From NCBI GenBank assembly GCA_903936565.1, contig CAIZVZ010000005.1, positions 38,315-102,314 of the forward strand: a stretch of 64,000 nucleotides of DNA. The letters are read 5' to 3'. The DNA is from an uncultured bacterium. GTDB lineage: Bacteria; Patescibacteriota; Minisyncoccia; Phycocordibacterales; CAIZLB01. This document shows positions 1 through 64,000 of the stretch, piece by piece. The translations under genes were made by a program, and so were the position numbers. The notes beneath the pieces were generated by a model. The model was not told the DNA's origin. It ran no database searches and saw only the letters and a list, made by a program, of their open reading frames with translations. Every line of letters starts with the position of its first letter. The first letter of the stretch is position 1.

Positions 1-1
1 G

Positions 2-583
2 TTAGATGTTATTGTTATTGACTCTGTTGCAGCGCTAACTCCCAAGGATGAGATTGAAGGAGATATGGGTGCGTCACACATGGGCAAGCAAGCAAGACTA
101 ATGTCTCAGGCACTTAGAAAACTAACTGCGATCGTTGCAAGAAGTAAAACTATTGTAATTTTCATTAACCAAATTAGAATGCAAATCGGTGTTATGTTTG
201 GTAATCCAGAGACAACCCCAGGAGGTAAGGCTCTTAAATTCTATACATCCGTCAGATTGGACATTAGAAGAATTGCTCAGATTAAGAAGGGTGAAGAAAT
301 TATGGGAGGACGTGTTCGAGTTAAGGTCGTGAAGAATAAGGTTGCTGCCCCATTCAGACAAACTGAGTTTGATTTGATGTACAACGAAGGTATTTCAAAG
401 GAAGGAGAAATTATTGCCCTTGGCGAGAAGTTAGACATCATCAACAAAAGCGGAACAAGTTATTCTTACGGAGAAGAAAAGTTGGGTCGTGGATATGATG
501 CAACTCGTCAATTCCTTCGCGCAAACACAAAAATCAGTAATGAAATATTGAAGAGGATCAGAGAGCATTTGAAGGATCTGTAG
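2..583 (+). CDS. recA: Recombinase RecA, C-terminal part (5' end lies outside window)
   Basis: The reading frame is open from the window start. The translation [15 protein letters not shown]...[19 protein letters not shown]...[38 protein letters not shown] is the canonical RecA core and C-terminal domain. Stop at 581-583. Confidence 0.9.
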
Positions 584-601
584 GAAAAGATTACTAGGAG
601 C

Positions 602-1204
602 ATGGACATCTCCCCTCTTATGGTCTACAATGGCCATATTATGTATGATTATAATGAAATTACAGTAAGAAAGTTTATCGTTTTCGAGGGTGAACCATAT
701 GAAGTTATGAGTTCTCATATTTTCAGAAAGCAAATGAGAAAGCCAGTTAACGATACAAAATTAAAGAACTTATTAAACGGTAGAATTGTAGAGCACTCGT
801 TTGGTGCAACTGACAAAGTATACCAAGCTGAGATCGACTCAAAGAAGATCAAATTCCTATATTCAAACAAAGGAGAATGGTGGTTCTGCGAAGAGAACAA
901 TCCAGCTGCTCGTTTCAAGATAGATGAGAGTGTACTAGGAAATAGTGGTAAATTCCTTAAGCCAAACACTGTGGTTGAGGCTTCAGTTTTTGATGAGCAC
1001 ATCTTTAGAGTAGACCTTCCAATTAAGGTAGAGCTAGTTGTTAAAGAAGCTCCCCCAGTTCTAAGAGGTGACTCTTCAAAGAGTGGAAACAAGCTTGTTG
1101 TTCTTGAAACCGGAGCAGGGCTTAACGTCCCAATGTTCGTAGTTGAAGGAGATGTTGTTAGAATCAACACAGAGACAGGTGAATATGTAGAGCGAGTCAA
1201 ATAG
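602..1204 (+). CDS. efp: Elongation factor P (true start probably the internal Met near 641, MYDYNEITVRKF...)
   Basis: About 190 aa with an EF-P-like N-terminus (…VRKFIVFEGEPYEV…). KOW/OB-fold organisation and length match EF-P. Confidence 0.8.
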   Translation: MDISPLMVYNGHIMYDYNEITVRKFIVFEGEPYEVMSSHIFRKQMRKPVNDTKLKNLLNGRIVEHSFGATDKVYQAEIDSKKIKFLYSNKGEWWFCEENNPAARFKIDESVLGNSGKFLKPNTVVEASVFDEHIFRVDLPIKVELVVKEAPPVLRGDSSKSGNKLVVLETGAGLNVPMFVVEGDVVRINTETGEYVERVK

Positions 1205-1255
1205 ACTTCAACTCAATACACCGACCTGGCACCACAGCTCGGTAGGCATCAAAAC

Positions 1256-1290
1256 AAAAACCCCAAGATTTCACTCTGGGGTTTTTGTTT
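1256..1290. terminator. Bidirectional intrinsic terminator between efp (+) and rpsR (-)
   Basis: aaaaaCCCCAagatttcactctTGGGGtttttg hairpin flanked by A-run and T-run, seen directly in sequence. Confidence 0.5.
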
Positions 1291-1339
1291 TATCTTCTAC
1301 AATGAGACCTGAAGATCGTTCTAATCAGGCCTAAATGAC

Positions 1340-1543
1340 CTATTGAGCGATGAATGGCAGTATAGCCATAAATCTAGCTCTCTTCACAGCTAAAGCCAGC
1401 TTACGTTGGCTCTTAGCGCTTACGCCGGTTTTCTTTCTTGAAAGAAGTCTTGCGTGTGGATTAAGAAACTTCTTTAGAAGCTCTGTATCTTTGTAGTCAA
1501 CATGCTTGATGTTGTTTTGTGAGAAATAACAATGTTTTGTCAT
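1340..1543 (-). CDS. rpsR: 30S ribosomal protein S18
   Basis: 67 aa, …KFLNPHARLLSRKKTGVSAKSQRKLALAVKRARFMAILPF, typical S18. Confidence 0.9.
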   Translation of the reverse strand: MTKHCYFSQNNIKHVDYKDTELLKKFLNPHARLLSRKKTGVSAKSQRKLALAVKRARFMAILPFIAQ

Positions 1544-1576
1544 ATTTTTAATTTAATTTTCCAGTAAGTATCTAGA

Positions 1577-2059
1577 TTAGAATGGAATATCCTCTGGGTT
1601 AATTTCTTCCTCTGGATATTCTATTGAATCCAATTGATTTAGTGCGTTTCCTGTATCATCTGCTTTTTTAGATGAGACAGTGTCAGATCCTGCTCCTGCG
1701 TTTCCGTAAGAACTTGAACTTGGAGCATCTCCAGCTCTGTTTCCAAATTGAATATTGTCTGCAATAACCTCTGTTCTATAGAGCTTCTTTCCATCAGCAC
1801 CATCCCAAGAACGAGTCTGCATTCTACCTTCAACCAGCACACTGCTTCCCTTCTTAAGATATTGAGCGGAAGTTTCAGCTTGACGACCGAACACCACAAC
1901 ATTGTGATAATCTGCCGCTTCTTGCTTTGCTCCGTTCTTATCCTTCCAAACTCTATTTGTTGCAACAGAGAATGATGTAACTGTAATTCCTGATGGCAAA
2001 GCCTTAAGCTCTGGATCACGAGTTAAATTTCCGATAATTATTGCTTTGTTTAAATACAT
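1577..2059 (-). CDS. ssb: Single-stranded DNA-binding protein
   Basis: N-terminal OB fold (AIIIGNLTRDPELKALPSGITVTSFSVATNRVWKD…), Gly/Ser-rich tail and the acidic C-terminal DIPF motif. Lies between rpsF and rpsR as in the conserved rpsF-ssb-rpsR operon. Confidence 0.9.
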   Translation of the reverse strand: MYLNKAIIIGNLTRDPELKALPSGITVTSFSVATNRVWKDKNGAKQEAADYHNVVVFGRQAETSAQYLKKGSSVLVEGRMQTRSWDGADGKKLYRTEVIADNIQFGNRAGDAPSSSSYGNAGAGSDTVSSKKADDTGNALNQLDSIEYPEEEINPEDIPF

Positions 2060-2098
2060 AATGCTTATTATATAATACTTTAGGTTTGATTAATACCA

Positions 2099-2665
2099 CT
2101 ATTCAGTTGCAATATCAGCCACTTTTTCAGTATCTACAATTTCACTAACGGCATCATCTGATGAAACAACGTCGGCAACTGCATCCTCTGCAGGAACTTC
2201 GGTAGCATCATCTTCTGTTGTTATATCCTCAACTGGCTCATCTGCAATCTTTACGATCTTTGATGATGAATCAGCTTTAATCTCGGCAACAGCTCCAAGG
2301 AAAGTGTTTTCCTTAACAGTCTTGATTAATAGAAAACGAAGCATTGGGCCAAAAGCCTTAATCTCCTTCTCTAGTGGAACTATCTCCTCAGGATTAATTT
2401 CAAACTTAACCCATCCGAAATATGATGTTAAATAATTCTTTCTATCCGCCTTTACTGTCTTACTTATTGGATACGCAAGGTTTTTAAACTTAGGCATTTC
2501 TTCTGCGATAAATTGTCCTCCGCGCTTCTCAATAAGTGACTTAAGGTGCGAGAATTGTACAGCGACCTCGTCCTCAACTATTGTTGAGACAAAGTGAAAA
2601 CCGAGTTCATAGACTCTGTTTTCAAGCTGTTGGTCCTCTTCTATAAGTTCAACTTTTTTTGCCAT
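2099..2665 (-). CDS. rpsF: 30S ribosomal protein S6 with long acidic C-terminal extension
   Basis: Contains the S6 core (…KNLAYPISK…). It sits upstream of ssb-rpsR. The C-terminal ~60 aa are a D/E-rich tail. Confidence 0.7.
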   Translation of the reverse strand: MAKKVELIEEDQQLENRVYELGFHFVSTIVEDEVAVQFSHLKSLIEKRGGQFIAEEMPKFKNLAYPISKTVKADRKNYLTSYFGWVKFEINPEEIVPLEKEIKAFGPMLRFLLIKTVKENTFLGAVAEIKADSSSKIVKIADEPVEDITTEDDATEVPAEDAVADVVSSDDAVSEIVDTEKVADIATE

Positions 2666-2772
2666 GTCAGAAGACTAACACAAAAGGCCGATATGAGCAA
2701 CCTCGTGGCCTTAATCGACAATGTCTTAAATCAGGTCTATTTTAGGGGATTTAAAGGATTTTTGGGTTGCAA

Positions 2773-3591
2773 TTAGCCGAAAAATATCTGGTTGACGTTT
2801 GCCCCAATCTGCTCCCTCGCCTCCTCAATAGAAATACCCTTAATTTCGGCTATTTTCTGTACCACAAACTTCACATGTACAGGCTCTGCTCTTTTACCCC
2901 TAAACGGAACGGGTGCGACATATGGGCAATCCGTCTCAGAAAGAATCTTATCTAAGGGTATCTCTTTGATTATGGACTCATAGTCCTTAGCAAAGGTAAT
3001 AACCCCCGTGAATGATATTGTAAATCCGCAACTTATGAATGCTTTTGCTTGCTCTATTGAACCAGCAAAGAAGTGTGCATTCCCTCGCAATCTTACACCT
3101 TGGACCCTAATGTAATTATTAAGAATTTCTAAAGTTTCGTTATAACTATCCCTACAATGCAACATTAACGGCTTGTCAATAGCTATAGAGATGTCAATTT
3201 GGCCTCTAAATATTTTCTCCTGTATTTCTTTAACTTTCATAACGTCTACATCCGGATTATATTCAGCTAATTTGAAGAAATCCAAACCACACTCTCCTAT
3301 TCCAATGACCTTTGGATGTTTTGCCAATTCCGCAAGTTCAACGAGCGTACTTTCTATCAAGCCTGCCTTTTCTAAGTCCATTACCTCGTGTGGATGAATT
3401 CCAACAATCGCATAAACCCCCTCATCATATTTTTCGGCGATATCAATAGCTCGCTTTGAAGACTCAATATCAGTTCCAACATTCACCACAAACACATCCT
3501 CGTCTAAGGCTCTTTTTAAAACCTCGTCCCTGTCTGCATCAAACTCTGGAAAGTTCACATGAGCATGTGTATCTATATATTCGAATTTCAT
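2773..3591 (-). CDS. tatD: TatD-family metal-dependent hydrolase (DNase)
   Basis: MKFEYIDTHAHVNFPEFDADRDEVL… has the TatD HxH start motif and a TIM-barrel hydrolase pattern. Immediately downstream of metG, as in many bacteria. Confidence 0.8.
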   Translation of the reverse strand: MKFEYIDTHAHVNFPEFDADRDEVLKRALDEDVFVVNVGTDIESSKRAIDIAEKYDEGVYAIVGIHPHEVMDLEKAGLIESTLVELAELAKHPKVIGIGECGLDFFKLAEYNPDVDVMKVKEIQEKIFRGQIDISIAIDKPLMLHCRDSYNETLEILNNYIRVQGVRLRGNAHFFAGSIEQAKAFISCGFTISFTGVITFAKDYESIIKEIPLDKILSETDCPYVAPVPFRGKRAEPVHVKFVVQKIAEIKGISIEEAREQIGANVNQIFFG

Positions 3592-3615
3592 ATAAATTAA
3601 ATAAAATAATCAGAT

Positions 3616-5130
3616 TTAGTCTTTTCTCAAAAACAATGGAGCCTCTGGCATCTTATGATTTGTAATACAATCAATAATCGCAGATGAAGTATTTGGCATT
3701 ACTACTGAAAGTCTATATGCACCAACCAATAATTGCTCTTGTAAATGAATCAAATCCTTACGAGCCAATTCTGGTTCAATTTTAAATTTCTTGAATGGTT
3801 GTTCTTCTTGAATAAATTGATCCAGCTTTGTAAAGTTATCAAAAATTTCTTGAACATACAGGTCTAATCTATAGTCCTCAATATGTTTATTTTCTTTTCC
3901 ATTTAGAATACCAACGGATGCCCTAGATGCCTGTATTTGTTCATTAGAAAGTTTGGCCTCGTAAGAAACCGCCATCTTCATAACTCTTGAAACTAGATTA
4001 CCAATTCCATTTGCAAGGTGCGCATTATAAACTTCCTTGAACTTATTCATCGCAAAAGGTGAATCTTCAAATGGTTGAAGCTCTTTTGTAACAAAGAATC
4101 TAAGTGCATCAGCACCATATTCCTCCACAACTTCTGTTGGATTAATTGTATTTCCCAATGACTTAGACATCTTTACCCCACCCTCACCAGTTATCCAACC
4201 ATTAATAATAATCTTGTTAGTATTTGGTAGACCCGCCGCCAAGAGCATAGACTGCCATGTTAATGCCTGGAATCTGGTATTATCCTTTCCACAATATTGA
4301 ACCGGTGTTCCATCTCTCCAGTATTTATTAAAATCGCCAATTTCCCCTTCACCCTTCTTCTCATTATTTTCATTCTCCGGCCACCCTAAGGTTGAAATGT
4401 AATTTGTAAGCGCATCAAACCAAACATACATAACATGATCATTATCCTCAGGCACGTCAATTCCCCAAGGCATTTTAGCCTTCAGTCTTGAAATACTAAA
4501 GTCCTCCAATCCCCTTTTAACAAACTCCTTCATTTCATTTAGCCTTGATTCTGGAATAACGATTTGCGGATTCGATTCAAATAAAGTATATAACTGGTCA
4601 GCAAGTGCGGATAGTTTAAAGAAATAATTTTCTTCATCGATAATTTCTATATCACGATTTGGGTGAACTGGGCATTTACCATCCACGAGCTCTGAGTCAG
4701 TTTTATTTTCCTCACATCCAACACAGTATTTTGTTTGATAATTCTTCTTGTAAATATAACCCCTTTCTTTAACTCTATTCCATAACGCCTGAGAGCTAGT
4801 TGTGTGATGCTTATCTGTAGTTCTTATAAAGTGAATATCTGACAGAATATCAAGATCGCCAATTAAATTCTTAAACTTTGAAGAAGCCTCATCCAAAAAG
4901 TCCATTATATCCATCCCCCTTTCCTTTGCTGTCTCGAACAATTTGAGACCATGCTCATCCGTTCCAGTATTAAAAAATACATCAAAACCTAGCACTTTTT
5001 TGTATCTAGCTATAACGTCGGCTCTAATTATTTCCATCGCAAATCCAATATGAGGATCACCATTCACATAAGGAAGGGTTGTAGTGATATAGAAACTTTT
5101 CTTATCTTGATTTTTTATATTTTGAGACAT
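3616..5130 (-). CDS. metG: Methionine--tRNA ligase
   Basis: Class I aaRS: …TTTLPYVNGDPHIGFAMEII… (HIGH-like) and KMSKSLGNTI (KMSKS). 504 aa. Confidence 0.9.
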   Translation of the reverse strand: MSQNIKNQDKKSFYITTTLPYVNGDPHIGFAMEIIRADVIARYKKVLGFDVFFNTGTDEHGLKLFETAKERGMDIMDFLDEASSKFKNLIGDLDILSDIHFIRTTDKHHTTSSQALWNRVKERGYIYKKNYQTKYCVGCEENKTDSELVDGKCPVHPNRDIEIIDEENYFFKLSALADQLYTLFESNPQIVIPESRLNEMKEFVKRGLEDFSISRLKAKMPWGIDVPEDNDHVMYVWFDALTNYISTLGWPENENNEKKGEGEIGDFNKYWRDGTPVQYCGKDNTRFQALTWQSMLLAAGLPNTNKIIINGWITGEGGVKMSKSLGNTINPTEVVEEYGADALRFFVTKELQPFEDSPFAMNKFKEVYNAHLANGIGNLVSRVMKMAVSYEAKLSNEQIQASRASVGILNGKENKHIEDYRLDLYVQEIFDNFTKLDQFIQEEQPFKKFKIEPELARKDLIHLQEQLLVGAYRLSVVMPNTSSAIIDCITNHKMPEAPLFLRKD

Positions 5131-5213
5131 AACTTTATTCTTATTTTAACAATACACGTAGCGATTACTCACCAGACAATATAAACATATTGAGTCTATT
5201 TAGTTTTTAATGC

Positions 5214-6287
5214 TTATTCTGCAGTAGCAGAATCTCTTTTTCGTCTCTCTACATCATCTATGTATTCCATGAGTGCAACAGAGACGGGAACTGCGAGGAT
5301 GGCGCCAACAAGACCGGCGAGTTCAGCGCCGGCAACTAGAGAGATGATTACAAGAAGAGGTGGAACACCAACAAGCTTCTTAACAACCAACGGATAGAAA
5401 ACATGAGCTTCAATCTGCTGAACAATCAAGTAGAGTCCAACAATAAACAATCCAACGCCAATTCCCCCGTCTAGTATACCTAGGAAAAATGCGGGGATTG
5501 CAGAAAGTGTCATTCCAACAACTGGGATTAACTCGAACACCCCAGCGATTAGCGCGAGCAACAGCGCATGCTTTACACCAAGTATCATCAACCCAATATA
5601 AATAAACACAAACACAACAAGACCAAGAACCAGTTGCCCCTGCATCCATCTTGCGATTTTTGTCTCAGATCTTTGCCATAAACCTCTTACGTATTTTTCC
5701 TTTTCAGGCGGCGTGACAATAGAGAGGAATTCGCCAACACCGTCTTCCCTAACAGAAAGATAGAAGGCGATCACCATAACAAGGATGGTGCTAATAATTC
5801 CTCCAAAGAACCCTGCGACAGTATCAAACATTCCTCCAGAAAAATTGGAAACAGCGTCAGTTACTCTTGAAATAATATCTCCAACAGAAATTGTACTAGG
5901 AATATCTGGGAAGAACAGCTTTGTGCTAGAGTATGCGTTTTGGTTTATTGGACTAAATATATCAATAGTTTTGATATATTTTGGAATACTATTAACAGCT
6001 GAAACTGTTTCACCAAGTAGTATCGGAACAGCAAAGGAGAATAAGGCTGATATTGCACCTATAATCAAAGCATAGACAAAAATTGCAGATAGCGCCCTTG
6101 GGACATTCTTTTTAACAAAGTATTTGACAGCGGGCTCTACAACTGAGGCGATAACGATACCTGTAAGAATTATTAGACCCAGCCCCCTAAGGGCAAACAG
6201 GAAGTACACCCCCAATAAAAATACAGCTATTTTGAAGAGTGTCTTAAAGCTTATATTTAAATTTATTGAATTAGTCTTATCAGTCAC
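5214..6287 (-). CDS. AI-2E family transporter (PerM/UPF0118-type permease)
   Basis: 357 aa polytopic membrane protein. The overall hydropathy pattern and conserved central region are typical of AI-2E/YhhT permeases. Confidence 0.65.
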   Translation of the reverse strand: MTDKTNSINLNISFKTLFKIAVFLLGVYFLFALRGLGLIILTGIVIASVVEPAVKYFVKKNVPRALSAIFVYALIIGAISALFSFAVPILLGETVSAVNSIPKYIKTIDIFSPINQNAYSSTKLFFPDIPSTISVGDIISRVTDAVSNFSGGMFDTVAGFFGGIISTILVMVIAFYLSVREDGVGEFLSIVTPPEKEKYVRGLWQRSETKIARWMQGQLVLGLVVFVFIYIGLMILGVKHALLLALIAGVFELIPVVGMTLSAIPAFFLGILDGGIGVGLFIVGLYLIVQQIEAHVFYPLVVKKLVGVPPLLVIISLVAGAELAGLVGAILAVPVSVALMEYIDDVERRKRDSATAE

Positions 6288-6351
6288 AATTAAAGAATAC
6301 CACTAGTTGGCTTGGACTGCAAAGGTTAAAATTTACTTGTATCAAGTTGCC

Positions 6352-7707
6352 CTAAAGCGCCTTCTTCACAACATCTAGGATTTGCTCTATAGACAATCTA
6401 TCTTGAGTAGCGGAATCTCTATATCTCAAAGTCATAGTTTGATCCTTCTCTACAGTGTCAAAATCCACAGTTATACAATACGGTGTACCAATTTCATCTT
6501 GTCTTCTGTATCTTTTACCAATGTTTCCATTATCATCAAACATTATTCTTCCAGGAAATTCCTTCTTCAACATTGAATATACTTCCCTAGCCTTCTCAAC
6601 CAGTTGTGGCTTATTTTTAAGCAAAGGAGAAACTGCAATTAAAACCGGAGCGATCTTTGGTGACAGTTTTAGATAAACCCGCTTCTCTCCGCCAACCTCA
6701 TCTTCCGAATAGGCATCAGTAAGAACTGCCAACACCGTTCTGTCGACACCAAGCGATGGCTCAATACAATGTGGAATAAATCGCTCTTTTGTTTCCTCAT
6801 CAAAGAAAGACAAATCAGTTCCAGATGCTTCAGAGTGACTCTTTAAGTCAAAGTCAGTTCTATAAGCAAGACCATAAAGCTCCTTTTGACCCATTGGAAA
6901 ATCAAACTCAAAATCAATTGTTCTCTTTGAATAGTGGGCCAAATCCTCTGGAGCAATTTCAACATCGTGGATTTTAGCTGGAGTTAAACCAACATCATCA
7001 GCAAAAGCATGTACTTGTTGTCTAAAATGCTCAAATGATTCTTCCCAACTATTTGGATTAACAAAATACTCAATTTCCATTTGCTCAAACTCACGAGTTC
7101 TAAATATAAAGTCCCTTGGGGCAATTTCATTTCTAAAAGCCTTTCCAATTTGAGCCATACCAAATGGTAGCTTTGGGTGGAATGAGTCTAGGGTGTTTTT
7201 AAAGTTTACAAACATTCCCTGTGCTGTTTCGGGACGAAGGTATGATACTGAATCTTCATCTTGATTTGCCCCAACGTGGGTTGTGAACATCATTTTGAAT
7301 TGCCTAACATCGCCAAGTGCATTTCCTTCCGGACTCTTGATTCCCTTTTCTTTTATTGCAGCATCCATTTCTTTTAGTGACATTCCCTTGATATCAACAC
7401 CAGCTTCTTGTAGTAAGTGATCAGCTCTGTATCTTTTGTTAGTTTTAATGTCGTCAACGAGAGGATCAAAGAATCCCGCAACATGACCACTCGCTTTCCA
7501 AACATTTTGATTCATTAGAATTGCAGCATCGACTCCGTACATATCGTCTCGATCTAGAACAAAACGCTTCCACCAAGTATTCTTGATGTTATTTTTTAGT
7601 GCCAAACCTAAGTGCCCATAGTCCCAAGTTCCAGCAAGACCTCCATAAATTTCTGAACCTTGGTATATAAAACCGCGTCTTTTAGCCAATGCAATTATTT
7701 CTTCCAT
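6352..7707 (-). CDS. glyQS: Glycine--tRNA ligase (class II, alpha2 archaeal/eukaryote-like type). The ORF-track start at 7803 is probably spurious and Met at 7707 (MEEIIALAKRRGF…) the likely start.
   Basis: MEEIIALAKRRGFIYQGSEIYGGLAGTWDYGHLG… is the hallmark N-terminus of dimeric GlyRS, with class II motifs further on. Confidence 0.85.
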   Translation of the reverse strand: MEEIIALAKRRGFIYQGSEIYGGLAGTWDYGHLGLALKNNIKNTWWKRFVLDRDDMYGVDAAILMNQNVWKASGHVAGFFDPLVDDIKTNKRYRADHLLQEAGVDIKGMSLKEMDAAIKEKGIKSPEGNALGDVRQFKMMFTTHVGANQDEDSVSYLRPETAQGMFVNFKNTLDSFHPKLPFGMAQIGKAFRNEIAPRDFIFRTREFEQMEIEYFVNPNSWEESFEHFRQQVHAFADDVGLTPAKIHDVEIAPEDLAHYSKRTIDFEFDFPMGQKELYGLAYRTDFDLKSHSEASGTDLSFFDEETKERFIPHCIEPSLGVDRTVLAVLTDAYSEDEVGGEKRVYLKLSPKIAPVLIAVSPLLKNKPQLVEKAREVYSMLKKEFPGRIMFDDNGNIGKRYRRQDEIGTPYCITVDFDTVEKDQTMTLRYRDSATQDRLSIEQILDVVKKAL

Positions 7708-7737
7708 ATATTGATATAGTAGCAGTTTTTTAGGGAA

Positions 7738-7768
7738 AGCAAAACACCGCGACCCTAGGGCCGCGGTG
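7738..7768 (-). terminator. Intrinsic terminator downstream of the small membrane ORF 7787..8044
   Basis: Minus strand reads CACCGCGgccctagggtCGCGGTG followed by TTTT. Confidence 0.5.
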
Positions 7769-7786
7769 TGGTTGGCACTACACCTC

Positions 7787-8044
7787 TCACATACGAGAAA
7801 CAAGCCAGAAGTAAATTGCCGGGGTGGCTACCGCACCGATGAGTGCGATATCCCTCGCCCAACGGAGGACCGAGGAACCTTTCCAGGTCACATCGATTCT
7901 TTCCCTTGCGGCTGCCCGCTCTTTCTTAGCCTCATCGCCGTCGTGCCAAAAGACACTCTTGATGATGTAGGCCAAGGTCACCAAAATGGCAACCAGAAAC
8001 GAGGTGGCGGCTAATGCCAATAGCATAAGTAACACGGTGTTCAT
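7787..8044 (-). CDS. Small two-TM membrane protein of unknown function in a locally GC-rich patch
   Basis: 85 aa: two hydrophobic helices separated by a charged loop (DGDEAKKERAAARER). Local GC is markedly higher than the flanks. Followed by a terminator. Confidence 0.4.
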   Translation of the reverse strand: MNTVLLMLLALAATSFLVAILVTLAYIIKSVFWHDGDEAKKERAAARERIDVTWKGSSVLRWARDIALIGAVATPAIYFWLVSRM

Positions 8045-8211
8045 TTGTCAATTTTTCATGCCGGAGTGTAGGACTATGTATGGGTTTAAACGGAACTGCC
8101 CGCAGAAACTTCATATAAAATCCAGTTCAGTTTTGGCTTACTGTTCCGTCTAATATTTAATCATATAATAGGTCAAATGTCAATACCTCCATAAATCCAC
8201 ATCAGGGAGAT

Positions 8212-10320
8212 CTACTTCCTCAAAACCCTATCCAAACTCATGTCATATTTTGAATCTGACCTTATTTGAGTATTTAAAGAATACCCATTTGCACTAACTA
8301 CAGTATTGGTAAAGCTATCTGTTCCGGCAATCTTCTGTGAATTAACGATAATTGGTGATTGATTAACCTGTGAGAGGCTCGGTAAAAACTCAACCTGATA
8401 AGACATTTCCTTTGGATTAGAAACATATCCGGTTCCTGGGGCAACATCTCCTGCCTTCCATGTAATTGTTCTGTTCGCTGAATCATACAAAACAGTTGAG
8501 CTGGCGGTTGTTGGCGAAACCTTACCCAACCAATTAACATAAATTGGAAGTTTTGCTGTATAGATCAAACCCCTAACACTATTGAATGAATTACTTATTT
8601 TTACATTAACTGTGTATGTTGTTTTATTGTTTGCCTTGGCTGGCATTGGACCAGTGTTTGTAAAAGGACCGTCGTGATAAAGGAGACTGGTCTCCAAACC
8701 AAGATCACTAACGATTCTTATTTTACGAGACGATTGCGATGTAACAACCTCAGCAACCTTATTCTCATTTAACCTGTTTCCCTTGACGGTAAAATTCAAA
8801 GTGATCTCAGGTCGTCTTATGTTTGATGCCAAATCCTTTGTTAAATCAAATACTTTCATATTAAAGTTTGAAGTTCCGCTTTTATTTGGTGCCACATCCT
8901 CCATCTGTGGATCGTTGCTTTTTTCCCAATAAAGCGTATCGTTGTCAGACTTATAAAATCCATTTGGAACCGCTACACTATTTCTATCAACCATAACACC
9001 AGAAAGTTTCCCTTCAATTGAAACATCGTGTATCGAGACGTCTAGATTATTTTTCCATATGATTTCACCCTGCAATAATTGACCACTATTTGCAACAACA
9101 ATCTCGTCTCCGCTACCATTAACCGCAACATCAGCACCCAAGAACGGCGCGCTTAAATTAATTGTATTTATTGCAGAGGCAAAAATTGTATCAATCTCGT
9201 TGGGGTTTTTATTCTGAGCAGTTCCCGCAAAAAATCTAACTGTTCGCTCTTGGTTTACCTGACCAAATATTTTGGCATTAATTTCAATCTTCTTCACCTC
9301 CCCTGGCGCAATGTCCCCTAGTCTCCAATGATCTGTTGCCAAAGAAGGATCTGGATCTGCTGAAACATAATCAAAGCCAAATGGGTATTCCGCACTAAGA
9401 ACAACATCTTTAATAACATCAGCGGAGTTAGATTTTACAGACACTACAAATTTTGTAGATTGTTCTGGAATGATTTCTTTTACAGAGTCTACTGTAATAG
9501 AAACAGGCCCAGCGCCAATACCGATCGGGTAAGTCTTTTGCTTAGCAAATAAACTATTTGTTCCAGGAAGTTTATATTCCAATGAAACACTGATATTCTT
9601 TGTAGAACCCTCCTCACCTAAGATAATAGACTTAACCGATGTTCGTTGAGTTCCCCCAGCCACTATCGTACCCAAGGGGATTCTGTCAGTTATAAGACTT
9701 GTCACCTTATCGTCAGCTCGTCTCGTACCGTCTGGATACGTCATGATTAAATCAACATCTTCCAGCGCATCGGAATTATTATTGAATACATTTACATCAA
9801 GCGATAATTCCTGACCTGCTGAAATTATAATCGGACCGGAAACACTAAGCTCAATGTTGGCGCCTGATATAATGTTTGGGTTTATTGTGAAATAATAATA
9901 AGCAACGGCTGCAGCAATTACCAAGAAGACAACAGAGAAAACCGTTAAGCCTTTCAAGAAAGAGTATATTTTGGACGCGTCACTGTTTTTGTCAGTAGAT
10001 TTTGTTGATCCAGAAGCTGTATTTGCATTATCAACTATGTAGGTAGCAGAAAAAGGATCCTCTTTTTTACCACCTTCCTCAACCACCCTGTCGTTGTCAC
10101 CATCATCCTCATCACCCCAGTTTCTATTTACAGAAACATGATGATCGTGCATTTTGACATGCTTCATCTTTGGCAGGTCACCAGATATAGAATCTAGCTT
10201 CTTTTTTAATTCCGCTATTTTTCCTTCGTCTTTCATGCGATAAATTATATCACCCTTTGGGTAATTAAGTACAATCACCGGGTAATAAACGAACAGGTAA
10301 TTACAGCTGAGTCTCAGCAA
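8212..10320 (-). CDS. Large membrane-anchored surface protein, unknown function (real start probably Met near 10236, MKDEGK…)
   Basis: About 670-700 aa. One TM helix (LTVFSVVFLVIAAAVAYYYF) is followed by a long extracytoplasmic region, rich in T/S/N/V, that looks like repeated beta-sandwich modules. Confidence 0.45.
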   Translation of the reverse strand: MLRLSCNYLFVYYPVIVLNYPKGDIIYRMKDEGKIAELKKKLDSISGDLPKMKHVKMHDHHVSVNRNWGDEDDGDNDRVVEEGGKKEDPFSATYIVDNANTASGSTKSTDKNSDASKIYSFLKGLTVFSVVFLVIAAAVAYYYFTINPNIISGANIELSVSGPIIISAGQELSLDVNVFNNNSDALEDVDLIMTYPDGTRRADDKVTSLITDRIPLGTIVAGGTQRTSVKSIILGEEGSTKNISVSLEYKLPGTNSLFAKQKTYPIGIGAGPVSITVDSVKEIIPEQSTKFVVSVKSNSADVIKDVVLSAEYPFGFDYVSADPDPSLATDHWRLGDIAPGEVKKIEINAKIFGQVNQERTVRFFAGTAQNKNPNEIDTIFASAINTINLSAPFLGADVAVNGSGDEIVVANSGQLLQGEIIWKNNLDVSIHDVSIEGKLSGVMVDRNSVAVPNGFYKSDNDTLYWEKSNDPQMEDVAPNKSGTSNFNMKVFDLTKDLASNIRRPEITLNFTVKGNRLNENKVAEVVTSQSSRKIRIVSDLGLETSLLYHDGPFTNTGPMPAKANNKTTYTVNVKISNSFNSVRGLIYTAKLPIYVNWLGKVSPTTASSTVLYDSANRTITWKAGDVAPGTGYVSNPKEMSYQVEFLPSLSQVNQSPIIVNSQKIAGTDSFTNTVVSANGYSLNTQIRSDSKYDMSLDRVLRK

Positions 10321-10897
10321 GTACTAACGCTGATTCTCTTTTTAACTCTTCAATTAAAACAACCCCCAAGTCTCTGATCTCACTATTCCAAAATGGAGAA
10401 TAAACTATACCCTTCAGCTTTTCACTCGGAGTACCATAACCAAAATGATGAGCAATTCGAAGATAAGCAAGATTTTCGACGGAAATTAAATCGTCATGAT
10501 TCCTAATAAATTTTGTCGTAATTAGTGCTTCGTACATTTTACCAAATTCTTCAAACACCACTTTATTAACCGCCTCTCCAGGGGAAAGTCGTTTAATAAA
10601 GTTCAAAACTCGAGCTAGTGACTGTTTGACTTGTACTGGGATATTTTTATCATAGATATTTGTAATTTTCTCAGCTCCAGTAATTCTCCATATTTCCTTA
10701 CCTCGAACCAATGCAAACTTAGCAAAGGTTAAATCCTGCAAGCTATACCTTAGTTTCGACTGCAATTTACGAACACCCTGTGCTGTGGCAATAATAGTAC
10801 CCAATTCACTCGTTAAGATAGTAAAGGTTTTATTGGATTCTCCTGAATCTCCGCTGTCTATAATATAACCTTCTGTGTGATAAATTCTATATGACAC
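10301..10897 (-). CDS. recO: DNA repair protein RecO (short form)
   Basis: N-terminal OB-fold pattern: YHTEGYIIDSGDSGESNKTFTILTSELGTIIATAQGVRKLQSKLRYSLQDLTF matches RecO (…givL….yGE.d.i….T.e.G.i.aiakGarr.kS…). 198 aa is shorter than canonical RecO. Confidence 0.5.
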   Translation of the reverse strand: MSYRIYHTEGYIIDSGDSGESNKTFTILTSELGTIIATAQGVRKLQSKLRYSLQDLTFAKFALVRGKEIWRITGAEKITNIYDKNIPVQVKQSLARVLNFIKRLSPGEAVNKVVFEEFGKMYEALITTKFIRNHDDLISVENLAYLRIAHHFGYGTPSEKLKGIVYSPFWNSEIRDLGVVLIEELKRESALVLAETQL

Positions 10898-10906
10898 ATT
10901 TATTAT

Positions 10907-13900
10907 TTATTTTACAGGCTTAATGATAAATCTTATTTCTTGATCACCCACAGATACCGCCTCCCCTCCCTCTATATCATCTAGGATTAGACTCTCTGCC
11001 AAGACTGTCTTGGAGATCATCTTAGAATATTTTTCCATCAACATCTTTCCAACATTAGAATCCTCTATTTCCAAAATAATTTTATCCTGTGGAGAAAAAC
11101 CAAACGCCTTTCTAGCCTCCTGAACAGCCCTAATTAGGTCTCTAGACATTCCCTCCTCTTTCAATTCTTCAGTTAGTGCTGTATCGAGAATTATTTCATT
11201 TCCAATGGCAACATTTTTTACATTCAATTCATCCTTTATGATTTCTTCCAATTCCTTATTTAATGGTTTACCCTCCTTGTTATTGTAAATAAACGAAGCC
11301 AATGGTTGTCGAACCTTCAATTGAGACTTGGCACGAAGCGATAGACCGGTTTCAACCAAAGCTCTTGCGGATTCCATGTTTACCAGCAATATTTCTTCTT
11401 TTTCTGATAGAGCCCCCAAATCTGGCCAATCTTCCAGGTGAACACTTAGCATTCCATTCTTTTTATTAGTAGAACTATTAATTTGATCGCAATCGGCTAT
11501 TTTGACCTTCTGATATAAATCCTCTGCTGAAAATGGAACAACTGGTGCAATTATTTTTGACAGATTCAACAAAACGGCACGGAGAGTTGATATTGCAAAA
11601 TTTCTATCCACAATGTTGTCGCCTTTAAATCGATCTCTCGATCTTCTCAAATACCAAGTAGACAAATCGTCAATGAATGACGCAATTGGTCTAACCGCCC
11701 TAGAAACCATATATGCGTCCAAATCTCTAGTCATGTCATAGTTCAACTTTTTCAATCTTGCCCAAATCCATTGGTCTAATACATTTTCTGATTTAAGTAA
11801 ACAGAAACTATGAGCAGAGTCCTCCCCAAACATCTCTGAATACGTTTTGTAGAATGTATAAACGTTATCTAGTCTATTGAATATTTTCTTATTTATCTCG
11901 TCTAGTGATTTTTCAGAGAATGCCACCTCTTCAGCTGTTACCGCAGGAGATGTAACAAGGAAATATCGGAGTGAATCTGCACCATACTTCTCAACTATAC
12001 CCATTAGTTCTGGATAGTTATTCAAACTCTTTGCCATCTTTCTACCGTCTTCTGCTAGAATCAAACCATTTACAGAAACATTCTTAAATGGAGATTTACC
12101 AAACAGACTTACCCCCAAACACAATAATGAATAAAACCAGCCTCTAGTTTGATCTAGCCCTTCAGCAATAAAGTCCGCCGGGAATAACTTACTATCAGGC
12201 TTTTCAAACTCTTCTTTGTTTTCAAATGGATAGTGTTGTGAAGCAAAAGGCATAGCGCCTGAGTCATACCAAACATCAAAGACATCGGGGATTCTTCTCA
12301 TAATCTCTCCATCTTCATTTTTCCAAGTAACGGTGTCGATTAGCGGTCTGTGAATATCTAATTCAAAGTTTTCAGTATGTGGCCATTGCACAAAATCAAT
12401 ATAGTGAAGTGAGCCGTTTGGATCTGATACATCACTCCATCCACTTCTAACCATATCTCGTGTTGTTCTTCCGTTGGCAACCTCCCTCATCATCCTAAGT
12501 GGTAATCCGTGAGTAATAATCAAAATATTTTCATCCTTATTTTCCGAATCTATTGAGTAAAGCGCTCCCGCAACACGCTTCTTCACATCAAAAGCCGACT
12601 CACCGTCTTTTGGAGCAGAAAAAACTCTATCTTCCTCATTTTTAAACATTCTTGGTCTCTCTTCCCATGAACCACCCTCCAACACACCCCCGTCACACTC
12701 TCTAAGACGAGGATCATAAATTATTTTTGACTCATCAAGACCAAGGGCTTCTGCAACAATTTTTGTTGACTCTTTAGTCCTTCTGAAATCAGAAGCGTAG
12801 ATTTTTGTAACTGGACGATTAGCATCACCACCACCCAACACACCGCCAGCTTTTAGTTTTTTAGCAGACTCCATTATTTGAGATGCTCCCTTTTCAGTTA
12901 ACCCATATAGATTTAGATCGTGTGAATTTACAACCCCCCTCACATTTGACTCGGATTCCCCGTGTCGCATCAAGACATATTTATTATTATTTGAGCTTTG
13001 TCTAATTTTTTCTTTTAAATCAGAAAATGATCCAATTATTTCCGTTTTACCACTTTCAGATTTCCACATTGGAACAGGCGCTCCCCAATATCTAGTTCTT
13101 GAAATTGCCCAGTCTCTTATGTTTTCCAACCACTCCCCAAAACGGCCAGAGCCAATTTCTTTTGGCACCCAGTTTATTTTATTATTTTCTGCAATCAATT
13201 CATTTTTCAAAGATGTAGTCCTTACAAACAAACTTGTTGTTGCAAAGTTTATAAGTGGAGTCTCACATCTCCAACAGTGAGGATATGAGTGAATCATTTT
13301 TTCCTTTGCAAGAAGAACGCCTTTACCTGCCAAGATTTTTATTATTTCAACATCCGCACTTTGATGATCTTCTTTTGGTTTTGCTGGTTTACCCATCATT
13401 TCTGTTATCAAGTCGATAAAACAACCGTCAAAACCGACATGTTTAATAACAGGAAGATTATTAGCCTTAGATAACTTCATGTCATCATCTCCATAGGCTG
13501 GAGCAATATGAACAATTCCCGTTCCGTCCTCAGCGGTAACAAAAGCAGCGTCGCAAACCTTCCAAATATTTTGTCTATTCTTTTCAGATGTTTCCAATGT
13601 TCCCTCTTTTTTGTAATAGTCAAAAACTGGCTCGTATGAAATGCCAACCAAATCTTTTCCAGATAATGGCTTATTAGGATCTATTAATGGAAGCACTGCG
13701 CAATCCTCCGAAACTACCTTTTTGGTTTTCAATGTTTCAAAAAGACTTTCTGCAAAGATATAATTTTCTACTCCAACTGAAACGCAAACATAATTCAATT
13801 CTGGGTTCACTGCAAGCGCCACGTTTCCAGGAAGTGTCCATGGAGTTGTCGTCCAAGCTACAAATGATGTTTTTACAGACGCGTCGATATTATAAAAAGA

Positions 13901-14635
13901 TTTAACCTGCCCTAGCGACTCATTTTTAATTTCAAATTTAACAAAAACTGAAATGTCGGCAATGTCCTTATAGCCCTGTGCTACCTCAAAGTTTGAAAGC
14001 GGAGTTCCACAGCGAGGACAAATTTGCATCACCTTGTAATCTTCGAATACCAAACCCTTTTTATCAAGCTCCTTAAATGACCACCAAACAGACTCGGTAT
14101 AACTTGAATCCATTGTTCTATAATCATTATCCATATCCGACCATCTACCAATTCGTTGTATTCTATTTTTCCACTCATCAGCATAAGTCAAAACACTTTC
14201 CCTTGCTGCACTGTTAAATTTATCAATACCGTATTCCTCAATAGCTTTTTTATCCTTTAATCCAAGTTTTTTCTCTATTAAGTTCTCGATAGGTAGACCG
14301 TGACAGTCCCAACCCCACTTTCTATCAACATGAAATCCGCGCATGGTTTTATACCTCGGAATCAAGTCCTTTAGAGAGTTTGGCAGGATATGTCCAAAGT
14401 GAGGAAGGCCGGTTGCGTAAGGAGGACCATCGTAGAATACGAAGTTACCAAGCGGTGATTCCTTTTTAAGAGTTTGTTCAAAAATATGATTCTCATTCCA
14501 GAAAGCAAGTACGGCATTTTCTTTTGTTGAAATTGCACTAACCGCACCCTCAACCTGTGTACCCTGCACATTTTGTGCCGCGGGAACCTTCCCATGCCCT
14601 TTATCTTCAGGCATTTTATTATTTAAATCGTTCAT
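10907..14635 (-). CDS. ileS: Isoleucine--tRNA ligase, type 2 (eukaryote-like), carrying an inserted histidine-phosphatase-like domain
   Basis: FYDGPPYATGLPHFGHIL (HIGH region), TTTPWTLPGN (CP1 editing) and KMAKSLNNYP (KMSKS). 1242 aa. Confidence 0.9.
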   Translation of the reverse strand: MNDLNNKMPEDKGHGKVPAAQNVQGTQVEGAVSAISTKENAVLAFWNENHIFEQTLKKESPLGNFVFYDGPPYATGLPHFGHILPNSLKDLIPRYKTMRGFHVDRKWGWDCHGLPIENLIEKKLGLKDKKAIEEYGIDKFNSAARESVLTYADEWKNRIQRIGRWSDMDNDYRTMDSSYTESVWWSFKELDKKGLVFEDYKVMQICPRCGTPLSNFEVAQGYKDIADISVFVKFEIKNESLGQVKSFYNIDASVKTSFVAWTTTPWTLPGNVALAVNPELNYVCVSVGVENYIFAESLFETLKTKKVVSEDCAVLPLIDPNKPLSGKDLVGISYEPVFDYYKKEGTLETSEKNRQNIWKVCDAAFVTAEDGTGIVHIAPAYGDDDMKLSKANNLPVIKHVGFDGCFIDLITEMMGKPAKPKEDHQSADVEIIKILAGKGVLLAKEKMIHSYPHCWRCETPLINFATTSLFVRTTSLKNELIAENNKINWVPKEIGSGRFGEWLENIRDWAISRTRYWGAPVPMWKSESGKTEIIGSFSDLKEKIRQSSNNNKYVLMRHGESESNVRGVVNSHDLNLYGLTEKGASQIMESAKKLKAGGVLGGGDANRPVTKIYASDFRRTKESTKIVAEALGLDESKIIYDPRLRECDGGVLEGGSWEERPRMFKNEEDRVFSAPKDGESAFDVKKRVAGALYSIDSENKDENILIITHGLPLRMMREVANGRTTRDMVRSGWSDVSDPNGSLHYIDFVQWPHTENFELDIHRPLIDTVTWKNEDGEIMRRIPDVFDVWYDSGAMPFASQHYPFENKEEFEKPDSKLFPADFIAEGLDQTRGWFYSLLCLGVSLFGKSPFKNVSVNGLILAEDGRKMAKSLNNYPELMGIVEKYGADSLRYFLVTSPAVTAEEVAFSEKSLDEINKKIFNRLDNVYTFYKTYSEMFGEDSAHSFCLLKSENVLDQWIWARLKKLNYDMTRDLDAYMVSRAVRPIASFIDDLSTWYLRRSRDRFKGDNIVDRNFAISTLRAVLLNLSKIIAPVVPFSAEDLYQKVKIADCDQINSSTNKKNGMLSVHLEDWPDLGALSEKEEILLVNMESARALVETGLSLRAKSQLKVRQPLASFIYNNKEGKPLNKELEEIIKDELNVKNVAIGNEIILDTALTEELKEEGMSRDLIRAVQEARKAFGFSPQDKIILEIEDSNVGKMLMEKYSKMISKTVLAESLILDDIEGGEAVSVGDQEIRFIIKPVK

Positions 14636-14706
14636 GAAAATATACTAGCACAAAATTGCAGTTTTGGTAGTTTTCAGATAAATTACCAGACAATCATCAA
14701 AGACTA

Positions 14707-16506
14707 TTACATCCTACTTGGGACTTTGATTCCCAAAACATTCAAACCGTTGGTTAGAACGGTTAATACAGCCTTAGTTAACAGCACCTTATATGGAGTC
14801 AGAACATCTCCCTCAACTACAATTTGAGTGTTCGCATAAAAAGAATTAAATTCGGATGCAACATCCAAAAGGTACTGCCCAACATAGTGAGGTGCATGTT
14901 CTGTCTCAGCTCTCAGGAGGACCTCAGGGAATCTAACGAGCATCTTCTCTAATTTACCTCCCGCCCAATCTAGTTGACATATTTTTGGACTATTTGAATT
15001 ATTCAAATCTTCTAGATTAATATTCTCCACAATAGTTGAAACACCCTGCTTCTGCGCTTTTTCTAATATCGATTTAGCACGTACACAAGAATATTGTAGA
15101 TATGGGCCAGAGTCTCCTTCAAATGACAGTGATTTTTGTGGATCAAATATTATATCCTTCCCGATTGTTTGTCTAAGTATCGTGTATTTAATTGCGGCAA
15201 CAGCGATTTGCTCCGCTATTTCCTTCCTTTCTTCCTCCTCAATCTCACGATCCTTCATTTTTTCAAGCGCCATCTCAGTCATGTCATGCAACATTGATTC
15301 CCCCGTAATCACATCTCCAGTTCTTGAAGACATCTTTCCCGTAGTTAGACGAAGCATCCCATGTGAGAGTAGAAAATTCTTCTTTTCAATTTCTGGATAT
15401 ATTTGTTCAATTGCCTTATAAGATACAGCCAAGACATTATCTTGTTCATTGGCAGTAATTGTATAGGAAATATCATACGGATCCTTATTGTATTTTAGAA
15501 GTGCCAGACCAATTTCCTTTGCTTCGTAAGTTGGTAGCCCAAATTTATTTATAAAGACACGAGTATTTAGTCCGTAGTTTTCACCCTTAAAGATAACGGC
15601 CCCCTCACTCTCTTCAAAAATTCCGTTCTTTAATCCTTTCTGAACTTCCCCCAATCCCACCACAGAGCTATCGCTCTCAAAGAAGTACTCGTTGAATTTA
15701 GTTCCAAGTACCTTATAAATTTCCTCGAAGTGTTCCATGCTCCACTTCTTCCCTAAGTCATAAAGTGCATTCAATTCCGAATCAGATTTATCGTAAATCT
15801 TTTTATTTATTTCTTGGACAATAGATTCATCCTCCGAGTGATCCTTGAAATGAGTTGCACCCTTGGCGTATATTTTACCCAAAAAAGCAACCTTGTCGCT
15901 AAGCGGCATTGAATCACTTGGCCACTCCACCCCTTCTTCATTTTTCAGCAGATCAAAGCCATAGAAGGTAAAAGCAACATGTCTACCAACATCACCTTGA
16001 TAACAATATCGTTTAACATTTCCCCCAGACCATTCCCCAAGTCTTGCTAACGACTCTCCGATAGCGTTGGACATAAGGTGACCAATATGAAATTGTTTAA
16101 ATGGATTTGGATCTGTATACTCGTAAATCATTTTCTTACCAGCATGCAAGTTGGATTTTCCATAATTATCTCCCCCATTTGTTTTGTCTAATATTTCCTT
16201 CATCAATTCAAAACCAACGACCTCCGTCAGATAGAAATTAATAAATCCAGGACCTGCCACATCAACCTTTTTAACCCCGCTCAACGAACCCTCAGAAACT
16301 GCACTTTGTAGCTTTTCTGAAATCTGTTTTGCCAACTCCACAGGCTTAACCCCAAGTTTTGGTGCTAATATCATAGCCACGTTCGTGGAATAGTCCCCAT
16401 GAGATAAATCCCCCGGTCTATCCAATAAATTCTTTCCAGACAAAAAATCCAAAAGATTTACATCTTCCACCGACTTTAGTATTGCTTCAGTTATAGCTTT
16501 ATTCAT
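14707..16506 (-). CDS. argS: Arginine--tRNA ligase (likely start MNKAITEA…; the ORF-track start at 16545 is an alternative start codon)
   Basis: N-terminal Arg-tRNA-synthetase add-1 domain, FHIGHLMSNAIGESL (HIGH), and KMSSRTG in place of KMSKS, typical for ArgRS. C-terminal anticodon-binding (DALR) region. Confidence 0.85.
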   Translation of the reverse strand: MNKAITEAILKSVEDVNLLDFLSGKNLLDRPGDLSHGDYSTNVAMILAPKLGVKPVELAKQISEKLQSAVSEGSLSGVKKVDVAGPGFINFYLTEVVGFELMKEILDKTNGGDNYGKSNLHAGKKMIYEYTDPNPFKQFHIGHLMSNAIGESLARLGEWSGGNVKRYCYQGDVGRHVAFTFYGFDLLKNEEGVEWPSDSMPLSDKVAFLGKIYAKGATHFKDHSEDESIVQEINKKIYDKSDSELNALYDLGKKWSMEHFEEIYKVLGTKFNEYFFESDSSVVGLGEVQKGLKNGIFEESEGAVIFKGENYGLNTRVFINKFGLPTYEAKEIGLALLKYNKDPYDISYTITANEQDNVLAVSYKAIEQIYPEIEKKNFLLSHGMLRLTTGKMSSRTGDVITGESMLHDMTEMALEKMKDREIEEEERKEIAEQIAVAAIKYTILRQTIGKDIIFDPQKSLSFEGDSGPYLQYSCVRAKSILEKAQKQGVSTIVENINLEDLNNSNSPKICQLDWAGGKLEKMLVRFPEVLLRAETEHAPHYVGQYLLDVASEFNSFYANTQIVVEGDVLTPYKVLLTKAVLTVLTNGLNVLGIKVPSRM

Positions 16507-16618
16507 ATTTGCTATATTATCACGCAATAAAATAATCACAAACAAAACCTCACGGTTTATCCATGAGGTTTTGTTACGAGACCTTTGCGGGTCCTAATCC
16601 ATTATCAGAATGAGTATA

Positions 16619-17044
16619 TTACGCTACAACGTCGATTCCAAGTGAAGCACATGTTCCTTCTATCATCTTCATTGCCCCCTCTATATCCTTTGAGTTCAGG
16701 TCAGGCATCTTTCTCTCAGCGATCGCCTTAACTTGAGCCTTTGTAATCTTTCCAACTTTCTTTGTGTTTGGATGACCTGATCCCTTCTCAACTCCAATTG
16801 CCTTTAATACAAGAGAAGCTGCGGGAGGAGTCTTAAGAACAAAATCAAAAGTTCTGTCCTCAAAGACTGAGATAACTACAGGCACAATGTCACCTGCCAT
16901 AGAAGCTGTCGCATCGTTGAATCTCTTTACGAATTCACCAATGTTAACACCAGCTTGACCAAGTGCAGGACCTACTGGTGGAGCAGGATTTGCCTTTCCA
17001 GCAGGAATTTGTAATTTTAATGATTTGATTATTTTTTTTGCCAT
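16619..17044 (-). CDS. rplK: 50S ribosomal protein L11
   Basis: [43 protein letters not shown]… is near-identical to the L11 consensus. Confidence 0.9.
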
Positions 17045-17132
17045 AAATATATATTAATTGTTTTTCTTTATTTATGGCCACAATCCGCGAGAGAAGCGCA
17101 GGCGTATCTGGCCAAAGTTCTTATAAAATACC

Positions 17133-17675
17133 TTAAATTGTCTTAACTTGCAAGAAGTCCAGCTCAACAGGTGTCTCACGACCGAACATTGATACAAGGA
17201 CCCTAACCTTTCCCCTGTCTGTATCAACCTCTGAAACCTTACCTTCTAGGTCCTTAAATGGGCCGTCGGCCACCTTAACGAGGTCTCCGATGTTTAGATT
17301 AATGGTGTGTTTTATGTTATCACTAGACATTCTTCTGAATAATTCTTCAACCTCCTTCTTTTCAAGAGGAACAGGAGTTGTACCAGAACCAACGAATCCA
17401 GTAACTCTAGGGGTATTTCTAACCATATACCATGTATCATCGTTCACAATCATATCAACCAAGATATATCCTGGGTAGATTTTTTCATCCTCCTCTATTC
17501 TCTTACTTCCCTTTATTTTAATCTTCTTTTCTGTTGGAACAATTACATTGAATATACGATCATCCATACACAATGACTCAATACGCTGCTTAAGATTTCT
17601 CATAACAGCATTCTCATATCCAGCGTATGTGTGAATTGCATACCAATTCCTCTCTCCTTGCTCTTGTTTTGACAT
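17133..17675 (-). CDS. nusG: Transcription termination/antitermination factor NusG
   Basis: NGN domain (WYAIHTYAGYENAV…) and C-terminal KOW (GDLVKVADGPFKDLEGKVSEVD). Lies between secE and rplK. Confidence 0.9.
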   Translation of the reverse strand: MSKQEQGERNWYAIHTYAGYENAVMRNLKQRIESLCMDDRIFNVIVPTEKKIKIKGSKRIEEDEKIYPGYILVDMIVNDDTWYMVRNTPRVTGFVGSGTTPVPLEKKEVEELFRRMSSDNIKHTINLNIGDLVKVADGPFKDLEGKVSEVDTDRGKVRVLVSMFGRETPVELDFLQVKTI

Positions 17676-17695
17676 GGTTATTTAAAAATTAGCTT

Positions 17696-17884
17696 TTAAA
17701 ATGAACGTAATATTAGGCTCTTGAACAAGCCTGTAAAAATGGTATCAAGACCAGAAACGTACAAAGCTACAATCAACGAAACAGCAATAACTAGTGCTGT
17801 ATAGACAATAGTCTGCTTTCTTGTTGGCCAACTTACGTGTTTCATTTCTGATGTTGTCTCACTTATATATTGTTTTATTGACAT
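17696..17884 (-). CDS. secE: Preprotein translocase subunit SecE
   Basis: 62 aa with a single C-terminal TM helix, positioned directly upstream of nusG. Confidence 0.7.
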   Translation of the reverse strand: MSIKQYISETTSEMKHVSWPTRKQTIVYTALVIAVSLIVALYVSGLDTIFTGLFKSLILRSF

Positions 17885-18119
17885 ATATTTTGGTATTTTA
17901 AAACACCCTTTCGGGCGCTCTAGATGTTATTTTAACGTATGGAAGTATATAGCGTCAAACGCAAAATGTCAATATTTTGACTTTCTTACTGGATATTACA
18001 TACTATTACATAGATTTGGTTCATTATTTGCTTTACTGCATTAATCAACCCCCTACCTACCCATCGGGTTTGAAACATTAGGAGATTGAAAGTGCAGTCA
18101 ACCAAAAACATCAGCAAAA

Positions 18120-18347
18120 ATGCAAACAACGTTAGAATCTTTTAATAATTATGTCATAGCAAACCAGATGATGGCATCGATCTACTTTGCTTGTGGATGG
18201 CTTCTGTGGGGATTCATCATGTTTTTCGTCTACCATCTCTGGAACAATTTTCAGGAATGGCAGTCAAAAAGCTTTGGATACCTAACTCTTGAATTCTTCG
18301 TATTCGGAGGGATGGGGCCAATCAGCACGGCAACCCTCGTTCAATAG
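18120..18347 (+). CDS. Small hydrophobic membrane protein, unknown function
   Basis: 75 aa, two predicted TM helices. Followed by a strong intrinsic terminator. Confidence 0.35.
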   Translation: MQTTLESFNNYVIANQMMASIYFACGWLLWGFIMFFVYHLWNNFQEWQSKSFGYLTLEFFVFGGMGPISTATLVQ

Positions 18348-18379
18348 AGCAACATCGCACAATTCCTGGTACAACACCC

Positions 18380-18416
18380 AGCCCCGCCGTTAACCAACGG
18401 CGGGGCTCCCCTTTTC
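18380..18416 (+). terminator. Intrinsic terminator
   Basis: AGCCCCGCCGTtaaccaACGGCGGGGCT followed by cccctttt. Confidence 0.6.
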
Positions 18417-18422
18417 ATAATT

Positions 18423-18453
18423 AAACAAAAAGGGCCCTTTTACTAAGGCCCTT
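18423..18453 (-). terminator. Intrinsic terminator for the minus-strand SIMPL gene
   Basis: AAGGGCC-cttttactaa-GGCCCTT perfect 7-bp inverted repeat, with a T-run on the minus strand. Confidence 0.5.
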
Positions 18454-18490
18454 GAAGTATTGAAATCCCACCAACTGAGAATGGGGTAAT

Positions 18491-19471
18491 CTATTTTATA
18501 CTGTAAGTAATACTTACATCCGACGTAATCTTATCTTCTCCAACCGGTAGATTAACAGACGCTGAATCAGTAACCTCAACCATTTTTGCACTCATCATCA
18601 TGGGGTATGGATAACCATCACCGACATTCTCTGAAAAAGATGTTATCTTGCCCAACCTTACACCCAAACTCTCCGCAATATCCTGTGCCTGAACCTTTGC
18701 CTTTTGAATAGCCTGATTTCTAATGCTTTGTTTTGTCTTATCTACATTGTCTACAAAACTTGTAAGTTCACCGACCGTTACCCCAACCTTACCAACCGCA
18801 GCAACTAGTGCGCCAGCCAAATCTGGGTTTTTACTAATGTCTGTAATTTTGACCTCTATCGACTGACTAGTCTCATAACCAACAATCTCTGAAGTTCTAT
18901 CGACACAAGGAGAATTAGATGGAGCACTTACAACAGCAACAGAAACTTTGCTGGCCACCACCTTAGCTGACGCTGGTGCAACTGGTGCTGAGACCTCCTT
19001 AGCGTCCGAATTTGTCGCAGCTGCTTTAACAACAGGAGTTATCACCTTACCCTTCACAGGCGAAGTCGGTGCTGTCACACAGGAAGTTGTTCTTGAACTA
19101 TATTTTGGATACGTATTGAAATTTAGTGTCTTAATATTTTTATCCAAAACTCCATTTTGTTTTAAGATAACAATAGCAGCATTAATTTTGTTTGTCGCTG
19201 CATCTTGTGATGACTTAATATCTTTAGCAGACTCTGCTACGGTTATTGTGAACTTGGTTGTATCGGGCTTAACACTAATTTCACTGTGTCCTGACACGGT
19301 AATTGTGTTCTGATTAAAACCCTTATCACCTTCTCCATCTAATGAAATTTTAGATATAGCGAGAATTGTTGCTGATAATATGAATAAAATTGAAACGAAC
19401 TTTAATAATGAATTTAGTTCTAGAATTTTTTTGGACTCATTAGTATTTTTAATATCTTTTTTGATTGTCAT
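18491..19471 (-). CDS. SIMPL/DUF541-domain periplasmic protein (YggE-like) with a low-complexity A/V/S/P-rich insert
   Basis: N-terminal TM/signal, then SIMPL-like blocks (…ITVSGHSEISVKPD…, …AQDIAESLGVRLGKITSFSE…). Likely start MTIKKD at about 19471. Confidence 0.55.
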   Translation of the reverse strand: MTIKKDIKNTNESKKILELNSLLKFVSILFILSATILAISKISLDGEGDKGFNQNTITVSGHSEISVKPDTTKFTITVAESAKDIKSSQDAATNKINAAIVILKQNGVLDKNIKTLNFNTYPKYSSRTTSCVTAPTSPVKGKVITPVVKAAATNSDAKEVSAPVAPASAKVVASKVSVAVVSAPSNSPCVDRTSEIVGYETSQSIEVKITDISKNPDLAGALVAAVGKVGVTVGELTSFVDNVDKTKQSIRNQAIQKAKVQAQDIAESLGVRLGKITSFSENVGDGYPYPMMMSAKMVEVTDSASVNLPVGEDKITSDVSITYSIK

Positions 19472-19478
19472 GCATACA

Positions 19479-20417
19479 TTATAGCAGAGTATTGTGAAAA
19501 GATTCAAATAAATTTTCAAATAAAGATGCAACAGTTAGTGGCCCAACACCACCAGGCACAGGAGTTATAGCATTTACGATGTCAGACACATCATCAAATG
19601 CAAAATCCCCACACACTTTTCTAATATTTTCTCCTTCCCCGGTTAGTATATCAACAGATGTAATTCCAACATCAATTAAAATTTGTCCGTCTGTTACAAA
19701 ACTTTTATCAATGAAACCCGGAACACCCATCGCTGATATTAAGACATCAGATGACTTGGTTATTTCTTTTAAGTTGGAAGTTTTTGAATGACAAATTGTA
19801 ACTGTGGCATCTTTTGCCAGCATTACAAGAGAAATTGGCTTGCCAACCAAAACAGATCGTCCAATCACGCAAACCCTTTTGCCTGAAACATCAATGTTAT
19901 ACTCATTTAACAAACTTAAGATTCCCTTAGCTGTAGCTGGGATAAAGCCTTTGAATGTAGGCTCAATAAACGTGTCTACACCCCCACTCAAGGATTCATC
20001 CATCTTAAAGTTTCTCTGAACCAAAAGACCCAAACTCGTACCACTTAATCCATCTACATCTTTTCTGTAATCGATTGCATTTGTAATATTATGAACGGAC
20101 AAATGTCTTGGTAAGGGCAATTGAACAATTATTCCATGCACAGAATTATCTGCGTTGTAATTTTGAATCTCAGCAATTAAGTCTGATTCGCTAATATATT
20201 CCTCCAGCGTAATATGTAAAACTTCTGCACCAATATACTCAGCAAACTTTTTCTTTTGCCCAATATAAACCGTTGAAGCTTTATTATCACCTATTTGAAA
20301 TATTACGAGCGTTGGAGGAATAAAACCATCCTTCTCCTTTTCTTTTATCTCATTAATACGAGAACGTAAATTTTCTTTTTTATTATCTCTAATATCAGTT
20401 CCTCGAAGTAAAATCAT
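19479..20417 (-). CDS. folD: Bifunctional methylenetetrahydrofolate dehydrogenase / methenyl-THF cyclohydrolase
   Basis: …ILVGDNKASTVYI… type N-terminus, Rossmann domain, and a C-terminal PVPGGVGPLTVASLFENL identical in pattern to the FolD terminus. Confidence 0.85.
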   Translation of the reverse strand: MILLRGTDIRDNKKENLRSRINEIKEKEKDGFIPPTLVIFQIGDNKASTVYIGQKKKFAEYIGAEVLHITLEEYISESDLIAEIQNYNADNSVHGIIVQLPLPRHLSVHNITNAIDYRKDVDGLSGTSLGLLVQRNFKMDESLSGGVDTFIEPTFKGFIPATAKGILSLLNEYNIDVSGKRVCVIGRSVLVGKPISLVMLAKDATVTICHSKTSNLKEITKSSDVLISAMGVPGFIDKSFVTDGQILIDVGITSVDILTGEGENIRKVCGDFAFDDVSDIVNAITPVPGGVGPLTVASLFENLFESFHNTLL

Positions 20418-20435
20418 TTTTGAAATTTGAAATGT

Positions 20436-21167
20436 TTATTTAATTTGAAATGAAGCCTTAACTGTAACCATTACATCCTTGTCAATAGTTGAGGTATCAT
20501 AAGATCCATAATCAGAGACATCATTAGAACCAGAGGTCATAACCTGAACAACACCAGCTCCTGCTGATTTGATTTTTCCGACCGAACTTCCTGCTAATTT
20601 TACAATTGCATCAGCTCTTGCCTTGGCATCCTTAAGAGCTTCTGGCAGTAAACTAACCTTAATTTCCTGCAAACCAGAGAAATAGTATTCAGGATTCTGT
20701 GGAGAGACAACAACACCTGCGAAAACCAAATCCTTAATATTTTTAGACATAACATCTACCAACTTAACATCATTCGATGAAATACTGATTGTTTGGTTTA
20801 AATTATACTTCTTAACGGATGAACTTGGGTTGCTTTCATAAACTTCATTCATGAGAACAGGAGTTATTTTCAAATCTGCCTCATTAAAACCGTTTTTAAC
20901 AAAGAAAGCCTTAACGATTTTCAAATCCTCGTCCATTCTAGAATACCCATCTTTCACTGTATCAAGCGTCACAGGCCTCATAAAATTAACTGACCACTTA
21001 GCCTGATCTGCAACGACACTTTTCCTTGCTGAACCCGTTACCGAAACTGAATCATCCATCGCCTTTATGCTGTAAAAAGCGTAGGCACCAATAATAGCCG
21101 ACAAAAGTATTGCAACACCAATTACAAAACTTGATTTAAACATTTGAGAATTATTTTCTTTATTCAT
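20436..21167 (-). CDS. SIMPL/DUF541-domain protein, second paralog
   Basis: 243 aa, N-terminal TM, SIMPL-like pattern (…SVTGSARKSVVADQAKWSVNF… …ARADAIVKLAGSSVGKIKS…). Confidence 0.55.
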   Translation of the reverse strand: MNKENNSQMFKSSFVIGVAILLSAIIGAYAFYSIKAMDDSVSVTGSARKSVVADQAKWSVNFMRPVTLDTVKDGYSRMDEDLKIVKAFFVKNGFNEADLKITPVLMNEVYESNPSSSVKKYNLNQTISISSNDVKLVDVMSKNIKDLVFAGVVVSPQNPEYYFSGLQEIKVSLLPEALKDAKARADAIVKLAGSSVGKIKSAGAGVVQVMTSGSNDVSDYGSYDTSTIDKDVMVTVKASFQIK

Positions 21168-21214
21168 ACCTAAAGTCTATACCACAAAGCCCTACAATAC
21201 AATGACGTGTGGCA

Positions 21215-22015
21215 TTATAACCCAGAAGTAGAGAGTAGGACCAAAAATATGATACCCACAATTATTCTGTAATAAGCAAACCCTATGAAGTTGTGCTTCT
21301 GAATATAACTTATAAATCCCTTAATGGCGATAATGGCGACGATAAAAGCGGTAATGAACCCTGTTGCCAATAGGCCAATTTCATTATTACTGATTTCCCC
21401 CACCCCCTTATATAGATCCAAGACGGAAGCCGCCAACATCGTTGGTATTGCAAGTAAAAATGAGAACTCCACAATATCCACCCTAGAGACTCCGGATATT
21501 TGTCCTCCAATAATTGTTGCGGCAGACCTAGAAACTCCGGGTATCATGGCAATCGCCTGATAAAAACCAATCTTAACAGCCTGTATATATCCAATTCGCA
21601 GATCCACCCCTCCATCCCCCTGAATACTCAGTTTTGACTGACGTTTTGCATTATGCTTCTCGAACCAAATAATCAAAATACCTCCAACAATTAATGAAAT
21701 GGATACGACCCAAGAGCTGCCTAGTAAATATCTTTTAACCACATCATGAAGCGCCAAGCCAAGAATGGCTGTAGGAATAAATGCAACAATCACTTTTATT
21801 ATAGTATCTTTAGAAGTCAAAAGCCTCCTAAAGTACAAAACCACAACTGACAATATAGCACCTAACTGAATGAATATTTCAAAGGTCTTCAGAAAGTCAG
21901 TTTCTTGTATTCCAAGTAGTTTAGAGACCAATATCATATGCCCCGTGGAAGATATCGGCAGGAATTCCGTAATACCCTCAACCACACCTAAAATTATTGC
22001 ATGGAATATATTCAT
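21215..22015 (-). CDS. uppP: Undecaprenyl-diphosphatase (BacA/UppP)
   Basis: MNIFHAIILGVVEGITEFLPISSTGHMIL… is the diagnostic UppP N-terminus. 8-TM protein. Confidence 0.85.
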   Translation of the reverse strand: MNIFHAIILGVVEGITEFLPISSTGHMILVSKLLGIQETDFLKTFEIFIQLGAILSVVVLYFRRLLTSKDTIIKVIVAFIPTAILGLALHDVVKRYLLGSSWVVSISLIVGGILIIWFEKHNAKRQSKLSIQGDGGVDLRIGYIQAVKIGFYQAIAMIPGVSRSAATIIGGQISGVSRVDIVEFSFLLAIPTMLAASVLDLYKGVGEISNNEIGLLATGFITAFIVAIIAIKGFISYIQKHNFIGFAYYRIIVGIIFLVLLSTSGL

Positions 22016-22065
22016 AAAAGCATTGTATCACTCAGTGAGCAATTCTTCAAAATTACCTAATTAAA

Positions 22066-22638
22066 TTAATCTATATTCAACTCCTTCTTCCTGAAGAAGT
22101 TTTCAAATATAAAGACAGAAAGGGATGAAATTAATAAGCCGAGTATAATACCTACAACTACATCACTTAGATAATGGACAGATAAATACACCCTACTGAA
22201 TGAAATAGCGAGAGCAGAGATAGAAAGAATTATAATGAACAATAATCTCAGAAAGACATTTTTTATGTGGTCCTTGTATGCAAATATTAACAACGAACAA
22301 AAAAGTGTCGCGACAGTTGCGTGACCACTTGGAAATGAGTACCCGCCAACCTGAATGAGGGCCGCAACTGGTCGTGGTTTAGCAATCAATATTTTCAAAA
22401 CATATACCGATAAATAACCCACTCCCAATGTTACAATGAATTGAATTAAATAGTATGGCTTTTTGTATAACCAGAAAATCATGACAGCAGCAATGGCCAA
22501 CAACAAAAAAGAGTATGGGCTTCCAATGTTACTTACAAACAACGCCACCTTAACACCAAACGGTGTTACAAATGAAGACATTGCGCCGATGACATCTAAG
22601 TCAATCTTATTTGCAAACAAGAGTATGTGGGAATTCAT
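22066..22638 (-). CDS. PAP2-family (type 2 phosphatidic acid / undecaprenyl-PP) phosphatase
   Basis: PAP2 motifs KPRPVAAL… / FPSGHAT / SRVYLSVHYLSDVVVG. Confidence 0.7.
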   Translation of the reverse strand: MNSHILLFANKIDLDVIGAMSSFVTPFGVKVALFVSNIGSPYSFLLLAIAAVMIFWLYKKPYYLIQFIVTLGVGYLSVYVLKILIAKPRPVAALIQVGGYSFPSGHATVATLFCSLLIFAYKDHIKNVFLRLLFIIILSISALAISFSRVYLSVHYLSDVVVGIILGLLISSLSVFIFENFFRKKELNID

Positions 22639-22641
22639 ATA

Positions 22642-23013
22642 TTAAATTAAGTGTCTAAATATAATTATCGCACCCACAACCACAGCAGATAACGAAGCAA
22701 TTAGAACCGACCCTGCCATTGTGTCCTTAATTATTCCAACAACAGGGTGGTGATTTGGTTCTAATTTATCCCAGGTATATTCAATAGCACTGTTTACCAT
22801 CTCAGCCACAAAAACTATCGACATAACAATAATTAAAATTGCAAATTCAATTGAACTAAAATTCAAGTAATATGCAAAAAACAAAACAACAACAGCAATC
22901 GTAATATGTAATCTGAAATTTCTCTCATTCCTAAAGACGTGTTGAATACCCTTTATTGCACAGCCGAATGAATCGAAAAAAGGATTTACTTTTTTGTTAG
23001 CAAAATTTGTCAT
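22642..23013 (-). CDS. dgkA: Diacylglycerol/undecaprenol kinase DgkA
   Basis: 123 aa, 3 TM. …NFRLHITIAVVV…AEMVNSAIEYTWDKL… matches the DgkA family. Confidence 0.8.
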   Translation of the reverse strand: MTNFANKKVNPFFDSFGCAIKGIQHVFRNERNFRLHITIAVVVLFFAYYLNFSSIEFAILIIVMSIVFVAEMVNSAIEYTWDKLEPNHHPVVGIIKDTMAGSVLIASLSAVVVGAIIIFRHLI

Positions 23014-23043
23014 ATTTATAGTATACTACCTAAATAAAAGAAG

Positions 23044-24246
23044 ATGATTTTAGATATCCCCAAATTAAGTAAAATTAAGAACAATACAATAAAATTAGGC
23101 CTTTTAATAGTCCTGATATTAACAACTGTTCAAACAACCCCTTATTTTGCACCGCCGTCCATTGCGTTTATTAAACGCGCAGATGCAATAACAACCCCAT
23201 ATTCCCCATCCATAGACATATTAAACGCGAGTAGCACCGAAAAACATACACCACTCAACAACAGTTCGTCATCGATTATACAAATTAACGCAGTAAAAGT
23301 TTGGCAAGAGAACGGTGATTTTTCTCGAACATTAAAGAAGGGGTCTCGCGGTAATGACGTAATAGTTCTACAAATTATCCTAAAATCACTGACCAATGAC
23401 AAGACCAGGAATTCAGCCAATGGATATTTTGGACCAAACACCTATAACAATTTAAGAACAGTACAAGCCAAGCTAAATTTGCCAATAACAGGTGAGCTGG
23501 ATTCTGATACAAGATTGGCAATTAATAATTTAATGTTTAAAGAACTTTGCCCAACCGCAATTAGAGTTATTGGTCAGGACAACATGGTGGAAAGTGATTT
23601 TGATAAGGTTTTTGAAAACCTAAACAGATCCAAATCAATCCCCCTTGATTACATCCCCCAGGATTTGGTTCGAGTTCCAAATTCAATTAAGACGGTTGGA
23701 GTAATGTGCGTATCAGATAGAATAATGCGACATTTAAATGAAATGATTGGTGACGCAAAAAAACAAAAACTAGATATAGCAGTCACGTCATCTTACAGAA
23801 GCGCCGATATGCAGAAGTTTCTATACTCAATGTGGATTAACAAGAGAGGTAATGCAGCCAAGGCAGGAATTGCAGAAGCGGGACACTCCGAGCATCAACT
23901 TGGAACAACAATAGATGTTTCCGGTAAAAGTATCGGCTTTGCTGGTGTAAGCCCAAGTTTTGCAAATAGCAAAGAAGGAAAATGGATGGCACAGAATAGT
24001 TACAAGTACGGTTTCATAATGAGTTATCCAGATAAAAAACAAAAAGAGACCGGATACATATACGAGCCGTGGCATTTTAGATACATCGGGGTAGATAACG
24101 CCAATGACATCTTCACAGAGAAGTTAACCATTCAAGACTTCTTGAATTTTTCAAACGCAACAACATCCAACACTACATCAACAAGTAACACAACAGAGGA
24201 TGTAGACCCGAAAACCCCAACATCAACACCCTCTCTAAGTTTTTAA
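23044..24246 (+). CDS. M15-family D-Ala-D-Ala carboxypeptidase (VanY-like) with a peptidoglycan-binding domain
   Basis: PG_binding_1-like segment (LKKGSRGNDVIVLQIIL…GYFGPNTYNNLRTVQ). M15 catalytic signatures SEHQLGTTIDV and EPWHFRYIG. Confidence 0.7.
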   Translation: MILDIPKLSKIKNNTIKLGLLIVLILTTVQTTPYFAPPSIAFIKRADAITTPYSPSIDILNASSTEKHTPLNNSSSSIIQINAVKVWQENGDFSRTLKKGSRGNDVIVLQIILKSLTNDKTRNSANGYFGPNTYNNLRTVQAKLNLPITGELDSDTRLAINNLMFKELCPTAIRVIGQDNMVESDFDKVFENLNRSKSIPLDYIPQDLVRVPNSIKTVGVMCVSDRIMRHLNEMIGDAKKQKLDIAVTSSYRSADMQKFLYSMWINKRGNAAKAGIAEAGHSEHQLGTTIDVSGKSIGFAGVSPSFANSKEGKWMAQNSYKYGFIMSYPDKKQKETGYIYEPWHFRYIGVDNANDIFTEKLTIQDFLNFSNATTSNTTSTSNTTEDVDPKTPTSTPSLSF

Positions 24247-24323
24247 ATAAAACAGTTTTCGGAAAGATCACCCTTCGACTTGGCTTTAATTTATATATTA
24301 TAGTTTTTCACTATTTTAATAAA

Positions 24324-25037
24324 CTATCTAACCAAATCATAACCACTATCACTCCGCTTAAAAAAGAAGGCAGTTATCGTATTACGAGTCCAAGTCCACA
24401 AAAGTCTGGGCCACCCAACCTTATGCGGCCTTCTTCCTGTATGATAAATATTTAAACCAACCGGCAACCTAGTCCTACCAATCTTAGTTAGTCGCCAGAA
24501 CAAATCCATGTCCTCGCTGATAGCTAGGCGCTCATCAAAACCACCAACCTTATTAAAAGCCTCACGCTTAATCATTTGAAATTCTCCCCCTGCAGCTCCA
24601 AAACCAATAAAATTTAGAAACGAAAAATAAAGCGCCAACGATTGAAAGATGATATTGTCGAACATCCTTGCTGTTTCTTTGTACACCAAACACCCAGCAG
24701 TGACAGCAACCAACTTAGGGTCTTCTTTATAATATACTTCAATTTTTTTTATAAAATTATCTATATCTGGAACAGTAACATCGGCATCAACAAAAACAAT
24801 GTATTCACCTCTCGCCTCTTTTGCCCCAGCATTTCTTCCTTTTGCGATATTCTGCCTCGTCAAACCATCGTGAACTATAATTTTGTCAGCATATTTCCTT
24901 ACCACTTCGACAGTTCTATCTGTACTTTTTCCATCAGAAATTATAATTTCCTTTTCCCCTGAATATGCGGAAATCGATTTAAGCGTTTTTTCTATTGTCT
25001 TCTCCTCGTTTAATGTTGGTATTATGAATGAAAGCAT
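24324..25037 (-). CDS. Family 2 glycosyltransferase (dolichyl/polyprenyl-phosphate glycosyltransferase-like)
   Basis: MLSFIIPTLNEEKTIEKTL…ISDGKSTDRT…FVDADV, a GT2 DxD pattern. Confidence 0.75.
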   Translation of the reverse strand: MLSFIIPTLNEEKTIEKTLKSISAYSGEKEIIISDGKSTDRTVEVVRKYADKIIVHDGLTRQNIAKGRNAGAKEARGEYIVFVDADVTVPDIDNFIKKIEVYYKEDPKLVAVTAGCLVYKETARMFDNIIFQSLALYFSFLNFIGFGAAGGEFQMIKREAFNKVGGFDERLAISEDMDLFWRLTKIGRTRLPVGLNIYHTGRRPHKVGWPRLLWTWTRNTITAFFFKRSDSGYDLVR

Positions 25038-25065
25038 GGTTGTGTTTTTATTTAGTTGATTAATA

Positions 25066-25671
25066 TTATAATTCCCTACTCTTCTTGCTAATGTAGCGAG
25101 AGAAGAAATAGAACGAAGAGAGAACTAGTACTGCCACAGTTATCAAAAATCCAATCTTGAAATTATCTGAGATGTTTAAATACACCTGACCAAAGAAGTA
25201 TCCGACTGAAAGTAGGACGGCCACCAAGAAGAATTCCCCTATTATATTAATAATCATATACTTTTTAAAAGGAACCTTTGCCATCCCCGCCGCCGCCAAA
25301 ATACCAACAGCAAAACCCAACCCCAGTGTAAGTTTAGAAAATATCAATATCTTCTCATGATACTTGGAAAATAATTCGTTTATTTTTTCAAATCTTTCTG
25401 GGGTAATCCCAACAAACTTACCTTTTTTACTTAAAATTGGATGTGCAAAATATCTACCAGCAACATACCAAATAACATCCCCCACCAAATCACCTATGAG
25501 AATCGCAATAAACAAAGGGACTATTGCAAAAAAACCAGTTCTATACAAAAAACCTGAGGCAATCATAAGGATTGGACCTTCGAATATTGTACCAATAGCA
25601 ATAAGTGGATATCTGTAATAAGAAGCAAATCCTAAAATATTGTTTAAAAGTATAACCGGATCGATCATCAC
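25066..25671 (-). CDS. DedA/VTT-domain membrane protein
   Basis: 201 aa polytopic membrane protein with a DedA-like core (…GTIFEGPILMIASGFL…). Confidence 0.6.
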   Translation of the reverse strand: MMIDPVILLNNILGFASYYRYPLIAIGTIFEGPILMIASGFLYRTGFFAIVPLFIAILIGDLVGDVIWYVAGRYFAHPILSKKGKFVGITPERFEKINELFSKYHEKILIFSKLTLGLGFAVGILAAAGMAKVPFKKYMIINIIGEFFLVAVLLSVGYFFGQVYLNISDNFKIGFLITVAVLVLSSFYFFSRYISKKSREL

Positions 25672-25680
25672 ATTATTGTA

Positions 25681-25938
25681 CTATATTTTTTTAAAAGAAC
25701 CATTGATTAAATCTAACTTTTTGGCTTTTGTATATCTTTTAAGTTCTGCTTCCCTACCTCGAGCTTCCAAAAGGGTTTGAAAATTCTCTGAGTATTTCAA
25801 AGATACTGGGCGTCTAATCTTTGTATAATGAGCGCCAGATTTTAGGTTATTGTGTTGGTTGAGTCTTTTTTCAAGGTCATTGGTACAGCCAACATAGAGT
25901 GTTTTATCAGAGCATTCGAGGACATAGACGGTGAACAT
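25681..25938 (-). CDS. GIY-YIG nuclease-domain protein (UPF0213-like)
   Basis: MFTVYVLECSDKTLYVGCTNDLEKRLNQHN… is a canonical GIY-YIG motif. 85 aa. Confidence 0.8.
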   Translation of the reverse strand: MFTVYVLECSDKTLYVGCTNDLEKRLNQHNNLKSGAHYTKIRRPVSLKYSENFQTLLEARGREAELKRYTKAKKLDLINGSFKKI

Positions 25939-25949
25939 TTTCTTTTTTA

Positions 25950-26733
25950 TTATTTAACACCATTAATGAAATCGGTGATCGTAGAATAGGTTTCTTTATA
26001 AGTGAACAGATCATTATGGCCACCACCTTTAATTGTTACCAATTTATTTTTATGGTCTATAGATTCAAATAATTTTAAACCCAACTTATATGGAATAACC
26101 GCATCATTATTGCCGTGAATAATTAATATGCCCCCCCCCCTTAAAGTCCTGTAGGGCTTTAACATTATCAAAAGCATTGTTCACCATCCACGATGTTGGG
26201 TAAAACCAGAATGTATTAGAAGCAATATCTGCCAGGCTTGTAAATGGGGATAAAAGAATCAATTTTTCAGGAGGCTTTTGTGATACATGATGAGAAGCTA
26301 CACCCGTACCAATACTTTCACCTACCACAACAACATCGGTGATTTTATTGTCATCAAGATAAGAAATTACGTTACGTACATCCTTCTTAATTAACTCATG
26401 AGATGGTTTAACTTTATCATTACTATAACCAGCATATTCTACGATTATATAACCGTAATTTGATTGGGTAAAAATATCAGCATAGAGTGATCGGTCGCAG
26501 GCCGACCCAGCATTACCGTGATATAAAACAAACACAGGTTTTGTTGTATCTTTTACATACATTCTAGTTCCATTAACTTCCACTTTTTTTACATCTTTGA
26601 AAGCGGGGCAATTTACAAAGCTTTGATTATCTGGATGGTAGACAACTTTTTCTTGAAAGACTGTTATTACAACACCGAACAATACGTAAAACACAACCAA
26701 AATCCCGATAACTATTTTATTGATCTTTTTCAC
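25950..26733 (-). pseudogene. Alpha/beta-hydrolase (prolyl-oligopeptidase/esterase-like) gene split by a +1/-1 frameshift inside a G10 homopolymer
   Basis: ORFs 26107..26733 (…HGNAGSACD…VVVGESIGTG…) and 25950..26177 (…GGGILIIHGNNDAVIPY…GGGHNDLF) are the two halves of one hydrolase. They join if the G-run 26131..26140 has 9 instead of 10 G. Confidence 0.6.
26131..26140. repeat. 10-nt C/G homopolymer tract (site of frameshift)
   Basis: cccccccccc on the plus strand, seen directly. Confidence 0.9.
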
Positions 26734-26787
26734 AATATAATTATATCAGAAGCGTAAAAATCTAACATATAATTTAATTGCTAATTA

Positions 26788-26863
26788 TTGGGGTGCCTAG
26801 AGAGAATCGGACTCTCGATACCGGTTCCACAAACCGGAGTTTTACCACTAAACTATAGGCACC
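26788..26863 (-). tRNA. tRNA-His (anticodon GTG) with G-1 and encoded CCA
   Basis: Minus strand reads GGTGCCTATAGTTTAGTGGTAAAACTCCGGTTTGTGGAACCGGTATCGAGAGTCCGATTCTCTCTAGGCACCCCA. It folds as a cloverleaf with an extra 5' G pairing to the discriminator C, which is characteristic of tRNA-His. Confidence 0.8.
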
Positions 26864-27005
26864 ATGTGTTGGCGTTATTGAGTATTTATAATACCCGCTG
26901 ACGCTCACTATATATATCACAAATATTGTCTTTTGACGAGTTTTTGCCCCACCTCAACCCTATCACCCTACCAAACCTTGCAAACCATAAAATCCAATCA
27001 GACGA

Positions 27006-28271
27006 CTACTTAGCCACCGAATTCAAATAATCCACATACTCCTTAAATGTCACACATTTTACCTTAGGCTTTCCACAAACATCCTCCGCAAACGATTTCA
27101 TAACCTCCCAATAAACACCATCGTTCCAAGTAGAAAAATGGTGTCCAATCACAACCGGCGCATGATTTCCTTCGTAATTCTTATTGAAATAGCCCAAATA
27201 TGCATCCTTCATTTCCCCAAAGAAGCTGTTCCAAAGGGGTGTTCCCTTCTTAGCGGTATTCCTAACGTTTGACTGCATCATCCAAAAGTTATAGTCCATA
27301 GAAAGGACGTAGCTACTTTTATTGGAAGCGTCTGGGTTATTTAGTTTTGAATGCAAATCTGGAGCCTTAATTATACCAAGTCCAATATGCCAAATTCCAT
27401 TTTTATCTTTAGTTGGATACTTGGTTGGCATCCTCATTCCACTTGTGTCATATAGATATTTCTTTTCGGATAGGACTTTATATAAATTACTATTTACGCC
27501 AAGTTCTGGTGCCCTAAATCCAACAAACTCAGATATATTAAAGTTCCATGGTGGAATAACCACATTAGGATTATTCTTTTGTACATTCATGATTATAGAA
27601 TCAAAAGAATTAGACTCTTGAAGCCACTCATCGTGACTCCATTTTGATCCATTGTAGTGACCGACATTATGAGATCCAATCTCATTTCCCTCACTGTATG
27701 CCAAATTTATTTGCTCAACTCGATTTTTAACGTCCTGCTCACTATCAGCGTATCCAATCAAAGAGGCTCCCATTTGGGCTCTTGGCGGCCGGTAGACATT
27801 CTTTGCTGTACTCTTGGTAATTAGATAAATTGGATTAATAAAATATGTAAAATGAACCGGCTTACCTTTTGCTGTCATATCTTTTGCAAACTGACGAGTT
27901 TCATTCCACATAGACAAAGACCTTGAACCGTCAAAAGAAAGAATGACATATTGAATGTCAGAATATGGAGCTACTGTCGATGAAGTTGAAGATATCGCTA
28001 GTGACTCTAGTGTTCCAGTAGCGTGTCGACTAATCTTCTCAACGGTTTTTACAATTTCTGCATCCCCCTCAGATACAGAGTCGGCGTCTCCATTTAGATA
28101 CCCCCTACTCTCCACAGAATCAGAAACGCCCGCCCAGCTAATTAGTAAATTACCACTCTTATATATTAAAAAAGATAAAGCCAAAACAAATATAATCACC
28201 CCAATCAGGGTTTTAAATACTATTATAATTTTTGAATATTTATTTTTTGTCTTTTCTATATCTGGCGGCAT
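27006..28271 (-). CDS. Membrane-anchored polysaccharide-deacetylase-like (CE4/NodB-like) protein, divergent
   Basis: N-terminal TM, then NodB-like blocks (ILSFDGSRS; IGSHNVGH; FRAPELG). Assignment is tentative. Confidence 0.35.
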   Translation of the reverse strand: MPPDIEKTKNKYSKIIIVFKTLIGVIIFVLALSFLIYKSGNLLISWAGVSDSVESRGYLNGDADSVSEGDAEIVKTVEKISRHATGTLESLAISSTSSTVAPYSDIQYVILSFDGSRSLSMWNETRQFAKDMTAKGKPVHFTYFINPIYLITKSTAKNVYRPPRAQMGASLIGYADSEQDVKNRVEQINLAYSEGNEIGSHNVGHYNGSKWSHDEWLQESNSFDSIIMNVQKNNPNVVIPPWNFNISEFVGFRAPELGVNSNLYKVLSEKKYLYDTSGMRMPTKYPTKDKNGIWHIGLGIIKAPDLHSKLNNPDASNKSSYVLSMDYNFWMMQSNVRNTAKKGTPLWNSFFGEMKDAYLGYFNKNYEGNHAPVVIGHHFSTWNDGVYWEVMKSFAEDVCGKPKVKCVTFKEYVDYLNSVAK

Positions 28272-28386
28272 TTTATTTTATTTTTATTTTATTTTATAAT
28301 ATCACTCTTTAGATGATTGCGCTGAATCAAACAACAAGCGAGACCAACAGAGATTCTGTTGAATAGTATGATAAATCACCATCGTA

Positions 28387-28953
28387 CTATTTGTAAGTAG
28401 GGGCATCCTCTGATAAACCATTGAAGTGATTAGCCAACCTTGCCATTACATATAGAAGTGAGGACAATCTATTTAAATACGCGAGTGTCCATTTTCCTAT
28501 AGCTCGACTTTCATCACCCTCATCTACGATAGCAATCACCCTTCTCTCTGCCCTCCTAGCCATTGTCCTTGAAATATCGCAAAGAACCGCCATTTCTGTT
28601 CCACCTGAAATAAAGAAGTTCTTTATGGGTGGTAATATCTTTTCTCCCTCATTAGCATAATTTTCACATTCTCTTAATTTTTCTTCTGCAATTGTCATGT
28701 CAGAACCAGCTACTTCCGCTTGAATTATAAAAAGATTTTGCTGTATGTTGTTAGCTATTTTATCAAAACCGTCTCCAAGTATTTCCATCTTAACAGATCC
28801 ACCCACCGTCTTGACCTTAATCAACCCCAAGAATGAATTGATCTCATCGAGCGCACCTAACGCCTCGGTAACATTCGAGCTCTTAGAAATCCTCTGATTG
28901 CAACCAAAAGTCTTTGTTGTACCATCGTCTCCTTTTCCTGTATATAATGTCAT
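28387..28953 (-). CDS. PduO-type ATP:cob(I)alamin adenosyltransferase family protein
   Basis: MTLYTGKGDDGTTKTFGCNQRISKSSNVTEALGALDEINSFLG matches the PduO/MMAB N-terminal signature. Confidence 0.7.
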   Translation of the reverse strand: MTLYTGKGDDGTTKTFGCNQRISKSSNVTEALGALDEINSFLGLIKVKTVGGSVKMEILGDGFDKIANNIQQNLFIIQAEVAGSDMTIAEEKLRECENYANEGEKILPPIKNFFISGGTEMAVLCDISRTMARRAERRVIAIVDEGDESRAIGKWTLAYLNRLSSLLYVMARLANHFNGLSEDAPTYK

Positions 28954-29009
28954 GTTTTAGCTAAATTATTGGGGCTGTTAATAAATTGTGATAATGATAT
29001 CATACCAAC

Positions 29010-30323
29010 ATGATTAAGAAAGAACAAAACAAAATCCCCAAAATAGCCTTTGACCCATATGACTATAAGAAGCAGACATACAAGGGTGTGAACATCTACA
29101 CCAGACCACTTCCTTGGGCAAACTGTACATTTTTTAAATGGGTCATAAACCACGGCGCACAAGATGACAAGGTTGGAGCGGACGGTACAGCACACTTTTT
29201 GGAGCACATTGTCTTTGATGGTAATGACTTACATGAAGACAAAAAATCTATCGATCTTTTCTCAAAAGAGCATCTACTGGACTCATTGAATGCCCACACT
29301 CGTTTCACCGACACGTGTTATGTCTGTAAATTCCTACCACAAAAAGTCGCCCCCGCCCTAGAAGGGATGTATCATATTATTTTTAAGCCACTAATGCGTG
29401 AAGCCGACATTGAACACGAGAGAAAAGTTATTACCCAGGAGGGCTGGGGTTATTTGTTAAACGAAAAATACATAGCCTATCTTAAAAAGTGGAGTAAAAA
29501 TCTATATAGCGATATTCCAGAAAAAAGCAGAATGTTTTCCCCCTTAGGCTGGATTGAAACAGTAGCAACAATTAGCAAAAAAGATCTAATTTCAGCTCAT
29601 AAAAATTACACTAAAGAAAATTCAACCATAATATTAGCGGGGGTTGTTAATGATTCAATTATTAAGGAGGTTAAAAAGATTATTGACCTAGTTCCAAGTG
29701 GTAAAAAAATACCACCGTTTAAAATTCCTTCAAAAATTAGCATTCCGAAAGAAAAGCGATGGGTTAAAACTTATACTGAAATCGGGCGAACTGAGAATAA
29801 ACAAGCTCTGCTTGAAATAGACAGGCTATTAGAATTAACAAAAACTGATGAATACACTCTTGGCCTAATAGAAACGGTTTTACGAGAAATATTATACAGA
29901 AGACTTAGACACGACAACAGCTGGTGTTATGGAGTTGGAGTTAATTTTTTCAAAAATCCAAAACACATTTCTCAAAACATTTGGGTTAAGGTGGCCCCAG
30001 AAAATCTCAAAGATGCAGAAAATATAATTTGGGACACAATCGATAGATTTATCAAAGGCGAATACAAAGAAGATTGCGAACGAGAAAGGAAAATTGTCAT
30101 AGACAGAACCCTCGCTAGCGAGTTCCTCAGTGGAGACATAGCAGAATCTGCAGAGAGACAAATCGCATCCGGAAAGGAGATCCGAACAATAAATGAATAT
30201 TTAGAGGGCGTAGTAAAAGCCGATTATGACAAAGGAGCAAAACACCTATCATTGTATTTTAAAAAAGAGGATGTCTTTACTGAGATAAATATCTCTGAGG
30301 AGTTCAAGGGGAAGGTTAAATAG
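29010..30323 (+). CDS. M16-family (insulinase/pitrilysin-like) zinc peptidase
   Basis: Inverted zinc motif HFLEH (…GTAHFLEHIVFDG…) and a downstream E. 437 aa. Confidence 0.75.
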   Translation: MIKKEQNKIPKIAFDPYDYKKQTYKGVNIYTRPLPWANCTFFKWVINHGAQDDKVGADGTAHFLEHIVFDGNDLHEDKKSIDLFSKEHLLDSLNAHTRFTDTCYVCKFLPQKVAPALEGMYHIIFKPLMREADIEHERKVITQEGWGYLLNEKYIAYLKKWSKNLYSDIPEKSRMFSPLGWIETVATISKKDLISAHKNYTKENSTIILAGVVNDSIIKEVKKIIDLVPSGKKIPPFKIPSKISIPKEKRWVKTYTEIGRTENKQALLEIDRLLELTKTDEYTLGLIETVLREILYRRLRHDNSWCYGVGVNFFKNPKHISQNIWVKVAPENLKDAENIIWDTIDRFIKGEYKEDCERERKIVIDRTLASEFLSGDIAESAERQIASGKEIRTINEYLEGVVKADYDKGAKHLSLYFKKEDVFTEINISEEFKGKVK

Positions 30324-30394
30324 AATCTAGTGCGCGAGAGAGGACTTGAACCTCCACACCCTTACGGGCACATCCACCTCAAGGATGCTTGTCT
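30311..30394 (-). tRNA. tRNA-Leu (anticodon GAG), type II with long variable arm, CCA not encoded
   Basis: Minus strand reads GCGCGAGTGTTGAAACTGGTAGACAAGCATCCTTGAGGTGGATGTGCCCGTAAGGGTGTGGAGGTTCAAGTCCTCTCTCGCGCA. Anticodon loop is CTTGAGGT. Confidence 0.8.
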
Positions 30395-30440
30395 ACCAGT
30401 TTCAACACTCGCGCATGGCTATATTATGCATAAAACCCAA

Positions 30441-30476
30441 TAACAAAACAAGACCACCTAGGTGGTCTTGTTTTGT
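30441..30476. terminator. Bidirectional intrinsic terminator
   Basis: AAAACAAGACCACCta GGTGGTCTTGTTTT palindrome. Confidence 0.5.
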
Positions 30477-30499
30477 ATAGTGAATGATTTTTATTTAAA

Positions 30500-31003
30500 T
30501 TATTCTGTTGCTGTAGTTTCCTCCACTGCCGCCTCTACCACTTCCACCTCAGGCTCTAGCGCTGCTGTTGCAGCCTCCTCTGCTTCTAATCTTGCAGCTT
30601 CTGCTTTAGTTAGATGAGATGAATCACGCTTTGTCATTTCCATCTTCATTCTCTTACTAATTTCTTTAGCTGCTTTGTCTCTGATGTAGTAAAGCTTAGC
30701 ACGACGAACTTTGGCACGCTTTGTAACTTCTATTTTATCAATATTAGGTGAGTACAATGGGAAGATTCTTTCTACTCCATAGCCTCCTGAAACCTTTCTA
30801 ACGGTAAAAGTACCTCCGGCTTCACTTCCATGCTTTCTAGCAAGAACAAGCCCCTCAAAAACTTGAAGACGAGTCTTACCTTTTTCTTGAATTTTTTGAT
30901 ACACCTTAACTGTATCGCCTACGCGCATATCAAAATCCTTTCTAGTAGCATCTGTTTTAGCCACCTTAATATCCTTTTTAACTGTTTTTATAGCTGCTGT
31001 CAT
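30500..31003 (-). CDS. rplS: 50S ribosomal protein L19 with charged C-terminal extension
   Basis: …[67 protein letters not shown]… is the L19 core. Likely start MTAAIK. Confidence 0.85.
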
Positions 31004-31060
31004 AGGGAGCAATATAGCAGAGATGCTGGGTTTTTGCAAATATCATTAGACAATAAACAC

Positions 31061-31942
31061 CTACGACAGGGATTCGGTAGCTTTTTTGAAATCAGCTGGA
31101 AGTTCAGCCTCAAATTCACTCATTTCTCCACTTACCCCACCTTCATCACTCATTGATGCATCGGATGGTAAAATTAGCTTTAATTTACGTGCATGAAGGG
31201 CTAGACGCTCAAATCCCAGGGCCTTAGGATGATTCTCGGCATACAAACTATCTCCCACCACAGGATGATTTATGGCCTTAAAATGAACCCTGATTTGATG
31301 TGTCCTTCCAGTTAGTGGATGAACCTCAACAAAAGTAAACATTAGGGGTATTTTGGAATTACCCTTGCCAACCATTATGGCACCCCGCTTCATTACAGGA
31401 TCTCCATCGAATCTCTTCAAAACCTTATATTCTGTAACAGCTGGACGAAGCTCTCCTCGAGAAAAACGTTGAGCGCTCCACTTTCTAAAGTCCCCCTTAC
31501 TTCTTCCAATATGTCTATCTATCACACCCTCATCTTCCTTAACAAAACCCCATACAAAAGTATTGTATGTTTTCTTGATTATATGATCCTGAAATTGTTT
31601 TTTGAGTATTTCAAATGCAGCCTGATTTCTAGCTACAACCATAACACCCGAGGTTTCCTTATCTAGTCTGTGCACAATCCCCGGCCTTCTTAGTGTGGTA
31701 GGCTCTTTGTTCGGCCCCCTACCGATTGTCATAGGTTCTCCCACGTCTTTAGTCTCAGGAAATTCTTCCTCAACAAAATCACACAAGGTTTTCTCTTCTG
31801 TCTTTCCGTCGCCATGAACCATAATGCCCGCTGGCTTGTTTATGATCAAAACGTCCTTATCTTGGTATATTATCGATAACATTACCGTTATCATACTTGA
31901 TATTGATATTATTTCAATAATAGTATATATTATGGGAACCAA
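31061..31942 (-). CDS. RluA-family pseudouridine synthase (no S4 domain)
   Basis: …DKDVLIINKPAGIMVHG… and …RPGIVHRLDKETSGVMVVAR… contain the catalytic Asp motif HRLD. Confidence 0.8.
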   Translation of the reverse strand: MVPIIYTIIEIISISSMITVMLSIIYQDKDVLIINKPAGIMVHGDGKTEEKTLCDFVEEEFPETKDVGEPMTIGRGPNKEPTTLRRPGIVHRLDKETSGVMVVARNQAAFEILKKQFQDHIIKKTYNTFVWGFVKEDEGVIDRHIGRSKGDFRKWSAQRFSRGELRPAVTEYKVLKRFDGDPVMKRGAIMVGKGNSKIPLMFTFVEVHPLTGRTHQIRVHFKAINHPVVGDSLYAENHPKALGFERLALHARKLKLILPSDASMSDEGGVSGEMSEFEAELPADFKKATESLS

Positions 31943-31946
31943 ATGA

Positions 31947-32022
31947 GGGCGATTAGCTCAGTTGGTAGAGCAACTCATTTACACTGAGAAGGTCAGGGGT
32001 TCGAGTCCCTTATCGCCCACCA
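31947..32022 (+). tRNA. tRNA-Val (anticodon TAC), CCA encoded
   Basis: GGGCGATTAGCTCAGTTGGTAGAGCAACTCATTTACACTGAGAAGGTCAGGGGTTCGAGTCCCTTATCGCCCACCA. Confidence 0.85.
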
Positions 32023-32027
32023 AAGAA

Positions 32028-32064
32028 AGAAAATAACGCATACGTAAGTGTGCGTTATTTTCTT
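32028..32064 (+). terminator. Putative terminator after tRNA-Val
   Basis: AAATAACGCA-tacgtaagtg-TGCGTTATTT hairpin then tctt. Confidence 0.4.
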
Positions 32065-32299
32065 GATTATTTTATTAGTTATGATTAAATATATCTTGGA
32101 TTCACAGTACGGATCCGCTCTCAACCATAACTACAAAAATCAGTGAACACCCGATCCAAGAAGAACGGTAGCCAACCAAAGAAAACAAGCCTAAAGGGCG
32201 TGAAAAACGGACCAGGCAAACCAGGCTGTCACCCACGTCCAGTTTACAGTGGCAGGGTCACCAACCACAGCAAAGGCTAGGCACCGTTTAACTCAACCC

Positions 32300-32334
32300 C
32301 GGCAGGCGTGGGAATCCCACGCCTGCCTTTTCTT
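32300..32334 (+). terminator. Strong intrinsic terminator ending an unassigned ~270-nt GC-rich plus-strand unit
   Basis: GGCAGGCGTGGG-aatc-CCCACGCCTGCC (12-bp perfect stem) followed by ttttctt. Confidence 0.65.
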
Positions 32335-32370
32335 ATCTAAGATTTTATTTCATTCAGTCCTAAGCGCCCC

Positions 32371-32396
32371 ACAAAAAAAACACCTTGTCGGTGTTT
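32371..32396 (-). terminator. Intrinsic terminator (minus strand)
   Basis: Minus strand reads AACACC-gacaa-GGTGTT followed by TTTTTTTT. Confidence 0.55.
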
Positions 32397-32402
32397 TAAC
32401 GG

Positions 32403-32422
32403 TTGTGCTCTCGGTAGGAATC
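32403..32422. repeat. 20-nt direct repeat of the 3' end (T-arm/acceptor) of the tRNA-Arg gene at 32566..32585
   Basis: ttgtgctctcggtaggaatc occurs identically at 32403-32422 and 32566-32585. Confidence 0.7.
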
Positions 32423-32535
32423 TTCCCCTACGGGGACGGTACAGGTTTCGTATCATGCTCGCTACGCATCGCACAATATACTCAACCTTTTCGATTCCTA
32501 CGCGCAAGCCAAACGGTTGGCTTGCTCTCGAGCCC

Positions 32536-32562
32536 AAAACTAAAAACGCCTTTCGGCGTTTT
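32536..32562 (-). terminator. Intrinsic terminator directly after tRNA-Arg (minus strand)
   Basis: Minus strand reads AACGCC-gaaa-GGCGTT followed by TTTTAGTTTT. Confidence 0.55.
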
Positions 32563-32568
32563 GTTTTG

Positions 32569-32640
32569 TGCTCTCGGTAGGAATCGAACCTACATTAACG
32601 GCTTAGAAGTCCGCAGTTCTATCCATTGAACTACAAGAGC
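32569..32640 (-). tRNA. tRNA-Arg (anticodon TCT) with 4-nt variable loop and one A·G mismatch closing the anticodon stem. CCA not encoded.
   Basis: Minus strand reads GCTCTTGTAGTTCAATGGATAGAACTGCGGACTTCTAAGCCGTTAATGTAGGTTCGATTCCTACCGAGAGCA. Acceptor, D and T arms pair well. Confidence 0.6.
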
Positions 32641-32699
32641 ATGCAAATACAATAGCATATTTTTTAGATTTTACCAGCCCCACCCCATCTAAGTAAAAC

Positions 32700-33080
32700 C
32701 TAGCGCTTAATGTTGGTTGTGGTACCAGAAGTTGTTGAATTTCCCACCATAGAGGTTCCAACGACCGCATTATTATTTTCATAAGTAGCCTTGGTGCTTG
32801 TTGCTACTACCCCCCAAGACACCTCCCTGATTTGATATTTCTCAATTACGCTTTTAATCTCCGCCTCCTTATCCTTTACAGGAACAAAGTCTGTCGCTTC
32901 ACCTGCATCAGACATTAAAGTTGACTGAACGGAAAAATAGAAAAAATAACTCCAAATAAAAACTCCTAGTATTATAGAAAAAGATATAATCATAATTCTT
33001 TGCCAATCCTGAACAGGTCGACTGCCGAATATATACATATTCTTTAATTTACTTCCAAATTGTCCTAGTTCTATGTTCAT
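32700..33080 (-). CDS. Small single-TM protein at the distal end of the pilMNO cluster (PilP-like position), unknown function
   Basis: 126 aa with one TM, then a soluble S/T-rich C-terminus. Co-oriented and abutting pilO. Confidence 0.35.
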   Translation of the reverse strand: MNIELGQFGSKLKNMYIFGSRPVQDWQRIMIISFSIILGVFIWSYFFYFSVQSTLMSDAGEATDFVPVKDKEAEIKSVIEKYQIREVSWGVVATSTKATYENNNAVVGTSMVGNSTTSGTTTNIKR

Positions 33081-33081
33081 A

Positions 33082-33627
33082 TTATTTTTCTTTGACTACT
33101 AATATTTGTAAATCTAACTGTTGGGAACTCGTCGCAGTCTGCAGTCCACCGACTTTTGCAGTAGAATAACTTTTTATCTTTATATTAAAAGGCAGAGATT
33201 CAACTTTATCAACAAAATTTGAGACTGATAACTTGGTACCAGAAATACTTTCCTTTATACTTAAATATTCTTTATTAAACTTAGATAAATTACCGTCCTG
33301 TACTATCTCAATGGCATTTGTACTGAATGTTAAATTGTTTAATGTTGCCAAATCTTCTATCGTCTGTACAAACTTTATAGAACCTTCATTATCAACTGGA
33401 ACAATGTACTTCATCAAATCTGCATTTCTTGCGTCTGCATTCTGAGCAACTCTCTTTATGGAATTCAGGCTATCTTCCTCCTTTTTTAAATCATTAGATT
33501 TCTTATAAATACTTACCAAATCTCCTCCCATACCCCCAACATAAACCACAGCAAAACAATATCCAGAAATAGATGCTAGGGCAAGTATTATCGATATTAT
33601 TAATGTGTAGAAAGTTTTTTTAGTCAT
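33082..33627 (-). CDS. pilO: Type IV pilus assembly protein PilO-like
   Basis: 181 aa, N-terminal TM, coiled-coil then a ferredoxin-like periplasmic domain. Position after pilM/pilN. Confidence 0.5.
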   Translation of the reverse strand: MTKKTFYTLIISIILALASISGYCFAVVYVGGMGGDLVSIYKKSNDLKKEEDSLNSIKRVAQNADARNADLMKYIVPVDNEGSIKFVQTIEDLATLNNLTFSTNAIEIVQDGNLSKFNKEYLSIKESISGTKLSVSNFVDKVESLPFNIKIKSYSTAKVGGLQTATSSQQLDLQILVVKEK

Positions 33628-33630
33628 TGT

Positions 33631-34182
33631 CTATTTTTTTACAGACTTAATTAAATTAAAATTAAATGAAAAACTTAAATCTTTCTTTCTTGTAAAGCTT
33701 GTAATTGGTATATTTATACTTGTAAATTCTGGGTTTGAATTAATTTTCTTCTGTAATTCTATTAATTTGTCTCTATCTGGAGCAACACCACTTATGCTAA
33801 TTGAAGCACTGTTATCATCAATCAATCCATAGGTGTATCTATCAATATAAACCCCCTCTGGTAAGCTGTTTAAAATCTTATTATATGCCTCTTTGGGGGA
33901 TAATATATTTATAGATGTTTTAAGAGCTTCCAAACTTGAATTGACTAACTTAATTTTATCTTGAAAGTTTTGATCCTTTAATACCTGAACGGACCTTTCT
34001 TTTATTTGGTTCTCGCTCTTAATTATATTCACCCTACCTACAGCAGATAGATAACTCGGAAGAAGGCAAGCTAACCCAACCAAAGATATAAACACAATAA
34101 TCCAACAAATCACAATAACAAGCCTCATTTTATACTCTTTGATAACCTTTTTCTTTTGTGATTCTGATAATAGGTGTAACAT
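33631..34182 (-). CDS. pilN: Type IV pilus assembly protein PilN-like
   Basis: 183 aa, short cytoplasmic N-terminus (binds PilM), single TM, periplasmic coiled-coil. Gene order M-N-O. Confidence 0.5.
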   Translation of the reverse strand: MLHLLSESQKKKVIKEYKMRLVIVICWIIVFISLVGLACLLPSYLSAVGRVNIIKSENQIKERSVQVLKDQNFQDKIKLVNSSLEALKTSINILSPKEAYNKILNSLPEGVYIDRYTYGLIDDNSASISISGVAPDRDKLIELQKKINSNPEFTSINIPITSFTRKKDLSFSFNFNLIKSVKK

Positions 34183-34186
34183 CTTT

Positions 34187-35308
34187 TTATTGATCTTTTA
34201 ATAAAGCCAGGCCAAAAGCAGTACCATACCCCAAAGATTCTCGCATGGAAATCTCTGGTATTTCATTCTCAAACGATAGAATGTTAGTCCAAACATTCGC
34301 AACCTCAACCGGAGTCTTTAGTGATATTGCGAGGAAGTCTCTAAAACCAACAACACCAGCTTCCTTTCCCGCTATTAATATCTTCTTGACTCCCGCTGAT
34401 GAATTACCGTTATTTGGTAAACCAGAAACCGCATCAACATTACTCTTAAAATTATTTATACTATTCCAGTAAATAAACACCTTTCTAATTTCCTCGACCA
34501 ACAAATTAGCAGTTGACATCAACGCATTAGAAACGGCCTCATTACCAATGTCTCGTGAAAAACCCTTCTCGAACTTTATTGAAACAGCAGCATCTTCATC
34601 GAGGGACGCACCTTTCATAATGGCGTTAGTAAAATCTTCGGATCCAATAGCGATCGTGGAGGTAAACTGAACAGCCTCATCGTTCACAACCGACAAGACA
34701 GTACTCTTGTGACTAATGTTAACAATGAAATAATTTTCTCTGTCCCCTTTTTTGATAATAGCTCGAGATAATGCTTGGTTTTCAATAAGAAAGGAAATTG
34801 GAAACATTCCGCAAGACTCAAACAACTCAATATATTCATTTATCACAACAACTGGCACAACAGAGACGGCCAAAAATTGCATACCCGTACTCTCATTTTT
34901 CTTTATTCTATGATAATCAAAAATTGCATCATCTAACGATAATGGCACATTTTCTTCAAGGTGCATCTCTATTCTATTTCTAATTTCTTCTTTTGTTCCA
35001 TCGACCACCTCGATAGTGAACAGATAAGCCTTCTCTTCTGGAATAGATATCTCTACAAACTTTAACTTATATTTTTTTTGAATCTTTTTTAATATATCTA
35101 TTAGATTTTTATTAGACAACAGTGATTCATTCGGCAAAATCGGTGATTCCAACTTTTCCTCGGTACAACATTTTAATTTTAACCCCCTAGCAGTTCTAAT
35201 AATTTCAGCCATATGAACAGCGGAGGAGCTGATATCAAAACCAGCATGGGACATTTCTAGATAGTGCGAAGTTGGAAAATATTTATTTAATGTATCTAGG
35301 TACGACAT
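34187..35308 (-). CDS. pilM: Type IV pilus assembly protein PilM (actin-like ATPase fold)
   Basis: 373 aa. Architecture and motifs of the FtsA/PilM family (…ILIAGKEAGVVGF… …GYGTAFGLALL…). Heads the pilMNO cluster. Confidence 0.65.
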   Translation of the reverse strand: MSYLDTLNKYFPTSHYLEMSHAGFDISSSAVHMAEIIRTARGLKLKCCTEEKLESPILPNESLLSNKNLIDILKKIQKKYKLKFVEISIPEEKAYLFTIEVVDGTKEEIRNRIEMHLEENVPLSLDDAIFDYHRIKKNESTGMQFLAVSVVPVVVINEYIELFESCGMFPISFLIENQALSRAIIKKGDRENYFIVNISHKSTVLSVVNDEAVQFTSTIAIGSEDFTNAIMKGASLDEDAAVSIKFEKGFSRDIGNEAVSNALMSTANLLVEEIRKVFIYWNSINNFKSNVDAVSGLPNNGNSSAGVKKILIAGKEAGVVGFRDFLAISLKTPVEVANVWTNILSFENEIPEISMRESLGYGTAFGLALLKDQ

Positions 35309-35386
35309 GTACTACTATTCTATCATAACAAAAAGATTTTGTTATAGTTATTTTGAAACTTTTTTCAGTTTTTATTTTAATTAAGA

Positions 35387-36250
35387 CTATTTTAACTTTG
35401 TACCATTTGGTAAATCCTTACTTGGATTAAGTAGGGCTAAATTGTCACCTGAGTTGCCAGCTAAAATCATAGCCTGACTCTCTTGCCCCATCATCATTCT
35501 AGGAGCTAGGTTTGTAACAAATGGAAACTTCTTTCCCAGAATTTCTTCCATTTCTACATATTTTGCAATTCCCGATAGAACCTGCCTTGGCTTTTCTTCA
35601 CCAAAATCAACTGATAGTTTCAATAACTTATCAGACCCTTCTATCTTTTCTGCGGATAAAATCTGGCCAATCTTTATTTCAACCTTAACAAAATCGTCTA
35701 TTGTAATATAGTCTGGAGTTTTAGGTACCCCTGCCTCTGGAGCCCTGTCGGCAGATGCCGCGTTGTCCACAACTATTTCATCCCCTGCTGTTGTTTGTGT
35801 ATTCATATTTTTAAATTTTATTCTATCTAGATAACTTTGTAAAATTATAGCCGCTGCTGATGCATCTACGTTCTTATTCTCACCTTGAAACTTAGTAGCT
35901 TGAACCGTGGAGTATAATTCTGGTTCATATACAACATCAAATCCAGCTTCTTCAAGTTTTGATCCAAAGAACCTAGCATCCACCATTATTGTATTATCAA
36001 CCCCCTTCAAATCTACCGAGTGTCCAATTATAACAGTCTGGGCCTGCTTTTCTTTTATAATATCAAACACCTCCTGCAAGGCCAACCTTATCCTTTCCTC
36101 CCTCTTATCTGTATCGTGACCAAAACCAGGAACCACCGACAAAGGAAATGCTAATAAACCAAGCTCATCCGAGACAGCTACGCCGATTCTCTTTGATCCA
36201 AAATCTAGCCCTACTATCCTTTTGTTTACTTCAGAGACATCTTTATTCAT
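35387..36250 (-). CDS. ruvX: Fusion protein: Holliday-junction-resolvase-like RuvX/YqgF (N-terminal) plus Trbp111/CsaA-type tRNA-binding domain (C-terminal)
   Basis: N-terminus RIVGLDFGSKRIGVAVSD…DASAAAIILQSYLD equals the YqgF/RuvX signature. C-terminus DFVKVEIKIGQILSAEKIEGSDKLLKLSVDFGEEKPRQVLSGIAKYV…FVTNLAPRMMMGQESQAMILA equals the PF01588 tRNA_bind OB fold. Confidence 0.8.
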   Translation of the reverse strand: MNKDVSEVNKRIVGLDFGSKRIGVAVSDELGLLAFPLSVVPGFGHDTDKREERIRLALQEVFDIIKEKQAQTVIIGHSVDLKGVDNTIMVDARFFGSKLEEAGFDVVYEPELYSTVQATKFQGENKNVDASAAAIILQSYLDRIKFKNMNTQTTAGDEIVVDNAASADRAPEAGVPKTPDYITIDDFVKVEIKIGQILSAEKIEGSDKLLKLSVDFGEEKPRQVLSGIAKYVEMEEILGKKFPFVTNLAPRMMMGQESQAMILAGNSGDNLALLNPSKDLPNGTKLK

Positions 36251-36371
36251 GATTATTTGTAGTCTATCAAAAAGAATGGTTTGTGGCTAATTATGATAAT
36301 AAGAGCCGTGAGATGTTGACCAAATCCTCATCTATTGTTTTTTTCTTTATTTTTGCTAATATGACAAGCAC

Positions 36372-36458
36372 GGAGGAGTGGCAGAGTGGTCTAATGCACT
36401 TGTCTTGAAAACAAGAGTCTCTTTACGGGGACCGTGAGTTCGAATCTCACCTCCTCCG
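36372..36458 (+). tRNA. tRNA-Ser (anticodon TGA), type II
   Basis: GGAGGAGTGGCAGAGTGGTCTAATGCACTTGTCTTGAAAACAAGAGTCTCTTTACGGGGACCGTGAGTTCGAATCTCACCTCCTCCG. Confidence 0.85.
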
Positions 36459-36469
36459 CCGATATTTAA

Positions 36470-36496
36470 AAAGCGCCCAGCGGGGGCGTTTTTTTA
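36470..36496 (+). terminator. Intrinsic terminator after tRNA-Ser
   Basis: aaaaGCGCCCagcGGGGGCGttttttt. Confidence 0.6.
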
Positions 36497-36523
36497 TTTA
36501 CAAACCTTGGGTTTTATTTTGAT

Positions 36524-37228
36524 CTACCAAGGCATTCTCTCCTTTCCAAACCAGAAGCCTCCGGTCTCCTTATCTGAAACAACAACACTATAAATACCTA
36601 GAGCAGCCTCTTCTGCTGTTATATCAGCCTCTGGTCCACCAAGATCGGTCCTAACCCATCCAGGGTGAACCGAAGAAACTATTATATCTGACTTCTTCAA
36701 CCTCTGCGCCAGAGTGCATGTATACATATTTAGCCCAGCTTTTGAAATTTTATAGCTAGGATAATGATATGGATAGTGGCTCTCAACCCTACCTGCTTTT
36801 TCCAGCGACCCCGCAGAAGACGAAATATTTATAATTTGTCCACCAGAATTTATTTGAGAAATCAGCCTTTCTGTAAAATCGATTGGCCCAACCAGGTTGA
36901 CCTCTAGTGTTTTTCTAAGTTTATCAACAATCACACTTGTGTCATCCTCATCAAAAAGTGCGCCTGCGTTATTTATTAAAATATCAATTTTTGTCCCTGT
37001 TTCAATTATTTCATTAGCACACCTTTCTATACTTTCAGGTGAAGATAAATCTAGCTCGAAGATTTTTGCTTTAGGTACCCCGTCGCAAGATTCAGTCCCT
37101 GTTTCGGTGTTAATTTTACCAACCCCAGTATAAACCGTTCCCAAAACATCAAAGCCTTCTTTTGTAAATTTAAGACGAAGCGCCTCCCCTATTCCTTTTG
37201 AAACCCCTGTAATTAGTACTGTTTTCAT
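36524..37228 (-). CDS. Short-chain dehydrogenase/reductase (SDR) family oxidoreductase
   Basis: MKTVLITGVSKGIGEAL (TGxxxGIG), NNAG, and catalytic YxxxK (YKISKAG). Confidence 0.75.
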   Translation of the reverse strand: MKTVLITGVSKGIGEALRLKFTKEGFDVLGTVYTGVGKINTETGTESCDGVPKAKIFELDLSSPESIERCANEIIETGTKIDILINNAGALFDEDDTSVIVDKLRKTLEVNLVGPIDFTERLISQINSGGQIINISSSAGSLEKAGRVESHYPYHYPSYKISKAGLNMYTCTLAQRLKKSDIIVSSVHPGWVRTDLGGPEADITAEEAALGIYSVVVSDKETGGFWFGKERMPW

Positions 37229-37299
37229 ATTGTAAGCATATCATGAATTTTTCAACACTTAAATATTTTATTCGAGAATAACATTTATCAAAATACGAA

Positions 37300-37806
37300 A
37301 TGGGTGATATAATTATTTTAATCATGGACAATGAACCACAAGTCAAATCAATAACCTGGGAAACTTACGAGCATGAACATCGGGAAAAAAGTAAAGACTG
37401 GTATTGGTCTCTTGGAATTTTAATTGTCACAGCGTCAGTTCTGTCTATAATTTTTGGTAATTATCTTTTTGGAATACTACTTATCGTTATAGGTGTATCA
37501 CTTGCGGTTGTTGGATCCAAACATCCAAAGTTAACCATTTTTGAATTAAACAAGATGGGTATCAGAATTGGCAATAAACTATTTCCCTACGCCACCCTTG
37601 AGGCTTTTTGGGTTCAGGATAATGGGGAACACGACCGACCATCTCAATTATTGGTTAAGTCAAGAAAGACAATGGTACCTTTATTGATAATCCCAATCGA
37701 AGGAATAGAGACTCACGAGATTAGGGATTTCTTATTGTATAATCTACTTGAAAAGGAGATGGAGGAGTCCCTTTCACAGCTAATACTAGAAAATTTGGGT
37801 TTTTAG
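37300..37806 (+). CDS. Membrane protein, unknown function (two TM then soluble domain, possibly bacterial PH-like)
   Basis: 168 aa. Hydrophobic hairpin WYWSLGILIVTASVLSIIFGNYLFGILLIVIGVSLAVVG. Confidence 0.35.
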   Translation: MGDIIILIMDNEPQVKSITWETYEHEHREKSKDWYWSLGILIVTASVLSIIFGNYLFGILLIVIGVSLAVVGSKHPKLTIFELNKMGIRIGNKLFPYATLEAFWVQDNGEHDRPSQLLVKSRKTMVPLLIIPIEGIETHEIRDFLLYNLLEKEMEESLSQLILENLGF

Positions 37807-37833
37807 CAAATCTGTGGTACTTTTTATGGTATC

Positions 37834-37905
37834 GCTCTCGTCGTTCAATGGATAGGACATGACTTTGCGGAAGTTAAAATGTAGGTTCGATTCCTACCGG
37901 GAGCA
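37834..37905 (+). tRNA. tRNA-Arg, paralog of 32569..32640. Anticodon reads GCG by eye. 4-nt variable loop. CCA not encoded.
   Basis: GCTCTCGTCGTTCAATGGATAGGACATGACTTTGCGGAAGTTAAAATGTAGGTTCGATTCCTACCGGGAGCA. Shares the D-loop and T-arm with the other Arg tRNA. Confidence 0.6.
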
Positions 37906-37937
37906 CAAAAATAGAATGTTTTATTATTGGGTGTGTT

Positions 37938-38228
37938 TTGAAATTCTGTGATAAAATACTGAGTATGAATAATTTACCTCTTGTTATCCCCGTAATATAT
38001 TTATTGATATATTGGGTGGGAGCATTCTTCATTGTATATCACCTGCTTAAATACGGTATTACATACTGGCCCAAAAGAGTGGCGGCAGTATTCCTAGCTG
38101 GATCTATAGTACTCAGCGTACTCAGCTTTATGCTCTTTACCCAAATAGATTTTCAACAGCTTTTCGATGGAAAGCTCTTACAAAGCAATAACAGCTTTTT
38201 AGAAAATTTTAAGCAAAAAACACAATAA
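37938..38228 (+). CDS. Small membrane protein, unknown function
   Basis: 96 aa, two predicted TM helices. Confidence 0.3.
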   Translation: MKFCDKILSMNNLPLVIPVIYLLIYWVGAFFIVYHLLKYGITYWPKRVAAVFLAGSIVLSVLSFMLFTQIDFQQLFDGKLLQSNNSFLENFKQKTQ

Positions 38229-38229
38229 T

Positions 38230-38904
38230 ATGCCAAAAATAGTACTTAGAAAACAAAATTGGTTTTTCGACGGTAAGGAGGACGAAGAGGATGTAATTCT
38301 TGTTTTACACAGGCACGTTGTCACGTTAGTGGCTAAAATAACCCTGATTGTATTTTTTGCTTTTTTGCCATTTGTTTTTTTGGTTGTTTTTAGTTCCGTA
38401 ATTGTTAAATACAACCTAATATCTGTTTATTCTTTTGCTTGGATTACCTACTACTTATTCCTATGGTTCTGGTTATTTTACGTAATAACGATGTATTCCT
38501 TGGATAACTGGGTAGTTACAACAAAAAGAGTTGTAGACAGCCTTCAAACAGGATTCTTTAACAGGAGGGTCGCTGAGTTGCAGCTCGACAAGATTCAGGA
38601 CGTTTCATACAAAGTACAAGGCCTAATACCAACATTCTTTAATTATGGATTGGTAGAAATACAAACCGCAAGTAAGGACAACAAATTTTTCTTTGAGCAG
38701 GTTCCTAATCCCCAGAGAGTTAAAGACGTCATAATGGAGCTCATAATTGAAGAGGAGGAGGAAACCGAATCTGGAGGAGATAACAAACACCCCCATCCAC
38801 ATAGACATGTTTTGGTTGCAAACCATGGAATCCCAACACACCTAGTAACAGAAAACGCGGAGGATGTTGCTGAAGTTGATAAGGATATTCAATCTGGAAT
38901 TTAA
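38230..38904 (+). CDS. Membrane protein with probable bacterial PH (bPH_2/DUF304-like) domain and His-rich acidic tail
   Basis: A TM hairpin followed by a ~80-aa soluble domain (…VVTTKRVVDSLQTGFFNRRVAELQLDKIQDVSYKVQGLIPTFFNYGLVEIQTAS…), arranged as in YdbS/YdbT-like proteins. Tentative. Confidence 0.35.
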   Translation: MPKIVLRKQNWFFDGKEDEEDVILVLHRHVVTLVAKITLIVFFAFLPFVFLVVFSSVIVKYNLISVYSFAWITYYLFLWFWLFYVITMYSLDNWVVTTKRVVDSLQTGFFNRRVAELQLDKIQDVSYKVQGLIPTFFNYGLVEIQTASKDNKFFFEQVPNPQRVKDVIMELIIEEEEETESGGDNKHPHPHRHVLVANHGIPTHLVTENAEDVAEVDKDIQSGI

Positions 38905-38924
38905 AACCATAAAAAACATCGAAA

Positions 38925-38958
38925 CAAAAAAAACACCCGTCGGGTGCTTTTTTGTTTA
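38925..38958. terminator. Bidirectional terminator between the 38230..38904 ORF (+) and rpsT (-)
   Basis: aaaaaaaaCACCCgtcGGGTGcttttttg. Confidence 0.5.
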
Positions 38959-38976
38959 TTTAAAAGACTTAATAAA

Positions 38977-39237
38977 TTAGCCTAATTTCTTAACCATCTT
39001 ACTTAGTCTTGACTTCTTTCTGTCTGCTGCACCTTTCTTGATAAGACCACTCTTTGCAGCCTTATCTAATTCCTTATAAGCCTTAGATAGAGCTGTTTGA
39101 GCTGTAGCCTTGTCTGTTGCTGTAAGACTCTTAACACCCTTAACTGCGATGTCTACCTTCTTCTTACGACGGACATTAACAACTCTCTTTCTCTCTGAGC
39201 CTCTAAGTGCTTTTTTTGCTGATTGGGTTATTGGCAT
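38977..39237 (-). CDS. rpsT: 30S ribosomal protein S20
   Basis: MPITQSAKKALRGSERKRVVNVRRKKKVDIAVKG… is typical S20. Confidence 0.85.
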   Translation of the reverse strand: MPITQSAKKALRGSERKRVVNVRRKKKVDIAVKGVKSLTATDKATAQTALSKAYKELDKAAKSGLIKKGAADRKKSRLSKMVKKLG

Positions 39238-39358
39238 ATGTATTGCAAACAATAGCAGAAAAGTTGTTTTTTGACAACTCCAAACCTAGATTACAGTAAC
39301 AAGCACTAGAAAGGTAGGTGTTTTAGCAAAACCAACAACTGGGTGGTATAATACCTCC

Positions 39359-39976
39359 ATGATTGGATATCTAAAAGGAGACATTATTTATAGGGATTTG
39401 AAGTTTTTGATAATAAATACAGGGAGTGGTCAAAATGGTGTTGGCTACAAGGTATATACAACCCCAGACTTTATTACGGAAACTGAAAATTTAGACCGTG
39501 TTGAAATGTGGATTCACACCGTAGTTAAAGACGACGCTATAGATTTATATGGATTCAAAAACAAGGGATCTTTGGACTTCTTCGATCTCCTTCTAAGTGT
39601 TTCTGGAATAGGACCGAAGTCCGCCCTGAATATTCTCGGACTAGCCAACACCCAAAACTTAAGACAAGCGATTGTTTCTCAGGATATCTCATACCTAACA
39701 AATGTTTCTGGAATTAGTAAAAAAATAGCGGAAAAGATAGTTTTGGAATTAAAAGGAAAGGTTCTTGGTGGGGACGATGATGAATCTGATGGAGTCGGAA
39801 TATTGTCCAGCAATAAACAAAGTAGAGGTGTTGAAGTTGAGGCACTTGAAGCTCTCAAGGCGTTGGGATATACTCAGCGAGAAGCAAGGGAGGCGCTCGA
39901 AAATGTATCTAAAGAAATTAAGGATTCAAAAGATATAAGTGCTATACTAAAGGCAACACTCAAGGTTTTAAGTTAA
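39359..39976 (+). CDS. ruvA: Holliday junction DNA helicase subunit RuvA
   Basis: MIGYLKGDI…, HhH motifs (LLSVSGIGPKSALNIL; VSGISKKIAEKIVLELKGK), C-terminal domain III. Confidence 0.85.
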   Translation: MIGYLKGDIIYRDLKFLIINTGSGQNGVGYKVYTTPDFITETENLDRVEMWIHTVVKDDAIDLYGFKNKGSLDFFDLLLSVSGIGPKSALNILGLANTQNLRQAIVSQDISYLTNVSGISKKIAEKIVLELKGKVLGGDDDESDGVGILSSNKQSRGVEVEALEALKALGYTQREAREALENVSKEIKDSKDISAILKATLKVLS

Positions 39977-40019
39977 TTAACACCCAAAACACCTCCCCTG
40001 CTCCGACATAAATAACAAT

Positions 40020-40994
40020 ATGCCTGAACTACCAGAAGTACAGACAACCGTTAATGGTTTAAATAAAAAAGTTAAGGGCGCAAAAATAATTGACGTCTGG
40101 AGTATTTACAATAGTCCATATTATAAATCAAAAGAAAATATTAAAGATCCAAAGTTTTTTAAGGAGTTTAAAGAAAGAATAATCGGATCTAAAATTATTA
40201 ACGCGGAACGGCGGGCAAAAAATATTCTAATCTATTTGGATAACAAAGAAACAATTTTAATTCACATGAAGATGACGGGGCATTTGATGTTTGGGGAATA
40301 CACCAACACTAATAAAACAAATGACCCATGGAAACCAACAGACCCAAACAACGAAGCCCTCAATGACCCGTTCAACACTCACATAAGACTTGTTTTTAGC
40401 CTTGAAATGCCAGGTACGAAAAAAGGTGTTGAGAAAGTTAACCTTGTTTTATCTGACACTAGAAAATTTGCAAAAGTAACTGTTATTAAAACGGACGGCA
40501 TATTCCACTCCCCTGATTTGTCTCATCTCGGCCCAGAGCCACTCGCTAAGGAATTTAATTTTAAAATATTTAAGGATCAAATAAACAAAAAACCGAACGG
40601 AAAGATTAAGACAACGCTCTTGGATCAAACTATAATTGCCGGCATTGGCAATATTTATTCCGACGAAGCATTGTGGCTTTCAAATATTCATCCAGAGAGT
40701 TTAGTTAAAAATATTCTAGACACCGAACTTAAAAAACTTTTTAATTCGGTTTTAATTGTTCTTAAAAATGGAATAGACTTTGGTGGTGATTCAATGTCAG
40801 ATTACAGAAACATTGATGGCGAGCGAGGCTCATTTCAAGAGAGACATAATGCATATAGAAAAACAGGACATATTTGTTCAAAACCGGCATGTAAGAAAGA
40901 AAACAAACTAAATCTTAAGATTGGTATAATTAAGAGAATTGTCGTCGGAGGACGAAGTACTCATTATTGTGAAAATCATCAAACCAAGTATTGA
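40020..40994 (+). CDS. mutM: Formamidopyrimidine-DNA glycosylase (Fpg/MutM)
   Basis: MPELPEVQTTVNGL… N-terminal catalytic Pro/Glu, H2TH region, and a C-terminal Cys-rich zinc finger. Confidence 0.8.
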   Translation: MPELPEVQTTVNGLNKKVKGAKIIDVWSIYNSPYYKSKENIKDPKFFKEFKERIIGSKIINAERRAKNILIYLDNKETILIHMKMTGHLMFGEYTNTNKTNDPWKPTDPNNEALNDPFNTHIRLVFSLEMPGTKKGVEKVNLVLSDTRKFAKVTVIKTDGIFHSPDLSHLGPEPLAKEFNFKIFKDQINKKPNGKIKTTLLDQTIIAGIGNIYSDEALWLSNIHPESLVKNILDTELKKLFNSVLIVLKNGIDFGGDSMSDYRNIDGERGSFQERHNAYRKTGHICSKPACKKENKLNLKIGIIKRIVVGGRSTHYCENHQTKY

Positions 40995-41635
40995 AACAAA
41001 ACGATTCCCGCTGTCACTGCAACATTTAAAGACTCTTTCTTTCCATTCATTGGTAATTCAACACAAACATCGACTTTATCTAAAATCTTTTTAGGTAGCC
41101 CTAAAACCTCATTGCCAAAAATAAATGCTATTTTTTTGGCCGAAGAGCCCACATCAGACTCAGAATCACATTCATCTTTAAACAAGTTATTAAAATCTAG
41201 ATCTTTATAATTTATGGAGTTCTTCGTCTGTTCAACTGCAATAATTTTATAACCATCCTTTTTTAACTTATTTAGCAACGAGGTGTGACTTTTAAAATAT
41301 TTCCAAACAAGACTCTTCTCTGCACCCAATGCGGTCTTGGCAATTTCAGGTTGAGGTTTGTTAAATTTATTTAACGGTGTCGGAGTATAACCAGATAAGT
41401 ATACAGCGCCAACTCCAGCGGCATCTGAGGTTCTAAAAATAGATCCCACATTATGTGCACTTCTTATATCAGGTAAAACAACAACCACTTCAAAAACACC
41501 CTTTTTATCAGCGCAACACTCAGAATTATTAGCTAAATTATAGCTTTTTTCGTCTTTTTTGATTTTATTCCCTTTAATATTAGACATTTCTTGTTTTTTT
41601 GATATAGTTTTAACATTATTTGATAATACGTACAA
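40979..41635 (-). CDS. SpoU/TrmH-family RNA 2'-O-methyltransferase
   Basis: SPOUT motifs …NVGSIFRTSDAAGV… and …IFGNEVLGLP…ESLNVAVTAGIVLFQ. Confidence 0.7.
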   Translation of the reverse strand: MYVLSNNVKTISKKQEMSNIKGNKIKKDEKSYNLANNSECCADKKGVFEVVVVLPDIRSAHNVGSIFRTSDAAGVGAVYLSGYTPTPLNKFNKPQPEIAKTALGAEKSLVWKYFKSHTSLLNKLKKDGYKIIAVEQTKNSINYKDLDFNNLFKDECDSESDVGSSAKKIAFIFGNEVLGLPKKILDKVDVCVELPMNGKKESLNVAVTAGIVLFQYLV

Positions 41636-41660
41636 GAAATTGAACGTACGACAAATATAC

Positions 41661-41733
41661 CCGCTCGTAGCTCAGTCGGTAGAGCACCTGCCTTTTAAGC
41701 AGAGGGTCGTAGGTTCGATTCCTACCGAGCGGA
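41661..41733 (+). tRNA. tRNA-Lys (anticodon TTT)
   Basis: CCGCTCGTAGCTCAGTCGGTAGAGCACCTGCCTTTTAAGCAGAGGGTCGTAGGTTCGATTCCTACCGAGCGGA. Coordinates are ±1 nt. Confidence 0.85.
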
Positions 41734-41752
41734 CAAATATTAAATGCTTTAA

Positions 41753-42085
41753 ATGAACGATATAATCTTAGTATCCTTTGTATTTGTTTTAATTTTTTCC
41801 ATGTCGATAGGTTATAGTGCAGTATCTTTCTATAGAGGTGTTCTAAGATTATCTTCTGGTGAGGACTCTTTTGTCTTTTACAATTTTGGGGACGACAGAA
41901 ACGACAGGATTATTAGAGGCAAAAGTGCCCGTATTGTGTCGTTCATTATTATACTAGTATACACACTAGCTATTTATCTATTCTATAAAACAAACAATTT
42001 TATTATAAACAACTATGTTAGTAATTTAATAACTATTGTATTGGGATTGTTTTTGGGATCTTACTGTTTTAAACAACCAAAATAG
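41753..42085 (+). CDS. Membrane protein, unknown function
   Basis: 110 aa, three hydrophobic helices. Confidence 0.3.
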   Translation: MNDIILVSFVFVLIFSMSIGYSAVSFYRGVLRLSSGEDSFVFYNFGDDRNDRIIRGKSARIVSFIIILVYTLAIYLFYKTNNFIINNYVSNLITIVLGLFLGSYCFKQPK

Positions 42086-42086
42086 A

Positions 42087-42815
42087 TTAAAGTCCAAGAG
42101 AGAGACCTTCCAACTCCACCATCAAGTCTCCGCCACCACGGTGGGCTTCGTGATATATTTCAACCAACTTATCTAGCAATACGTTTAATTCCTTAAGTTC
42201 CCAACCCTTAGACAGTCTCAAGGCCTTCTGAAATGAATATGGGGCTAGGCCAGACTCATCAGCAGTTTTAGAAAACTTTGCCAAATAGACAGACTTCATC
42301 TGCCACCACAAGACACCATGTATCTCCTCCCCCGCAAGCTCCGCTTCTTTAAGTTTTATAAATTCACTCCACGCTCCAACTTTATTTTTACTAGCAAACT
42401 GCTCTGCAAAATCAAACGCTAGAGGCCGCTTTTTTTCAGAACCACCTTGTGCGCCAATAGAATCATTAAAATCAAAAACCTTATAGGCAAACTTTTCTAT
42501 TTTTTTAAGATTAGGAGCTGATACCTTATCTTCTAGAATTATCCAGGCATGCTCACTTACCTTCATTTCTTCTAGTGCCCCAATAACCTCCGATCCAATC
42601 TCCTTATCTTCCAACAACTTATCTAATGTCACAATATATTTTGCCAAAAACAAACCCTGACTACCCAACAATTCTTCAAGTGAAAAATCTTTCCAGTTTT
42701 CTGTGGTTACTCGATAAACAGAAACATTAGGTTGTTTGCTCTGCATAATACCAACAAGCTCTTTTTGTTTGGCTCTTATTTTATTTGTATTTGTTCCGTA
42801 TATTAAATAAAGCAT
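42087..42815 (-). CDS. holA: DNA polymerase III delta subunit (HolA)-like, short
   Basis: MLYLIYGTNTNKIRAKQKELVG… resembles the HolA N-terminus. Lies immediately upstream of polA. Tentative. Confidence 0.45.
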   Translation of the reverse strand: MLYLIYGTNTNKIRAKQKELVGIMQSKQPNVSVYRVTTENWKDFSLEELLGSQGLFLAKYIVTLDKLLEDKEIGSEVIGALEEMKVSEHAWIILEDKVSAPNLKKIEKFAYKVFDFNDSIGAQGGSEKKRPLAFDFAEQFASKNKVGAWSEFIKLKEAELAGEEIHGVLWWQMKSVYLAKFSKTADESGLAPYSFQKALRLSKGWELKELNVLLDKLVEIYHEAHRGGGDLMVELEGLSLGL

Positions 42816-42828
42816 TTTGGTTTGTATT

Positions 42829-45423
42829 TTATTGCTCAGCCATCTCACCCCAATTCAATCCAATGTTTGATGAGGTTACAATCGGCACCCCCTTTGATTG
42901 TTCATTAGTTAAATTGTTTTGCATAATATCTTGAATCTTTTTAGAGATTTTCTTTATAAATTCCTTATCGTTCTCCACCTCAAATACTAATTCATCATGA
43001 ACCTGTAGAAGCATCTTCACTCTTCCATAAACCTCCTTATTTTTTGAATCGTTTATATAATTATAAACTTTTCTCATACTAATCTTTATTATATCTGCTG
43101 AAGTCCCCTGTATTGGGGCGTTAATGGCCATACGCTCAGCAGCAGCTCTAATGAAGGGTAATTTAGACCTTATGCCCTCAAAGTATCTCCTGCGGCCAAA
43201 CAACGTCTCTGTGTAACCGTTTTGTTCAGCAAATCTTTTTGTTTCCTCAAGAAATTCTGCAACCCTACTGAATGTTTTGAAATATTCATTATAAAAAGTT
43301 TGAGCTTCATCTTTTGTACTTCCTAAATTAGTCTTAAGAGCATTTACACCCATTCCATACAATATTCCAAAGTTAATAACCTTAGCTTGTCTTCTCATAT
43401 CCTTTGTAACCTCACTTTCTTTTACATTAAAAACTCTAGAGGCCACTCCAGTATGGACATCTTCACCTTTTTTAAATATTTCTATCAAATTTTCATCACC
43501 CGACATTATAGCGGCGATTCGAAGTTCGATTTGAGAATAATCAAACGATAATAAAACATGACCTTTTTCTGCTATAAAACCACCCCTAACCTTTCTTCCT
43601 AAATCAGTCTTTGTTGGAATGTTTTGAATATTTGGATTTTGAGACGACATTCTACCCGTGGTTGTACCAGCCTGCAGAAACCTTGCATGCAACCTGTCTT
43701 TTGAGTCAGTTAGGAGAGGTAATGGATCAATATAAGTTGAAAGAAGTTTGGCTAATTCTCTATATTCCAATATTTTATCAACTATCGGATGAACCCCTTT
43801 AAGTTTTTCTAGTTCCGATTCTTTAGTAGAGCGAGCACCGCCAGCTGTTTTTTTGAGACGTTTTGCGCCCATTCCCTCTCCAAGATTCATCTCATCAAAA
43901 ATAACCACACCCAATTGTTTCGGTGAATCAACATTAAATTCTCGGCCTGCCATTTTCCAAATCTCACCCTCCAACCTACTCAGTTCCTTGTGATAATCTT
44001 CGGATAACTTCTTTAAATATTTTTTATCAAGTAATATTCCGTCTTCCTCCATCTTAGAGACAACTGGAATAAGCGGCCATTCAATTTCTTTCAGAACATA
44101 GGTCAGTCCTTGTTTTTCAATTTCTCCCAGCAGGTATTTTTCTATTTGTTCATACTTCTTGGATTTTGTGTATTTCAAAACGTCTTCGTATGCTGGGTTT
44201 GTTAAACTAGAATTTAGAACCCACAAAGCAATACAGACCCTCGCTTTTTGCTCTTCCGCTATATCCTCTACCGGCTCAATTTCTACTTTTGAATGACTAC
44301 CCTCAAACACTCCACTACTGTTGGTCGCAACAACGTTTCCAAACAAGCCACCCAATTCCGAATTTGACCCAGAGACATCAACACCATTTTTCCCCATGAT
44401 ATTTTTCAACCTTGTTCCAAGAGTTCTAAACTCAAATTCATCAAATATTTGTTCTGCTTTATTTATATCAAAAGAATCCTTCCAAGTTTTTTCTGGAAGT
44501 TCAAACTTAATTGGAGCATCCCTCCTTATTGTTGCGAGCATTTTACTAAACACAGCCTCGTCTTCACCTTTTTCAAGTAAATCAATAATCCTATCGGTGA
44601 TTCCAAGTTTCTTTATTTCATTTGGCCCACCCTCCTTTTTCAAAGTTACATATATATTTTCAATTGTATGAAAATGAGAAATCAATGTCGTTGCTGTTTT
44701 TTCACCAATTCCAATAATTCCAATAATATTATCCGATGTATCCCCTCGTAAACCCTTATAGTCCGGTAGATATTCTGGACGGAAGCCAAATCTCTCAACA
44801 ACAGCGTCTTCATCGTATGTGACAGTATCTTTTATTCCCTTCTTTAGAGTAAAAACTTGTACCTCCTTGTCGCGCACTAACTGTAGTGTATCCATATCTC
44901 CTGATGCAATCACCACTTTTAAACCTTTTATATCTTTTGTTTGTTCAACAATAGTTCCAAGCATATCGTCCGCTTCAAATCCAGGTTTGTCGAACATTGG
45001 AATATTAAAATTCTCAAATATCTTTCGTGATGATTTTAATTGATCCACCAACTCATCATCACTCTTTTTTCTTCCAGCTTTATAATCTTTATATGCTTCA
45101 TGTCTATAGGTCGGTTGAGGAAGGTCATAACAAGCAACAATATAATCTGGATTGAACTTTTCAATTATTCCAATAAGCATTGAAGATAGTCCGTAAAGCG
45201 CCCCCGTCGGCACACCCTTGGAAGTAGCAAAGTCAGGAAGGGCATGATATCCACGATGAATTATCGCATGGGAGTCTAATAAGACCAGGGTTTTATTTAA
45301 AGCCTCTTTTTTAGAGTCACCCACTTTATTGGCGACCACTTTTTTATCAGTTATTGGTGTTTTTTTCACGTCGGGTACATTATACCCTATTTGTCTTTTT
45401 GACTGAACCTTATATAAAACCAA
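42829..45423 (-). CDS. polA: DNA polymerase I
   Basis: N-terminal 5'-3' exonuclease (…LVLLDSHAIIHRGYHAL…), polymerase motifs A/B/C (…RRQAKVINFGILYGMG…, …QVHDELVFE…). 864 aa, so the 3'-5' exonuclease region is reduced. Confidence 0.9.
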   Translation of the reverse strand: MVLYKVQSKRQIGYNVPDVKKTPITDKKVVANKVGDSKKEALNKTLVLLDSHAIIHRGYHALPDFATSKGVPTGALYGLSSMLIGIIEKFNPDYIVACYDLPQPTYRHEAYKDYKAGRKKSDDELVDQLKSSRKIFENFNIPMFDKPGFEADDMLGTIVEQTKDIKGLKVVIASGDMDTLQLVRDKEVQVFTLKKGIKDTVTYDEDAVVERFGFRPEYLPDYKGLRGDTSDNIIGIIGIGEKTATTLISHFHTIENIYVTLKKEGGPNEIKKLGITDRIIDLLEKGEDEAVFSKMLATIRRDAPIKFELPEKTWKDSFDINKAEQIFDEFEFRTLGTRLKNIMGKNGVDVSGSNSELGGLFGNVVATNSSGVFEGSHSKVEIEPVEDIAEEQKARVCIALWVLNSSLTNPAYEDVLKYTKSKKYEQIEKYLLGEIEKQGLTYVLKEIEWPLIPVVSKMEEDGILLDKKYLKKLSEDYHKELSRLEGEIWKMAGREFNVDSPKQLGVVIFDEMNLGEGMGAKRLKKTAGGARSTKESELEKLKGVHPIVDKILEYRELAKLLSTYIDPLPLLTDSKDRLHARFLQAGTTTGRMSSQNPNIQNIPTKTDLGRKVRGGFIAEKGHVLLSFDYSQIELRIAAIMSGDENLIEIFKKGEDVHTGVASRVFNVKESEVTKDMRRQAKVINFGILYGMGVNALKTNLGSTKDEAQTFYNEYFKTFSRVAEFLEETKRFAEQNGYTETLFGRRRYFEGIRSKLPFIRAAAERMAINAPIQGTSADIIKISMRKVYNYINDSKNKEVYGRVKMLLQVHDELVFEVENDKEFIKKISKKIQDIMQNNLTNEQSKGVPIVTSSNIGLNWGEMAEQ

Positions 45424-45431
45424 TTTAAGTG

Positions 45432-45989
45432 TTAGTTTGTTGCAGAATCTTCTTCACCTTGTAATTCCATAGTGTTTTGAGATGGACTAAAATACATCTT
45501 TCTGGTGTTTTCATCGACAAATTCAAATTCAACAATCGGAGCATTTTTTGGAAGAATGTCTATATCAGAAACCATTTCTGGCCATTCGAAGCATATTAAA
45601 TTTTTAGGGTCTTTTAATGTTTCCTCAAAATCAATAGCTAATATTTCTTTTCCTGATTCTAGCCTGAAAGCGTCAATGTGAATTAAAGTTTCTAAACCGC
45701 AGGTTTCGATAGTATCCTTATATTCAGATGAATTGTGGTCGACATGTATTTTGTACCTTTTTTCTATCGAAAAAGTTGGACTAGTTATTTCCCCATCAAC
45801 ATCCAATATTTCACCAATACATTTAGTAAAAGCTGTTTTTCCGGAACCGAGATCTCCCTTTAACACCAAAACAGTGGCTTTTTTTTCGCCACCATTAGTT
45901 ATTTTCTCCTTATTATTTAAAACCTCCTTCAACACAAGATGTGCAAACTTTTTTGTTTCCTCAAGAGAGTATGATGTCGCTTTATACAT
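45432..45989 (-). CDS. tsaE: tRNA t6A37 threonylcarbamoyladenosine biosynthesis protein TsaE (YjeE)
   Basis: P-loop LKGDLGSGKTAFTKCIG and the downstream SPTF motif. Confidence 0.8.
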   Translation of the reverse strand: MYKATSYSLEETKKFAHLVLKEVLNNKEKITNGGEKKATVLVLKGDLGSGKTAFTKCIGEILDVDGEITSPTFSIEKRYKIHVDHNSSEYKDTIETCGLETLIHIDAFRLESGKEILAIDFEETLKDPKNLICFEWPEMVSDIDILPKNAPIVEFEFVDENTRKMYFSPSQNTMELQGEEDSATN

Positions 45990-46007
45990 TATTTAGACAA
46001 TCACTTA

Positions 46008-46340
46008 TTATTCTTTATCAATTTTTTGCAAGATTTCATCATCTGTCGCTAGGTCCACAGCGGCAACAGTCAGATCGTCGTCTAATTTTTCTAACATCTC
46101 AGAAATAGCAATATTGTCTTCTTCGTCCGTAGCGGCCTCGTCAATATCAGGCATGTTTTTAACATCTTCGCATATATCTGCAAGTGGATTATATATTTGA
46201 TCAACCTCATCTGTGTGAGACTGTAATCTATCAGTAAGGGTTTTTTCCAAATCTTCCCCGTGAAGATTCAAAATTTCTTCCTCCGTTATAATATTATTGG
46301 AGGTTGAGGTATTAGAATTGTTTTTTTGTATTTGATCCAT
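46008..46340 (-). CDS. Small highly acidic protein, unknown function
   Basis: 110 aa, roughly 30% D/E, no TM. Confidence 0.4.
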   Translation of the reverse strand: MDQIQKNNSNTSTSNNIITEEEILNLHGEDLEKTLTDRLQSHTDEVDQIYNPLADICEDVKNMPDIDEAATDEEDNIAISEMLEKLDDDLTVAAVDLATDDEILQKIDKE

Positions 46341-46358
46341 ATTTTTTATTATTAAATG

Positions 46359-47774
46359 TTACTTAATTTCCTTCAAGCTATCCTCACTGAAAGTTTTTAT
46401 ACTTGGGACAATTCCATCGATGACCGATCCTTTCCCTTTACTTTTTATTTCTCTAATAATTGGGTTCATTTTACCTACACAAGCTCTTATTTTAGCCTTT
46501 TGTACATCTGGAGTCACGTCCATTTTAAGCAACAAACCGAATGATTCAGAAAGAGTTACCAAAGCCCCCTTCATTTGATTTTTAGTTTTAGGTGATGGAG
46601 GTAGTGAAGAGTTCTTTTTTAATGATTCAAGAGCTTCTTCAACTTTTCTAGTTTCCTCTTCTCTTCTTTCATTCTCATTAACGTCTAAAACCTCTACCCC
46701 CTCCTCACCAGTCTCAGAAGCACCTCCTGCAGTTTCAGGTGTTGATGCCCCAGCCGCTGCTCCAGCCTCCGATGTTGGACTCCTTTGTGAGTTTTCTCTT
46801 AAAATATCTACCTTTCTTGTTGTATATTCAGCTTTAACATCTTCAAATTTTGAAATTCTTTTATCTGTTGCATCAATAGAAGATGAAAGTTTAGTTCTAG
46901 CACCCTCAAGATTACTAAGTTTTACCTTGCTTTCTTTTATCAATTTATTATACCCTTCCATAGCCCCTTTAATTACGGCCTTATCTTCACCACGGGCCAA
47001 CTCATAAGATCTTTTAAGGGCATTGTACTGATTACCGGCATCATTAATTACATTAGTTAGTTTATCTATTCCACCATCAACACTGCGAAGTCTTTCTCTG
47101 TTTTGTTCATAGTTAGTACTTTGTTTAATTCGCTCAGACCTTCCATCTGCACTTGCAATAAAACCATCAACTATTACAACCCTCCTGTTTTTATAACCCT
47201 CAAGAGCGGATGTTAAAGCTTTTTCTTCCGCTTTAAGATCTTCCATTTTAGTGGTTGCCATCTTAGCGGTTGCTTCAGCTTCCAATTTTTTAAAAACAGC
47301 GACCAATGCAGGGTTATTATTGAGTTCAGCCTCCTTAATATTTTGTTTTATTCCATCAAGTACAGCCTTGTTTGCTTGGGTTTGAGCCTCCGCTCTTGAT
47401 TGGTTTTTTTCAATTTTTGCCTTAACCCTTTCAATTTCTTGGACTTTTTTTGCTATCATCTGCTCATTAGCAGAATTTTCACCATTCATATTGGATTTTT
47501 CTTTAGTTGAAAGCGCCTTGAAACTTCGGTAGTCAGAAAACCAAGCTGTTTTACGTTTCAACACATCCCCAATGCTAGCAAAAAGACCTTTGGCTTCCTT
47601 GTGATCCACAAGAGATGCCGTTATAGCATCAGCCTCAAGGCTGGCTGCGGTAGTTCTGTTTAAAACAGACTCTTTTGGAGCAGCGGCTGCCGCTGTTCTT
47701 CTTGTTATTGCTGGTGGTGTTGGGGATGTTGGAGTTGTTTCTGCTGGCGGTGTTGTTGGTGCTGATTCTGTCAT
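46359..47774 (-). CDS. Coiled-coil protein with Pro/Thr/Ala-rich N-terminus, unknown function. Divergently transcribed from pilB.
   Basis: 471 aa. Long heptad-like K/E/A-rich segments and a low-complexity N-terminus. Confidence 0.45.
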   Translation of the reverse strand: MTESAPTTPPAETTPTSPTPPAITRRTAAAAAPKESVLNRTTAASLEADAITASLVDHKEAKGLFASIGDVLKRKTAWFSDYRSFKALSTKEKSNMNGENSANEQMIAKKVQEIERVKAKIEKNQSRAEAQTQANKAVLDGIKQNIKEAELNNNPALVAVFKKLEAEATAKMATTKMEDLKAEEKALTSALEGYKNRRVVIVDGFIASADGRSERIKQSTNYEQNRERLRSVDGGIDKLTNVINDAGNQYNALKRSYELARGEDKAVIKGAMEGYNKLIKESKVKLSNLEGARTKLSSSIDATDKRISKFEDVKAEYTTRKVDILRENSQRSPTSEAGAAAGASTPETAGGASETGEEGVEVLDVNENERREEETRKVEEALESLKKNSSLPPSPKTKNQMKGALVTLSESFGLLLKMDVTPDVQKAKIRACVGKMNPIIREIKSKGKGSVIDGIVPSIKTFSEDSLKEIK

Positions 47775-47912
47775 AATTTTTATTTATTATTTAACAATAT
47801 AATAATTGTATTCCTGTCAAGTTTTTTTGTCAAACTAAAAGCAGAACATCCTTTGCTAAATTTTATATATTTATTTATGGTAAATTATTAAAAAACAGTA
47901 TAAAATATCACT

Positions 47913-49628
47913 ATGACAATCCACTTTGATGAAGATAAACAAAATACTAGAATGAAGAAACTCCTTCTTGATGAGGAGGAAGCGGCAATGCAAATGTTGG
48001 CAGAGAAGTACAGTGTTACATACATAGATTTAACAACAGTTTCTATTAACTCAGATGGACTGAAGTTAATTGAAGAAAAAACAGCCAGAGAAAGCCTAGT
48101 GGCTATTTTTGATATTGTTGGAACCAAGATTTCTATTGCAGTCCACTCCCCTGAAAGCAATGACACAAAGGACGTATTAGATACTCTGGAAAGGAGTGGT
48201 TACAAGGCAACTGTTTTTATAGCCTCAATTCACAGCCTAGAGAAAGCCTGGGAGCGTTACAAGGATATAAACTTCGCCACAGAAACAGAAGCTGGATCAC
48301 TTGATATTTCAAACGAGGAAATCGAGTCGTTAGTCCAAAGAACCAAGAATCTTGAGGATATTTCTAAGTGGATAGCAGAAGCCTTGGAGATGAAAAAAAC
48401 CCACAGGGTGTCAAAAATGCTTTCTATTGTTATGGCCGGAGCGCTTTCCACCAAATCTTCCGACGTTCACATAGAAGCCGGGGAACTAAAAGCACGCCTT
48501 AGGTATAGAATAGACGGTGTTTTAACAACGGTTTCAGAATTTGACAAGGAAACTTATGAATTAACACTCTCTCGTATTAAGTTACTTTCTGGTTTAAAAC
48601 TAAATATCAAAGAAAATGCACAAGACGGCAGATTCACAGTTAAAATCAAGAACACTGATATTGAGATAAGAACCTCCACGATTCCTGGTTCTTACGGTGA
48701 GTCTGTGGTTATGCGTATTCTTAATCCTGAATCCATTATGGTTACTATGGATAAGTTAGGTATGTCAAAGCGTTTTCTTGAGGCGGTAAGAAAGGAAATT
48801 GCTAGACCAAATGGCCTTATTTTAACAACCGGACCAACCGGTTCTGGAAAAACTACAACTCTTTATGCATTTTTAAGGGAGGTGTCTAATCCTGAATATA
48901 AAATAATCACGATTGAAGACCCCGTTGAATACCACCTTCCTGGTATTGTTCAAACACAAGTTGAAGAATCTAAGGGTTACACTTTCGAAGCGGGACTGAA
49001 GTCTGCAATGAGACAAGACCCTGACATCATAATGGTTGGAGAAATTCGAGATGCCGAAACTGCAATTACAGCAATTAATGCGGCGCTGACGGGACACCTT
49101 GTATTCTCCACCCTTCACACAAACAATGCCGCTGGAACATTTACTAGATTAATAGATCTAGGTGCAGATCCAAAAACACTAACGTCTGCAATCCACGCCG
49201 CTATCGCCCAAAGACTAGTTAGAGTTATCTGTGACAAATGCAGAAAGAAAGTTCCGATACCAACAGAGCGGGTTGCTTTAGTTGATGATGTTTTAGAATC
49301 AATAAAGAACATGGAAGAGGGTAAGGAGTTTATAGAAAAGCCAACTGAAATTTATATACCCGTTGGATGTGAGGCTTGCAACAACACAGGTTATTTTGAC
49401 AGAATTGGAATTCACGAATTAATTTTAACTGACGCTTCGATTGAAAAAATAGTTAGAGAAAATCCAAGTGAAAGAGAGATTAAAGCTGTGGCTAAAAAAC
49501 AAGGCTTTATGGACATGAGACAGGATGGTGTAGTGAAAGTTTTACAAGGTATTACATCATTCGATGAATTGGAACGTGTTATTGATTTAGCCAAGGATGA
49601 TTTCATAGAAGAAACACCTCTTGTATAA
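47913..49628 (+). CDS. pilB: Type IV pilus assembly / type II secretion ATPase (PilB/GspE family)
   Basis: T2SSE_N-like N-terminus, Walker A GPTGSGKTTTLYA, Asp and His boxes, and a C-terminal tetracysteine (CDKC…CEAC). Confidence 0.85.
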   Translation: MTIHFDEDKQNTRMKKLLLDEEEAAMQMLAEKYSVTYIDLTTVSINSDGLKLIEEKTARESLVAIFDIVGTKISIAVHSPESNDTKDVLDTLERSGYKATVFIASIHSLEKAWERYKDINFATETEAGSLDISNEEIESLVQRTKNLEDISKWIAEALEMKKTHRVSKMLSIVMAGALSTKSSDVHIEAGELKARLRYRIDGVLTTVSEFDKETYELTLSRIKLLSGLKLNIKENAQDGRFTVKIKNTDIEIRTSTIPGSYGESVVMRILNPESIMVTMDKLGMSKRFLEAVRKEIARPNGLILTTGPTGSGKTTTLYAFLREVSNPEYKIITIEDPVEYHLPGIVQTQVEESKGYTFEAGLKSAMRQDPDIIMVGEIRDAETAITAINAALTGHLVFSTLHTNNAAGTFTRLIDLGADPKTLTSAIHAAIAQRLVRVICDKCRKKVPIPTERVALVDDVLESIKNMEEGKEFIEKPTEIYIPVGCEACNNTGYFDRIGIHELILTDASIEKIVRENPSEREIKAVAKKQGFMDMRQDGVVKVLQGITSFDELERVIDLAKDDFIEETPLV

Positions 49629-49772
49629 TTTCATTTATTTGACACTTCAAATAAATAATTATCCAAAACAAAACTGTGTAAATCTCCGTTGACTTAGAAT
49701 GACCTCACAGGTATTGTTATGTTATCAATTTAGCGTGCTGGGAAATAAGTTCAAAAATTGATAACAAAAAAA

Positions 49773-49936
49773 CAGCACTTTAAATCTCTAAGCGATGCTT
49801 TAAGTCCTAAGACCTAAAGCCCGATAGTTCTTTAAGGATAGTTCCAGGAACGTGGCGTAAAGCCCGCACCAGAACGTCCTTTAAGAAAAACCGATAGACC
49901 CGCAAAGGTTGTATCGCTTAGAGATTTAAGGAGCTG
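49773..49936. repeat. 164-bp element bounded by 17-bp perfect (21 of 24) terminal inverted repeats: MITE-like element or structured ncRNA
   Basis: cagcactTTAAATCTCTAAGCGAT … ATCGCTTAGAGATTTAAggagctg followed by tttt. The interior has internal repeats (ctttaag ×3, ccgatag ×2). Confidence 0.5.
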
Positions 49937-50125
49937 TTTTATTCCATAAGAATATCACACAAAGATAAATCCCTTTTTGTATCTTAACTACAAAAACCTA
50001 TTTTAACATGCCAAAACCATCTGGCAAGCATCTTTCAAGTTCATAAGTATCGTAGCATACTTATTTTTTAATGTCAAGCGGTCTTTCTATAGATTACGGG
50101 TTAAAATACATAAAAATAAACCCAA

Positions 50126-51187
50126 ATGACTCAAGATTTTAATACAAATTTCTCAAATAACCCTTTAAATACAACAATAACCGATGAGGTATTGGAAAAG
50201 ATTGGGGACAAGGTACTAGATCAAGAACTAAGGCCTGGTAATTTTGAGGAGTATATTGGACAAGAACAGATCAAAAACAACCTTAAAATACTACTTACCG
50301 CAGCAAAAGAGCGCAACCACCCACCAGAACACTTGTTGTTTTATGGTCCACCAGGACTGGGTAAGACCACACTCGCCCACCTTATCGCTAAAGAGACGGG
50401 TTCACAGATCAAAATCACATCAGGGCCTGTTATAGAGCGCGTAGGAGATCTTGCTTCAGTTTTAACAAACCTATCACCAGGGGACATTCTGTTTATTGAT
50501 GAAATTCACCGTTTAAACAAAACTGTTGAAGAGGTACTTTATCCCGCTATGGAATCGGGTCAAATTGATATTATAATTGGAAAAGGCCCATCAGCTCGAA
50601 CTATTCAATTAGACCTACCTCCGTTCACCTTGATTTCCGCAACCACAAGGGTTGCCATGGTCTCCTCCCCTCTCCGCTCAAGATTTTCTGGAGGTGTATT
50701 TCGTCTGGAGTTCTATACAGAATCTGAAATATCAAAAATAGTTTCTAGATCTGCCAACATTCTTAATTTAAATATCGACAATGGCGCAATAGATGAAATT
50801 GCAAAAAGAAGTCGTTCTACCCCACGTACCGCAAACTATCTATTAAAGAGATGTAGAGATTATTCACAGGTTCTAAAAAAACAATTAACAAAAGAGGTGG
50901 TCGAGGAAGCTCTGTCGCTTCTTTCAATCGACAGACGAGGACTAACAGCAATGGATCGTTCTATACTTTCAACAATAATAGAAAAATACGACGGTGGACC
51001 CGTTGGTCTTGGAACAATCTCAGCTTCACTTTCTGAAGACGAAGCCACTATTGAAGAGTTCAGTGAACCGTATTTGATTCAACTGGGTTTTATTGAAAGA
51101 ACCCCTCGAGGACGTGTTGTTACAGCTCAGGGTTATGCTCACTTAGGAATAGATTATCCAGCTGAAAGACAAATTAAATTTGCTTAA
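50126..51187 (+). CDS. ruvB: Holliday junction DNA helicase RuvB
   Basis: LRPGNFEEYIGQEQIKNNLKILL…LLFYGPPGLGKTTLAHLIA… is the RuvB AAA+ domain with a winged-helix C-terminus. Confidence 0.9.
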   Translation: MTQDFNTNFSNNPLNTTITDEVLEKIGDKVLDQELRPGNFEEYIGQEQIKNNLKILLTAAKERNHPPEHLLFYGPPGLGKTTLAHLIAKETGSQIKITSGPVIERVGDLASVLTNLSPGDILFIDEIHRLNKTVEEVLYPAMESGQIDIIIGKGPSARTIQLDLPPFTLISATTRVAMVSSPLRSRFSGGVFRLEFYTESEISKIVSRSANILNLNIDNGAIDEIAKRSRSTPRTANYLLKRCRDYSQVLKKQLTKEVVEEALSLLSIDRRGLTAMDRSILSTIIEKYDGGPVGLGTISASLSEDEATIEEFSEPYLIQLGFIERTPRGRVVTAQGYAHLGIDYPAERQIKFA

Positions 51188-51195
51188 TTATTTTA

Positions 51196-51669
51196 ATGAA
51201 AATATTATCAATAGATCCAGGGTACGAGAGGTTAGGTATAGCAATAATTGAGAAAGAGCAGGGTAAAAAAGACTTTCTTTTATATTCTGAATGTTTCAAG
51301 ACCAATGCAAAAATTCCTTTTGAAGACAGGTTATTAGAAATTGGGAATAAGGTGGAAGAACTAATATGTAACTATTCACCTTTTATATTAGCAATAGAAA
51401 CATTATTCTTCAGTAAAAACACGAAGACAGCGATGAGGGTTGCTGAGACTAGAGGCACAATTATTTACATTGCTAAAAAAAATAAATTAAATATAAAAGA
51501 AATTAATCCAATGGAGATTAAATTAGCGGTAACCGGTGATGGAAAAAGTGACAAGCAACAAATGACAAAAATGGTTCAGTTGATTTTAAAAATGGATAAA
51601 AAAGCAACCGATGACGAATATGATGCAATTGCTTGCGGTCTAGCGTGTTGCGCTCTAATTAGATATTAA
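51196..51669 (+). CDS. ruvC: Crossover junction endodeoxyribonuclease RuvC
   Basis: MKILSIDPGYERLGIAIIE… with the RuvC catalytic D/E pattern. 157 aa. Confidence 0.85.
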   Translation: MKILSIDPGYERLGIAIIEKEQGKKDFLLYSECFKTNAKIPFEDRLLEIGNKVEELICNYSPFILAIETLFFSKNTKTAMRVAETRGTIIYIAKKNKLNIKEINPMEIKLAVTGDGKSDKQQMTKMVQLILKMDKKATDDEYDAIACGLACCALIRY

Positions 51670-51801
51670 TTAAAGTTTTCTTAGAATTTTTACACTTTAA
51701 AGAAAGCCTCCATACAATATCCACAGTTTTACTTGCATATTTCTGTTTATGTGATAAATATATCAAATAAGTTTTAATAAAATAATCAAACAAAAACAAA
51801 C

Positions 51802-52101
51802 ATGACTGACGACCTATTGAATGATTCACTTACGGATGACACTTCTGAGGACGAAGTTCCAACTGAAGATACAGACCTAGATGAGATCGATGCCGATCTT
51901 GAGGAGAGTGATGTTGATCCATTATTAAGTACTCCGCTTGACGAAGATGCAGATGAGCTACCTGAAGATGCTGAAGTCGCACCAGACGATGAAGACCCCT
52001 TTGGTTTTGGAACACTTAAGATGGATGAAAATGGAGAGGTTGTAGAAGATGATGTGGATGAAGATGATGTAGAGGAGGAAGTTGATGAAAACTTATTTTA
52101 A
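51802..52101 (+). CDS. Small extremely acidic protein (about 45% D/E), unknown function
   Basis: 99 aa: MTDDLLNDSLTDDTSEDEVPTEDTDLDEIDADLEESD…. Confidence 0.4.
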   Translation: MTDDLLNDSLTDDTSEDEVPTEDTDLDEIDADLEESDVDPLLSTPLDEDADELPEDAEVAPDDEDPFGFGTLKMDENGEVVEDDVDEDDVEEEVDENLF

Positions 52102-52201
52102 TTAAAAAAACAACCTTAAACTTGGTTTTTAAAACTCAATCAACACACTGTAAAAAGTGTGTTTTTTGTTGTACAATAGGCAACATCATTATAATAATAA
52201 A

Positions 52202-54637
52202 ATGTTTAAAAAATACAACACAAAACGCTTCAGATTCATCCTAAAAAACACTATTTTAATTGCAATAATTGCTATTGTAGTTTTGACAGGAATATTCTTA
52301 ATCTGGGCATCTACAATCAAGACCCCCGATCTTTCTTCGTTCGACGATAGATTACTTGGTCAATCTGCAAAAATTTATGACAGGACAGGTAATGTTCTAC
52401 TTTATGACTTGAGCGAAAAAGTAAGAAGAACAGTTACACCTTTTGACCAAATATCTCCTTATGTAAAGAAGACAACTATAGCCATTGAGGATGTTGATTA
52501 TTATAATCACGGGGGAATTAAAATAACTTCAATAATTAGAGCTATTTTTGCAAACATTTTTAGCTTAAAATTCAGCCAAGGTGGATCAACCATTACCCAG
52601 CAGGTTGTTAAAAACTCCCTACTCTCTCAAAATAAAACTGTAACTAGAAAAATTAAGGAGTGGATTTTAGCTATTAAATTAGAACGAACCGCGTCAAAAG
52701 ATACTATTCTAAACATGTATTTAAATGAGGCTCCATACGGTGGAAATATATATGGAATAGAAGAAGCCAGTTCTTTATTTTTTAATAAGAAATCAAAAGA
52801 TCTAACTTTAGCTGAATCTGCATACCTAGCCGCTCTTCCTCAATCCCCCACAGTGTTGTCTCCTTACGGAAAAAACAAAGCTAAATTGGAGGCCAGAAAA
52901 AATCTAGTTCTTCAAAAGGCCTTGGATGCTAAAATGATAACAAAAGAGGAATATGATAAAGCTATGGCTGAAAAAGTAGTATTTCAACCAAAATCAATGG
53001 CTGGAATAAAAGCACCACACTTTGTAATGTATGTTAAAGACTATTTAGTTGATAAGTACGGGGAAGAACTATTAGCAAAAGGTGGTCTAAAAATTACAAC
53101 CACGCTAGATTACGAATTACAGCAAAAATCCGAAGAATTAATTTATAATTATGTAACAAAAAGTGGTCCCTCATTTAAAGCAACTAACGCAGCTTCTGTT
53201 GCGATAGACCCTAAAACAGGACAAATATTAATGATGGTTGGATCAAAAGATTATTTTGATAAAGAAAACAACGGTAACTTTAATGTTACAACAGCCCACA
53301 GACAACCAGGTTCATCTTTTAAGCCCTTTGCTTATGTAACCGCCTTTATGAAGGGGTATATTCCAAGCTCACCACTTTTCGACGTTCAAACCGAGTTTAA
53401 TGTAAAATGTGAACCACTAATTAACGAAAAAGACAAAGAAAAGCCGGGTTGTTATACACCACAGAACTACGAAGGTGGTTTTAAGGGATTGATGACATTC
53501 AGATCAGCACTCGCTCAATCAAGAAACATTCCATCTGTTAAAGCTCTTTATTTAGCTGGGGTAGACGACACAATCAAAACAGCAACAAAGATGGGTATTA
53601 ATGATTTAGGCCCAGCTTCACAATATGGATTAACATTAGTCCTTGGAGGGGGTGAAGTCTCACCCCTTGATATGACATCTGCTTATGGGGTTTTTGCCAA
53701 TAACGGTAAAAAAACACCGATAATTTCGGTTCTTAAAATTGAAACAGATAAAGGTGAGGTACTAGAAAAAACACCGGAGCAAGTTAAAGAAGAGCAAGTT
53801 ATAACAGAGCAATCTGCAAAACTGATAAACGATATTCTATCCGATAAACAAGCTCGATCTTCAATTTTTGCACCGAGTATGTTCGGAGACAGGGCTGTTG
53901 CAATAAAAACAGGTACAACAAACAACTCCAGAGATGCCTGGGAAATTGGATATACACCGAGTATTTCAATTGGTACCTGGATGGGAAATAATGACAACAC
54001 ACCCATGGCACAGCAAGCATCGGCCAGAATCGTTGGTCCTCTATGGAAAAGTATCATGGATTTTCAACTAGCGAGAATTCCAGTTGAAAGCTTTGACACC
54101 CCAGAACCAACAGAAAAAGGTCTTAAACCATTCTTAACTGGCGCATGGATGGGCCCAGGTAATGAAGTTCACTCGGAATTATACTGGGTAGATAGAAGAG
54201 ACCCAAAAGGGTCGGTACCTGGAATTAATTCAAACGATGAACAGTTTAGAAACTGGGAATATGGAGTGTTGAACTGGTCAAGAGGAGCTCAAGCTTCAAC
54301 ATTGATTCAGAACACTCCGATTACAACACTATCAAACCCAGGTTCAACAAATCAAATAGTTAATAATATATTCAAAATTACACAACCTACAAACTTTGCA
54401 ACAATTGATAAACAATCAAGACAATCAATTATTGTATCTGGTTTTAAAAACAACACTGTATCAGTCGAATATTATATAAACGGTATCTCAATAGGTAAAT
54501 CAACAGAACCCCCATTCGTTTATTCTTACACACCAAAAGACACACCCTCCAGTGATTTTGAAGATGAATTAAAGGCAATAGAGAGAGATTCGGACGGTAA
54601 TCAAAGAGAAACAACCGCCGTTTATTCAATTAAATAA
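52202..54637 (+). CDS. mrcA: Class A penicillin-binding protein (PBP1A-type transglycosylase/transpeptidase)
   Basis: GT51 motifs (…IAIEDVDYYNHGGI…GGSTITQQVVKN…), a transpeptidase domain (SxxK region, KTGTTNN) and an N-terminal TM. Confidence 0.85.
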   Translation: MFKKYNTKRFRFILKNTILIAIIAIVVLTGIFLIWASTIKTPDLSSFDDRLLGQSAKIYDRTGNVLLYDLSEKVRRTVTPFDQISPYVKKTTIAIEDVDYYNHGGIKITSIIRAIFANIFSLKFSQGGSTITQQVVKNSLLSQNKTVTRKIKEWILAIKLERTASKDTILNMYLNEAPYGGNIYGIEEASSLFFNKKSKDLTLAESAYLAALPQSPTVLSPYGKNKAKLEARKNLVLQKALDAKMITKEEYDKAMAEKVVFQPKSMAGIKAPHFVMYVKDYLVDKYGEELLAKGGLKITTTLDYELQQKSEELIYNYVTKSGPSFKATNAASVAIDPKTGQILMMVGSKDYFDKENNGNFNVTTAHRQPGSSFKPFAYVTAFMKGYIPSSPLFDVQTEFNVKCEPLINEKDKEKPGCYTPQNYEGGFKGLMTFRSALAQSRNIPSVKALYLAGVDDTIKTATKMGINDLGPASQYGLTLVLGGGEVSPLDMTSAYGVFANNGKKTPIISVLKIETDKGEVLEKTPEQVKEEQVITEQSAKLINDILSDKQARSSIFAPSMFGDRAVAIKTGTTNNSRDAWEIGYTPSISIGTWMGNNDNTPMAQQASARIVGPLWKSIMDFQLARIPVESFDTPEPTEKGLKPFLTGAWMGPGNEVHSELYWVDRRDPKGSVPGINSNDEQFRNWEYGVLNWSRGAQASTLIQNTPITTLSNPGSTNQIVNNIFKITQPTNFATIDKQSRQSIIVSGFKNNTVSVEYYINGISIGKSTEPPFVYSYTPKDTPSSDFEDELKAIERDSDGNQRETTAVYSIK

Positions 54638-54647
54638 ATTACACAAA

Positions 54648-54690
54648 AAAAACACTCTCTCCCATATCCAGGAGAGAGTGTTTTTTTATT
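54648..54690. terminator. Bidirectional intrinsic terminator
   Basis: aaaaaaaACACTCTCTCC-catatcca-GGAGAGAGTGTttttttt. Confidence 0.6.
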
Positions 54691-54946
54691 AAAAGCTAAT
54701 TGTATCAACCATTCTATCGGGTACAGATGTTTTAATTACTTCCAACAACTTATCCTTTCTAATAAAAAGAAAACTCTTTTGAACCGAATTAACCTTTAAA
54801 ATTAGAGTGTTTTTTCTAAAAAAAACCTGACTACTTTCAATTTCTAAACCAAAAGTGTTTTTAACAACATCAGCAACAACCCTCTTATCATCAAGGGGAT
54901 TCCTAATCTTCGTATAAGCACCTAATAAATCACCTATATTTATCAT
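54689..54946 (-). CDS. DUF721/DciA-like small protein downstream of dnaN
   Basis: 85 aa. Pattern …VVADVVKNTFGLEIESSQVFFRKNTLILKVNSVQ…VDTISF resembles the DUF721 (DciA) consensus. Position next to dnaN is typical. Confidence 0.45.
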   Translation of the reverse strand: MINIGDLLGAYTKIRNPLDDKRVVADVVKNTFGLEIESSQVFFRKNTLILKVNSVQKSFLFIRKDKLLEVIKTSVPDRMVDTISF

Positions 54947-54951
54947 TTATA

Positions 54952-56052
54952 TTATTTATTCATCGGCATCAATAGATACAGAAAACTTTGTTCCCCAAAA
55001 GCCTTCATAATCATCGGTTTATTAACCCCACTAAAAGATAGTGTTAAGCTGTCGGAACCTATAGAAACCAAGGCGTCCATTATATATTTGTAATTAAAGT
55101 TAATATTCAACGCCTCCCCCGTTATATTCCCTGGTATTGTAACGGTATTTTCACCAACGTTATTGTTTTTTGTAACAACCTCAATATTTTTCTCCTCTGG
55201 GTGAATTATAAACTTAGTGTGATTAAATGAATCTGTAAAAATTGAACTTGTTTTAAAACAATTCACCAAATCCTGCTTTAGGATTGTAATTTCAGAAACA
55301 AACTCCTTTGGAATAATAGCTTTGTAATTAGGAAAATTACCTTCGACAATCCTGGAAACCAAATATATATCATTATAACTTATTGCTATTTGATTTTGTT
55401 CAATGGTAATTTTTAAATCATCATTAATACCTTCAAAAAATCTAATTATCTCGACTGCATTCTTAACCGGTATCAGAACCTGAGAAAAATCAATCATCTT
55501 TTTAAGTTTTAATGTTTTTTCCGCTAGACGTAATCCATCCGTTGCAACAAACACAATAGAATCGTCCTCAGGAGTCACACAAACGCTGGAGAGCTCAGGT
55601 TTAATACTCGAAGTAGCAGAACTATACCAAACAGACTTAATACCTCCCACAAGGCTTTCTGCGGGTATTTCAATATATTTAGACATATCAACCTTAGGTA
55701 TTATCGGATAATCATCATTTGGAAATATTTTAATGATTGTATTTGTCTTTGGAGTTGATACAAGTAGATTTCCATCCTGTAAATCTAAGGTAACTGTTTT
55801 TTCGAGTTGTATACTATTCAAGAATGAGTTCAACACAGAACCTGGTATTGCAACAGATCCTTCAACCTCAACTTTTGCAGGTATTTTAATTTCAATACCA
55901 ACATCTAGATTTGTTGAGTTAATGAATAAACTATTTTCAGTTGCTTTTAAAAGAATACAACTAAGAACTGGTAATGTATTGTTCTTACTTGTAATCTTTT
56001 CAGCTTTTGAAACAGCTTCAGCTAACCTCTCTCTTATGCATTCTATTTTCAT
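54952..56052 (-). CDS. dnaN: DNA polymerase III beta subunit (sliding clamp)
   Basis: MKIECIRERLAEAVSKAEKITSKNNTLPVLSCILLKATENSLFINSTNLDVGIE… with three-domain clamp length (366 aa). Confidence 0.9.
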   Translation of the reverse strand: MKIECIRERLAEAVSKAEKITSKNNTLPVLSCILLKATENSLFINSTNLDVGIEIKIPAKVEVEGSVAIPGSVLNSFLNSIQLEKTVTLDLQDGNLLVSTPKTNTIIKIFPNDDYPIIPKVDMSKYIEIPAESLVGGIKSVWYSSATSSIKPELSSVCVTPEDDSIVFVATDGLRLAEKTLKLKKMIDFSQVLIPVKNAVEIIRFFEGINDDLKITIEQNQIAISYNDIYLVSRIVEGNFPNYKAIIPKEFVSEITILKQDLVNCFKTSSIFTDSFNHTKFIIHPEEKNIEVVTKNNNVGENTVTIPGNITGEALNINFNYKYIMDALVSIGSDSLTLSFSGVNKPMIMKAFGEQSFLYLLMPMNK

Positions 56053-56424
56053 GGTGTATTAATTATATATCTTTATTAATAAAAAAGCTTATCACTACTA
56101 TAGCTGTGGATATGTGGACTTTTTGATATACCCTTTAATTTAACTCTTTTTTGATAAAAGACAAACTAAGAGACAGTGTTTCTGATGGTGGCTTAAATAA
56201 TGTCTTTTAGAGGTATGTTGATAAGTACACATAGAACTAACATCGTATACAGAGTACTATACAGCTTTTATACAGGATAAACATATAATACCAACATGTT
56301 ATGCACATACTTATACACATTTTCAGCTACAAATATATGTTGTTTAATAAGAAAAACAGCGGTTTTGGACGCTGTTTCCGTATATTAACCCAGGTTTAGG
56401 GGTATAGGTATGGAACTCTTTTAA
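56053..56424. promoter_or_regulatory. Candidate oriC / dnaA-dnaN intergenic region with DnaA-box-like 9-mers and AT-rich tract
   Basis: TGTGGATAT (56105-56113), TGTGGACTT (56113-56121), TTATACACA-like boxes and an AT-rich stretch at 56250-56400. Classical rpmH-dnaA-dnaN neighbourhood. Confidence 0.45.
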
Positions 56425-57759
56425 TTAGATCATTGCCTTGATTTGATTGATTTCGGATTGTAGTTCGGTGTTAATTTTAAGTTCATTCTTAATTTTTTCA
56501 CAGGAGTGTATTACGGTTGTATGGTCTCTTCCCCCTAATTTTTGACCGATTGACGGTAGGGATATGTTGTAAAACTCTCTTAATATGTACATCGTTAGTT
56601 GTCTTGGTTTTACCACCTCCTGTCTCCTTGTTTTGTTGTATATTGCCTCTTCTTCTATGTTGTAGAAAGCTGATACTGCTCTAACAACATCCTTAACAGA
56701 TACGTTCTTATGGGGCTTACCTGAGTTCTTTGTGAATTGTTTAACTTCATTCAGTGTCAAATCTCTACCTTTAAGTTGAGATTGGCATATAACTGTATTT
56801 AAAATACCCTCTAATTCTCTTATACTTCCCCCAACAGAGGTTGCTAAACACATTGCAATTTCATTGGAAAGTGAAAAGTTGTTAATTCTAGCCTTGGTCT
56901 TTAGGATTGCCATTCTTGATTCTGTGTCAGCTGGTGAAATGTCAATGATCATTCCGGCCATGAACCTTGATTTTAAACGATCCTCAATGTTAGGTAGATA
57001 GTTGACGTGAACATCTGATGAAAATATGATTTGCTTATTGTTATCATATAAGTGATTAAATAGGTGAAACAACTCCTCCTGGGTTTTTTCCTTATTTGAA
57101 AGGAATTGTATATCATCTATGATTAAAACATCATATTTCCTATACTTATCCTTAAAATTATTGATTTTTCCTGCTTGTAGTGAGGTTATGTAGTCTGTTG
57201 TGAACTTTTCAGAAGTAACATAAAAAACCCTTCTGTCTTTATTGTGGTTCTTTATATGATTTCCTATGGCCTGCATTAAGTGAGTTTTACCCAACCCTGT
57301 GTTGCCGTAGTAAAAAAGAGGGTTATAAGCAACAGGCTTCTTGATTATTGCCTGAGCTGCAGCGTGCGCTAACTCATTAAACTGTCCCACAACAAAGTTT
57401 TCAAAGGTATAACGAGGGTTTAGATTGTCTTCTGGATTAATAAACAGACCACTAAGAGGTAAATCCTTACTTATCGATGATTCCCCTTCTTCACCATCCT
57501 CCTTCTTCTTTTTCTGTGCAGCAATTATATATTCTACAGATCTGATATTTTCATCCTCTGTTCGCAATATTTCAAGAATTTTTTTGTGATATCTTTGTGA
57601 TAACCATTCTTTTGCAAAAGTATTTGGTACAGCTAGATAAACAATACCCCCATCTATCTTATTTATATAAGTGTCTTTAAACCATGTTGAAAAATTAGCT
57701 CTTGAGACTTCGATTTCCATTTGTGCTAATACTCCATCCCATAGTTTTTTTATCTCCAT
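56425..57759 (-). CDS. dnaA: Chromosomal replication initiator DnaA (likely start MEIKKLWDG…; the ORF-track start uses an upstream alternative codon)
   Basis: Domain I N-terminus, AAA+ Walker A (YYGNTGLGKTHLMQAIGN), and C-terminal DNA-binding helix-turn-helix (…DHTTVIHSCEKI…). Confidence 0.9.
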   Translation of the reverse strand: MEIKKLWDGVLAQMEIEVSRANFSTWFKDTYINKIDGGIVYLAVPNTFAKEWLSQRYHKKILEILRTEDENIRSVEYIIAAQKKKKEDGEEGESSISKDLPLSGLFINPEDNLNPRYTFENFVVGQFNELAHAAAQAIIKKPVAYNPLFYYGNTGLGKTHLMQAIGNHIKNHNKDRRVFYVTSEKFTTDYITSLQAGKINNFKDKYRKYDVLIIDDIQFLSNKEKTQEELFHLFNHLYDNNKQIIFSSDVHVNYLPNIEDRLKSRFMAGMIIDISPADTESRMAILKTKARINNFSLSNEIAMCLATSVGGSIRELEGILNTVICQSQLKGRDLTLNEVKQFTKNSGKPHKNVSVKDVVRAVSAFYNIEEEAIYNKTRRQEVVKPRQLTMYILREFYNISLPSIGQKLGGRDHTTVIHSCEKIKNELKINTELQSEINQIKAMI

Positions 57760-57828
57760 ATTGCTAAATATTATACCCTCTGCTTTTTTAAAAGAAACTT
57801 GAAGAAAATATAAAAGTATGTTCATACC

Positions 57829-57837
57829 TGTGGATAA
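57829..57837. promoter_or_regulatory. Perfect consensus DnaA box (TGTGGATAA, complement of TTATCCACA) in the dnaA upstream region
   Basis: Sequence acctgTGGATAActcg, about 70 nt upstream of the proposed dnaA start. Confidence 0.5.
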
Positions 57838-57936
57838 CTCGTTTACTTTATGCAAAAATGTTTCTTAATTTTTAAGACCATATTTAAAGGGTGATTAAAG
57901 TTTACAAAAAATCAAAAATGATGTAATATCCTTGTT

Positions 57937-58071
57937 ATGTCTCAAACATACCAACCAAATAAGAGAAAGAGAGCTAAAACACACGGTTTCCTTGTGAGAA
58001 CATCAACACATGGAGGACGTCGTGTTTTGGCGGCTCGTCGCGCTAAAGGTAGAAAGAAACTGTCAGTATAG
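57937..58071 (+). CDS. rpmH: 50S ribosomal protein L34 (below the ORF-track size cutoff)
   Basis: Translation [44 protein letters not shown] is the canonical L34. Upstream of rnpA and divergent from dnaA. Confidence 0.85.
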
Positions 58072-58121
58072 CCCCTGTTTACTTTGGTGTGTTTCTTAAG
58101 CACCCTTAAATAAAGCCATTC

Positions 58122-58535
58122 ATGACCATAAAAAGCCTTTCTTCCTCGCAAATCGCAGAAATTATGAAAAAGGGAAAAGCCTATAATTCAGGCTTTTTTC
58201 TTTTGAAGGTGGGTGAAGGTAGGGGTGTAAGGGGTTTAATAAATGATAATAATGTCGGTGTTGTTGGTGATTCAATAGAAAATGGTTACAACGACCTCAA
58301 AGGATCGTTTTTGTCTTCCAAAAAGGTCTATTTAAAAGCTGTAGATAGAAATAGAACTAAAAGAATACTAAAAGAGGCTTTTATTAAGGCTATCAAGGAC
58401 GTTAACAGTGATAATTTAAAAGTTTCTATCCCCTATTTTGTGATTCTTTCTAATAAAAACACAATTAAGGAAGAATTTGCTGATATTGTTAAAGATGTAA
58501 AGCAAATTTTATTAAAAGATTATATAATAAGATAA
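58122..58535 (+). CDS. rnpA: RNase P protein component
   Basis: …KAVDRNRTKRILKEAF… equals the RnpA RNR motif. Lies between rpmH and yidC. Has a Gly-rich insertion. Confidence 0.7.
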   Translation: MTIKSLSSSQIAEIMKKGKAYNSGFFLLKVGEGRGVRGLINDNNVGVVGDSIENGYNDLKGSFLSSKKVYLKAVDRNRTKRILKEAFIKAIKDVNSDNLKVSIPYFVILSNKNTIKEEFADIVKDVKQILLKDYIIR

Positions 58536-59269
58536 TGATATCAAATTTTTTTAGCGTAACATTTTATAACCCCCTCTATAATGGACTTGTTTTTATAATT
58601 AATAATACCCCTGGAGCTGATTTGGGTGTAGCTGTTATTATATTTACATGTATCGTTAAGTTTATTTTAATTCCCCTTTCAAAAAGCTCTGTTGTAACAC
58701 AGTTAAAAATGAAGGCATTAGAGCCTGAATTAAATAAAATTAAAGAAAAGTATGCGGATAATAAGGAGGAGCAAGCCAGAAAGATGTTTGAGTTCTACAA
58801 GGAAAATAAGCTTAATCCATTTTCTGGAATATTCTTATTGCTAATTCAGCTACCAATCATCCTTTCTCTTGCTAGTATATTCTATACATCAGGTCTACCT
58901 AATATTAATGCAAATATTTTGTATGATTTTATTCCAAACCCCCAGACGGTAAATACTTTTTTCTTGGGTTTTTTGGATGTAACAAAAAAGAATTTTTGGT
59001 TAAGTGTTGTTGTTGGAGTCACTCAATTTATACAAATTAGATACTCTGTCCCTGCTTATAAGTCATCAGGAAAAGCTGGAAAACAAGAGGAGTTTGCAAA
59101 AAGTATGAATATTCAAATGAGATATACAATGCCTGCAATTGTATTTTTAATATCATTTAGCTTAACCTCCGCTATTTCTCTATATTGGATAACCTCGAAT
59201 ATCTTTGCAATCGCACAGGAAGTGTACTTTAGAAAAACAGTTAAAAAAGACCTTGAAAATAAACAATAA
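58535..59269 (+). CDS. yidC: Membrane protein insertase YidC/Oxa1 (short form)
   Basis: 244 aa with the five-TM core (…MKALEPELNKIKEKY…KMFEFYKENKLNPFSGIFLLLIQLPIIL…). Confidence 0.8.
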   Translation: MISNFFSVTFYNPLYNGLVFIINNTPGADLGVAVIIFTCIVKFILIPLSKSSVVTQLKMKALEPELNKIKEKYADNKEEQARKMFEFYKENKLNPFSGIFLLLIQLPIILSLASIFYTSGLPNINANILYDFIPNPQTVNTFFLGFLDVTKKNFWLSVVVGVTQFIQIRYSVPAYKSSGKAGKQEEFAKSMNIQMRYTMPAIVFLISFSLTSAISLYWITSNIFAIAQEVYFRKTVKKDLENKQ

Positions 59270-59308
59270 AATCAAGATCCTTCTTTTAAAATTAGTCTAA
59301 ATAAACCT

Positions 59309-60820
59309 TTATTTGGCGGTTGTTGTTGATGTGGAGTTTGTACTTGTCCCGTTCTTAACACTGGTTTTTGTATTAGAGGAAGCCTTAGTGCTTTTGGTTG
59401 ATGTGGCTGTTGACGTTGCTTTTTGAGGCTTTTCAATTTGAAGACCCCATAAACTAAGATCCTTTTTGTTTGTAAAAATAAGGTAATCCTCGTTTTTATT
59501 TAATGATATGTTAGTAACATCTACCCCATCCTTTACGGTATCTTTTACTACACATAATAGTTTGTTTTCTAATGTATCAAGGTTTATTTTCCAAATATTA
59601 TCATTGAAGAAAACTAATCCTTGGTACCAAGCATCTGGGTATGGAGCATAAACAATTGATTCACTAGCCGCACAGAATATTGTGTTCTTTTCTAATAACG
59701 ACCAAGTACACTTCTCTGGTAAGGTCCTTATGAAAATATCCTTAATTGAGTTTGTTTTTATGTTTAAAACACTTAGCTTTGTACTTCCATCTATACTTTC
59801 TCCAATTAAGACGTTTTGACCATCAGGAGAAACGAGTGTTGTTAAACCTGGTTGACCCCCAGTAATTCTTTTAAATGACTTTGTTTTTGTATTTATTGAG
59901 TAAGCAAAACCTTCAGAATAAAACGATGGTTTGGTGTTTAGAACCAGCATGTCCTTGTTTGGCCAAGACAATAGCCACTCTCTAAAGGGTGATTTATATA
60001 GATTTATAACACCTGTGCCATCTAATCTACCTATGTTGACCGAAGATCCAACACCTTTTTGCTCAACATAATAAGCAAAAGAATCTCTTTCTGGTGACAG
60101 GGATACTGACAAAAGATTGTATGGTAGGTCTTTTGTAATTAAAGACATTGACGTGGAGGTTGGGGACTCAAATATTGTGGCGCCAAGCCTGGTTTGAATA
60201 TTATCAGAATTACCAAGTAAACCTCTTAATAAAATATTTTCACCCTTTTTGTCAAAAAAAGCCTCGGTAATTCTAGTGTGAGTTGAGTTTGTAATTCTCT
60301 CAACTACTGTTGTTGAAGATTTAGCCTCATATACTCTACCTGTTCCTTTTTCTATATATCTTATGTTTTCTTCTTGGGCTAGTATTTTAGGTTTAATTAC
60401 TGTTGTTTTTTTAGAAGATACTGTTTTCGTTGTTGGTTTTGTAGATGTGGAATTTGTAGATGTTGAGATGTTTTGTTGTAATTGAATTGATGAAGATGAT
60501 GTTGTTGCAACAATATCCCTAATAACGAAAGCTGCACCAGATATGGGGCTGGAGGTAATCATTCTTAAGGGGTTTATCTTTGGGGTAGTTGTAGCTTGGG
60601 GTTGGTCGTTTATATTACCGTTTTCAGGCGGAACATTGTTAGTATTGTCTGTTGGAAGGTCTGTTCTAACACCTCCTATTCCACCAAAAATTGTCTTGTC
60701 GGTCGGTGTAGGTTTTACAGGTGGGGTTGACTTCTGTGTATAAAAATAAAAACCAGCAAGTACACCAAAAGCTATACTGATAATTATTAATATTGTTATT
60801 GTTAACTTTGTTTTAGACAT
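59309..60820 (-). CDS. Secreted/membrane-anchored protein with beta-propeller-like domain and S/T-rich linkers, unknown function (first gene of the T4SS-like cluster)
   Basis: 503 aa, N-terminal TM, a T/S/N-rich spacer, and repeated beta-strand blocks (…DGQNVLIGESIDGSTKLSVLNIKT…). Confidence 0.4.
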   Translation of the reverse strand: MSKTKLTITILIIISIAFGVLAGFYFYTQKSTPPVKPTPTDKTIFGGIGGVRTDLPTDNTNNVPPENGNINDQPQATTTPKINPLRMITSSPISGAAFVIRDIVATTSSSSIQLQQNISTSTNSTSTKPTTKTVSSKKTTVIKPKILAQEENIRYIEKGTGRVYEAKSSTTVVERITNSTHTRITEAFFDKKGENILLRGLLGNSDNIQTRLGATIFESPTSTSMSLITKDLPYNLLSVSLSPERDSFAYYVEQKGVGSSVNIGRLDGTGVINLYKSPFREWLLSWPNKDMLVLNTKPSFYSEGFAYSINTKTKSFKRITGGQPGLTTLVSPDGQNVLIGESIDGSTKLSVLNIKTNSIKDIFIRTLPEKCTWSLLEKNTIFCAASESIVYAPYPDAWYQGLVFFNDNIWKINLDTLENKLLCVVKDTVKDGVDVTNISLNKNEDYLIFTNKKDLSLWGLQIEKPQKATSTATSTKSTKASSNTKTSVKNGTSTNSTSTTTAK

Positions 60821-60824
60821 TTAT

Positions 60825-61565
60825 TTAAGGTGTTGTTACAGCTGAGGGTGATTGGAATATATCCCCTTCCCCGTTTTTAACTAATTCTGGATTAATGGTG
60901 TAAAGCAAAACATATGAAAATAAAGCTATAAAAAGTCCTGCCAAGGCGGCATTAACCTTCTTTCTTCCAGAGTCTGTTCCTGATACAGAATCTGTTGTTG
61001 CTAATTGAAGTCCGCCGAAGGTAATCATAACAATAGCTAATCCAATAGCCGCCATTACACCCACTCTGTAAACCTTTGAAAAGAATTGGCGAATACCGCT
61101 GGTGGAAAGATCTAAACTCTCCACAGTGTCTCCTCCGGTTCCAGTTATTTTGTCACCAACTAAACCGTTCATTGGTGCAAGTAAACAATAATTCCATTTG
61201 CCGTCTTTTGGTGAGATTCCACAGGTGGCGGATCCTGAAGGTGATGTTTGGTCAAGTAGTGCTTGTGGTTGTTGATTTGGTGTTATAACTGGTGATTGTG
61301 GTGCTATGTATTGTGGTGTCCAGGTTTGAACTCCGTTAATTGTTTGTGGTGCGCCTGTTGGGTTGGGGGGATATCCTGGGTTTGAAAAATTTGGTTGGGC
61401 ATTCCAGTTGGCACCATTTGTAAAATCATTTGGATCTGAAACAATAGCGTGTGTAATGTTGGTTGTATTAAAAATCAAAAAAGAATAACAAAACAAAGAG
61501 ACTATAGAAAGTGTTGATAAAACTTTCATGCCTGAGTTTGTAGTTTTATTATTAAAAATATTCAT
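60825..61565 (-). CDS. Candidate VirB2/TrbC-like T4SS pilin (signal peptide, Pro-rich spacer, C-terminal two-TM hairpin)
   Basis: C-terminus VGVMAAIGLAIVMITFGGLQLATT…AALAGLFIALFSYVLLYTINP is a hydrophobic hairpin typical of VirB2-family pilins. Weak, context-based. Confidence 0.3.
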   Translation of the reverse strand: MNIFNNKTTNSGMKVLSTLSIVSLFCYSFLIFNTTNITHAIVSDPNDFTNGANWNAQPNFSNPGYPPNPTGAPQTINGVQTWTPQYIAPQSPVITPNQQPQALLDQTSPSGSATCGISPKDGKWNYCLLAPMNGLVGDKITGTGGDTVESLDLSTSGIRQFFSKVYRVGVMAAIGLAIVMITFGGLQLATTDSVSGTDSGRKKVNAALAGLFIALFSYVLLYTINPELVKNGEGDIFQSPSAVTTP

Positions 61566-61629
61566 TACTAATATAATACAATAAATAATGATTGGTGTAT
61601 ATTTAATAACATATACAAAATCAAATTAA

Positions 61630-62715
61630 CTACTTATTGTTAAACAAAAAATCTATAGCGTTCTGAGTCGTCTGCATTATGTGGGTTGGGTTTGACAGGT
61701 CAACCAAAACGCTTGCTAAATCAATCTTTTGAGTATCATTCCTTTTAATTGTTACTGTATTTGTGTTACTTGGAATTTTTATTTTCTCGGAGTTTACATA
61801 CCAAGTATATTCTAAGCCAGAATTTTTATTATCCACACTAAAATTATATGGAAAAACACTTATCTTTGATTCATTTCGGCTTCCAAGGTTTATTCGATTT
61901 GTAAGTGAATAATTAAACATTATTCCGTTGGTTGGGTTATCCTCGTAAAATAATGCGAAAGAGTTTTTGGTTGATAGGGTTGTTTCCCCCACACCTTTTT
62001 TTGATTCTTGTCCAACTGGATATGCTTCCACAGACATATCTTTGTCTAGGGATATTATATCAGCCTTATATTTGAAATAATTTTTACCGTACCCAGAATC
62101 ATCACCCATTACCTCCCTGTCCATACTCCATTTATATACAACATTTGAATCATTAACTCTCGAATTGCCGCTTACAAAGTTTGGTATAGCAACCATTGTT
62201 ACTGATGATTCTGGGGAAAATAAAGCCTTTCCTTTATAGAATGGTGGTGTGTAGGTTTCAGCTTGCCATAATAAATCTACGTTCGAAGGGTTAAAGACAA
62301 ATACCCTTGTAATTTGAGGTTGGTTTCTTGGAAATATATTTAGTGTTATTTTACTCTCCCCCGTTGAACCTACGTTAAAAGAAAGGTTTTTTTTACCAGC
62401 GCCTCTTAAAAACTCCTTCCCGTTAATTATCCACTGTATATCTGTAGAGTTTAGATCTAATCCGTATGTCTCAATTGTGATAGTTACATTGTCATTAGGC
62501 TTTGGAGTTTCCGGAGAAATATTTATATCTAATTGTTGCTTAATTTCTTTCATTTGTGCTGGTAGTGGGGAATTATTAACCCCTAACAGATCAGCAGTTT
62601 GAGCTGTAGCTTTATTGAACAGGTTAAAACCCTCAGATTGACTAAAGGTAAACAACATAAAAACTAAACCAGAAGTTAGAAGAATTTTTATATTTTGTTT
62701 ATTTAATTTAAGCAT
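61630..62715 (-). CDS. Secreted protein, unknown function (signal peptide, beta-rich)
   Basis: 361 aa with an N-terminal signal/TM and N/S/T-rich beta-sandwich-like repeats. Confidence 0.4.
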   Translation of the reverse strand: MLKLNKQNIKILLTSGLVFMLFTFSQSEGFNLFNKATAQTADLLGVNNSPLPAQMKEIKQQLDINISPETPKPNDNVTITIETYGLDLNSTDIQWIINGKEFLRGAGKKNLSFNVGSTGESKITLNIFPRNQPQITRVFVFNPSNVDLLWQAETYTPPFYKGKALFSPESSVTMVAIPNFVSGNSRVNDSNVVYKWSMDREVMGDDSGYGKNYFKYKADIISLDKDMSVEAYPVGQESKKGVGETTLSTKNSFALFYEDNPTNGIMFNYSLTNRINLGSRNESKISVFPYNFSVDNKNSGLEYTWYVNSEKIKIPSNTNTVTIKRNDTQKIDLASVLVDLSNPTHIMQTTQNAIDFLFNNK

Positions 62716-62801
62716 CCTATTAATTATCCTATTAATTATACATTGAAAATAACTTTTTGTTTAGATTTTATACACAAATATATAAAAATCACAAAAAGAA
62801 T

Positions 62802-63260
62802 TTATTTTTTTGTCATGGACATCGCTTTTTGAACCTTATTTGCAACAGCTGCACCCCCCGGTATTTTATCAGATAAACCCGCAACCATTGGCCCGAGATT
62901 TAAAATAACAGCCAACATAAAGGTTGGAATAATACTTACAAAAGGAACAAATTTAGCCAAGTCACATCCGCCAAATTTTAATACATTCTTAAGGTGAAAT
63001 TTAACACCAAGCGCTAAATAAATAAGGATTAAAATTATAGAACTTAGTCCCCAGCCTATAAGTGGAACTAAACCAAGTATATCCAAACATAAACCGACGA
63101 TTAGCATTATAATGAAGGTTGTCATTGTAATTTCCTTTTCACCCTCACCTGCACTTGATACTTCTGGATAATCTTCACTGTCAAAATCACTGGAGGAGTC
63201 CCGCCCAAGATGTCCTCCTGTTGATAAGCGATGTTGTGCTCTAGCTTGCCTTTCGTTCAT
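62802..63260 (-). CDS. Small polytopic membrane protein adjacent to the VirB4-like ATPase (VirB3-like position)
   Basis: 152 aa. A charged N-terminus, then three to four TM helices. Confidence 0.35.
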   Translation of the reverse strand: MNERQARAQHRLSTGGHLGRDSSSDFDSEDYPEVSSAGEGEKEITMTTFIIMLIVGLCLDILGLVPLIGWGLSSIILILIYLALGVKFHLKNVLKFGGCDLAKFVPFVSIIPTFMLAVILNLGPMVAGLSDKIPGGAAVANKVQKAMSMTKK

Positions 63261-63358
63261 TATATATATATTAGCAGACTAATTACTAATAAAAAAGGGA
63301 TTTACAAACTAGTTTGTAAATCCGCTTTTAAATAATTAACAATATCTCCGTTGGTCTT

Positions 63359-64000
63359 TTAAATACTTTGTTTAAGATTACTCATCTCTGTTGCTCTTTG
63401 TTCTGCTAATTCCGCCTTTTCTTTTTTGATTTGTAAAACTTCAGATGGTTTTGATGTAATAATTTGGTTTTCTGTGTATGATGCGATGACTTTGATTGCC
63501 ACATGCTTAAGTCCTGCAAAGAACATTCCCTCTCCAACATCCGATTCAAGAAGAAGATATTTTTCTTCGTCTGTTAAATTAAAGGTTTTTTGGACAATAT
63601 CTATTGAAGACGGAGACTGTTTTAATAGGATTTGAATAGAGGAGTTGGAAATAATTGGTAATCCATAAGGAGATTTTAGGAAGTCTTCAACGTCTTGTGT
63701 AATTGTTGCAAGGCCTAAATAATACTTTCTTCCTCTCTTTGCTAATCCAAGTAAGAATGACGCGGTGTCCTCAGATTTCATCAGGTACCACGCCTCGTCA
63801 ATAACTAAAAGTCTCTTCTTTAATTCTTTTCTAATAGCATTCCAAATGTGGTGCATAACTATATACATCGCAACAGGCTTCAATTCCTCCTCCATGTCTC
63901 GGAGTGAAAAAACAACGAATTTCTTATTAATATCTATATTTGAAGGCCTATTAATGAATCCAGCCCATGTTCCTTTGGTATACTTTGTTAATCTCTGGGT
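63359..64000 (-). CDS. VirB4/TrbE/CagE-family type IV secretion ATPase, C-terminal part (the gene continues beyond the window end)
   Basis: …RLLVIDEAWYLM… (Walker B DEAW), …RGRKYYLGLATITQDVEDF…, …GEGMFFAGLKHVAIKV… match the VirB4 C-terminal motifs. The reading frame stays open to position 64000. Confidence 0.7.
   Translation of the reverse strand, partial: TQRLTKYTKGTWAGFINRPSNIDINKKFVVFSLRDMEEELKPVAMYIVMHHIWNAIRKELKKRLLVIDEAWYLMKSEDTASFLLGLAKRGRKYYLGLATITQDVEDFLKSPYGLPIISNSSIQILLKQSPSSIDIVQKTFNLTDEEKYLLLESDVGEGMFFAGLKHVAIKVIASYTENQIITSKPSEVLQIKKEKAELAEQRATEMSNLKQSI

Follow-up and report, generated by a model that had tools for sequence, protein, structure and literature searches.

We identified a gene for isoleucyl-tRNA synthetase (IleRS), ileS, in which a complete histidine-phosphatase domain is nested inside the synthetase. 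The gene lies in a 64,000-nt stretch of DNA (the window) from a Paceibacteria-type (CPR/Patescibacteria) bacterium, and its product is a genuine type-2 IleRS. The nested arrangement is ancient and spans the lineage, having become fixed across much of the Paceibacteria. Gain of extra domains is familiar among aminoacyl-tRNA synthetases, but a phosphatase that is apparently active and sits within the catalytic body of such a class-Ia enzyme is undescribed in the literature we searched. The original prediction on this DNA had called the fusion novel, and this stands insofar as our literature search found no description of a nested phosphatase in any aminoacyl-tRNA synthetase. However, hundreds of database proteins already show the architecture in automated domain annotation; what is new is its description, and the underlying data were already in databases.

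We assigned the synthetase by profile search and by comparison with solved structures. The ORF product scores 861.6 bits against the ileS equivalog TIGR00392 (cutoff 621.4), and its top-ranked PDB relatives are the T. thermophilus IleRS 1ILE (E = 8e-208) and the P. megaterium IleRS2 8C8U. These two and the yeast and human enzymes match at E = 1e-194 to 1e-208, whereas S. aureus IleRS1 matches only at 1e-83. The protein shares family, domain order, HIGH/KMSKS/CP1 motifs and a DUF5915 C-terminus with 1ILE and 8C8U, and it is predicted to carry out isoleucine-specific aminoacylation of tRNA-Ile. The length and motifs first reported for it, and their positions, all agree with the ORF and motif coordinates (Table 1). 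All synthetase signatures are intact (HIGH-type, KMAKS and CP1 editing motifs). H79, G81 and H82 are invariant across family alignment A2 (H44, G46 and H47 in its numbering), and the CP1 motifs WTTTPWTLPGN (aa 261-271) and GTGIVHIAPAYGDDD (the GTGxVHxAP motif) are invariant or nearly so in the family alignment. The counterpart of the CP2-3 linker motif in yeast IleRS, 453ARDWNVSRNRYWG465, lines the tRNA CCA-end/reveromycin pocket (PMC7955072). DVWYDSGAMPF follows at aa 787-797, and Pfam matches further on are Anticodon_1 (954-1113) and DUF5915 (1148-1239). The CP3 zinc knuckle of the T. thermophilus enzyme is gone here and retained in distant fused relatives.

Table 1. Coordinates of ileS, its nested phosphatase domain and the neighboring genes in the window. 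IleRS domains are named as in PMC7191050 and PMC7955072.
Feature	Residues	Position	Strand	Remarks
recO		10301..10897	-	downstream neighbor of ileS; Pfam RecO_N; synteny
ileS ORF	1-1242 (1242 aa)	10907..14635	-	type-2 (eukaryote-like) IleRS with phosphatase domain nested inside
IleRS C-terminal part	758-1242	10907..12364	-	aligns to 1ILE residues 488-819; remainder of CP3, second Rossmann half, anticodon-binding domain, DUF5915
KMAKS	866-870	12026-12040	-	class-I signature, kept across family
Inserted segment	546-757 (212 aa)	12365..13000	-	complete histidine-phosphatase domain in CP3 loop
Pfam His_Phos_1 (PF00300) match	554-730	12446..12976	-	E = 8.5e-27
Second catalytic His (ITHGLP)	H709	12509..12511	-	aligned with PhoE VTHGVV
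Putative proton donor (RLRE)	E646	12698..12700	-	aligned with PhoE RLRE
Second phosphate-binding Arg (SDFRRTKES)	R619	12779..12781	-	aligned with PhoE TSGRALETA
Gly-rich loop GGVLGGGDAN	597-606	12818..12847	-	within phosphatase domain; lineage-specific
RHG motif	R557, H558 (nucleophile), G559	12959..12967	-	
IleRS N-terminal part	1-545	13001..14635	-	aligns to 1ILE residues 14-480; first Rossmann half, CP core, CP1 editing domain, CP2, CP2-3 linker, first strands and helix of CP3
CP2-3 linker motif WAISRTRYWG	509-518	13082..13111	-	
CP1 editing-site motif TTTPWTLPGN	262-271	13823..13852	-	invariant in family alignment
HIGH-type signature HFGH	79-82	14390..14401	-	
argS		14707..16545	-	upstream neighbor of ileS; Pfam

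Two curated classes of unusual IleRS were considered and rejected. The product reaches 667 and 696 bits for the mupirocin-resistant enzymes MupA/MupB, where the cutoff of the exception model is 1900. NF040702 (ileS_w_GNAT, 'isoleucine--tRNA ligase, N-acetyltransferase domain-containing') is a curated NCBIfam precedent for an extra enzyme domain on IleRS; our protein, at 336 bits, falls far short of the 1999-bit cutoff, and the extra domain there is a GNAT and not a phosphatase. No paper on GNAT-bearing IleRS was found in the literature searched.

The alignment to 1ILE covers residues 39-544 and 759-1104 of our protein; the roughly 212 extra residues between them take the place of seven residues in a surface loop of CP3 (1ILE 481-487). 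The segment begins about 30 residues past the CP2-3 linker motif, and ISRxRxWG and DxWxxSG stand 245-272 aa apart in proteins with the insert versus 57-91 aa in those without. The original prediction had placed the extra segment at 12388-12990 (aa 549-750), with NKYVLMRHGESESN at aa 551-564, and had taken it for an in-frame insertion into an otherwise intact IleRS; the equivalog score and the alignment to 1ILE on both sides confirm this. GC content is continuous across the insert, with no break, and no repeats were found at its borders, hence there is no mobile-element signature. CP3 is peripheral and topologically variable (PMC7191050), and in human IARS1 it is a surface for protein docking.

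All of the best 120 homologues (47-100% identity; NCBI, JGI, ENA and Logan assemblies) carry the PF00300 insert. We find the identical protein on 18 contigs, which come from four data sources, and the architecture was found in 19 GTDB species genomes; the concern that it might be an assembly artefact is thus answered by related genomes. We built neighbor-joining trees of the domain and of IleRS; as these are without support values, we draw coarse statements only. In the IleRS tree, the insert-bearing enzymes are spread over at least 3-4 lineages. Insert-bearing IleRSs also occur in Peribacteria and Peregrinibacteria, and one IleRS, P0215, has phosphatase copies at two other, non-CP3 sites.

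The inserted domain belongs to the histidine phosphatases. Its His_Phos_1 match, a strong hit to the very Pfam family that had been proposed for it, scores 94.5 bits, far past chance given the gathering threshold of 21.7, and is nested in a split tRNA-synt_1 match. The RHG motif sits at the same position in 120/120 best homologues. The full set of catalytic and phosphate-binding residues (R557, H558, R619, E646, R687 and H709) is intact; all six are kept in 155/155 IleRS inserts and in 118-119 of 119 stand-alone relatives, and the catalytic residues are also invariant in the 120-member homologue family. ITHGLPLRMM (aa 707-716) had been offered as a possible second His motif, and indeed H709 is invariant and pairs in the alignment with PhoE's second catalytic His.

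An AF2 model of CP3 plus the insert (pLDDT 83.7, pTM 0.82; core pLDDT mostly >90) suggests that the insert is an autonomously folding domain; in the full-length model (pTM 0.58) the Rossmann core is at low confidence. Foldseek aligned the domain to PspA 4ij5, PhoE 1h2e and GpgP 4pz9 at TM 0.72-0.75 with probability 1.00. With PhoE/YhfR (1EBB, 1H2E), the phosphoserine phosphatase PspA (4IJ5) and mycobacterial GpgP Rv2419c (4PZ9) it shares fold, size and the catalytic R-H...R...E...H arrangement; unlike them it sits within a second enzyme, and the structural alignments show 19-29% identity. The domain is a complete branch-1 histidine phosphatase of about 200 aa, of the small PhoE/PspA-like kind, and is predicted to be active, with phosphatase or mutase chemistry through a phosphohistidine intermediate.

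No NCBIfam equivalog cutoff was reached by the insert. Scores for alpha-ribazole phosphatase CobC (TIGR03162, 71.5 bits vs 162.9) and for phosphoserine phosphatase PspA (NF045917, 46.9 vs 350) are too low for membership, as are those for cofactor-dependent phosphoglycerate mutase (dPGM; NF038349, 66 vs 225; NF002901, 51 vs 261; NF010713, 18.7 vs 305). The marks of dPGM are E-R-x-Y-G around the proton donor, H-G-N at the second His and a C-terminal tail; the insert shows RECDGG and ITHGLP instead, and the mutases align at TM 0.58-0.65, below the ~200-aa phosphatases. The initial label 'phosphoglycerate-mutase-like' is correct at superfamily level but goes too far beyond it, since fold and motifs are those of the small phosphatases. 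The third-best NCBIfam match is NF005567; the insert scores 62 bits there, too few for membership at a cutoff of 326. This bifunctional RNase H / acid phosphatase (M. tuberculosis Rv2228c type) likewise has a similar His_Phos domain joined to a nucleic-acid enzyme; the fusion there is end-to-end, whereas the domain here is nested. We note that residues 599-606 of the Gly-rich loop are gapped in 87-93% of the family and that the loop has low pLDDT. The loop opens with 21 nt that form an 86% copy of the stretch coding for GGVLEGG (aa 649-655), at 12671-12691.

Sister lineages also encode the same phosphatase on its own, as a gene beside ileS, and related domains occur in ValRS and TsaC; neither could have been seen in the first reading of the window. 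The closest free-standing relatives are ~190-aa proteins annotated 'histidine phosphatase family protein' in Candidatus Staskawiczbacteria and other Parcubacteria (35-44% identity). They are separate polypeptides with an N-x-[YF]-x3-RHGE start and a C-terminal strand in common with the insert, which covers the entire stand-alone protein from its NNKYYxLRHGE start through that strand. The window holds a conserved block, argS-ileS-recO-DUF11-class II aaRS, that is syntenic across Paceibacteria; argS-ileS synteny is absent in Peribacteria and Peregrinibacteria. At three loci (L081/L082, L083/L084 and L085) an insert-free ileS is preceded by the stand-alone gene at a distance of 2-98 nt, and at L086 the two are one ORF apart. 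At all these split-type loci (L081, L083, L085, L086) the phosphatase gene stands between argS and ileS in the orthologous argS-ileS-recO locus, and we conclude that split and fused forms coexist. No separate phosphatase copy was found within +-8 kb of the fused loci.

In 3/4 split genomes the adjacent IleRS is of a very divergent type, with HKSKGN replacing KMSKS. Median pI is 9.8 for the stand-alone phosphatases versus 6.1 for the inserts. We rejected this gap as a sign of RNA or IleRS docking, because the split-type ArgRS and IleRS are also basic (pI about 9) and those of the window acidic, which makes the difference compositional. A conserved third partner was likewise rejected, as the small ORFs beside the stand-alone gene are lineage-specific.

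ValRS of Candidatus Gracilibacteria/Peregrinibacteria carries one to four tandem related domains nested at the equivalent CP3 site. These belong to the same domain family as the IleRS inserts, in a sister class-Ia synthetase, and this form is likewise undescribed; in the domain tree (neighbor-joining, without support values) they make up a separate clade of their own. Every one of them retains the phosphate-binding R-H-R triad, yet many lineages lack the acid/base Glu and the second His. The proton-donor Glu is lost in 27/83 ValRS-embedded domains, and 23/71 ValRS proteins keep only a copy lacking it, sometimes without the second His as well; at least in those, catalysis is dispensable. No phosphatase gene stood beside the insert-free valS at the two loci checked (L087, L088). 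One TsaC-His_Phos fusion also carries a related domain.

We judge it somewhat probable that the domain is a working phosphomonoesterase, active and functionally coupled to the synthetase as a built-in partner; taken as a whole, this is our best explanation, held with modest confidence. The tethered phosphatase would remove, at its source, a phosphate-bearing by-product of adenylate formation, namely pyrophosphate (PPi) or possibly a nucleoside monophosphate, and its removal would make amino-acid activation effectively irreversible. We grade this clearance mechanism as weak and offer it tentatively. It is favored because forming an acyl-adenylate and releasing PPi is the sole property common to IleRS, ValRS and TsaC, and because it does not require a fixed geometry. 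Against it, every aminoacyl-tRNA synthetase makes PPi, so a pyrophosphatase on just one or two of them lacks an explanation. The nearest solved relatives of the domain act on small metabolites, which counts against our explanation, and we know of no branch-1 histidine phosphatase that works as a pyrophosphatase or an RNA-end phosphatase. A tblastn search with approximate queries for conventional pyrophosphatases gave no match in the window plus about one megabase of locus fragments, a scope too small to bear on the question.

A serious rival, in our view somewhat unlikely, is neutral capture: an independent housekeeping phosphatase beside ileS was copied into a permissive CP3 loop, where it keeps an unrelated job irrelevant to aminoacylation. 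Given the synteny of the whole gene block throughout Paceibacteria, the stand-alone gene may be a neighbor for historical reasons only, with no functional linkage implied. CP3 varies in structure and is tolerant, metabolic phosphatases have the closest folds, and strict conservation of the active site is equally expected of an essential stand-alone function. Even the ValRS inserts, forming one clade, could stem from recombination between ileS and valS at homologous CP3 flanks. However, IleRSs of several lineages contain this domain family, among them those of the Peribacteria and Peregrinibacteria, which lack argS-ileS synteny, and it is found in ValRS, at the two other sites of P0215 and fused to TsaC. 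Such recurrent pairing with adenylate-forming translation enzymes is hard to reach by accident.

Our second choice, which we regard as unlikely, is that the domain heals tRNA ends, taking a 3'-terminal phosphate or pyrophosphate off tRNA-Ile ahead of charging. The flexible CCA end shuttles between two sites in IleRS, and a terminal 3'-phosphate is a phosphomonoester, standard chemistry for the histidine-phosphatase fold. The acceptor end of the tRNA would then meet a third active site in the nested phosphatase, serving for repair or as an antitoxin built into the enzyme, and in this specific form the idea seems more doubtful still. Damage would come from an RNase or from toxSAS-type pyrophosphorylation, and the free-standing neighbor gene would be a two-protein version of the system. 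The CP2-3 linker ahead of the insert does line the CCA-end pocket (PMC7955072), and CCA-end pyrophosphorylation is a known toxin activity that can be selective for isoacceptors (10.1101/2021.04.30.441581, PMC11559606). However, neither the TsaC fusion nor the non-CP3 sites of P0215 put the domain near the CCA end, and universal retention in IleRS resembles housekeeping more than conditional defence. Neither the insert nor the stand-alone protein nor the TsaC fusion matched a PADLOC anti-phage defence model. To our knowledge, no histidine phosphatase acts on RNA ends.

We consider it improbable that the domain is a ligand sensor or pseudo-enzyme, binding a phosphorylated ligand without turnover and thereby regulating or stabilizing the synthetase. 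The ValRS domains, which keep the R-H-R triad while often losing the Glu and second His, would fit such a role, and up to four tandem copies resemble modules for binding or spacing more than they do an enzyme. The IleRS inserts argue otherwise: all 155 of them, and the stand-alone relatives, have the full catalytic set including the proton donor. Lastly, an assembly chimera or two genes mis-called as a fusion, with nothing but unusual length to suggest it, is refuted for practical purposes by the uninterrupted ORF of unbroken composition, the synthetase sequence in register with 1ILE on both flanks, and the identical and homologous proteins described above.

Recurrence of the domain in IleRS of Paceibacteria and Peribacteria, in ValRS of Gracilibacteria/Peregrinibacteria and in split pairs points to an unrecognized requirement of translation, for which product clearance, tRNA-end maintenance and regulation are candidates in these ultra-small, metabolically minimal bacteria. 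The natural split/fused pair makes the question experimentally tractable. If the third-site reading were true, this would be the first RNA-end phosphatase of the histidine phosphatase superfamily and the first aminoacyl-tRNA synthetase with an integrated tRNA-repair function. We also note that the NCBI pipeline names such proteins merely 'class I tRNA ligase family protein', a label that can make IleRS and ValRS seem absent from CPR genome reconstructions.

We show that the histidine-phosphatase domain nested in the isoleucyl-tRNA synthetase (IleRS) of the window is real and ancient, keeps its active-site residues intact, and has a split counterpart, a free-standing gene, at the same locus. 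The ileS ORF is uninterrupted, and all motifs quoted in the original prediction were located where they had been placed (see the table); the predicted nucleotides 12388-12990 translate to aa 549-750. The product passed the TIGR ileS equivalog of NCBI (861.6 bits versus a cutoff of 621.4). Its assignment to type-2 IleRS agrees with the match to the Thermus thermophilus structure 1ILE (E = 8e-208) and likewise close matches to Priestia megaterium IleRS2, yeast and human enzymes, whereas Staphylococcus aureus IleRS1 is much more remote (1e-83). The Pfam order is tRNA-synt_1, Anticodon_1 and DUF5915, with the expected His_Phos_1 (PF00300) match (E = 8.5e-27; 94.5 bits, cutoff 21.7) sitting within the split tRNA-synt_1 match. 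The 1ILE alignment spans residues 39-544 and 759-1104 of the window protein, so that about 212 extra residues stand in place of Thermus residues 481-487.

Coordinates of features in the window and in the compared loci (L) and proteins (P)
Source	Feature	Position	Strand	Remark
Window	ileS ORF	10907-14635	minus	1242 aa
Window	Insert	12365-13000	minus	aa 546-757
Window IleRS	HFGH	aa 79-82
Window IleRS	TTTPWTLPGN	aa 262-271
Window IleRS	CP2-CP3 linker equivalent	aa 506-518
Window IleRS	WAISRTRYWG	aa 509-518
Window IleRS	NKYVLMRHGESESN	aa 551-564
Window IleRS	His_Phos_1	aa 554-730
Window IleRS	ITHGLPLRMM	aa 707-716
Window IleRS	DVWYDSGAMPF	aa 787-797
Window IleRS	KMAKS	aa 866-870
Window	Direct repeat, one copy	12827-12847		GGVLGGG, aa 597-603
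Window	Direct repeat, other copy	12671-12691		GGVLEGG, aa 649-655
Window	tRNA-Leu(GAG)	30330-30414		ARAGORN; absent from the Rfam gathering-threshold list (6 of 7 window tRNAs)
L017	ileS, tandem His_Phos	6537-10952
L019	ileS, tandem His_Phos	6507-10967
P0215	His_Phos copy 1	aa 577-737		past DCWFESGSMPYA motif
P0215	His_Phos copy 2	aa 887-1058		loop at beginning of anticodon-binding domain
L081	Divergent ileS	10573-13491
L083	Divergent ileS	10669-13641
L085	Divergent ileS	10576-13539
L081/L082	Phosphatase-to-ileS gap			2 nt
L085	Phosphatase-to-ileS gap			5 nt
L083/L084	Phosphatase-to-ileS gap			98 nt
L086	Phosphatase-to-ileS spacing			one ORF between
L086	Second His_Phos gene	1-51		180 aa, truncated at locus end
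L083/L084	RVT_1 ORF	7113-7613		166 aa

Across the insert, GC content showed no break, and no repeats were found at its borders. We searched a collection of 5.8 billion proteins and used the best 120 homologues (100% to 47% identity; from NCBI, JGI, ENA and Logan assemblies). PF00300 was present in 120 of 120, with RHG about 45 residues past ISRxRxWG in every one; the identical protein occurred on 18 contigs. This shared architecture and the continuous ORF confirm an in-frame domain insertion over an artefact. In at least 19 GTDB species-genome loci with the insert, ISRxRxWG and DxWxxSG are 245-272 aa apart, with two exceptions at 436-445 aa. Among the matches listed, the remaining 61 GTDB loci are without it, and the spacing is 57-91 aa where both motifs were located. 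All hosts of the 19 insert-bearing loci are uncultured CPR/Patescibacteria MAGs, labeled Paceibacteria, Minisyncoccia, Yanofskybacteria, Spechtbacterales, Peregrinibacteria, Peribacteria, and in some cases Saccharibacteria or 'bacterium'. Insert-free CPR IleRSs occur in Saccharimonadales (L059), Uhrbacteria (L077), Peribacteria (L072) and Peregrinibacteria (L076).

Published structures divide the IleRS connective polypeptide into a CP core, CP1 (editing), CP2 and CP3, with CP3 extending from a linker up to the second Rossmann half (PMC7955072, PMC7191050). In yeast IleRS, this CP2-to-CP3 linker, 453ARDWNVSRNRYWG465, lines the reveromycin pocket, which is the tRNA binding site according to the authors (PMC7955072). 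The position of its equivalent places the insert within CP3, past the first hairpin and helix. CP3 topology varies among Candida, Thermus and Staphylococcus IleRS, with a zinc motif in Thermus only (PMC7191050), and CP3 of human IARS1 forms part of the LARS1 docking surface (PMC13439101). The zinc-knuckle cysteines are lost in the window protein; distant fused relatives retain CxxC...CxCGG flanking the insert. CP3 is thus a peripheral site that is tolerant of insertion, and it holds 265 of the 289 classified domain instances. A near-full-length AlphaFold2 model (pLDDT 77, pTM 0.58) was confident for the insert and CP1, with low confidence in the Rossmann core.

Residues N551, R557, H558, G559, N564, T580, G583, S615, R619, E646, R687 and H709 are invariant in the best 120 homologues. 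Aligned with PhoE (1EBB), this set includes both Arg and both catalytic His, the first of them the nucleophile, as well as the proton-donor Glu; the second His is H709 of ITHGLPLRMM, as had been suspected. All 155 IleRS-embedded domains (the 120 homologues plus GTDB loci) retain R557, H558, R619, E646, R687 and H709, and rare RHG variants (RHP, RHS, RHA) still have R-H. Mean identity to the window protein is 48% for the insert versus 65% for the catalytic core; by this measure the insert is looser, yet clearly constrained. In an AlphaFold2 model of CP3 and insert together (pLDDT 83.7, pTM 0.82), it is predicted to fold as an autonomous domain, and low confidence was limited to the fragment ends and a lineage-specific Gly-rich loop. 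Foldseek gave TM scores of 0.72-0.75 to compact phosphatases of about 200 aa (PspA 4IJ5/4IJ6, PhoE 1H2E, GpgP 4PZ9, mycobacterial hydrolases 6S2Q and the riboflavin-pathway phosphatase 9MMH), whereas phosphoglycerate mutases aligned more poorly. The insert scored below the NCBIfam equivalog cutoffs for dPGM, CobC, PspA and SixA. Hence, of the 'phosphoglycerate-mutase-like' histidine phosphatase first proposed, the histidine phosphatase stood (PF00300, fold) and the mutase kinship only at the level of the superfamily: mutase-type motifs are missing, the dPGM score is too low and the fold match is weaker. Motifs and model both identify the domain as a predicted histidine phosphatase of the small-phosphatase kind. 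One copy of a 21-nt direct repeat, that encoding GGVLGGG, falls in the Gly-rich loop; the two copies are 86% identical. Since residues 599-606 of the loop are missing in about 90% of the family, a small duplication within the gene may have given rise to it.

An exhaustive insert-only search of 1.84 billion cluster representatives returned 348 matches below 1e-10. The best 149 retrievable ones, sorted by motifs, comprised 72 synthetase-embedded domains, 69 short proteins and 8 others. Many short proteins begin with MKLNNKYYILRHGE, matching NNNKYVLMRHGE of the insert, invariant Asn included, and their terminal strand GEVKELN resembles the last strand SEVKELxF of distant inserts. Since start and final strand both match, the insert corresponds to one entire stand-alone protein. 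The short proteins come mostly from Candidatus Staskawiczbacteria and bear the annotation 'histidine phosphatase family protein' or 'PhoE'. Four independent genomes carry the phosphatase gene between argS and an insert-free ileS (972-990 aa), in the order argS, phosphatase, ileS, recO, DUF11/CLIPPER surface protein and class-II aaRS. The window and most Paceibacteria fused loci have the identical order with the phosphatase within ileS, which places both forms at one orthologous locus. No second His_Phos ORF was found near ileS in the window or, within locus reach, in any fused locus.

In a rough tree built from the synthetase body alone, after excision of the insert, insert-bearing IleRSs fell into at least 3-4 lineages, and the IleRS of split locus L086 was sister to the fused clade of the window. 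The other split-locus IleRSs are very divergent (MGVHHAWG for HIGH, HKSKGN for KMSKS and NPWLDAG for DVWYDSG in L081, L083 and L085). Their position at the same argS-ileS-recO locus suggests that ileS was replaced in place or has diverged extremely. Some 6 kb upstream of its argS-phosphatase-ileS block, L086 has another His_Phos gene that stands apart and precedes a NUDIX gene; more than one paralogue can thus be present in split-type genomes. In one Staskawiczbacteria-type genome (L083/L084), a reverse-transcriptase ORF lies immediately upstream of the AA_kinase-argS-phosphatase-ileS block.

The domain recurs in other arrangements. Two Peribacteria/Peregrinibacteria IleRSs (L017, L019; 1472-1487 aa) carry two tandem copies in CP3; in L019, copy 1 has RHA and copy 2 has AHRRV at the second-His motif. 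Another IleRS (P0215, 1419 aa) carries copies outside CP3, at two sites. P0169, a genuine ValRS (997 bits versus a cutoff of 704), has two copies at the CP3-equivalent position; in P0146 their number is at least three and probably four. ValRSs with 1-4 tandem copies at this site also include P0290, P0305, P0308, P0323 and about 70 others. Among the best 120 ValRS relatives, those with PF00300 are about 1020-1630 aa long, and insert-free ones about 780-1100 aa, most 850-900; the bearers are named Gracilibacteria and Peregrinibacteria. ValRS domains formed a separate clade in a rough domain tree. The proton-donor Glu is lost in 27 of 83 ValRS domains and the second His is Asn in 10, leaving 23 of 71 proteins with only a copy that lacks the Glu and sometimes also the second His; an independent alignment agreed (ELSSYD versus RLRExD; VTNRS versus ITHGL). 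R-H-R is kept in all. These losses indicate that part of the ValRS radiation can do without catalysis but that IleRS cannot. Finally, a 387-aa TsaC/Sua5-type threonylcarbamoyl-AMP synthase (P0284, passing TIGR00057) bears a C-terminal His_Phos of the same subfamily, making TsaC another adenylate-forming, tRNA-linked partner.

We consider it somewhat probable that the IleRS-nested domain works as a phosphomonoesterase and is functionally coupled to the enzyme that houses it. Given synteny throughout the block, phosphatase-ileS adjacency is a weaker sign of functional linkage than first apparent, and there is perhaps a modest chance that a neighboring housekeeping phosphatase was captured neutrally into ileS. 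If the domain is an active, coupled enzyme, it could act in local clearance of a phosphate-bearing by-product, PPi or a nucleotide. IleRS, ValRS and TsaC share the conversion of amino acid and ATP to acyl-adenylate and PPi. The number of copies varies and they occasionally sit elsewhere, which speaks against any mechanism requiring exact geometry. By-product clearance, to which we commit only tentatively, is preferred on these two grounds. The second-ranked mechanism, in which the domain would strip a 3'-phosphate or pyrophosphate off the tRNA end, seems unlikely. It has appeal in that the insert comes after the linker lining the CCA pocket, and in that toxins that pyrophosphorylate CCA ends are known, some of them isoacceptor-selective (10.1101/2021.04.30.441581, PMC11559606); the fusion to TsaC and the universal retention in IleRS suit such healing less well. 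That the domain instead senses a ligand strikes us as quite improbable.

Our full-text literature search, CPR, Patescibacteria and Parcubacteria included, found no account of a phosphatase-bearing IleRS or other aaRS, in line with the original prediction, and precomputed Pfam annotations of proteins in the databases already display the architecture. NCBIfam NF040702 describes one other kind of IleRS with an extra enzyme domain (GNAT), of which the window protein is not a member. We therefore rate the fusion as a known theme, domain accretion by a synthetase, in which the partner is unprecedented and the topology nested. At NCBI, the fused IleRS and ValRS go by the name 'class I tRNA ligase family protein' alone, even though they passed the ileS/valS equivalog scores, so CPR metabolic reconstructions could miscount these synthetases as missing.

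Follow-up and report, generated by a model that had tools for sequence, protein, structure and literature searches.

The ORF-free island beside the tRNA-Val gene in our window (the whole stretch of DNA analysed, 64,000 nucleotides in length) carries, on its minus strand, a member of a family of structured units whose arms copy and complement the end of the neighbouring tRNA. The family is widespread in Patescibacteria-type genomes and apparently undescribed. An earlier note on this DNA had considered the duplication of the tRNA-Arg 3' end to be meaningful, and this is correct. The best explanation of the island as a whole, in which we place about even confidence, is that the family unit is a read-through RNA acting as a tRNA-specific adaptor, decoy or antisense RNA, while the 270-nt stretch next to it on the plus strand is an unrelated spacer. 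Among the two readings offered in the earlier note, an integration scar and tRNA-derived regulatory RNAs, the latter comes closer.

Details of the features of the island are presented in Table 1. As described before, the island is GC-rich and ORF-free: GC content is about 50% (0.48-0.50 over 32100-32600 vs about 0.30-0.42 in the flanks) and the ORFs present are short, overlapping and not credible. The minus-strand tRNA-Arg(TCT) with its own terminator and the 12-bp-stem terminator at the end of the 270-nt stretch could both be confirmed. The terminator-like hairpins seen earlier are real, their number being four and not three. Search of the island with Rfam 15 cmscan (gathering thresholds for the whole window and E <= 10 for 31900-32750) identified only tRNAs and no standard family for the 270-nt unit. 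The repeat of the tRNA 3' end is indeed a 20-nt exact copy (TTGTGCTCTCGGTAGGAATC, chance expectation 0 matches), although its coordinates had been given about 6 nt off; the two copies are located at 32403-32422 and 32566-32585. The latter comprises the tRNA-Arg 3' end with two trailer bases and is the template for both arms of the minus-strand unit. Spacing between the two copies is 143 nt, without an ORF. In the window and 20 genome loci, extra copies of a tRNA 3' end are seen only for Arg(TCT) and Val(TAC), at this one locus.

Table 1. Features of the tRNA-Val/tRNA-Arg island (window positions).
Feature	Position	Strand	Basis and remarks
tRNA-Val(TAC)	31947-32022	+	ARAGORN; Rfam tRNA 70.2 bits; left edge of the island
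Terminator-like hairpin of tRNA-Val	32027-32064	+	17 pairs, AT-rich
Lineage-specific filler, body of the 270-nt unit of the earlier note	32065-32300	none assigned	Plus strand A/C-rich, unconserved
Strong intrinsic terminator	32301-32334 (hairpin 32301-32327)	+	12-bp stem GGCAGGCGTGGG/CCCACGCCTGCC, 10/12 pairs G-C, then T-run
Terminator-like hairpin just past the 3' end of the minus-strand unit	32377-32397	-	
Whole tRNA-tail-matched structured unit	32401-32539	-	Family member by covariance model R2
3' arm	32403-32422	-	Exact 20-nt copy of tRNA-Arg positions 57-73 + CAA
Hairpin B (CCCC-GUA-GGGG)	32423-32437	-	Conserved GUA triloop; folding and alignments
Junction motif UGUAC	32439-32443	-	Invariant in the first alignment and in the 20-sequence alignment
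Hairpin A	32443-32488	-	Conserved lower stem with tandem G·A and UAU/AUA pairs; apex variable
Motif GAAAAG	32487-32492	-	Conserved; GAA complementary to UUC of the tRNA T-loop
5' arm, T part GUAGGAAUC	32493-32501	-	Complement of T-loop 57-60 and T-stem 3' strand
P2, 9-bp hairpin	32504-32525	-	Exactly at the acceptor/T-stem junction; folding, alignments
5' arm, acceptor part GCUCGAG + UUUUGG leader	32527-32539	-	Leader pairs with trailer
Native terminator of tRNA-Arg	32543-32562	-	Identical hairpin in relatives without the unit
tRNA-Arg(TCT)	32568-32640	-	ARAGORN, Rfam cmscan

The minus-strand unit starts 28 nt past tRNA-Arg(TCT), both being on the minus strand. Its earlier description as an RNA-like entity of ~135 nt with its own terminator agrees with its folding (MFE -54.3 kcal/mol, z = -4.4) and with the hairpin located past its 3' end. 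The 3' arm spans the 3' part of the T-loop, the 3' strands of the T-stem and the acceptor, the discriminator and the trailer. In the 5' arm, 9/9 positions of the T part and 5/7 of the acceptor part (with tandem G·A) are paired, and this arm is predicted to form a duplex of -23.3 kcal/mol with the tRNA end, compared to -24.2 kcal/mol with the 3' arm of the unit itself. In comparison to a cloverleaf, the unit contains one 9-bp hairpin in place of positions 8-48 and a three-way junction in place of the T-loop, and no canonical tRNA could be identified at 32401-32539 by ARAGORN or by cmscan at E <= 10. No promoter of its own was found. The copy at the related locus L001 is 93% identical to that of the window, with compensatory changes (among them A-U to G-C in P2), while the surrounding spacer is unalignable, and therefore we take the unit to be under selection. 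As candidates for the junction, we rejected hammerhead and other small ribozymes, group II domain V and group I introns, since the junctions do not fit by eye and no model matches; the group I introns described in Patescibacteria reside at position 35/36 and are unrelated to the units (PMC13011429).

Members of the family were collected by a pattern scan of metagenomes, which gave 41 loci, followed by covariance models R1 and R2; about 42 full-length matches of 60-116 bits were obtained in metagenomes. The homologous units number about 40 in total and the family scores span 60-134 bits, which excludes chance convergence of the core. Model R2 was built from 38 metagenome units, without the window copy or its close relatives, and matches 32401-32539 of the minus strand over its full length with 112 bits (E = 4.6e-26). 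A weak covariance-model match in L016 was rejected because it lies inside a coding region. Nearly all units are present directly downstream, on the same strand, of a tRNA (at least 13 anticodons) or tmRNA gene. Host genes assigned by ARAGORN are those for Pro, Glu, Gln, Leu (three anticodons), Arg (two), Val, Ile, Lys and Asp, and tmRNA. The units are about 125-170 nt in length and start 2-48 nt past the gene, usually just past its terminator. Terminators are found after the units as well; since a terminator-like hairpin separates most units from their tRNA, transcription of most of them would need read-through. Rfam 15 at E <= 1 on nine other unit-bearing contigs gave only tRNA, tmRNA and noise, and no account of such elements was found in full-text literature.

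The two arms vary from unit to unit according to the tRNA next to them. In the 3' arm, the neighbouring tRNA is repeated in sense orientation, beginning in the T-loop (54-57), continuing over the acceptor 3' strand and the discriminator and ending a few bases into the trailer; exact blocks of 17-26 nt are common to the unit and the upstream tRNA in about 18 units. The left edge of this identity is always inside the T-loop, at positions 54-57, in tmRNA too. The 5' arm is the Watson-Crick complement of the segment repeated in the 3' arm. P2 interrupts it precisely where acceptor and T-stem meet, and it runs on into a leader whose GUG and U-run pair with CAC and an A-run. The arm is a true complement and no copy of the tRNA 5' strand, as seen for example in L047, where it has an A opposite U71 while the tRNA itself has G2·U71. 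Between the variable arms lie constant parts, namely P2 (usual, 9 bp), GAAAAG, hairpin A, UGUAC and hairpin B with its GUA loop, and the core retains 88-92% identity between units on different tRNA types. The terminator is part of the duplication in the window, in L002 and in the tandem arrays, but was discarded as a general feature of it. A mature, CCA-bearing tRNA as the source of the 3' arm is likewise unsupported, most units carrying the genomic ACAA; CCA is present in the unit and absent from the gene in three units, and the reverse is seen in one.

Covariation in the family alignment is strong and strand-specific. Paired cells amount to 87.9%, compared to 35-49% in slid controls, with changes on both sides in 40/42 pairs, and in P2 96% of the cells are paired. 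P2, the T-extension helix and both hairpins (A and B) are found again in an independent 20-sequence alignment (MAFFT + RNAalifold), where 25/31 pairs are compensatory. Wobble pairs are asymmetric, G·U outnumbering A·C by 59 to 19 overall and by 29 to 0 in P2 and the T-extension helix. This shows a structure selected as a single strand, on the tRNA-sense strand. For the co-transcript of the window tRNA-Arg and its unit, the predicted MFE structure is a strand-swapped fold (-100 kcal/mol, z = -7.2). The same fold is the predicted MFE in 16-17/21 loci, 3-27 kcal/mol below the modular sum, as a purely thermodynamic prediction which ignores co-transcriptional folding and tRNA tertiary structure. 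Against a role as RNA, G·T wobble on one strand would be tolerable in folded single-stranded DNA as well.

In the RNA reading that we favour, the unit would be transcribed by read-through of the leaky tRNA terminator. On its own it would close into a mimic of the acceptor/T-helix of its own tRNA, capped by the conserved three-way junction, which is a probable site for a trans-acting factor. In the co-transcript, the 5' half of the unit would instead sequester the 3' third of the tRNA, the UUC of the T-loop included, and the distal arm would then complete the tRNA body; in the resulting strand-swapped fold the element would be a self-contained domain nested in the T-loop. From this mimicry and from the sequestration of the tRNA 3' third, it seems plausible that the unit acts as an adaptor, decoy or antisense RNA against the 3' third of one tRNA. 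Turnover of copies may take place by recombination via the repeated tRNA end and the core that the units have in common. If the RNA reading is correct, one would expect transcripts that read through the terminator, strand-swapped folds and a partner that binds the core.

YrlA Y RNAs, the tRNA-like domain of tmRNA and permuted tmRNA are, as the unit would be, small structured RNAs mimicking the acceptor/T-arm stack. Matches to Rfam tmRNA_permuted below threshold (23-27 bits) extend over the 3' end of tmRNA and the unit's 5' arm, as expected from a geometry that resembles the permuted acceptor stem. However, in contrast to these RNAs, the unit has no T-loop, its ends are closed by leader-trailer pairing with no free NCCA end, its mimic is matched in sequence to the adjacent tRNA and not generic, no Rfam match exceeds the threshold, and, in contrast to tmRNA, no SmpB context is seen around the units. 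A complement of at least 18 3'-terminal nucleotides of one tRNA, reaching into the T-loop, is also a feature of LTR primer-binding sites, and tRF-3 fragments have a span corresponding to the 3' arm. Here, in contrast, there is neither a reverse transcriptase nor a retroelement, the tails are mostly genomic ACAA and not mature CCA, and the complement, unlike a primer-binding site, stands at the 5' end of a small RNA predicted to be closed.

The presence of the unit varies between related loci. L003 and L070-L074 are empty, L002 carries only a Val unit, L001 both, and the window only the Arg unit; since close relatives are without the unit or have the Val version, copies are gained and lost quickly. 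Presence is patchy even where the flanking protein is 92-95% identical. Tandem arrays occur in L052, L029/L032, L066 and L068, and in L066, L068 and L052 every unit has a separate 3'-end copy and terminator ahead of it. Chimeras are seen on comparing L046 with L057, and the distal arm is truncated in about 10/30 copies. Such arrays, chimeras and truncated copies resemble the behaviour of selfish repeats and, like the patchy presence, speak against the RNA reading.

The main rival, unlikely on balance but a real possibility, is that the unit is a mobile, ORF-less cassette acting as folded single-stranded DNA. The element would then comprise the 5' arm, P2 and core together with the terminator and a spare tRNA 3' third located ahead of them. 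As a single strand, this spare third would pair with the 5' arm, and the duplex would mimic the double-stranded T-loop/acceptor end of the tRNA gene. A recombinase encoded elsewhere would exchange the duplex, at the T-loop, for the corresponding part of a tRNA or tmRNA gene, as for attC or CTX-phage/dif, leaving the distal 3' arm as the displaced original tRNA end. The gain and loss among close relatives, the arrays with a 3'-end copy and terminator ahead of each unit, the invariable T-loop edge of identity and the self-contained folding of the inserted segment are all consistent with such a cassette. So are loci such as L039 and L047, in which the 5' arm still pairs well with the tRNA-proximal copy (-36.7 and -31.7 kcal/mol) where the distal arm has decayed (-15.9 and -17.0 kcal/mol), and L002, whose distal terminator is similar to the one native terminator present at the empty site L071. 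In the window and L060, however, it is the tRNA-proximal terminator that matches the empty sites of relatives. A cassette with the 3' third of one tRNA would destroy other tRNA types, yet similar cores are present on at least 12 types. Moreover, the unit tails usually match the gene (ACAA), with no sign of an RNA-copied origin. No recombinase or other gene is conserved near the units, where the neighbours in 38 loci are only syntenic housekeeping or membrane genes with no recurrent protein; a partner protein, as the RNA reading would require, is likewise not encoded there. Two pattern scans of viral contigs in IMG/VR gave 0 and 8 matches, all 8 of which are noise by the covariance model. Comparison of empty and filled tRNA-Leu(GAG) sites was uninformative, as their flanks differ.

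The resemblance of the unit to attC and to the CTX-phage attP (XerCD) consists in an imperfect palindrome, structure kept over sequence, strand asymmetry, tandem cassette-like arrays at one site and a folded stem that reproduces a double-stranded target. At the units, the closing palindrome, the arrays and a T-loop GTTC near the identity boundary can be seen. Unlike those sites, the unit has a three-way junction with a branch hairpin; no R/L boxes were seen, and no R-box consensus or integrase was found in the flanks available. The three-way junction, tandem G·A and triloops are also far more elaborate than known folded-DNA recombination sites. MITEs and REPINs are, like the units, short, non-coding, multi-copy, intergenic and patchy, with inverted-repeat ends and some decaying copies. 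However, the inverted repeats of the units vary by copy, being those of the neighbouring tRNA 3' end, and the units are confined to positions past a tRNA or tmRNA gene of the same orientation. An identity with MITEs or REPINs was rejected, as the arms differ between copies and no constant terminal repeats run through the family.

Considerably more speculative, and rather doubtful in our view, is a reading of the units as programmable, tRNA-specific guides or adaptors, in which a constant scaffold would serve one effector encoded elsewhere and exchangeable arms would address the 3' third of one tRNA or tmRNA, or its gene. The scaffold would be P2 and the three-way-junction core with its repeated UGUA/GUA motifs, binding an effector protein, and the universal pairing of T-loop UUC with GAA would provide a fixed anchor. 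If true, this would amount to RNA-guided tRNA processing, surveillance, tail-nuclease protection or targeted recombination in minimal-genome bacteria.

It is very improbable that the unit is a decaying, functionless duplicate of a tRNA gene with arms left over from a second tRNA-Arg. The acceptor and T-stem segments are ordered as in a tRNA, P2 lies exactly at the 7/49 junction and some copies are clearly decaying. However, units from unrelated tRNAs have in common a conserved, covarying P2 and core, and the family-wide conservation of the core largely refutes a pseudo-tRNA. In addition, the 5' strand is an optimised complement and not a copy of the tRNA 5' strand, the pairing reaches past the tRNA into leader and trailer and across T-loop 57-60, and the changes between the window and L001 copies are compensatory.

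Integrases that target the T-loop typically leave a direct repeat which begins in this loop and extends to the 3' end of the tRNA. The units further share with the attL/attR of tRNA-targeting elements a repeat running past the 3' end, tmRNA targets and a variable presence in relatives. A classical scar, in which a prophage or island at tRNA-Arg was later deleted to leave attL, a remnant and attR, would account for the 20-nt repeat, but we regard it as hardly credible: only 143 nt lie between the repeats and they hold a covarying, conserved module (~120 nt) with a 5' part purpose-built to complement the 3' end of the tRNA, the same module with different repeats recurs behind many other tRNAs (at least 13 anticodons) and tmRNA, never with an integrase or cargo, the family is absent from the viral contigs of IMG/VR, and the tRNA-proximal terminator is the same hairpin sequence as at unoccupied sites of relatives.

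If the family is what it appears to be, Patescibacteria, which make up a large but little understood portion of the bacterial tree, carry a common class of structured elements missed by standard annotation, in which Rfam 15 finds nothing. Its design rule is unusual, one conserved core being joined to arms that reproduce the 3' third of the upstream tRNA or tmRNA and also pair with it. This is the logic of a guide/adaptor RNA or of a target-mimicking mobile cassette, neither of which is known, to our knowledge, for bacterial tRNA 3' ends. The units would also provide access to the processing, protection or exploitation of tRNA genes in bacteria with minimal genomes and would account for the hypervariable tRNA-adjacent spacers in these metagenome-assembled genomes. 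The covariance model is ready for use in annotation.

The 270-nt plus-strand stretch (32065-32334) is an unrelated, unconserved spacer ending in a terminator. It had been proposed as a discrete structured RNA, possibly 6S, SRP, RNase P or tmRNA, but an unrecognised housekeeping or regulatory RNA is very unlikely here. The stretch is ORF-free, has GC above that of the flanks and ends in a strong terminator, and its folding z goes from -2.9 to -4.9 when the terminator is included. However, no Rfam family matches it even at E <= 10, ARAGORN reports no tmRNA, and no similar sequence or homologue was found in the rest of the window, in the compared loci or, by BLAST, in phages and plasmids. It is missing from 8/8 related loci (L001-L003, L070-L074), and in several of these only 70-220 bp lie between the two tRNAs.

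The unit that follows tRNA-Arg(TCT) in the window belongs to a widespread, modular and new family of structured elements, in which a constant core (GAAAAG, hairpin A, UGUAC and hairpin B with a GUA loop) is combined with arms matched to the 3' third of the adjacent tRNA; this much is firmly shown. It lies in a stretch of ~545 bp between tRNA-Val(TAC) and tRNA-Arg(TCT) which is without a credible ORF and has a GC content of 0.48-0.50 as compared to ~0.30-0.42 in the flanks. A consensus scan called four terminator-like hairpins in this island, and an exact 20-nt repeat is present where none is expected by chance. Since the ORF-free, GC-rich island with its hairpins and exact repeat is confirmed, the physical observation of the earlier note stands, with the correction that the repeat had been placed ~6 nt off. 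Rfam 15 at gathering thresholds detected only tRNAs in the whole window, its search of 31900-32750 at E <= 10 returned the two tRNAs and noise, and ARAGORN found no tmRNA in the window. Neither of the two putative units of the island thus matches an Rfam 15 family, even at E <= 10.

Positions of features in and around the island (window coordinates)
Feature	Position	Strand	Called by
tRNA-Leu(GAG)	30330-30414	-	ARAGORN
tRNA-Val(TAC)	31947-32022	+	ARAGORN, Rfam
Terminator-like hairpin after tRNA-Val	32027-32064	+	consensus scan
270-nt stretch	32065-32334	+	
Terminator-like hairpin, 12 pairs (10 G-C), then T-run	32301-32327	+	consensus scan
Terminator-like hairpin	32397-32377	-	consensus scan
Arg unit	32401-32539	-	
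20-nt repeat, first copy	32403-32422		
UGUA/GUA motif	32429-32431	-	
UGUA/GUA motif	32439-32443	-	
Terminator-like hairpin after tRNA-Arg	32562-32543	-	consensus scan
20-nt repeat, second copy	32566-32585		
tRNA-Arg(TCT)	32568-32640	-	ARAGORN, Rfam
Pilus-assembly-type cluster	32700-35308	-	Pfam (PilM_2, faint PilN)

Close relatives were retrieved through the flanking RluA-type pseudouridine synthase gene, which yielded three loci with 92-95% amino-acid identity and, in addition, Patescibacteria/Parcubacteria MAGs with <=44%; in five additional related loci the protein is 82-85% identical. The locus is polymorphic among these relatives. L003, L070 and L071-L074 carry one or two terminators only between the two tRNA genes, L002 has a Val unit whose last 21 nt copy the tRNA-Val 3' end exactly and nothing after tRNA-Arg, L001 has both a Val unit and an Arg unit, the latter 93% identical to that of the window, and the window has the Arg unit only together with the 270-nt stretch. 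The tRNA-Arg terminator hairpin (AAAACGCCGAAAGGCG...) of the empty L070 site is identical to the one beside the tRNA in both the window and L001.

MAFFT alignment of four units revealed the common motifs GAAAAG.TT...TATATT and AAA..TGTAC.G and a GTA loop. All four adopt one architecture, consisting of an acceptor-like stem, a 9-bp hairpin (P2), an extended T-stem (the T-stem plus T-loop positions 57-60, all paired), a three-way junction with hairpins A and B, and the tRNA 3' strand. The Val and Arg units are homologous. P2 and hairpin B of the Val and Arg versions have the same shape with wholly different sequence, and the P2 hairpins of the window and L001 differ by a compensatory change, A-U to G-C. 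An identical 25-nt hairpin-containing mini-insert (YGATTCAGYAGAATCRCCTACTGGG) is present at L001:5681-5705 (-), in the hairpin-B loop of the Val unit, and at L060:496-520 (-), between the T-loop remnant and T-stem 3' strand of the orthologous unit, and looks like a tiny insertion that landed at two separate positions.

The 3' arm of ~18 units has an exact block of 17-26 nt in common with the upstream tRNA, which begins at T-loop positions 54-57 and extends past the discriminator into the trailer; unit tails are mostly genomic ACAA and not mature CCA. The 5' arm is a Watson-Crick complement of the same stretch rather than a copy of the tRNA 5' strand, as seen in L047, where it has A opposite U71 while the tRNA has G2·U71. 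It reaches beyond the tRNA, with GUG pairing to C72-A73-C74 and a U-run pairing to the A-rich trailer, and the invariant GAAAAG contains a GAA complementary to the universal T-loop UUC. P2 splits the 5' arm exactly at the acceptor/T junction; L050, which is without P2, has a continuous 18-nt complement. The distal (3') arm is truncated, interrupted or mutated in ~10 units, and in such cases pairing of the 5' arm with the 3' end of the tRNA itself is still strong (-36.7 kcal/mol as compared to -15.9 with the distal arm in L039; -31.7 as compared to -17.0 in L047).

A degenerate pattern derived from the shared core identified 41 metagenome loci from lakes and groundwater, and the covariance model R1 detected ~42 full-length copies (60-116 bits) along with weaker divergent ones. 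With R2, a covariance model built from metagenome copies only, the window unit reaches 112 bits, and 116-134 bits were obtained for the L001/L002 units. Nearly every copy is located 2-48 nt downstream of a tRNA or tmRNA on the same strand (ARAGORN), the tRNAs being Pro-TGG, Glu-CTC, Gln-CTG, Leu-TAA/TAG/GAG, Arg-TCT/GCG, Val-TAC, Ile-GAT, Lys-CTT and Asp-GTC. Copies form tandem arrays in L052, L029/L032, L066, L068 and L041, and the 64-kb window, with seven tRNAs, contains one copy only. No copy was found in IMG/VR viral contigs, and proteins near units include no recurring family beyond local synteny.

"Orphan" copies are preceded by sequence resembling a tRNA 3' end without an ARAGORN call. 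Two of them follow a common sequence of ~60 nt (L043:470-531 and L069:1-71), ...TTCGAAAAAAGTTCGAGCAAA(C/G)TGTA(G/T)AATTA(G/C)AGCAC..., with an acceptor-3'-end-like terminus and likewise no call, which may be an unusual tRNA, or else a second type of element that bears a tRNA end. Uncalled T-arm/acceptor-like 3' ends (GTGGGTTCAAATCCCATCGTCCGCGCA) are also seen at L061:8100-8170, L040:270-330 and L061:9960-10040, and the motif GGTTCTAAC(G/A)TCGT(T/C)CAC recurs upstream of units; these ends and motifs may belong to intron-containing tRNA genes, which have been reported for Patescibacteria (PMC13011429). At L055:815-938 and L059:513-651, Rfam tmRNA_permuted gives sub-threshold matches (23-27 bits; gathering score 47) that cover both the 3' end of a normal tmRNA gene and, in the unit after it, the 5' arm, a geometry resembling the split acceptor stem of two-piece tmRNA. 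After tRNA-Leu(GAG) at L052:500-598 (-), a remnant (GCGAGAGAGGACT) complementary to the T-stem and acceptor 3' strand of that tRNA, with no core following, may be a decayed unit.

In the model-fitted alignment 87.9% of cells are paired, as compared to 35-49% with slid partners, P2 is 96% paired and 40 of 42 pairs are changed on both sides. P2, the T-extension helix and hairpins A and B were also recovered from a model-independent alignment of 20 units (MAFFT and RNAalifold), in which 25 of 31 pairs are compensatory. G·U wobbles far exceed A·C (59 versus 19; 29 versus 0 in P2 and the T-extension helix), and therefore it is the tRNA-sense strand that folds, as RNA or single-stranded DNA. Hairpin A has conserved tandem G·A positions. 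UGUA/GUA occurs up to three times per unit across the family, at the junction UGUAC, in the hairpin-B triloop GUA and at some hairpin-A apices (GAAUGUAAUC), and this recurrence suggests a putative multivalent protein-binding motif.

Cores are 88-92% identical between units on different tRNA types in a sample biased by the search pattern. In L046, the 5' half of one unit is continuous with the 3' half of the L057 Val unit and the flank of the latter, which shows that recombination has taken place through the shared core. A perfect 3' arm is combined with an unmatched acceptor 5' arm in L057 and L052.

When tRNA-Arg, its terminator and the unit are folded together (245 nt), the predicted MFE is -100 kcal/mol (z = -7.2). 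In this predicted fold the distal arm is paired with two strands of the tRNA, the 5' acceptor strand and the 5' strand of the T-stem, while the T-loop and 3' strand of the tRNA pair with the 5' arm and GAA of the unit, through the terminator hairpin. Such a strand-swapped fold is the predicted MFE in 16-17 of 21 loci, where it lies 3-27 kcal/mol lower than the separate folds added together. As a prediction only, the tRNA 3' third, terminator, 5' arm and core would make up a self-contained domain, nested within the T-loop of a tRNA that the distal arm would complete.

We prefer, at roughly even chances, a reading in which the unit is an RNA. Read-through of the tRNA terminator would produce it, it would target or imitate the 3' third of the tRNA that it follows, and the conserved junction would be a putative binding site for a trans factor. 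This is preferred because the motifs at the junction resemble those of RNAs, the fold is specific to the tRNA-sense strand, and a terminator of its own follows each unit. A further reason is that purifying selection, with compensatory changes, acts on the window and L001 copies, while the spacer around them has wholly turned over. The main rival, a non-autonomous cassette recombining as folded single-stranded DNA at the T-loop, accounts better than the RNA reading for patchy gain and loss, arrays with one terminator per unit, the T-loop boundary of tRNA identity and frequent decay of the distal arm. However, there is no candidate recombinase and one core over many tRNA types is hard to explain in this way, and we consider the cassette the less probable of the two. 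An integration scar in simple form, as proposed in the earlier note, is contradicted by the conserved core across the family, which equally contradicts a decaying tRNA duplicate. Searches of Rfam 15 and of full-text literature returned no description of such elements, which is no proof that there is none. Among the nearest known systems, att duplications at tRNA genes, YrlA and tmRNA tRNA-like domains, retroviral primer-binding sites and MITEs/REPINs each have one or two features in common with the units but differ in defining ones, as folded attC/CTX sites probably do too.

The 270-nt plus-strand stretch had been considered a possible housekeeping ncRNA, an assignment that its lack of any Rfam match (E <= 10) and its absence from all eight related loci do not support. 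Nothing similar was found in the window, the collected loci, phages or plasmids. It ends in a genuine strong terminator, and its folding z changes from -4.9 with the terminator to -2.9 without. The stretch is best described as a lineage-specific spacer; the two tRNA genes that enclose it are convergent and highly conserved, but the gap between them is hypervariable in every relative examined. In L001, the spacer that separates the Val from the Arg unit (L001:5400-5655, -) is unrelated to the 270-nt stretch and holds a long near-perfect hairpin (AAAACTCCGCTTCTATTGAATG...CATTCAATAGAAGCGGAGTTTT). Elsewhere in the window, the Rfam gathering-threshold scan omits tRNA-Leu(GAG) and lists the other six tRNAs. 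The pilus-assembly-type cluster adjoining the island fits a competence or type IV pilus locus of Patescibacteria.

Follow-up and report, generated by a model that had tools for sequence, protein, structure and literature searches.

The OB fold of the Trbp111/EMAPII type occurs in MetRS, PheRS beta, eukaryotic TyrRS, Arc1p, AIMP1/p43 and Plasmodium tRip, and in all of these the same logic applies: a tRNA-end binder of modest affinity is tethered in cis (PMC11286949) and acts by raising the local concentration of tRNA (PMC11286949). All previously known fusion partners of this fold handle tRNA (PMC11286949) and are joined to it through a flexible linker; a nuclease has not been described among them. 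In a 2024 co-crystal, the OB fold of Trbp111 holds the single-stranded 3′-terminal CA of tRNA and does not read the shape or elbow of the molecule; the residues that capture C75 and A76 are K33, R75, F78, S82 and M85, and among the reported mutants F78A has the smallest effect (PMC11286949). Furthermore, Trbp111 is a homodimer with an extremely stable interface formed by residues 1–15 and 90–111 (PMC11286949).

According to work cited in PMC9601230, RuvX/YqgF is essential in E. coli, M. tuberculosis and Salmonella, yet its role is disputed, the candidates being a Holliday-junction resolvase, an RNase that matures the 5′ end of 16S rRNA and an anti-termination factor (PMC9601230). In the D. radiodurans protein (DrYqgF), residues D22, E106 and D122 are needed for RNase activity (PMC9601230). 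The characterised members are all single-domain proteins of about 130–170 amino acids, and a literature search for RuvX/YqgF combined with Trbp111, a tRNA-binding domain or PF01588 returned nothing relevant.

Here we describe a gene that combines the two, found in a window of 64,000 nucleotides (the whole stretch of DNA analysed) from an uncultured bacterium. Its nuclease domain has the RNase H-like fold of the RuvX/YqgF family (B. subtilis YrrK, E. coli and D. radiodurans YqgF, M. tuberculosis RuvX) and keeps the D/E/D residues on which the RNase activity of DrYqgF depends, but unlike the characterised RuvX/YqgF proteins it is followed by a C-terminal OB fold of the kind that binds tRNA 3′ ends, which in relatives is encoded by the gene immediately 3′; compared with other RuvX/YqgF proteins it also carries an insertion of about 16 amino acids (roughly residues 42–57) that is peculiar to its clade. 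The OB fold, for its part, shares its fold, its 3′-CA contacts and the size of the free dimeric form with A. aeolicus Trbp111 (the "MetRS beta subunit"; PDB 1pyb, 8vtz/8vu0), and its fold with the C-terminal domain of bacterial and archaeal MetRS (TIGR00399; 1mkh, 5h34). Like free dimeric Trbp111, it does not have the pseudo-dimer extension of EMAPII. In contrast to Trbp111 and MetRS-C, it is joined to or paired with a nuclease rather than joined to an aminoacyl-tRNA synthetase or free-standing.

Results

A genuine fusion of two intact domains

The gene and its parts are as follows.

35387..36250, minus strand: ruvX::trbp fusion ORF, 287 amino acids plus stop
35825..36220, minus strand: RuvX/YqgF RNase H-like nuclease domain, residues 11–142 (Pfam, NCBIfam)
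36203-36205, 35918-35920 and 35864-35866, minus strand: acidic triad D16, E111 and D129 (alignment of fused homologues)
35708..35824, minus strand: linker, residues 143–181 (AF2, alignment)
35804..35806, minus strand: Met149 codon (comparison with the split relative L019)
35393..35707, minus strand: tRNA_bind OB fold of the Trbp111/MetRS-C type, residues 182–286 (Pfam, TIGR00399)
35627-35629, 35498-35500, 35477-35479 and 35468-35470, minus strand: 3′-CA pocket K208, R251, S258 and M261 (contacts per PMC11286949)

The ORF begins with ATG and has no internal stops. An initial annotation had read it as a two-domain protein and named Pfam matches as the check; both models match well above their cutoffs, RuvX (PF03652) over residues 11–142 (E = 2.8e-23, 83.2 bits versus 29.2) and tRNA_bind (PF01588) over residues 192–285 (E = 2.1e-26, 92.3 bits versus 27), and the NCBIfam models agree (TIGR00250 RuvX, 49.9 versus 43.25; TIGR00399 metG_C_term, 121.8 versus 116.65). 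The NCBIfam search of the protein found no single model that covers both domains, and the window holds no second copy of either. The frameshift or stop between the domains that might have undone the reading was looked for and is not there: the frame is uninterrupted, and the same 287-residue protein, identical throughout, occurs on 24 contigs (NCBI, JGI, Logan, ENA), which excludes a one-off assembly frameshift. In the clade of the window protein, 17 of 17 cluster representatives (64–100% identity) are fused, with in-frame linkers that differ in length, and about 100 cluster representatives, the most distant at 38% identity, have both domains. The ORF thus arose in evolution through a real fusion of adjacent genes, and both of its domains are intact and fold separately.

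On the nuclease side, AF2 gives pLDDT values above 90 for an RNase H-like alpha/beta fold that matches D. radiodurans YqgF (7w89) with a Foldseek TMt of 0.85, 1vhx with 0.73–0.76 and 7ess with 0.67–0.70. The Asp of an N-terminal DxG, a Glu and the Asp of DASAA make up the triad D16/E111/D129, which is invariant in alignments of 31 and of 91 fused homologues and which, by motif position, corresponds to D22/E106/D122 of DrYqgF. Judged by these residues, the active site is intact and the domain is a predicted nuclease.

The C-terminal domain aligns to residues 7–110 of the 111 of Trbp111 (E = 8e-30, about 47–48% identity) and gives Foldseek TMt values of 0.88–0.94 to Trbp111 and MetRS-C structures (0.88–0.90 over 107–111 columns). 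K208, R251, S258 and M261 occupy the positions of Trbp111 K33, R75, S82 and M85, and F78 is replaced by methionine (M254); across the 91 fused homologues S258 and M261 never vary, and at least 90% have K208 and R251. The N- and C-terminal segments that match the homodimer interface of Trbp111 are likewise kept, and a dimer is predicted. The initial annotation had called this domain "Trbp111/CsaA-type" and its tRNA binding structure-specific. The tRNA_bind assignment stands, as the Trbp111/MetRS-C type, whereas the CsaA type does not agree with the curated cutoffs or with the PDB matches; structure-specific binding is contradicted by the co-crystal, which shows capture of the 3′-CA with no reading of shape or elbow (PMC11286949). 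CsaA models score 58.5 against a cutoff of 171 (NF007496) and 44.6 against 119.65 (TIGR02222), and the NCBIfam model for YgjH is also far under its cutoff. Among PDB sequences, Trbp111 is matched with E = 1e-28 and CsaA with 4e-13 or worse. The CsaA export chaperone and E. coli YgjH are alike in fold and size, but their similarity in sequence is much weaker than that of Trbp111.

Between the domains lies a disordered linker of about 30–40 amino acids, built from the C-terminal tail of RuvX and the formerly free N-terminal tail of Trbp. It starts with the tail of the RuvX C-terminal helix (to about residue 151) and continues as a disordered, hypervariable segment (residues 154–176, pLDDT below 50); in the alignment of fused homologues both sequence and length are hypervariable, and the counterpart in split relatives is the RuvX tail plus the free N-terminal tail of Trbp. 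The junction reads ...DRIKFKN-MNTQTT..., and in the closest split relative, L019, RuvX ends in ...DRIQFKNNI*, followed after a gap of 4 nt by MSEEQTQ.... Judging from this comparison, Met149 is probably the relic start codon of a once separate trbp. Translation might conceivably also start internally at Met149; the AT-rich context upstream holds no Shine-Dalgarno-like sequence. AlphaFold models of the window protein (91-sequence alignment, pTM 0.57) and of the short-linker homologue P0021 (84-sequence alignment, pTM 0.51) both have high pLDDT and undocked domains. Because no docked arrangement appears even with a short linker, nothing indicates that an interface has co-evolved.

A conserved gene pair that is fused in a minority of loci

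The initial annotation had suggested a survey of relatives for the fusion. Fused genes are indeed found, but they are not the typical state. Among 80 species loci anchored on RuvX, trbp lies just downstream on the same strand in 71, of which 66 are split and 4–5 fused. The split genes are separated by a median of 11 nt, and 13 of the 60 pairs measured overlap, for example at ATGA. The arrangement can also be looser: 7 species loci have ruvX followed by dedA or pilM with trbp absent, 4 have 455–1169 nt inserted between the two genes and 2 have the pair in a rearranged orientation. The view from the other gene is similar, as 80 metagenome loci anchored on Trbp include 42 split and 8 fused pairs, 17 C-termini of full-length MetRS from unrelated bacteria and 8 loci with neither ruvX nor MetRS upstream. 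The fusion is therefore a minority state of a tight ruvX-trbp pair that is conserved in the Minisyncoccota (Paceibacteria/Parcubacteria), and since most relatives have the genes split but adjacent, the partners need not be covalently joined. The loci all belong to a single phylum, which makes the comparisons phylogenetically dependent.

The fused proteins form 11 clusters (60% single linkage). Five of these, all with more than one member, were examined, and each is nearer to a split pair than to any further fused cluster; as the nearest relatives of fused clades are thus split, fusion or fission has recurred. Fitch parsimony gives about 13 changes between the fused and split states, a number that is uncertain in its exact value as the trees are simple NJ and identity analyses. 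Once formed, the fusion persists in clades whose members share as little as about 64% identity. The pair thus shows the "Rosetta stone" pattern: in relatives the two components are neighbouring but separate genes, and in at least two lineages they form a single ORF.

Genomic setting

The neighbours that bear on the argument are these.

36372-36460, plus strand: tRNA-Ser(tga), divergent from the fusion
36290..36322, minus strand: weak sigma-70-like promoter candidates (consensus scan only, 9/12 matches)
34187..35308, minus strand: pilM, directly downstream of the fusion
33631..34182, minus strand: pilN, downstream, after pilM
Between pilN and tRNA-Arg, minus strand: membrane proteins of 181 and 126 amino acids, in the downstream block 32543..35308
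32568-32640, minus strand: tRNA-Arg(tct), downstream of the membrane-protein genes
32543-32562, minus strand: terminator-like hairpin at the end of the block
3616..5130, minus strand: MetRS core enzyme, 504 amino acids, without the C-terminal tRNA_bind domain

The placement next to tRNA-Ser and the pilM cluster is as first described. No terminator-like site was found between the fusion and pilM, and the fusion, pilM, pilN, the membrane-protein genes and tRNA-Arg probably constitute an operon context. The promoter candidates sit in the 121-nt spacer common to the fusion and the divergent tRNA-Ser and are not evidence of function; the only Rfam matches around the gene that reach the gathering thresholds are tRNAs. 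In most related loci the order is ruvX-trbp-pilM, and in four relatives (L081–L084) the pair is followed by dedA, with pilM absent. Neighbour clustering shows that the genes upstream of ruvX vary, that those downstream are conserved and that pilM/pilN (pilMNO) are conserved in the block as much as trbp; the counts for the +1 position are approximate, because fused proteins bridge RuvX and Trbp and the clustering merged the two into one cluster. As pilMNO is equally conserved, inertia of gene order may explain the pair.

The missing domain of MetRS, also pointed out at the start, is borne out here and in the closest homologues: PF01588 matches none of the 120 best (54–95% identity, 477–525 amino acids). 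As in a "MetRS beta subunit", the domain is encoded apart from a metG that lacks it, and truncated MetRS and trbp were compared at the level of the clade. Trbp is placed with ruvX and not with metG, which lies 30 kb away in the window, and none of the 80 species loci has a MetRS within 10 kb of ruvX-trbp.

Discussion

The function that we consider most likely, and propose tentatively from these comparisons, is that of a RuvX nuclease that works as a dimer and is tethered to the 3′ ends of tRNAs. Such a protein would be a homodimer with the Trbp dimer in its centre and two RuvX nuclease domains flexibly tethered to it; the chimeras in PDB 7d8r/s/t show that Trbp111 structurally accepts a partner fused to its N-terminus and that such fusions dimerise. 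Its OB fold would capture, with modest affinity, the single-stranded 3′-CA ends of tRNAs or tRNA-like transcripts and would raise the local substrate concentration for RuvX, as the same fold does on MetRS. RuvX might then cut RNA near the captured end, for example a 5′ leader by the acceptor end or an rRNA or tRNA precursor. In split relatives, the partnership could be kept through co-translation from overlapping or nearly abutting genes. The suggestion, made at the outset, that the OB fold gives RuvX an RNA-targeting handle is plausible in this light, as recurrent fusion and gene order speak for it, but the AlphaFold models show no interdomain interface and gene-order inertia is a competing cause. 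Among observations that run against tethering are the methionine in place of F78, a pair that is not obligatory and the 4-nt overlap, which eases accidental fusion.

It is also worth considering that the fusion is an incidental one between operon neighbours, which we regard as possible though somewhat doubtful. The housekeeping tasks of RuvX and Trbp would then be unrelated, RuvX maturing rRNA 5′ ends or processing branched DNA and Trbp acting as a free chaperone of tRNA 3′ ends or as a helper in trans of the truncated MetRS, and the domains would work independently through a flexible linker; loss of a stop codon would repeatedly join co-transcribed, almost abutting genes in streamlined genomes. 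Much of what is described above fits: the genes are split in most relatives, gaps of −11 to +30 nt permit fusion in one step, the linker is disordered and hypervariable with no predicted interdomain docking, pilMNO, though unrelated, is conserved in the block to the same degree, and the pair is interrupted or separated at some loci. Moreover, MetRS is without its domain across the clade, and a free MetRS-C-like protein therefore has a rationale of its own. However, several fusions of independent origin have survived long divergence, trbp stays with ruvX rather than with metG, order and orientation are counted as always ruvX then trbp (with 2 loci rearranged), and the other known partners of the OB fold all handle tRNA.

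A more specific form of the tethered nuclease is rather unlikely in our judgement: that RuvX and Trbp together are a dedicated nuclease for the processing or surveillance of RNA ends in the Minisyncoccota, in which the Trbp dimer, seated on the single-stranded 3′-CCA of a tRNA or of a tRNA-like precursor, would deliver the RuvX active site to the 5′ leader or acceptor end nearby.

The C-terminal domain could instead serve chiefly as a dimeriser and less as a tRNA binder, turning RuvX, which is normally monomeric, into an obligate dimer that makes paired cuts as a resolvase of Holliday junctions or branched DNA, a role that might be linked to DNA uptake through the type IV pilus encoded next to it. 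[quoted passage not shown] The adjacency of ruvX and pilM is kept even where trbp is absent. Yet a pure dimeriser has no need of the 3′-CA pocket, which is strongly conserved, a split Trbp could dimerise RuvX only by binding it, for which nothing speaks, and the link to the pilus is one of gene order only. We consider this improbable.

Still further from likely is a CsaA-like export chaperone for pre-pilins that acts with pilM/pilN and for which the fusion to RuvX is irrelevant. CsaA shares the fold (TMt about 0.9), and at most loci pilM is the next gene downstream, but the CsaA models fall far under cutoff where metG_C_term passes, Trbp111 is by far the better PDB match (1e-28 versus 4e-13 or worse), and L081–L084 have ruvX-trbp before dedA without pilM. 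An assembly or sequencing artefact that joined two genes, as might be thought from the two genes of most relatives and from one MAG locus (L006) with a defective fused frame, is effectively refuted by the identical ORF on 24 contigs from four sources and by the 17 clade representatives, all fused with in-frame linkers of differing length.

With the fused or paired genes, a nuclease joins the list of partners of the Trbp/EMAPII fold, and the fate of the C-terminal domain of MetRS is seen in a large phylum of uncultivated bacteria. The adjacency of ruvX and trbp hints that RuvX works on tRNA-like RNA, and the tight, phylum-wide and repeatedly fused pairing with a module specific for tRNA 3′-CA ends is an independent comparative indication that RNA ends are what RuvX acts on. 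If fusion was incidental, the case is simply one of neighbouring genes joined in streamlined genomes. If the pair is a dedicated RNA-end nuclease, however, the long-debated physiological substrate of the widely essential RuvX/YqgF family would be structured RNA ends rather than Holliday junctions, and the pair might compensate for RNases that are missing from these reduced genomes.

A real fusion of two intact domains

The initial annotation had proposed that one open reading frame joins an N-terminal RuvX/YqgF nuclease domain (N-domain) to a C-terminal OB fold of the tRNA_bind family (C-domain), that MetRS in this genome lacks such a domain, and that tRNA-Ser and the pilM cluster lie beside the fusion. 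All of this agrees with the features listed here.

Features of the fusion and related genes (position, strand, description)
35387..36250, minus: ruvX::trbp fusion ORF, 287 aa, ATG start, no internal stop (ORF analysis)
Fusion aa 11-142, minus: RuvX domain, PF03652 (Pfam, E 2.8e-23, far over the gathering score)
Fusion aa 192-285, minus: tRNA_bind domain, PF01588 (Pfam, E 2.1e-26, far over the gathering score)
Minus-strand block: fusion first, then pilM, pilN, two small membrane proteins and tRNA-Arg(tct)
32543-32562: terminator-like hairpin closing the minus-strand block
Upstream of the fusion, divergent: tRNA-Ser(tga)
3616..5130, minus: MetRS core enzyme, 504 aa, without tRNA_bind (domain search)

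The Pfam scan proposed at that stage thus matched both families, and in NCBIfam the N-terminal part passes the curated cutoff of TIGR00250 (RuvX) while the C-terminal part scores 121.8 against a curated cutoff of 116.65 for TIGR00399 (methionine--tRNA ligase subunit beta / MetG C-terminal); no curated NCBIfam model spans both domains. CsaA and YgjH were rejected as identities for the C-domain, all of their NCBIfam models scoring far under cutoff. Because 24 contigs from four sources carry the identical 287-aa protein, the fusion is confirmed and is not an accident of assembly, an explanation whose chance we consider negligible. The ORF is a real fusion in which both domains are intact and their functional residues conserved.

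In the window, 30 kb separate metG, which adjoins tatD, from the fusion. Throughout this lineage MetRS is without the tRNA_bind domain: PF01588 was found in none of the 120 best homologues (54-95% identity, 477-525 aa). The truncated MetRS is followed immediately by a TatD-family hydrolase (E 2e-73), the two occupying 2773-5130 on the minus strand.

Within the block, no terminator-like site was found between the fusion and pilM, and upstream of the fusion promoter-like matches are weak only. A 168-aa membrane protein at 37300-37806 (plus strand), upstream of an SDR gene, has no significant Pfam match; judged by eye from the common stretch 'E(H)xxKSxDWYW(S/A)LGI', it is similar to a family encountered repeatedly upstream of ruvX on the opposite strand, where gene content is otherwise variable (several loci, L048 among them). 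ARAGORN predicts a tRNA-Leu(gag) at 30330-30414 (minus strand) that the Rfam tRNA model does not recover at its gathering threshold; for the remaining six window tRNAs the two are concordant. GC skew is about -0.12 to -0.22 from ~4 to ~48 kb and near zero or positive past 48 kb, which may reflect a switch linked to replication or a shift in the strand bias of genes.

Split and fused arrangements among relatives

The survey of relatives suggested by the initial annotation did find the fusion elsewhere, yet the fused state is a minority beside the split pair, in which ruvX and trbp are two genes. In a large protein database, ~100 cluster representatives carry both domains, down to 38% identity, and, wherever named, are labelled Paceibacterota or Patescibacteria; they are annotated inconsistently, as RuvX in some cases and as 'MetRS subunit beta' in others, and clustering at 50% leaves ~18 fused representatives. 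With one genome scanned per GTDB species, a RuvX-anchored search gave at least 517 related loci; ORF analysis covered the best 80. These 80 are labelled Paceibacterota, Parcubacteria, Taylor-, Kaiser-, Nomura- and Lloydbacteria or Minisyncoccia, and some generically 'Saccharibacteria' (putative placement); the phylum's present NCBI name is Minisyncoccota. A second scan of metagenome contigs was anchored on Trbp.

Arrangement of ruvX and trbp in the two scans
Best 80 of at least 517 RuvX-anchored species loci
71 of 80: ruvX then trbp, same strand
66 of those 71: two separate genes
5 of those 71: single frame, including L006 with an internal stop
7 of 80: ruvX without nearby trbp, dedA and/or pilM next instead
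2 of 80: orientation of ruvX and trbp rearranged
Trbp-anchored metagenome loci
42: split ruvX-trbp pair
8: fused ruvX-trbp
1: ruvX 1.3 kb from trbp
2: ruvX close by in another orientation
17: C-terminus of full-length MetRS, in clearly unrelated bacteria
8: neither ruvX nor MetRS upstream
2: contig too short for judgement

In L006 (194-910, plus strand; one MAG), the in-frame stop interrupts 'SDKL*LLKV', the Trbp motif with the strongest conservation; a sequencing error, a recent nonsense mutation or decay into a pseudogene could account for it. In the 17 MetRS loci (a subset of L114 and L131-L164), the C-domain is 48-56% identical to that of the window but the MetRS core only 24-38%, so conservation is much stronger in the OB domain than in the core of the enzyme; the contigs range up to a GC content of 0.62, and some come from human gut.

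Where the genes are split they are close: the spacer has a median of 11 nt across 60 clean pairs from the species loci, lies within +/-30 nt in 45/60 and is an overlap (ATGA and -8 types) in 13/60. Free Trbp is mostly 106-119 aa, the size of Trbp111. Four species (L022, L024, L038 and L080) carry insertions of 455, 1169, 615 and 731 nt, with extra ORFs, separating the ruvX stop from the trbp start; therefore, tight coupling is not obligatory. Among the best 80 of at least 517 species loci, upstream neighbours of ruvX vary (the commonest -1 family occurs in 13/56) and the downstream order trbp, (dedA), pilM, pilN-like is common. The block ruvX-trbp-(dedA/VTT)-pilM-pilN-pilO-like is conserved in most of L001-L080, with ruvX at about 10001 in most and the window counterpart at 32543-36250; ruvX-pilM adjacency is retained even in loci without trbp. 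In L081-L084 the ruvX-trbp pair is followed by dedA and pilM is absent, so the ruvX-trbp junction outlasts changes farther downstream.

Origin of the fusion

The fusion derives from this conserved, tightly coupled gene pair and is recurrent in several lineages. In the closest split relative (L019), RuvX ends ...ILQSYLDRIQFKNNI* and, after 4 nt, Trbp starts MSEEQTQSEKTYITIDDF..., where the window protein reads ...ILQSYLDRIKFKN-M149-NTQTT...PDYITIDDF.... Two close relatives encoding free Trbp (P0100 and P0107; C-domain 66-67% identical) have a 157-158-aa Trbp with a disordered N-terminal tail of ~50 aa, its gene starting 20 nt after that of a 149-aa RuvX. From these junctions, the linker comprises the RuvX C-tail followed by a pre-existing Trbp N-tail. 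A motif conserved across the window's clade, 'KFKNMNTQ', contains Met149 (codon at 35804-35806, minus strand). Judged from sequence, Met149 is probably the start codon kept from a formerly separate trbp, and an internal start there may yield free Trbp; no Shine-Dalgarno-like sequence was found upstream of this codon in the window.

Fused proteins are not monophyletic: a neighbour-joining tree with Fitch parsimony gives ~13 state changes, some labels in the tree having later been corrected. Identity-based single linkage of 202 concatenated domain pairs at 60% yields 11 fused clusters, and for each of those with 65, 17, 8, 5 and 2 members (5/5), similarity to the nearest split pair exceeds that to any other fused cluster. 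In the window's own clade (17 representatives, 64-100% identity), all are fused, with differing linker lengths. Together these patterns indicate that fusion, and possibly also fission, occurred several times and that the fused state persists, the number of events being approximate.

Conserved residues and predicted structure

Alignments of 31 and of 91 fused homologues show no variation at D16, E111 and D129; by motif position these correspond to D22, E106 and D122 of Deinococcus radiodurans YqgF, residues at which mutation reduces or eliminates RNase activity (PMC9601230). In a 2024 co-crystal, Trbp111 captures the single-stranded 3'-terminal C75-A76 rather than the tRNA elbow, using K33, R75, F78, S82 and M85; its homodimer is extremely stable, with an interface of residues 1-15 and 90-111 (PMC11286949).

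Trbp111 residues contacting C75-A76 and their window counterparts (residue-level alignment)
K33: K208, kept in at least 90% of 91 homologues
R75: R251, kept in at least 90% of 91 homologues
F78: M254, a conservative replacement in the window protein
S82: S258, invariant in 91 homologues
M85: M261, invariant in 91 homologues

The initial description of the C-domain as a structure-specific tRNA-binding module is therefore better replaced by that of a tRNA 3'-CA-end reader and dimeriser.

The best PDB sequence match of the C-domain is Aquifex aeolicus Trbp111 (1pyb, 8vtz; E 1e-28 with the full protein, 8e-30 with the C-domain alone; residues 7-110 of 111 covered), and those of the N-domain are E. 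coli YqgF and B. subtilis YrrK. AlphaFold2, run with the 91-sequence alignment of fused homologues, predicts two well-folded domains (mean pLDDT 86.8, pTM only 0.57) and a linker, aa 154-176, with pLDDT <50. In a Foldseek search of the PDB, Trbp111 / MetRS-C structures reach TMt 0.88-0.94 and those of RuvX/YqgF 0.70-0.85, and no solved chain has both domains. A short-linker homologue (P0021, 243 aa) has a pLDDT of 89.6 but a pTM of 0.51, so in neither protein is a fixed interdomain arrangement predicted; the modelled protein looks like two beads joined by a flexible string.

Discussion

We tentatively favour, at somewhat short of an even chance, a homodimer in which the OB fold concentrates tRNA or tRNA-like substrates for the RuvX nuclease. 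The Trbp dimer would form the core, with two RuvX domains tethered to it, and the OB fold would capture 3'-CA ends at modest affinity and thereby raise the substrate concentration near RuvX. Because the 5' and 3' ends of a tRNA adjoin each other, a nuclease tethered at the 3' end would be placed for 5' leaders or the acceptor end. OB folds attached to aminoacyl-tRNA synthetases have the same tRNA-concentrating role (PMC11286949).

It is plausible, though somewhat less likely than this, that the fusion is incidental, RuvX and Trbp being unrelated housekeeping genes that are co-transcribed. The split arrangement is the majority, predicted interdomain docking is absent and some species dispense with the adjacency; moreover, although ruvX stands at the head of the conserved block, clearly unrelated pilus genes are equally part of it, so gene order alone is no proof of a functional link. 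That the Trbp interface mainly pairs RuvX into a junction resolvase seems improbable, the strongly conserved RNA pocket arguing against dimerisation as the sole role. A CsaA-like chaperone serving the pilus genes is very unlikely given the failed family cutoffs.

RuvX and the Trbp-type OB fold are both well-known families, and the latter is a known promiscuous fusion partner; the ruvX::trbp architecture in itself is not startling. Our literature search found no paper linking RuvX/YqgF with Trbp111 or a tRNA-binding domain, and yqgF figures solely as a ribonuclease gene, with the fusion unmentioned, in a survey of this radiation's ribosome-biogenesis factors published in 2025 (PMC12641178). The phylum-wide pairing of ruvX with trbp is independent evidence, open to testing, that bears on what an essential nuclease family of disputed function does.
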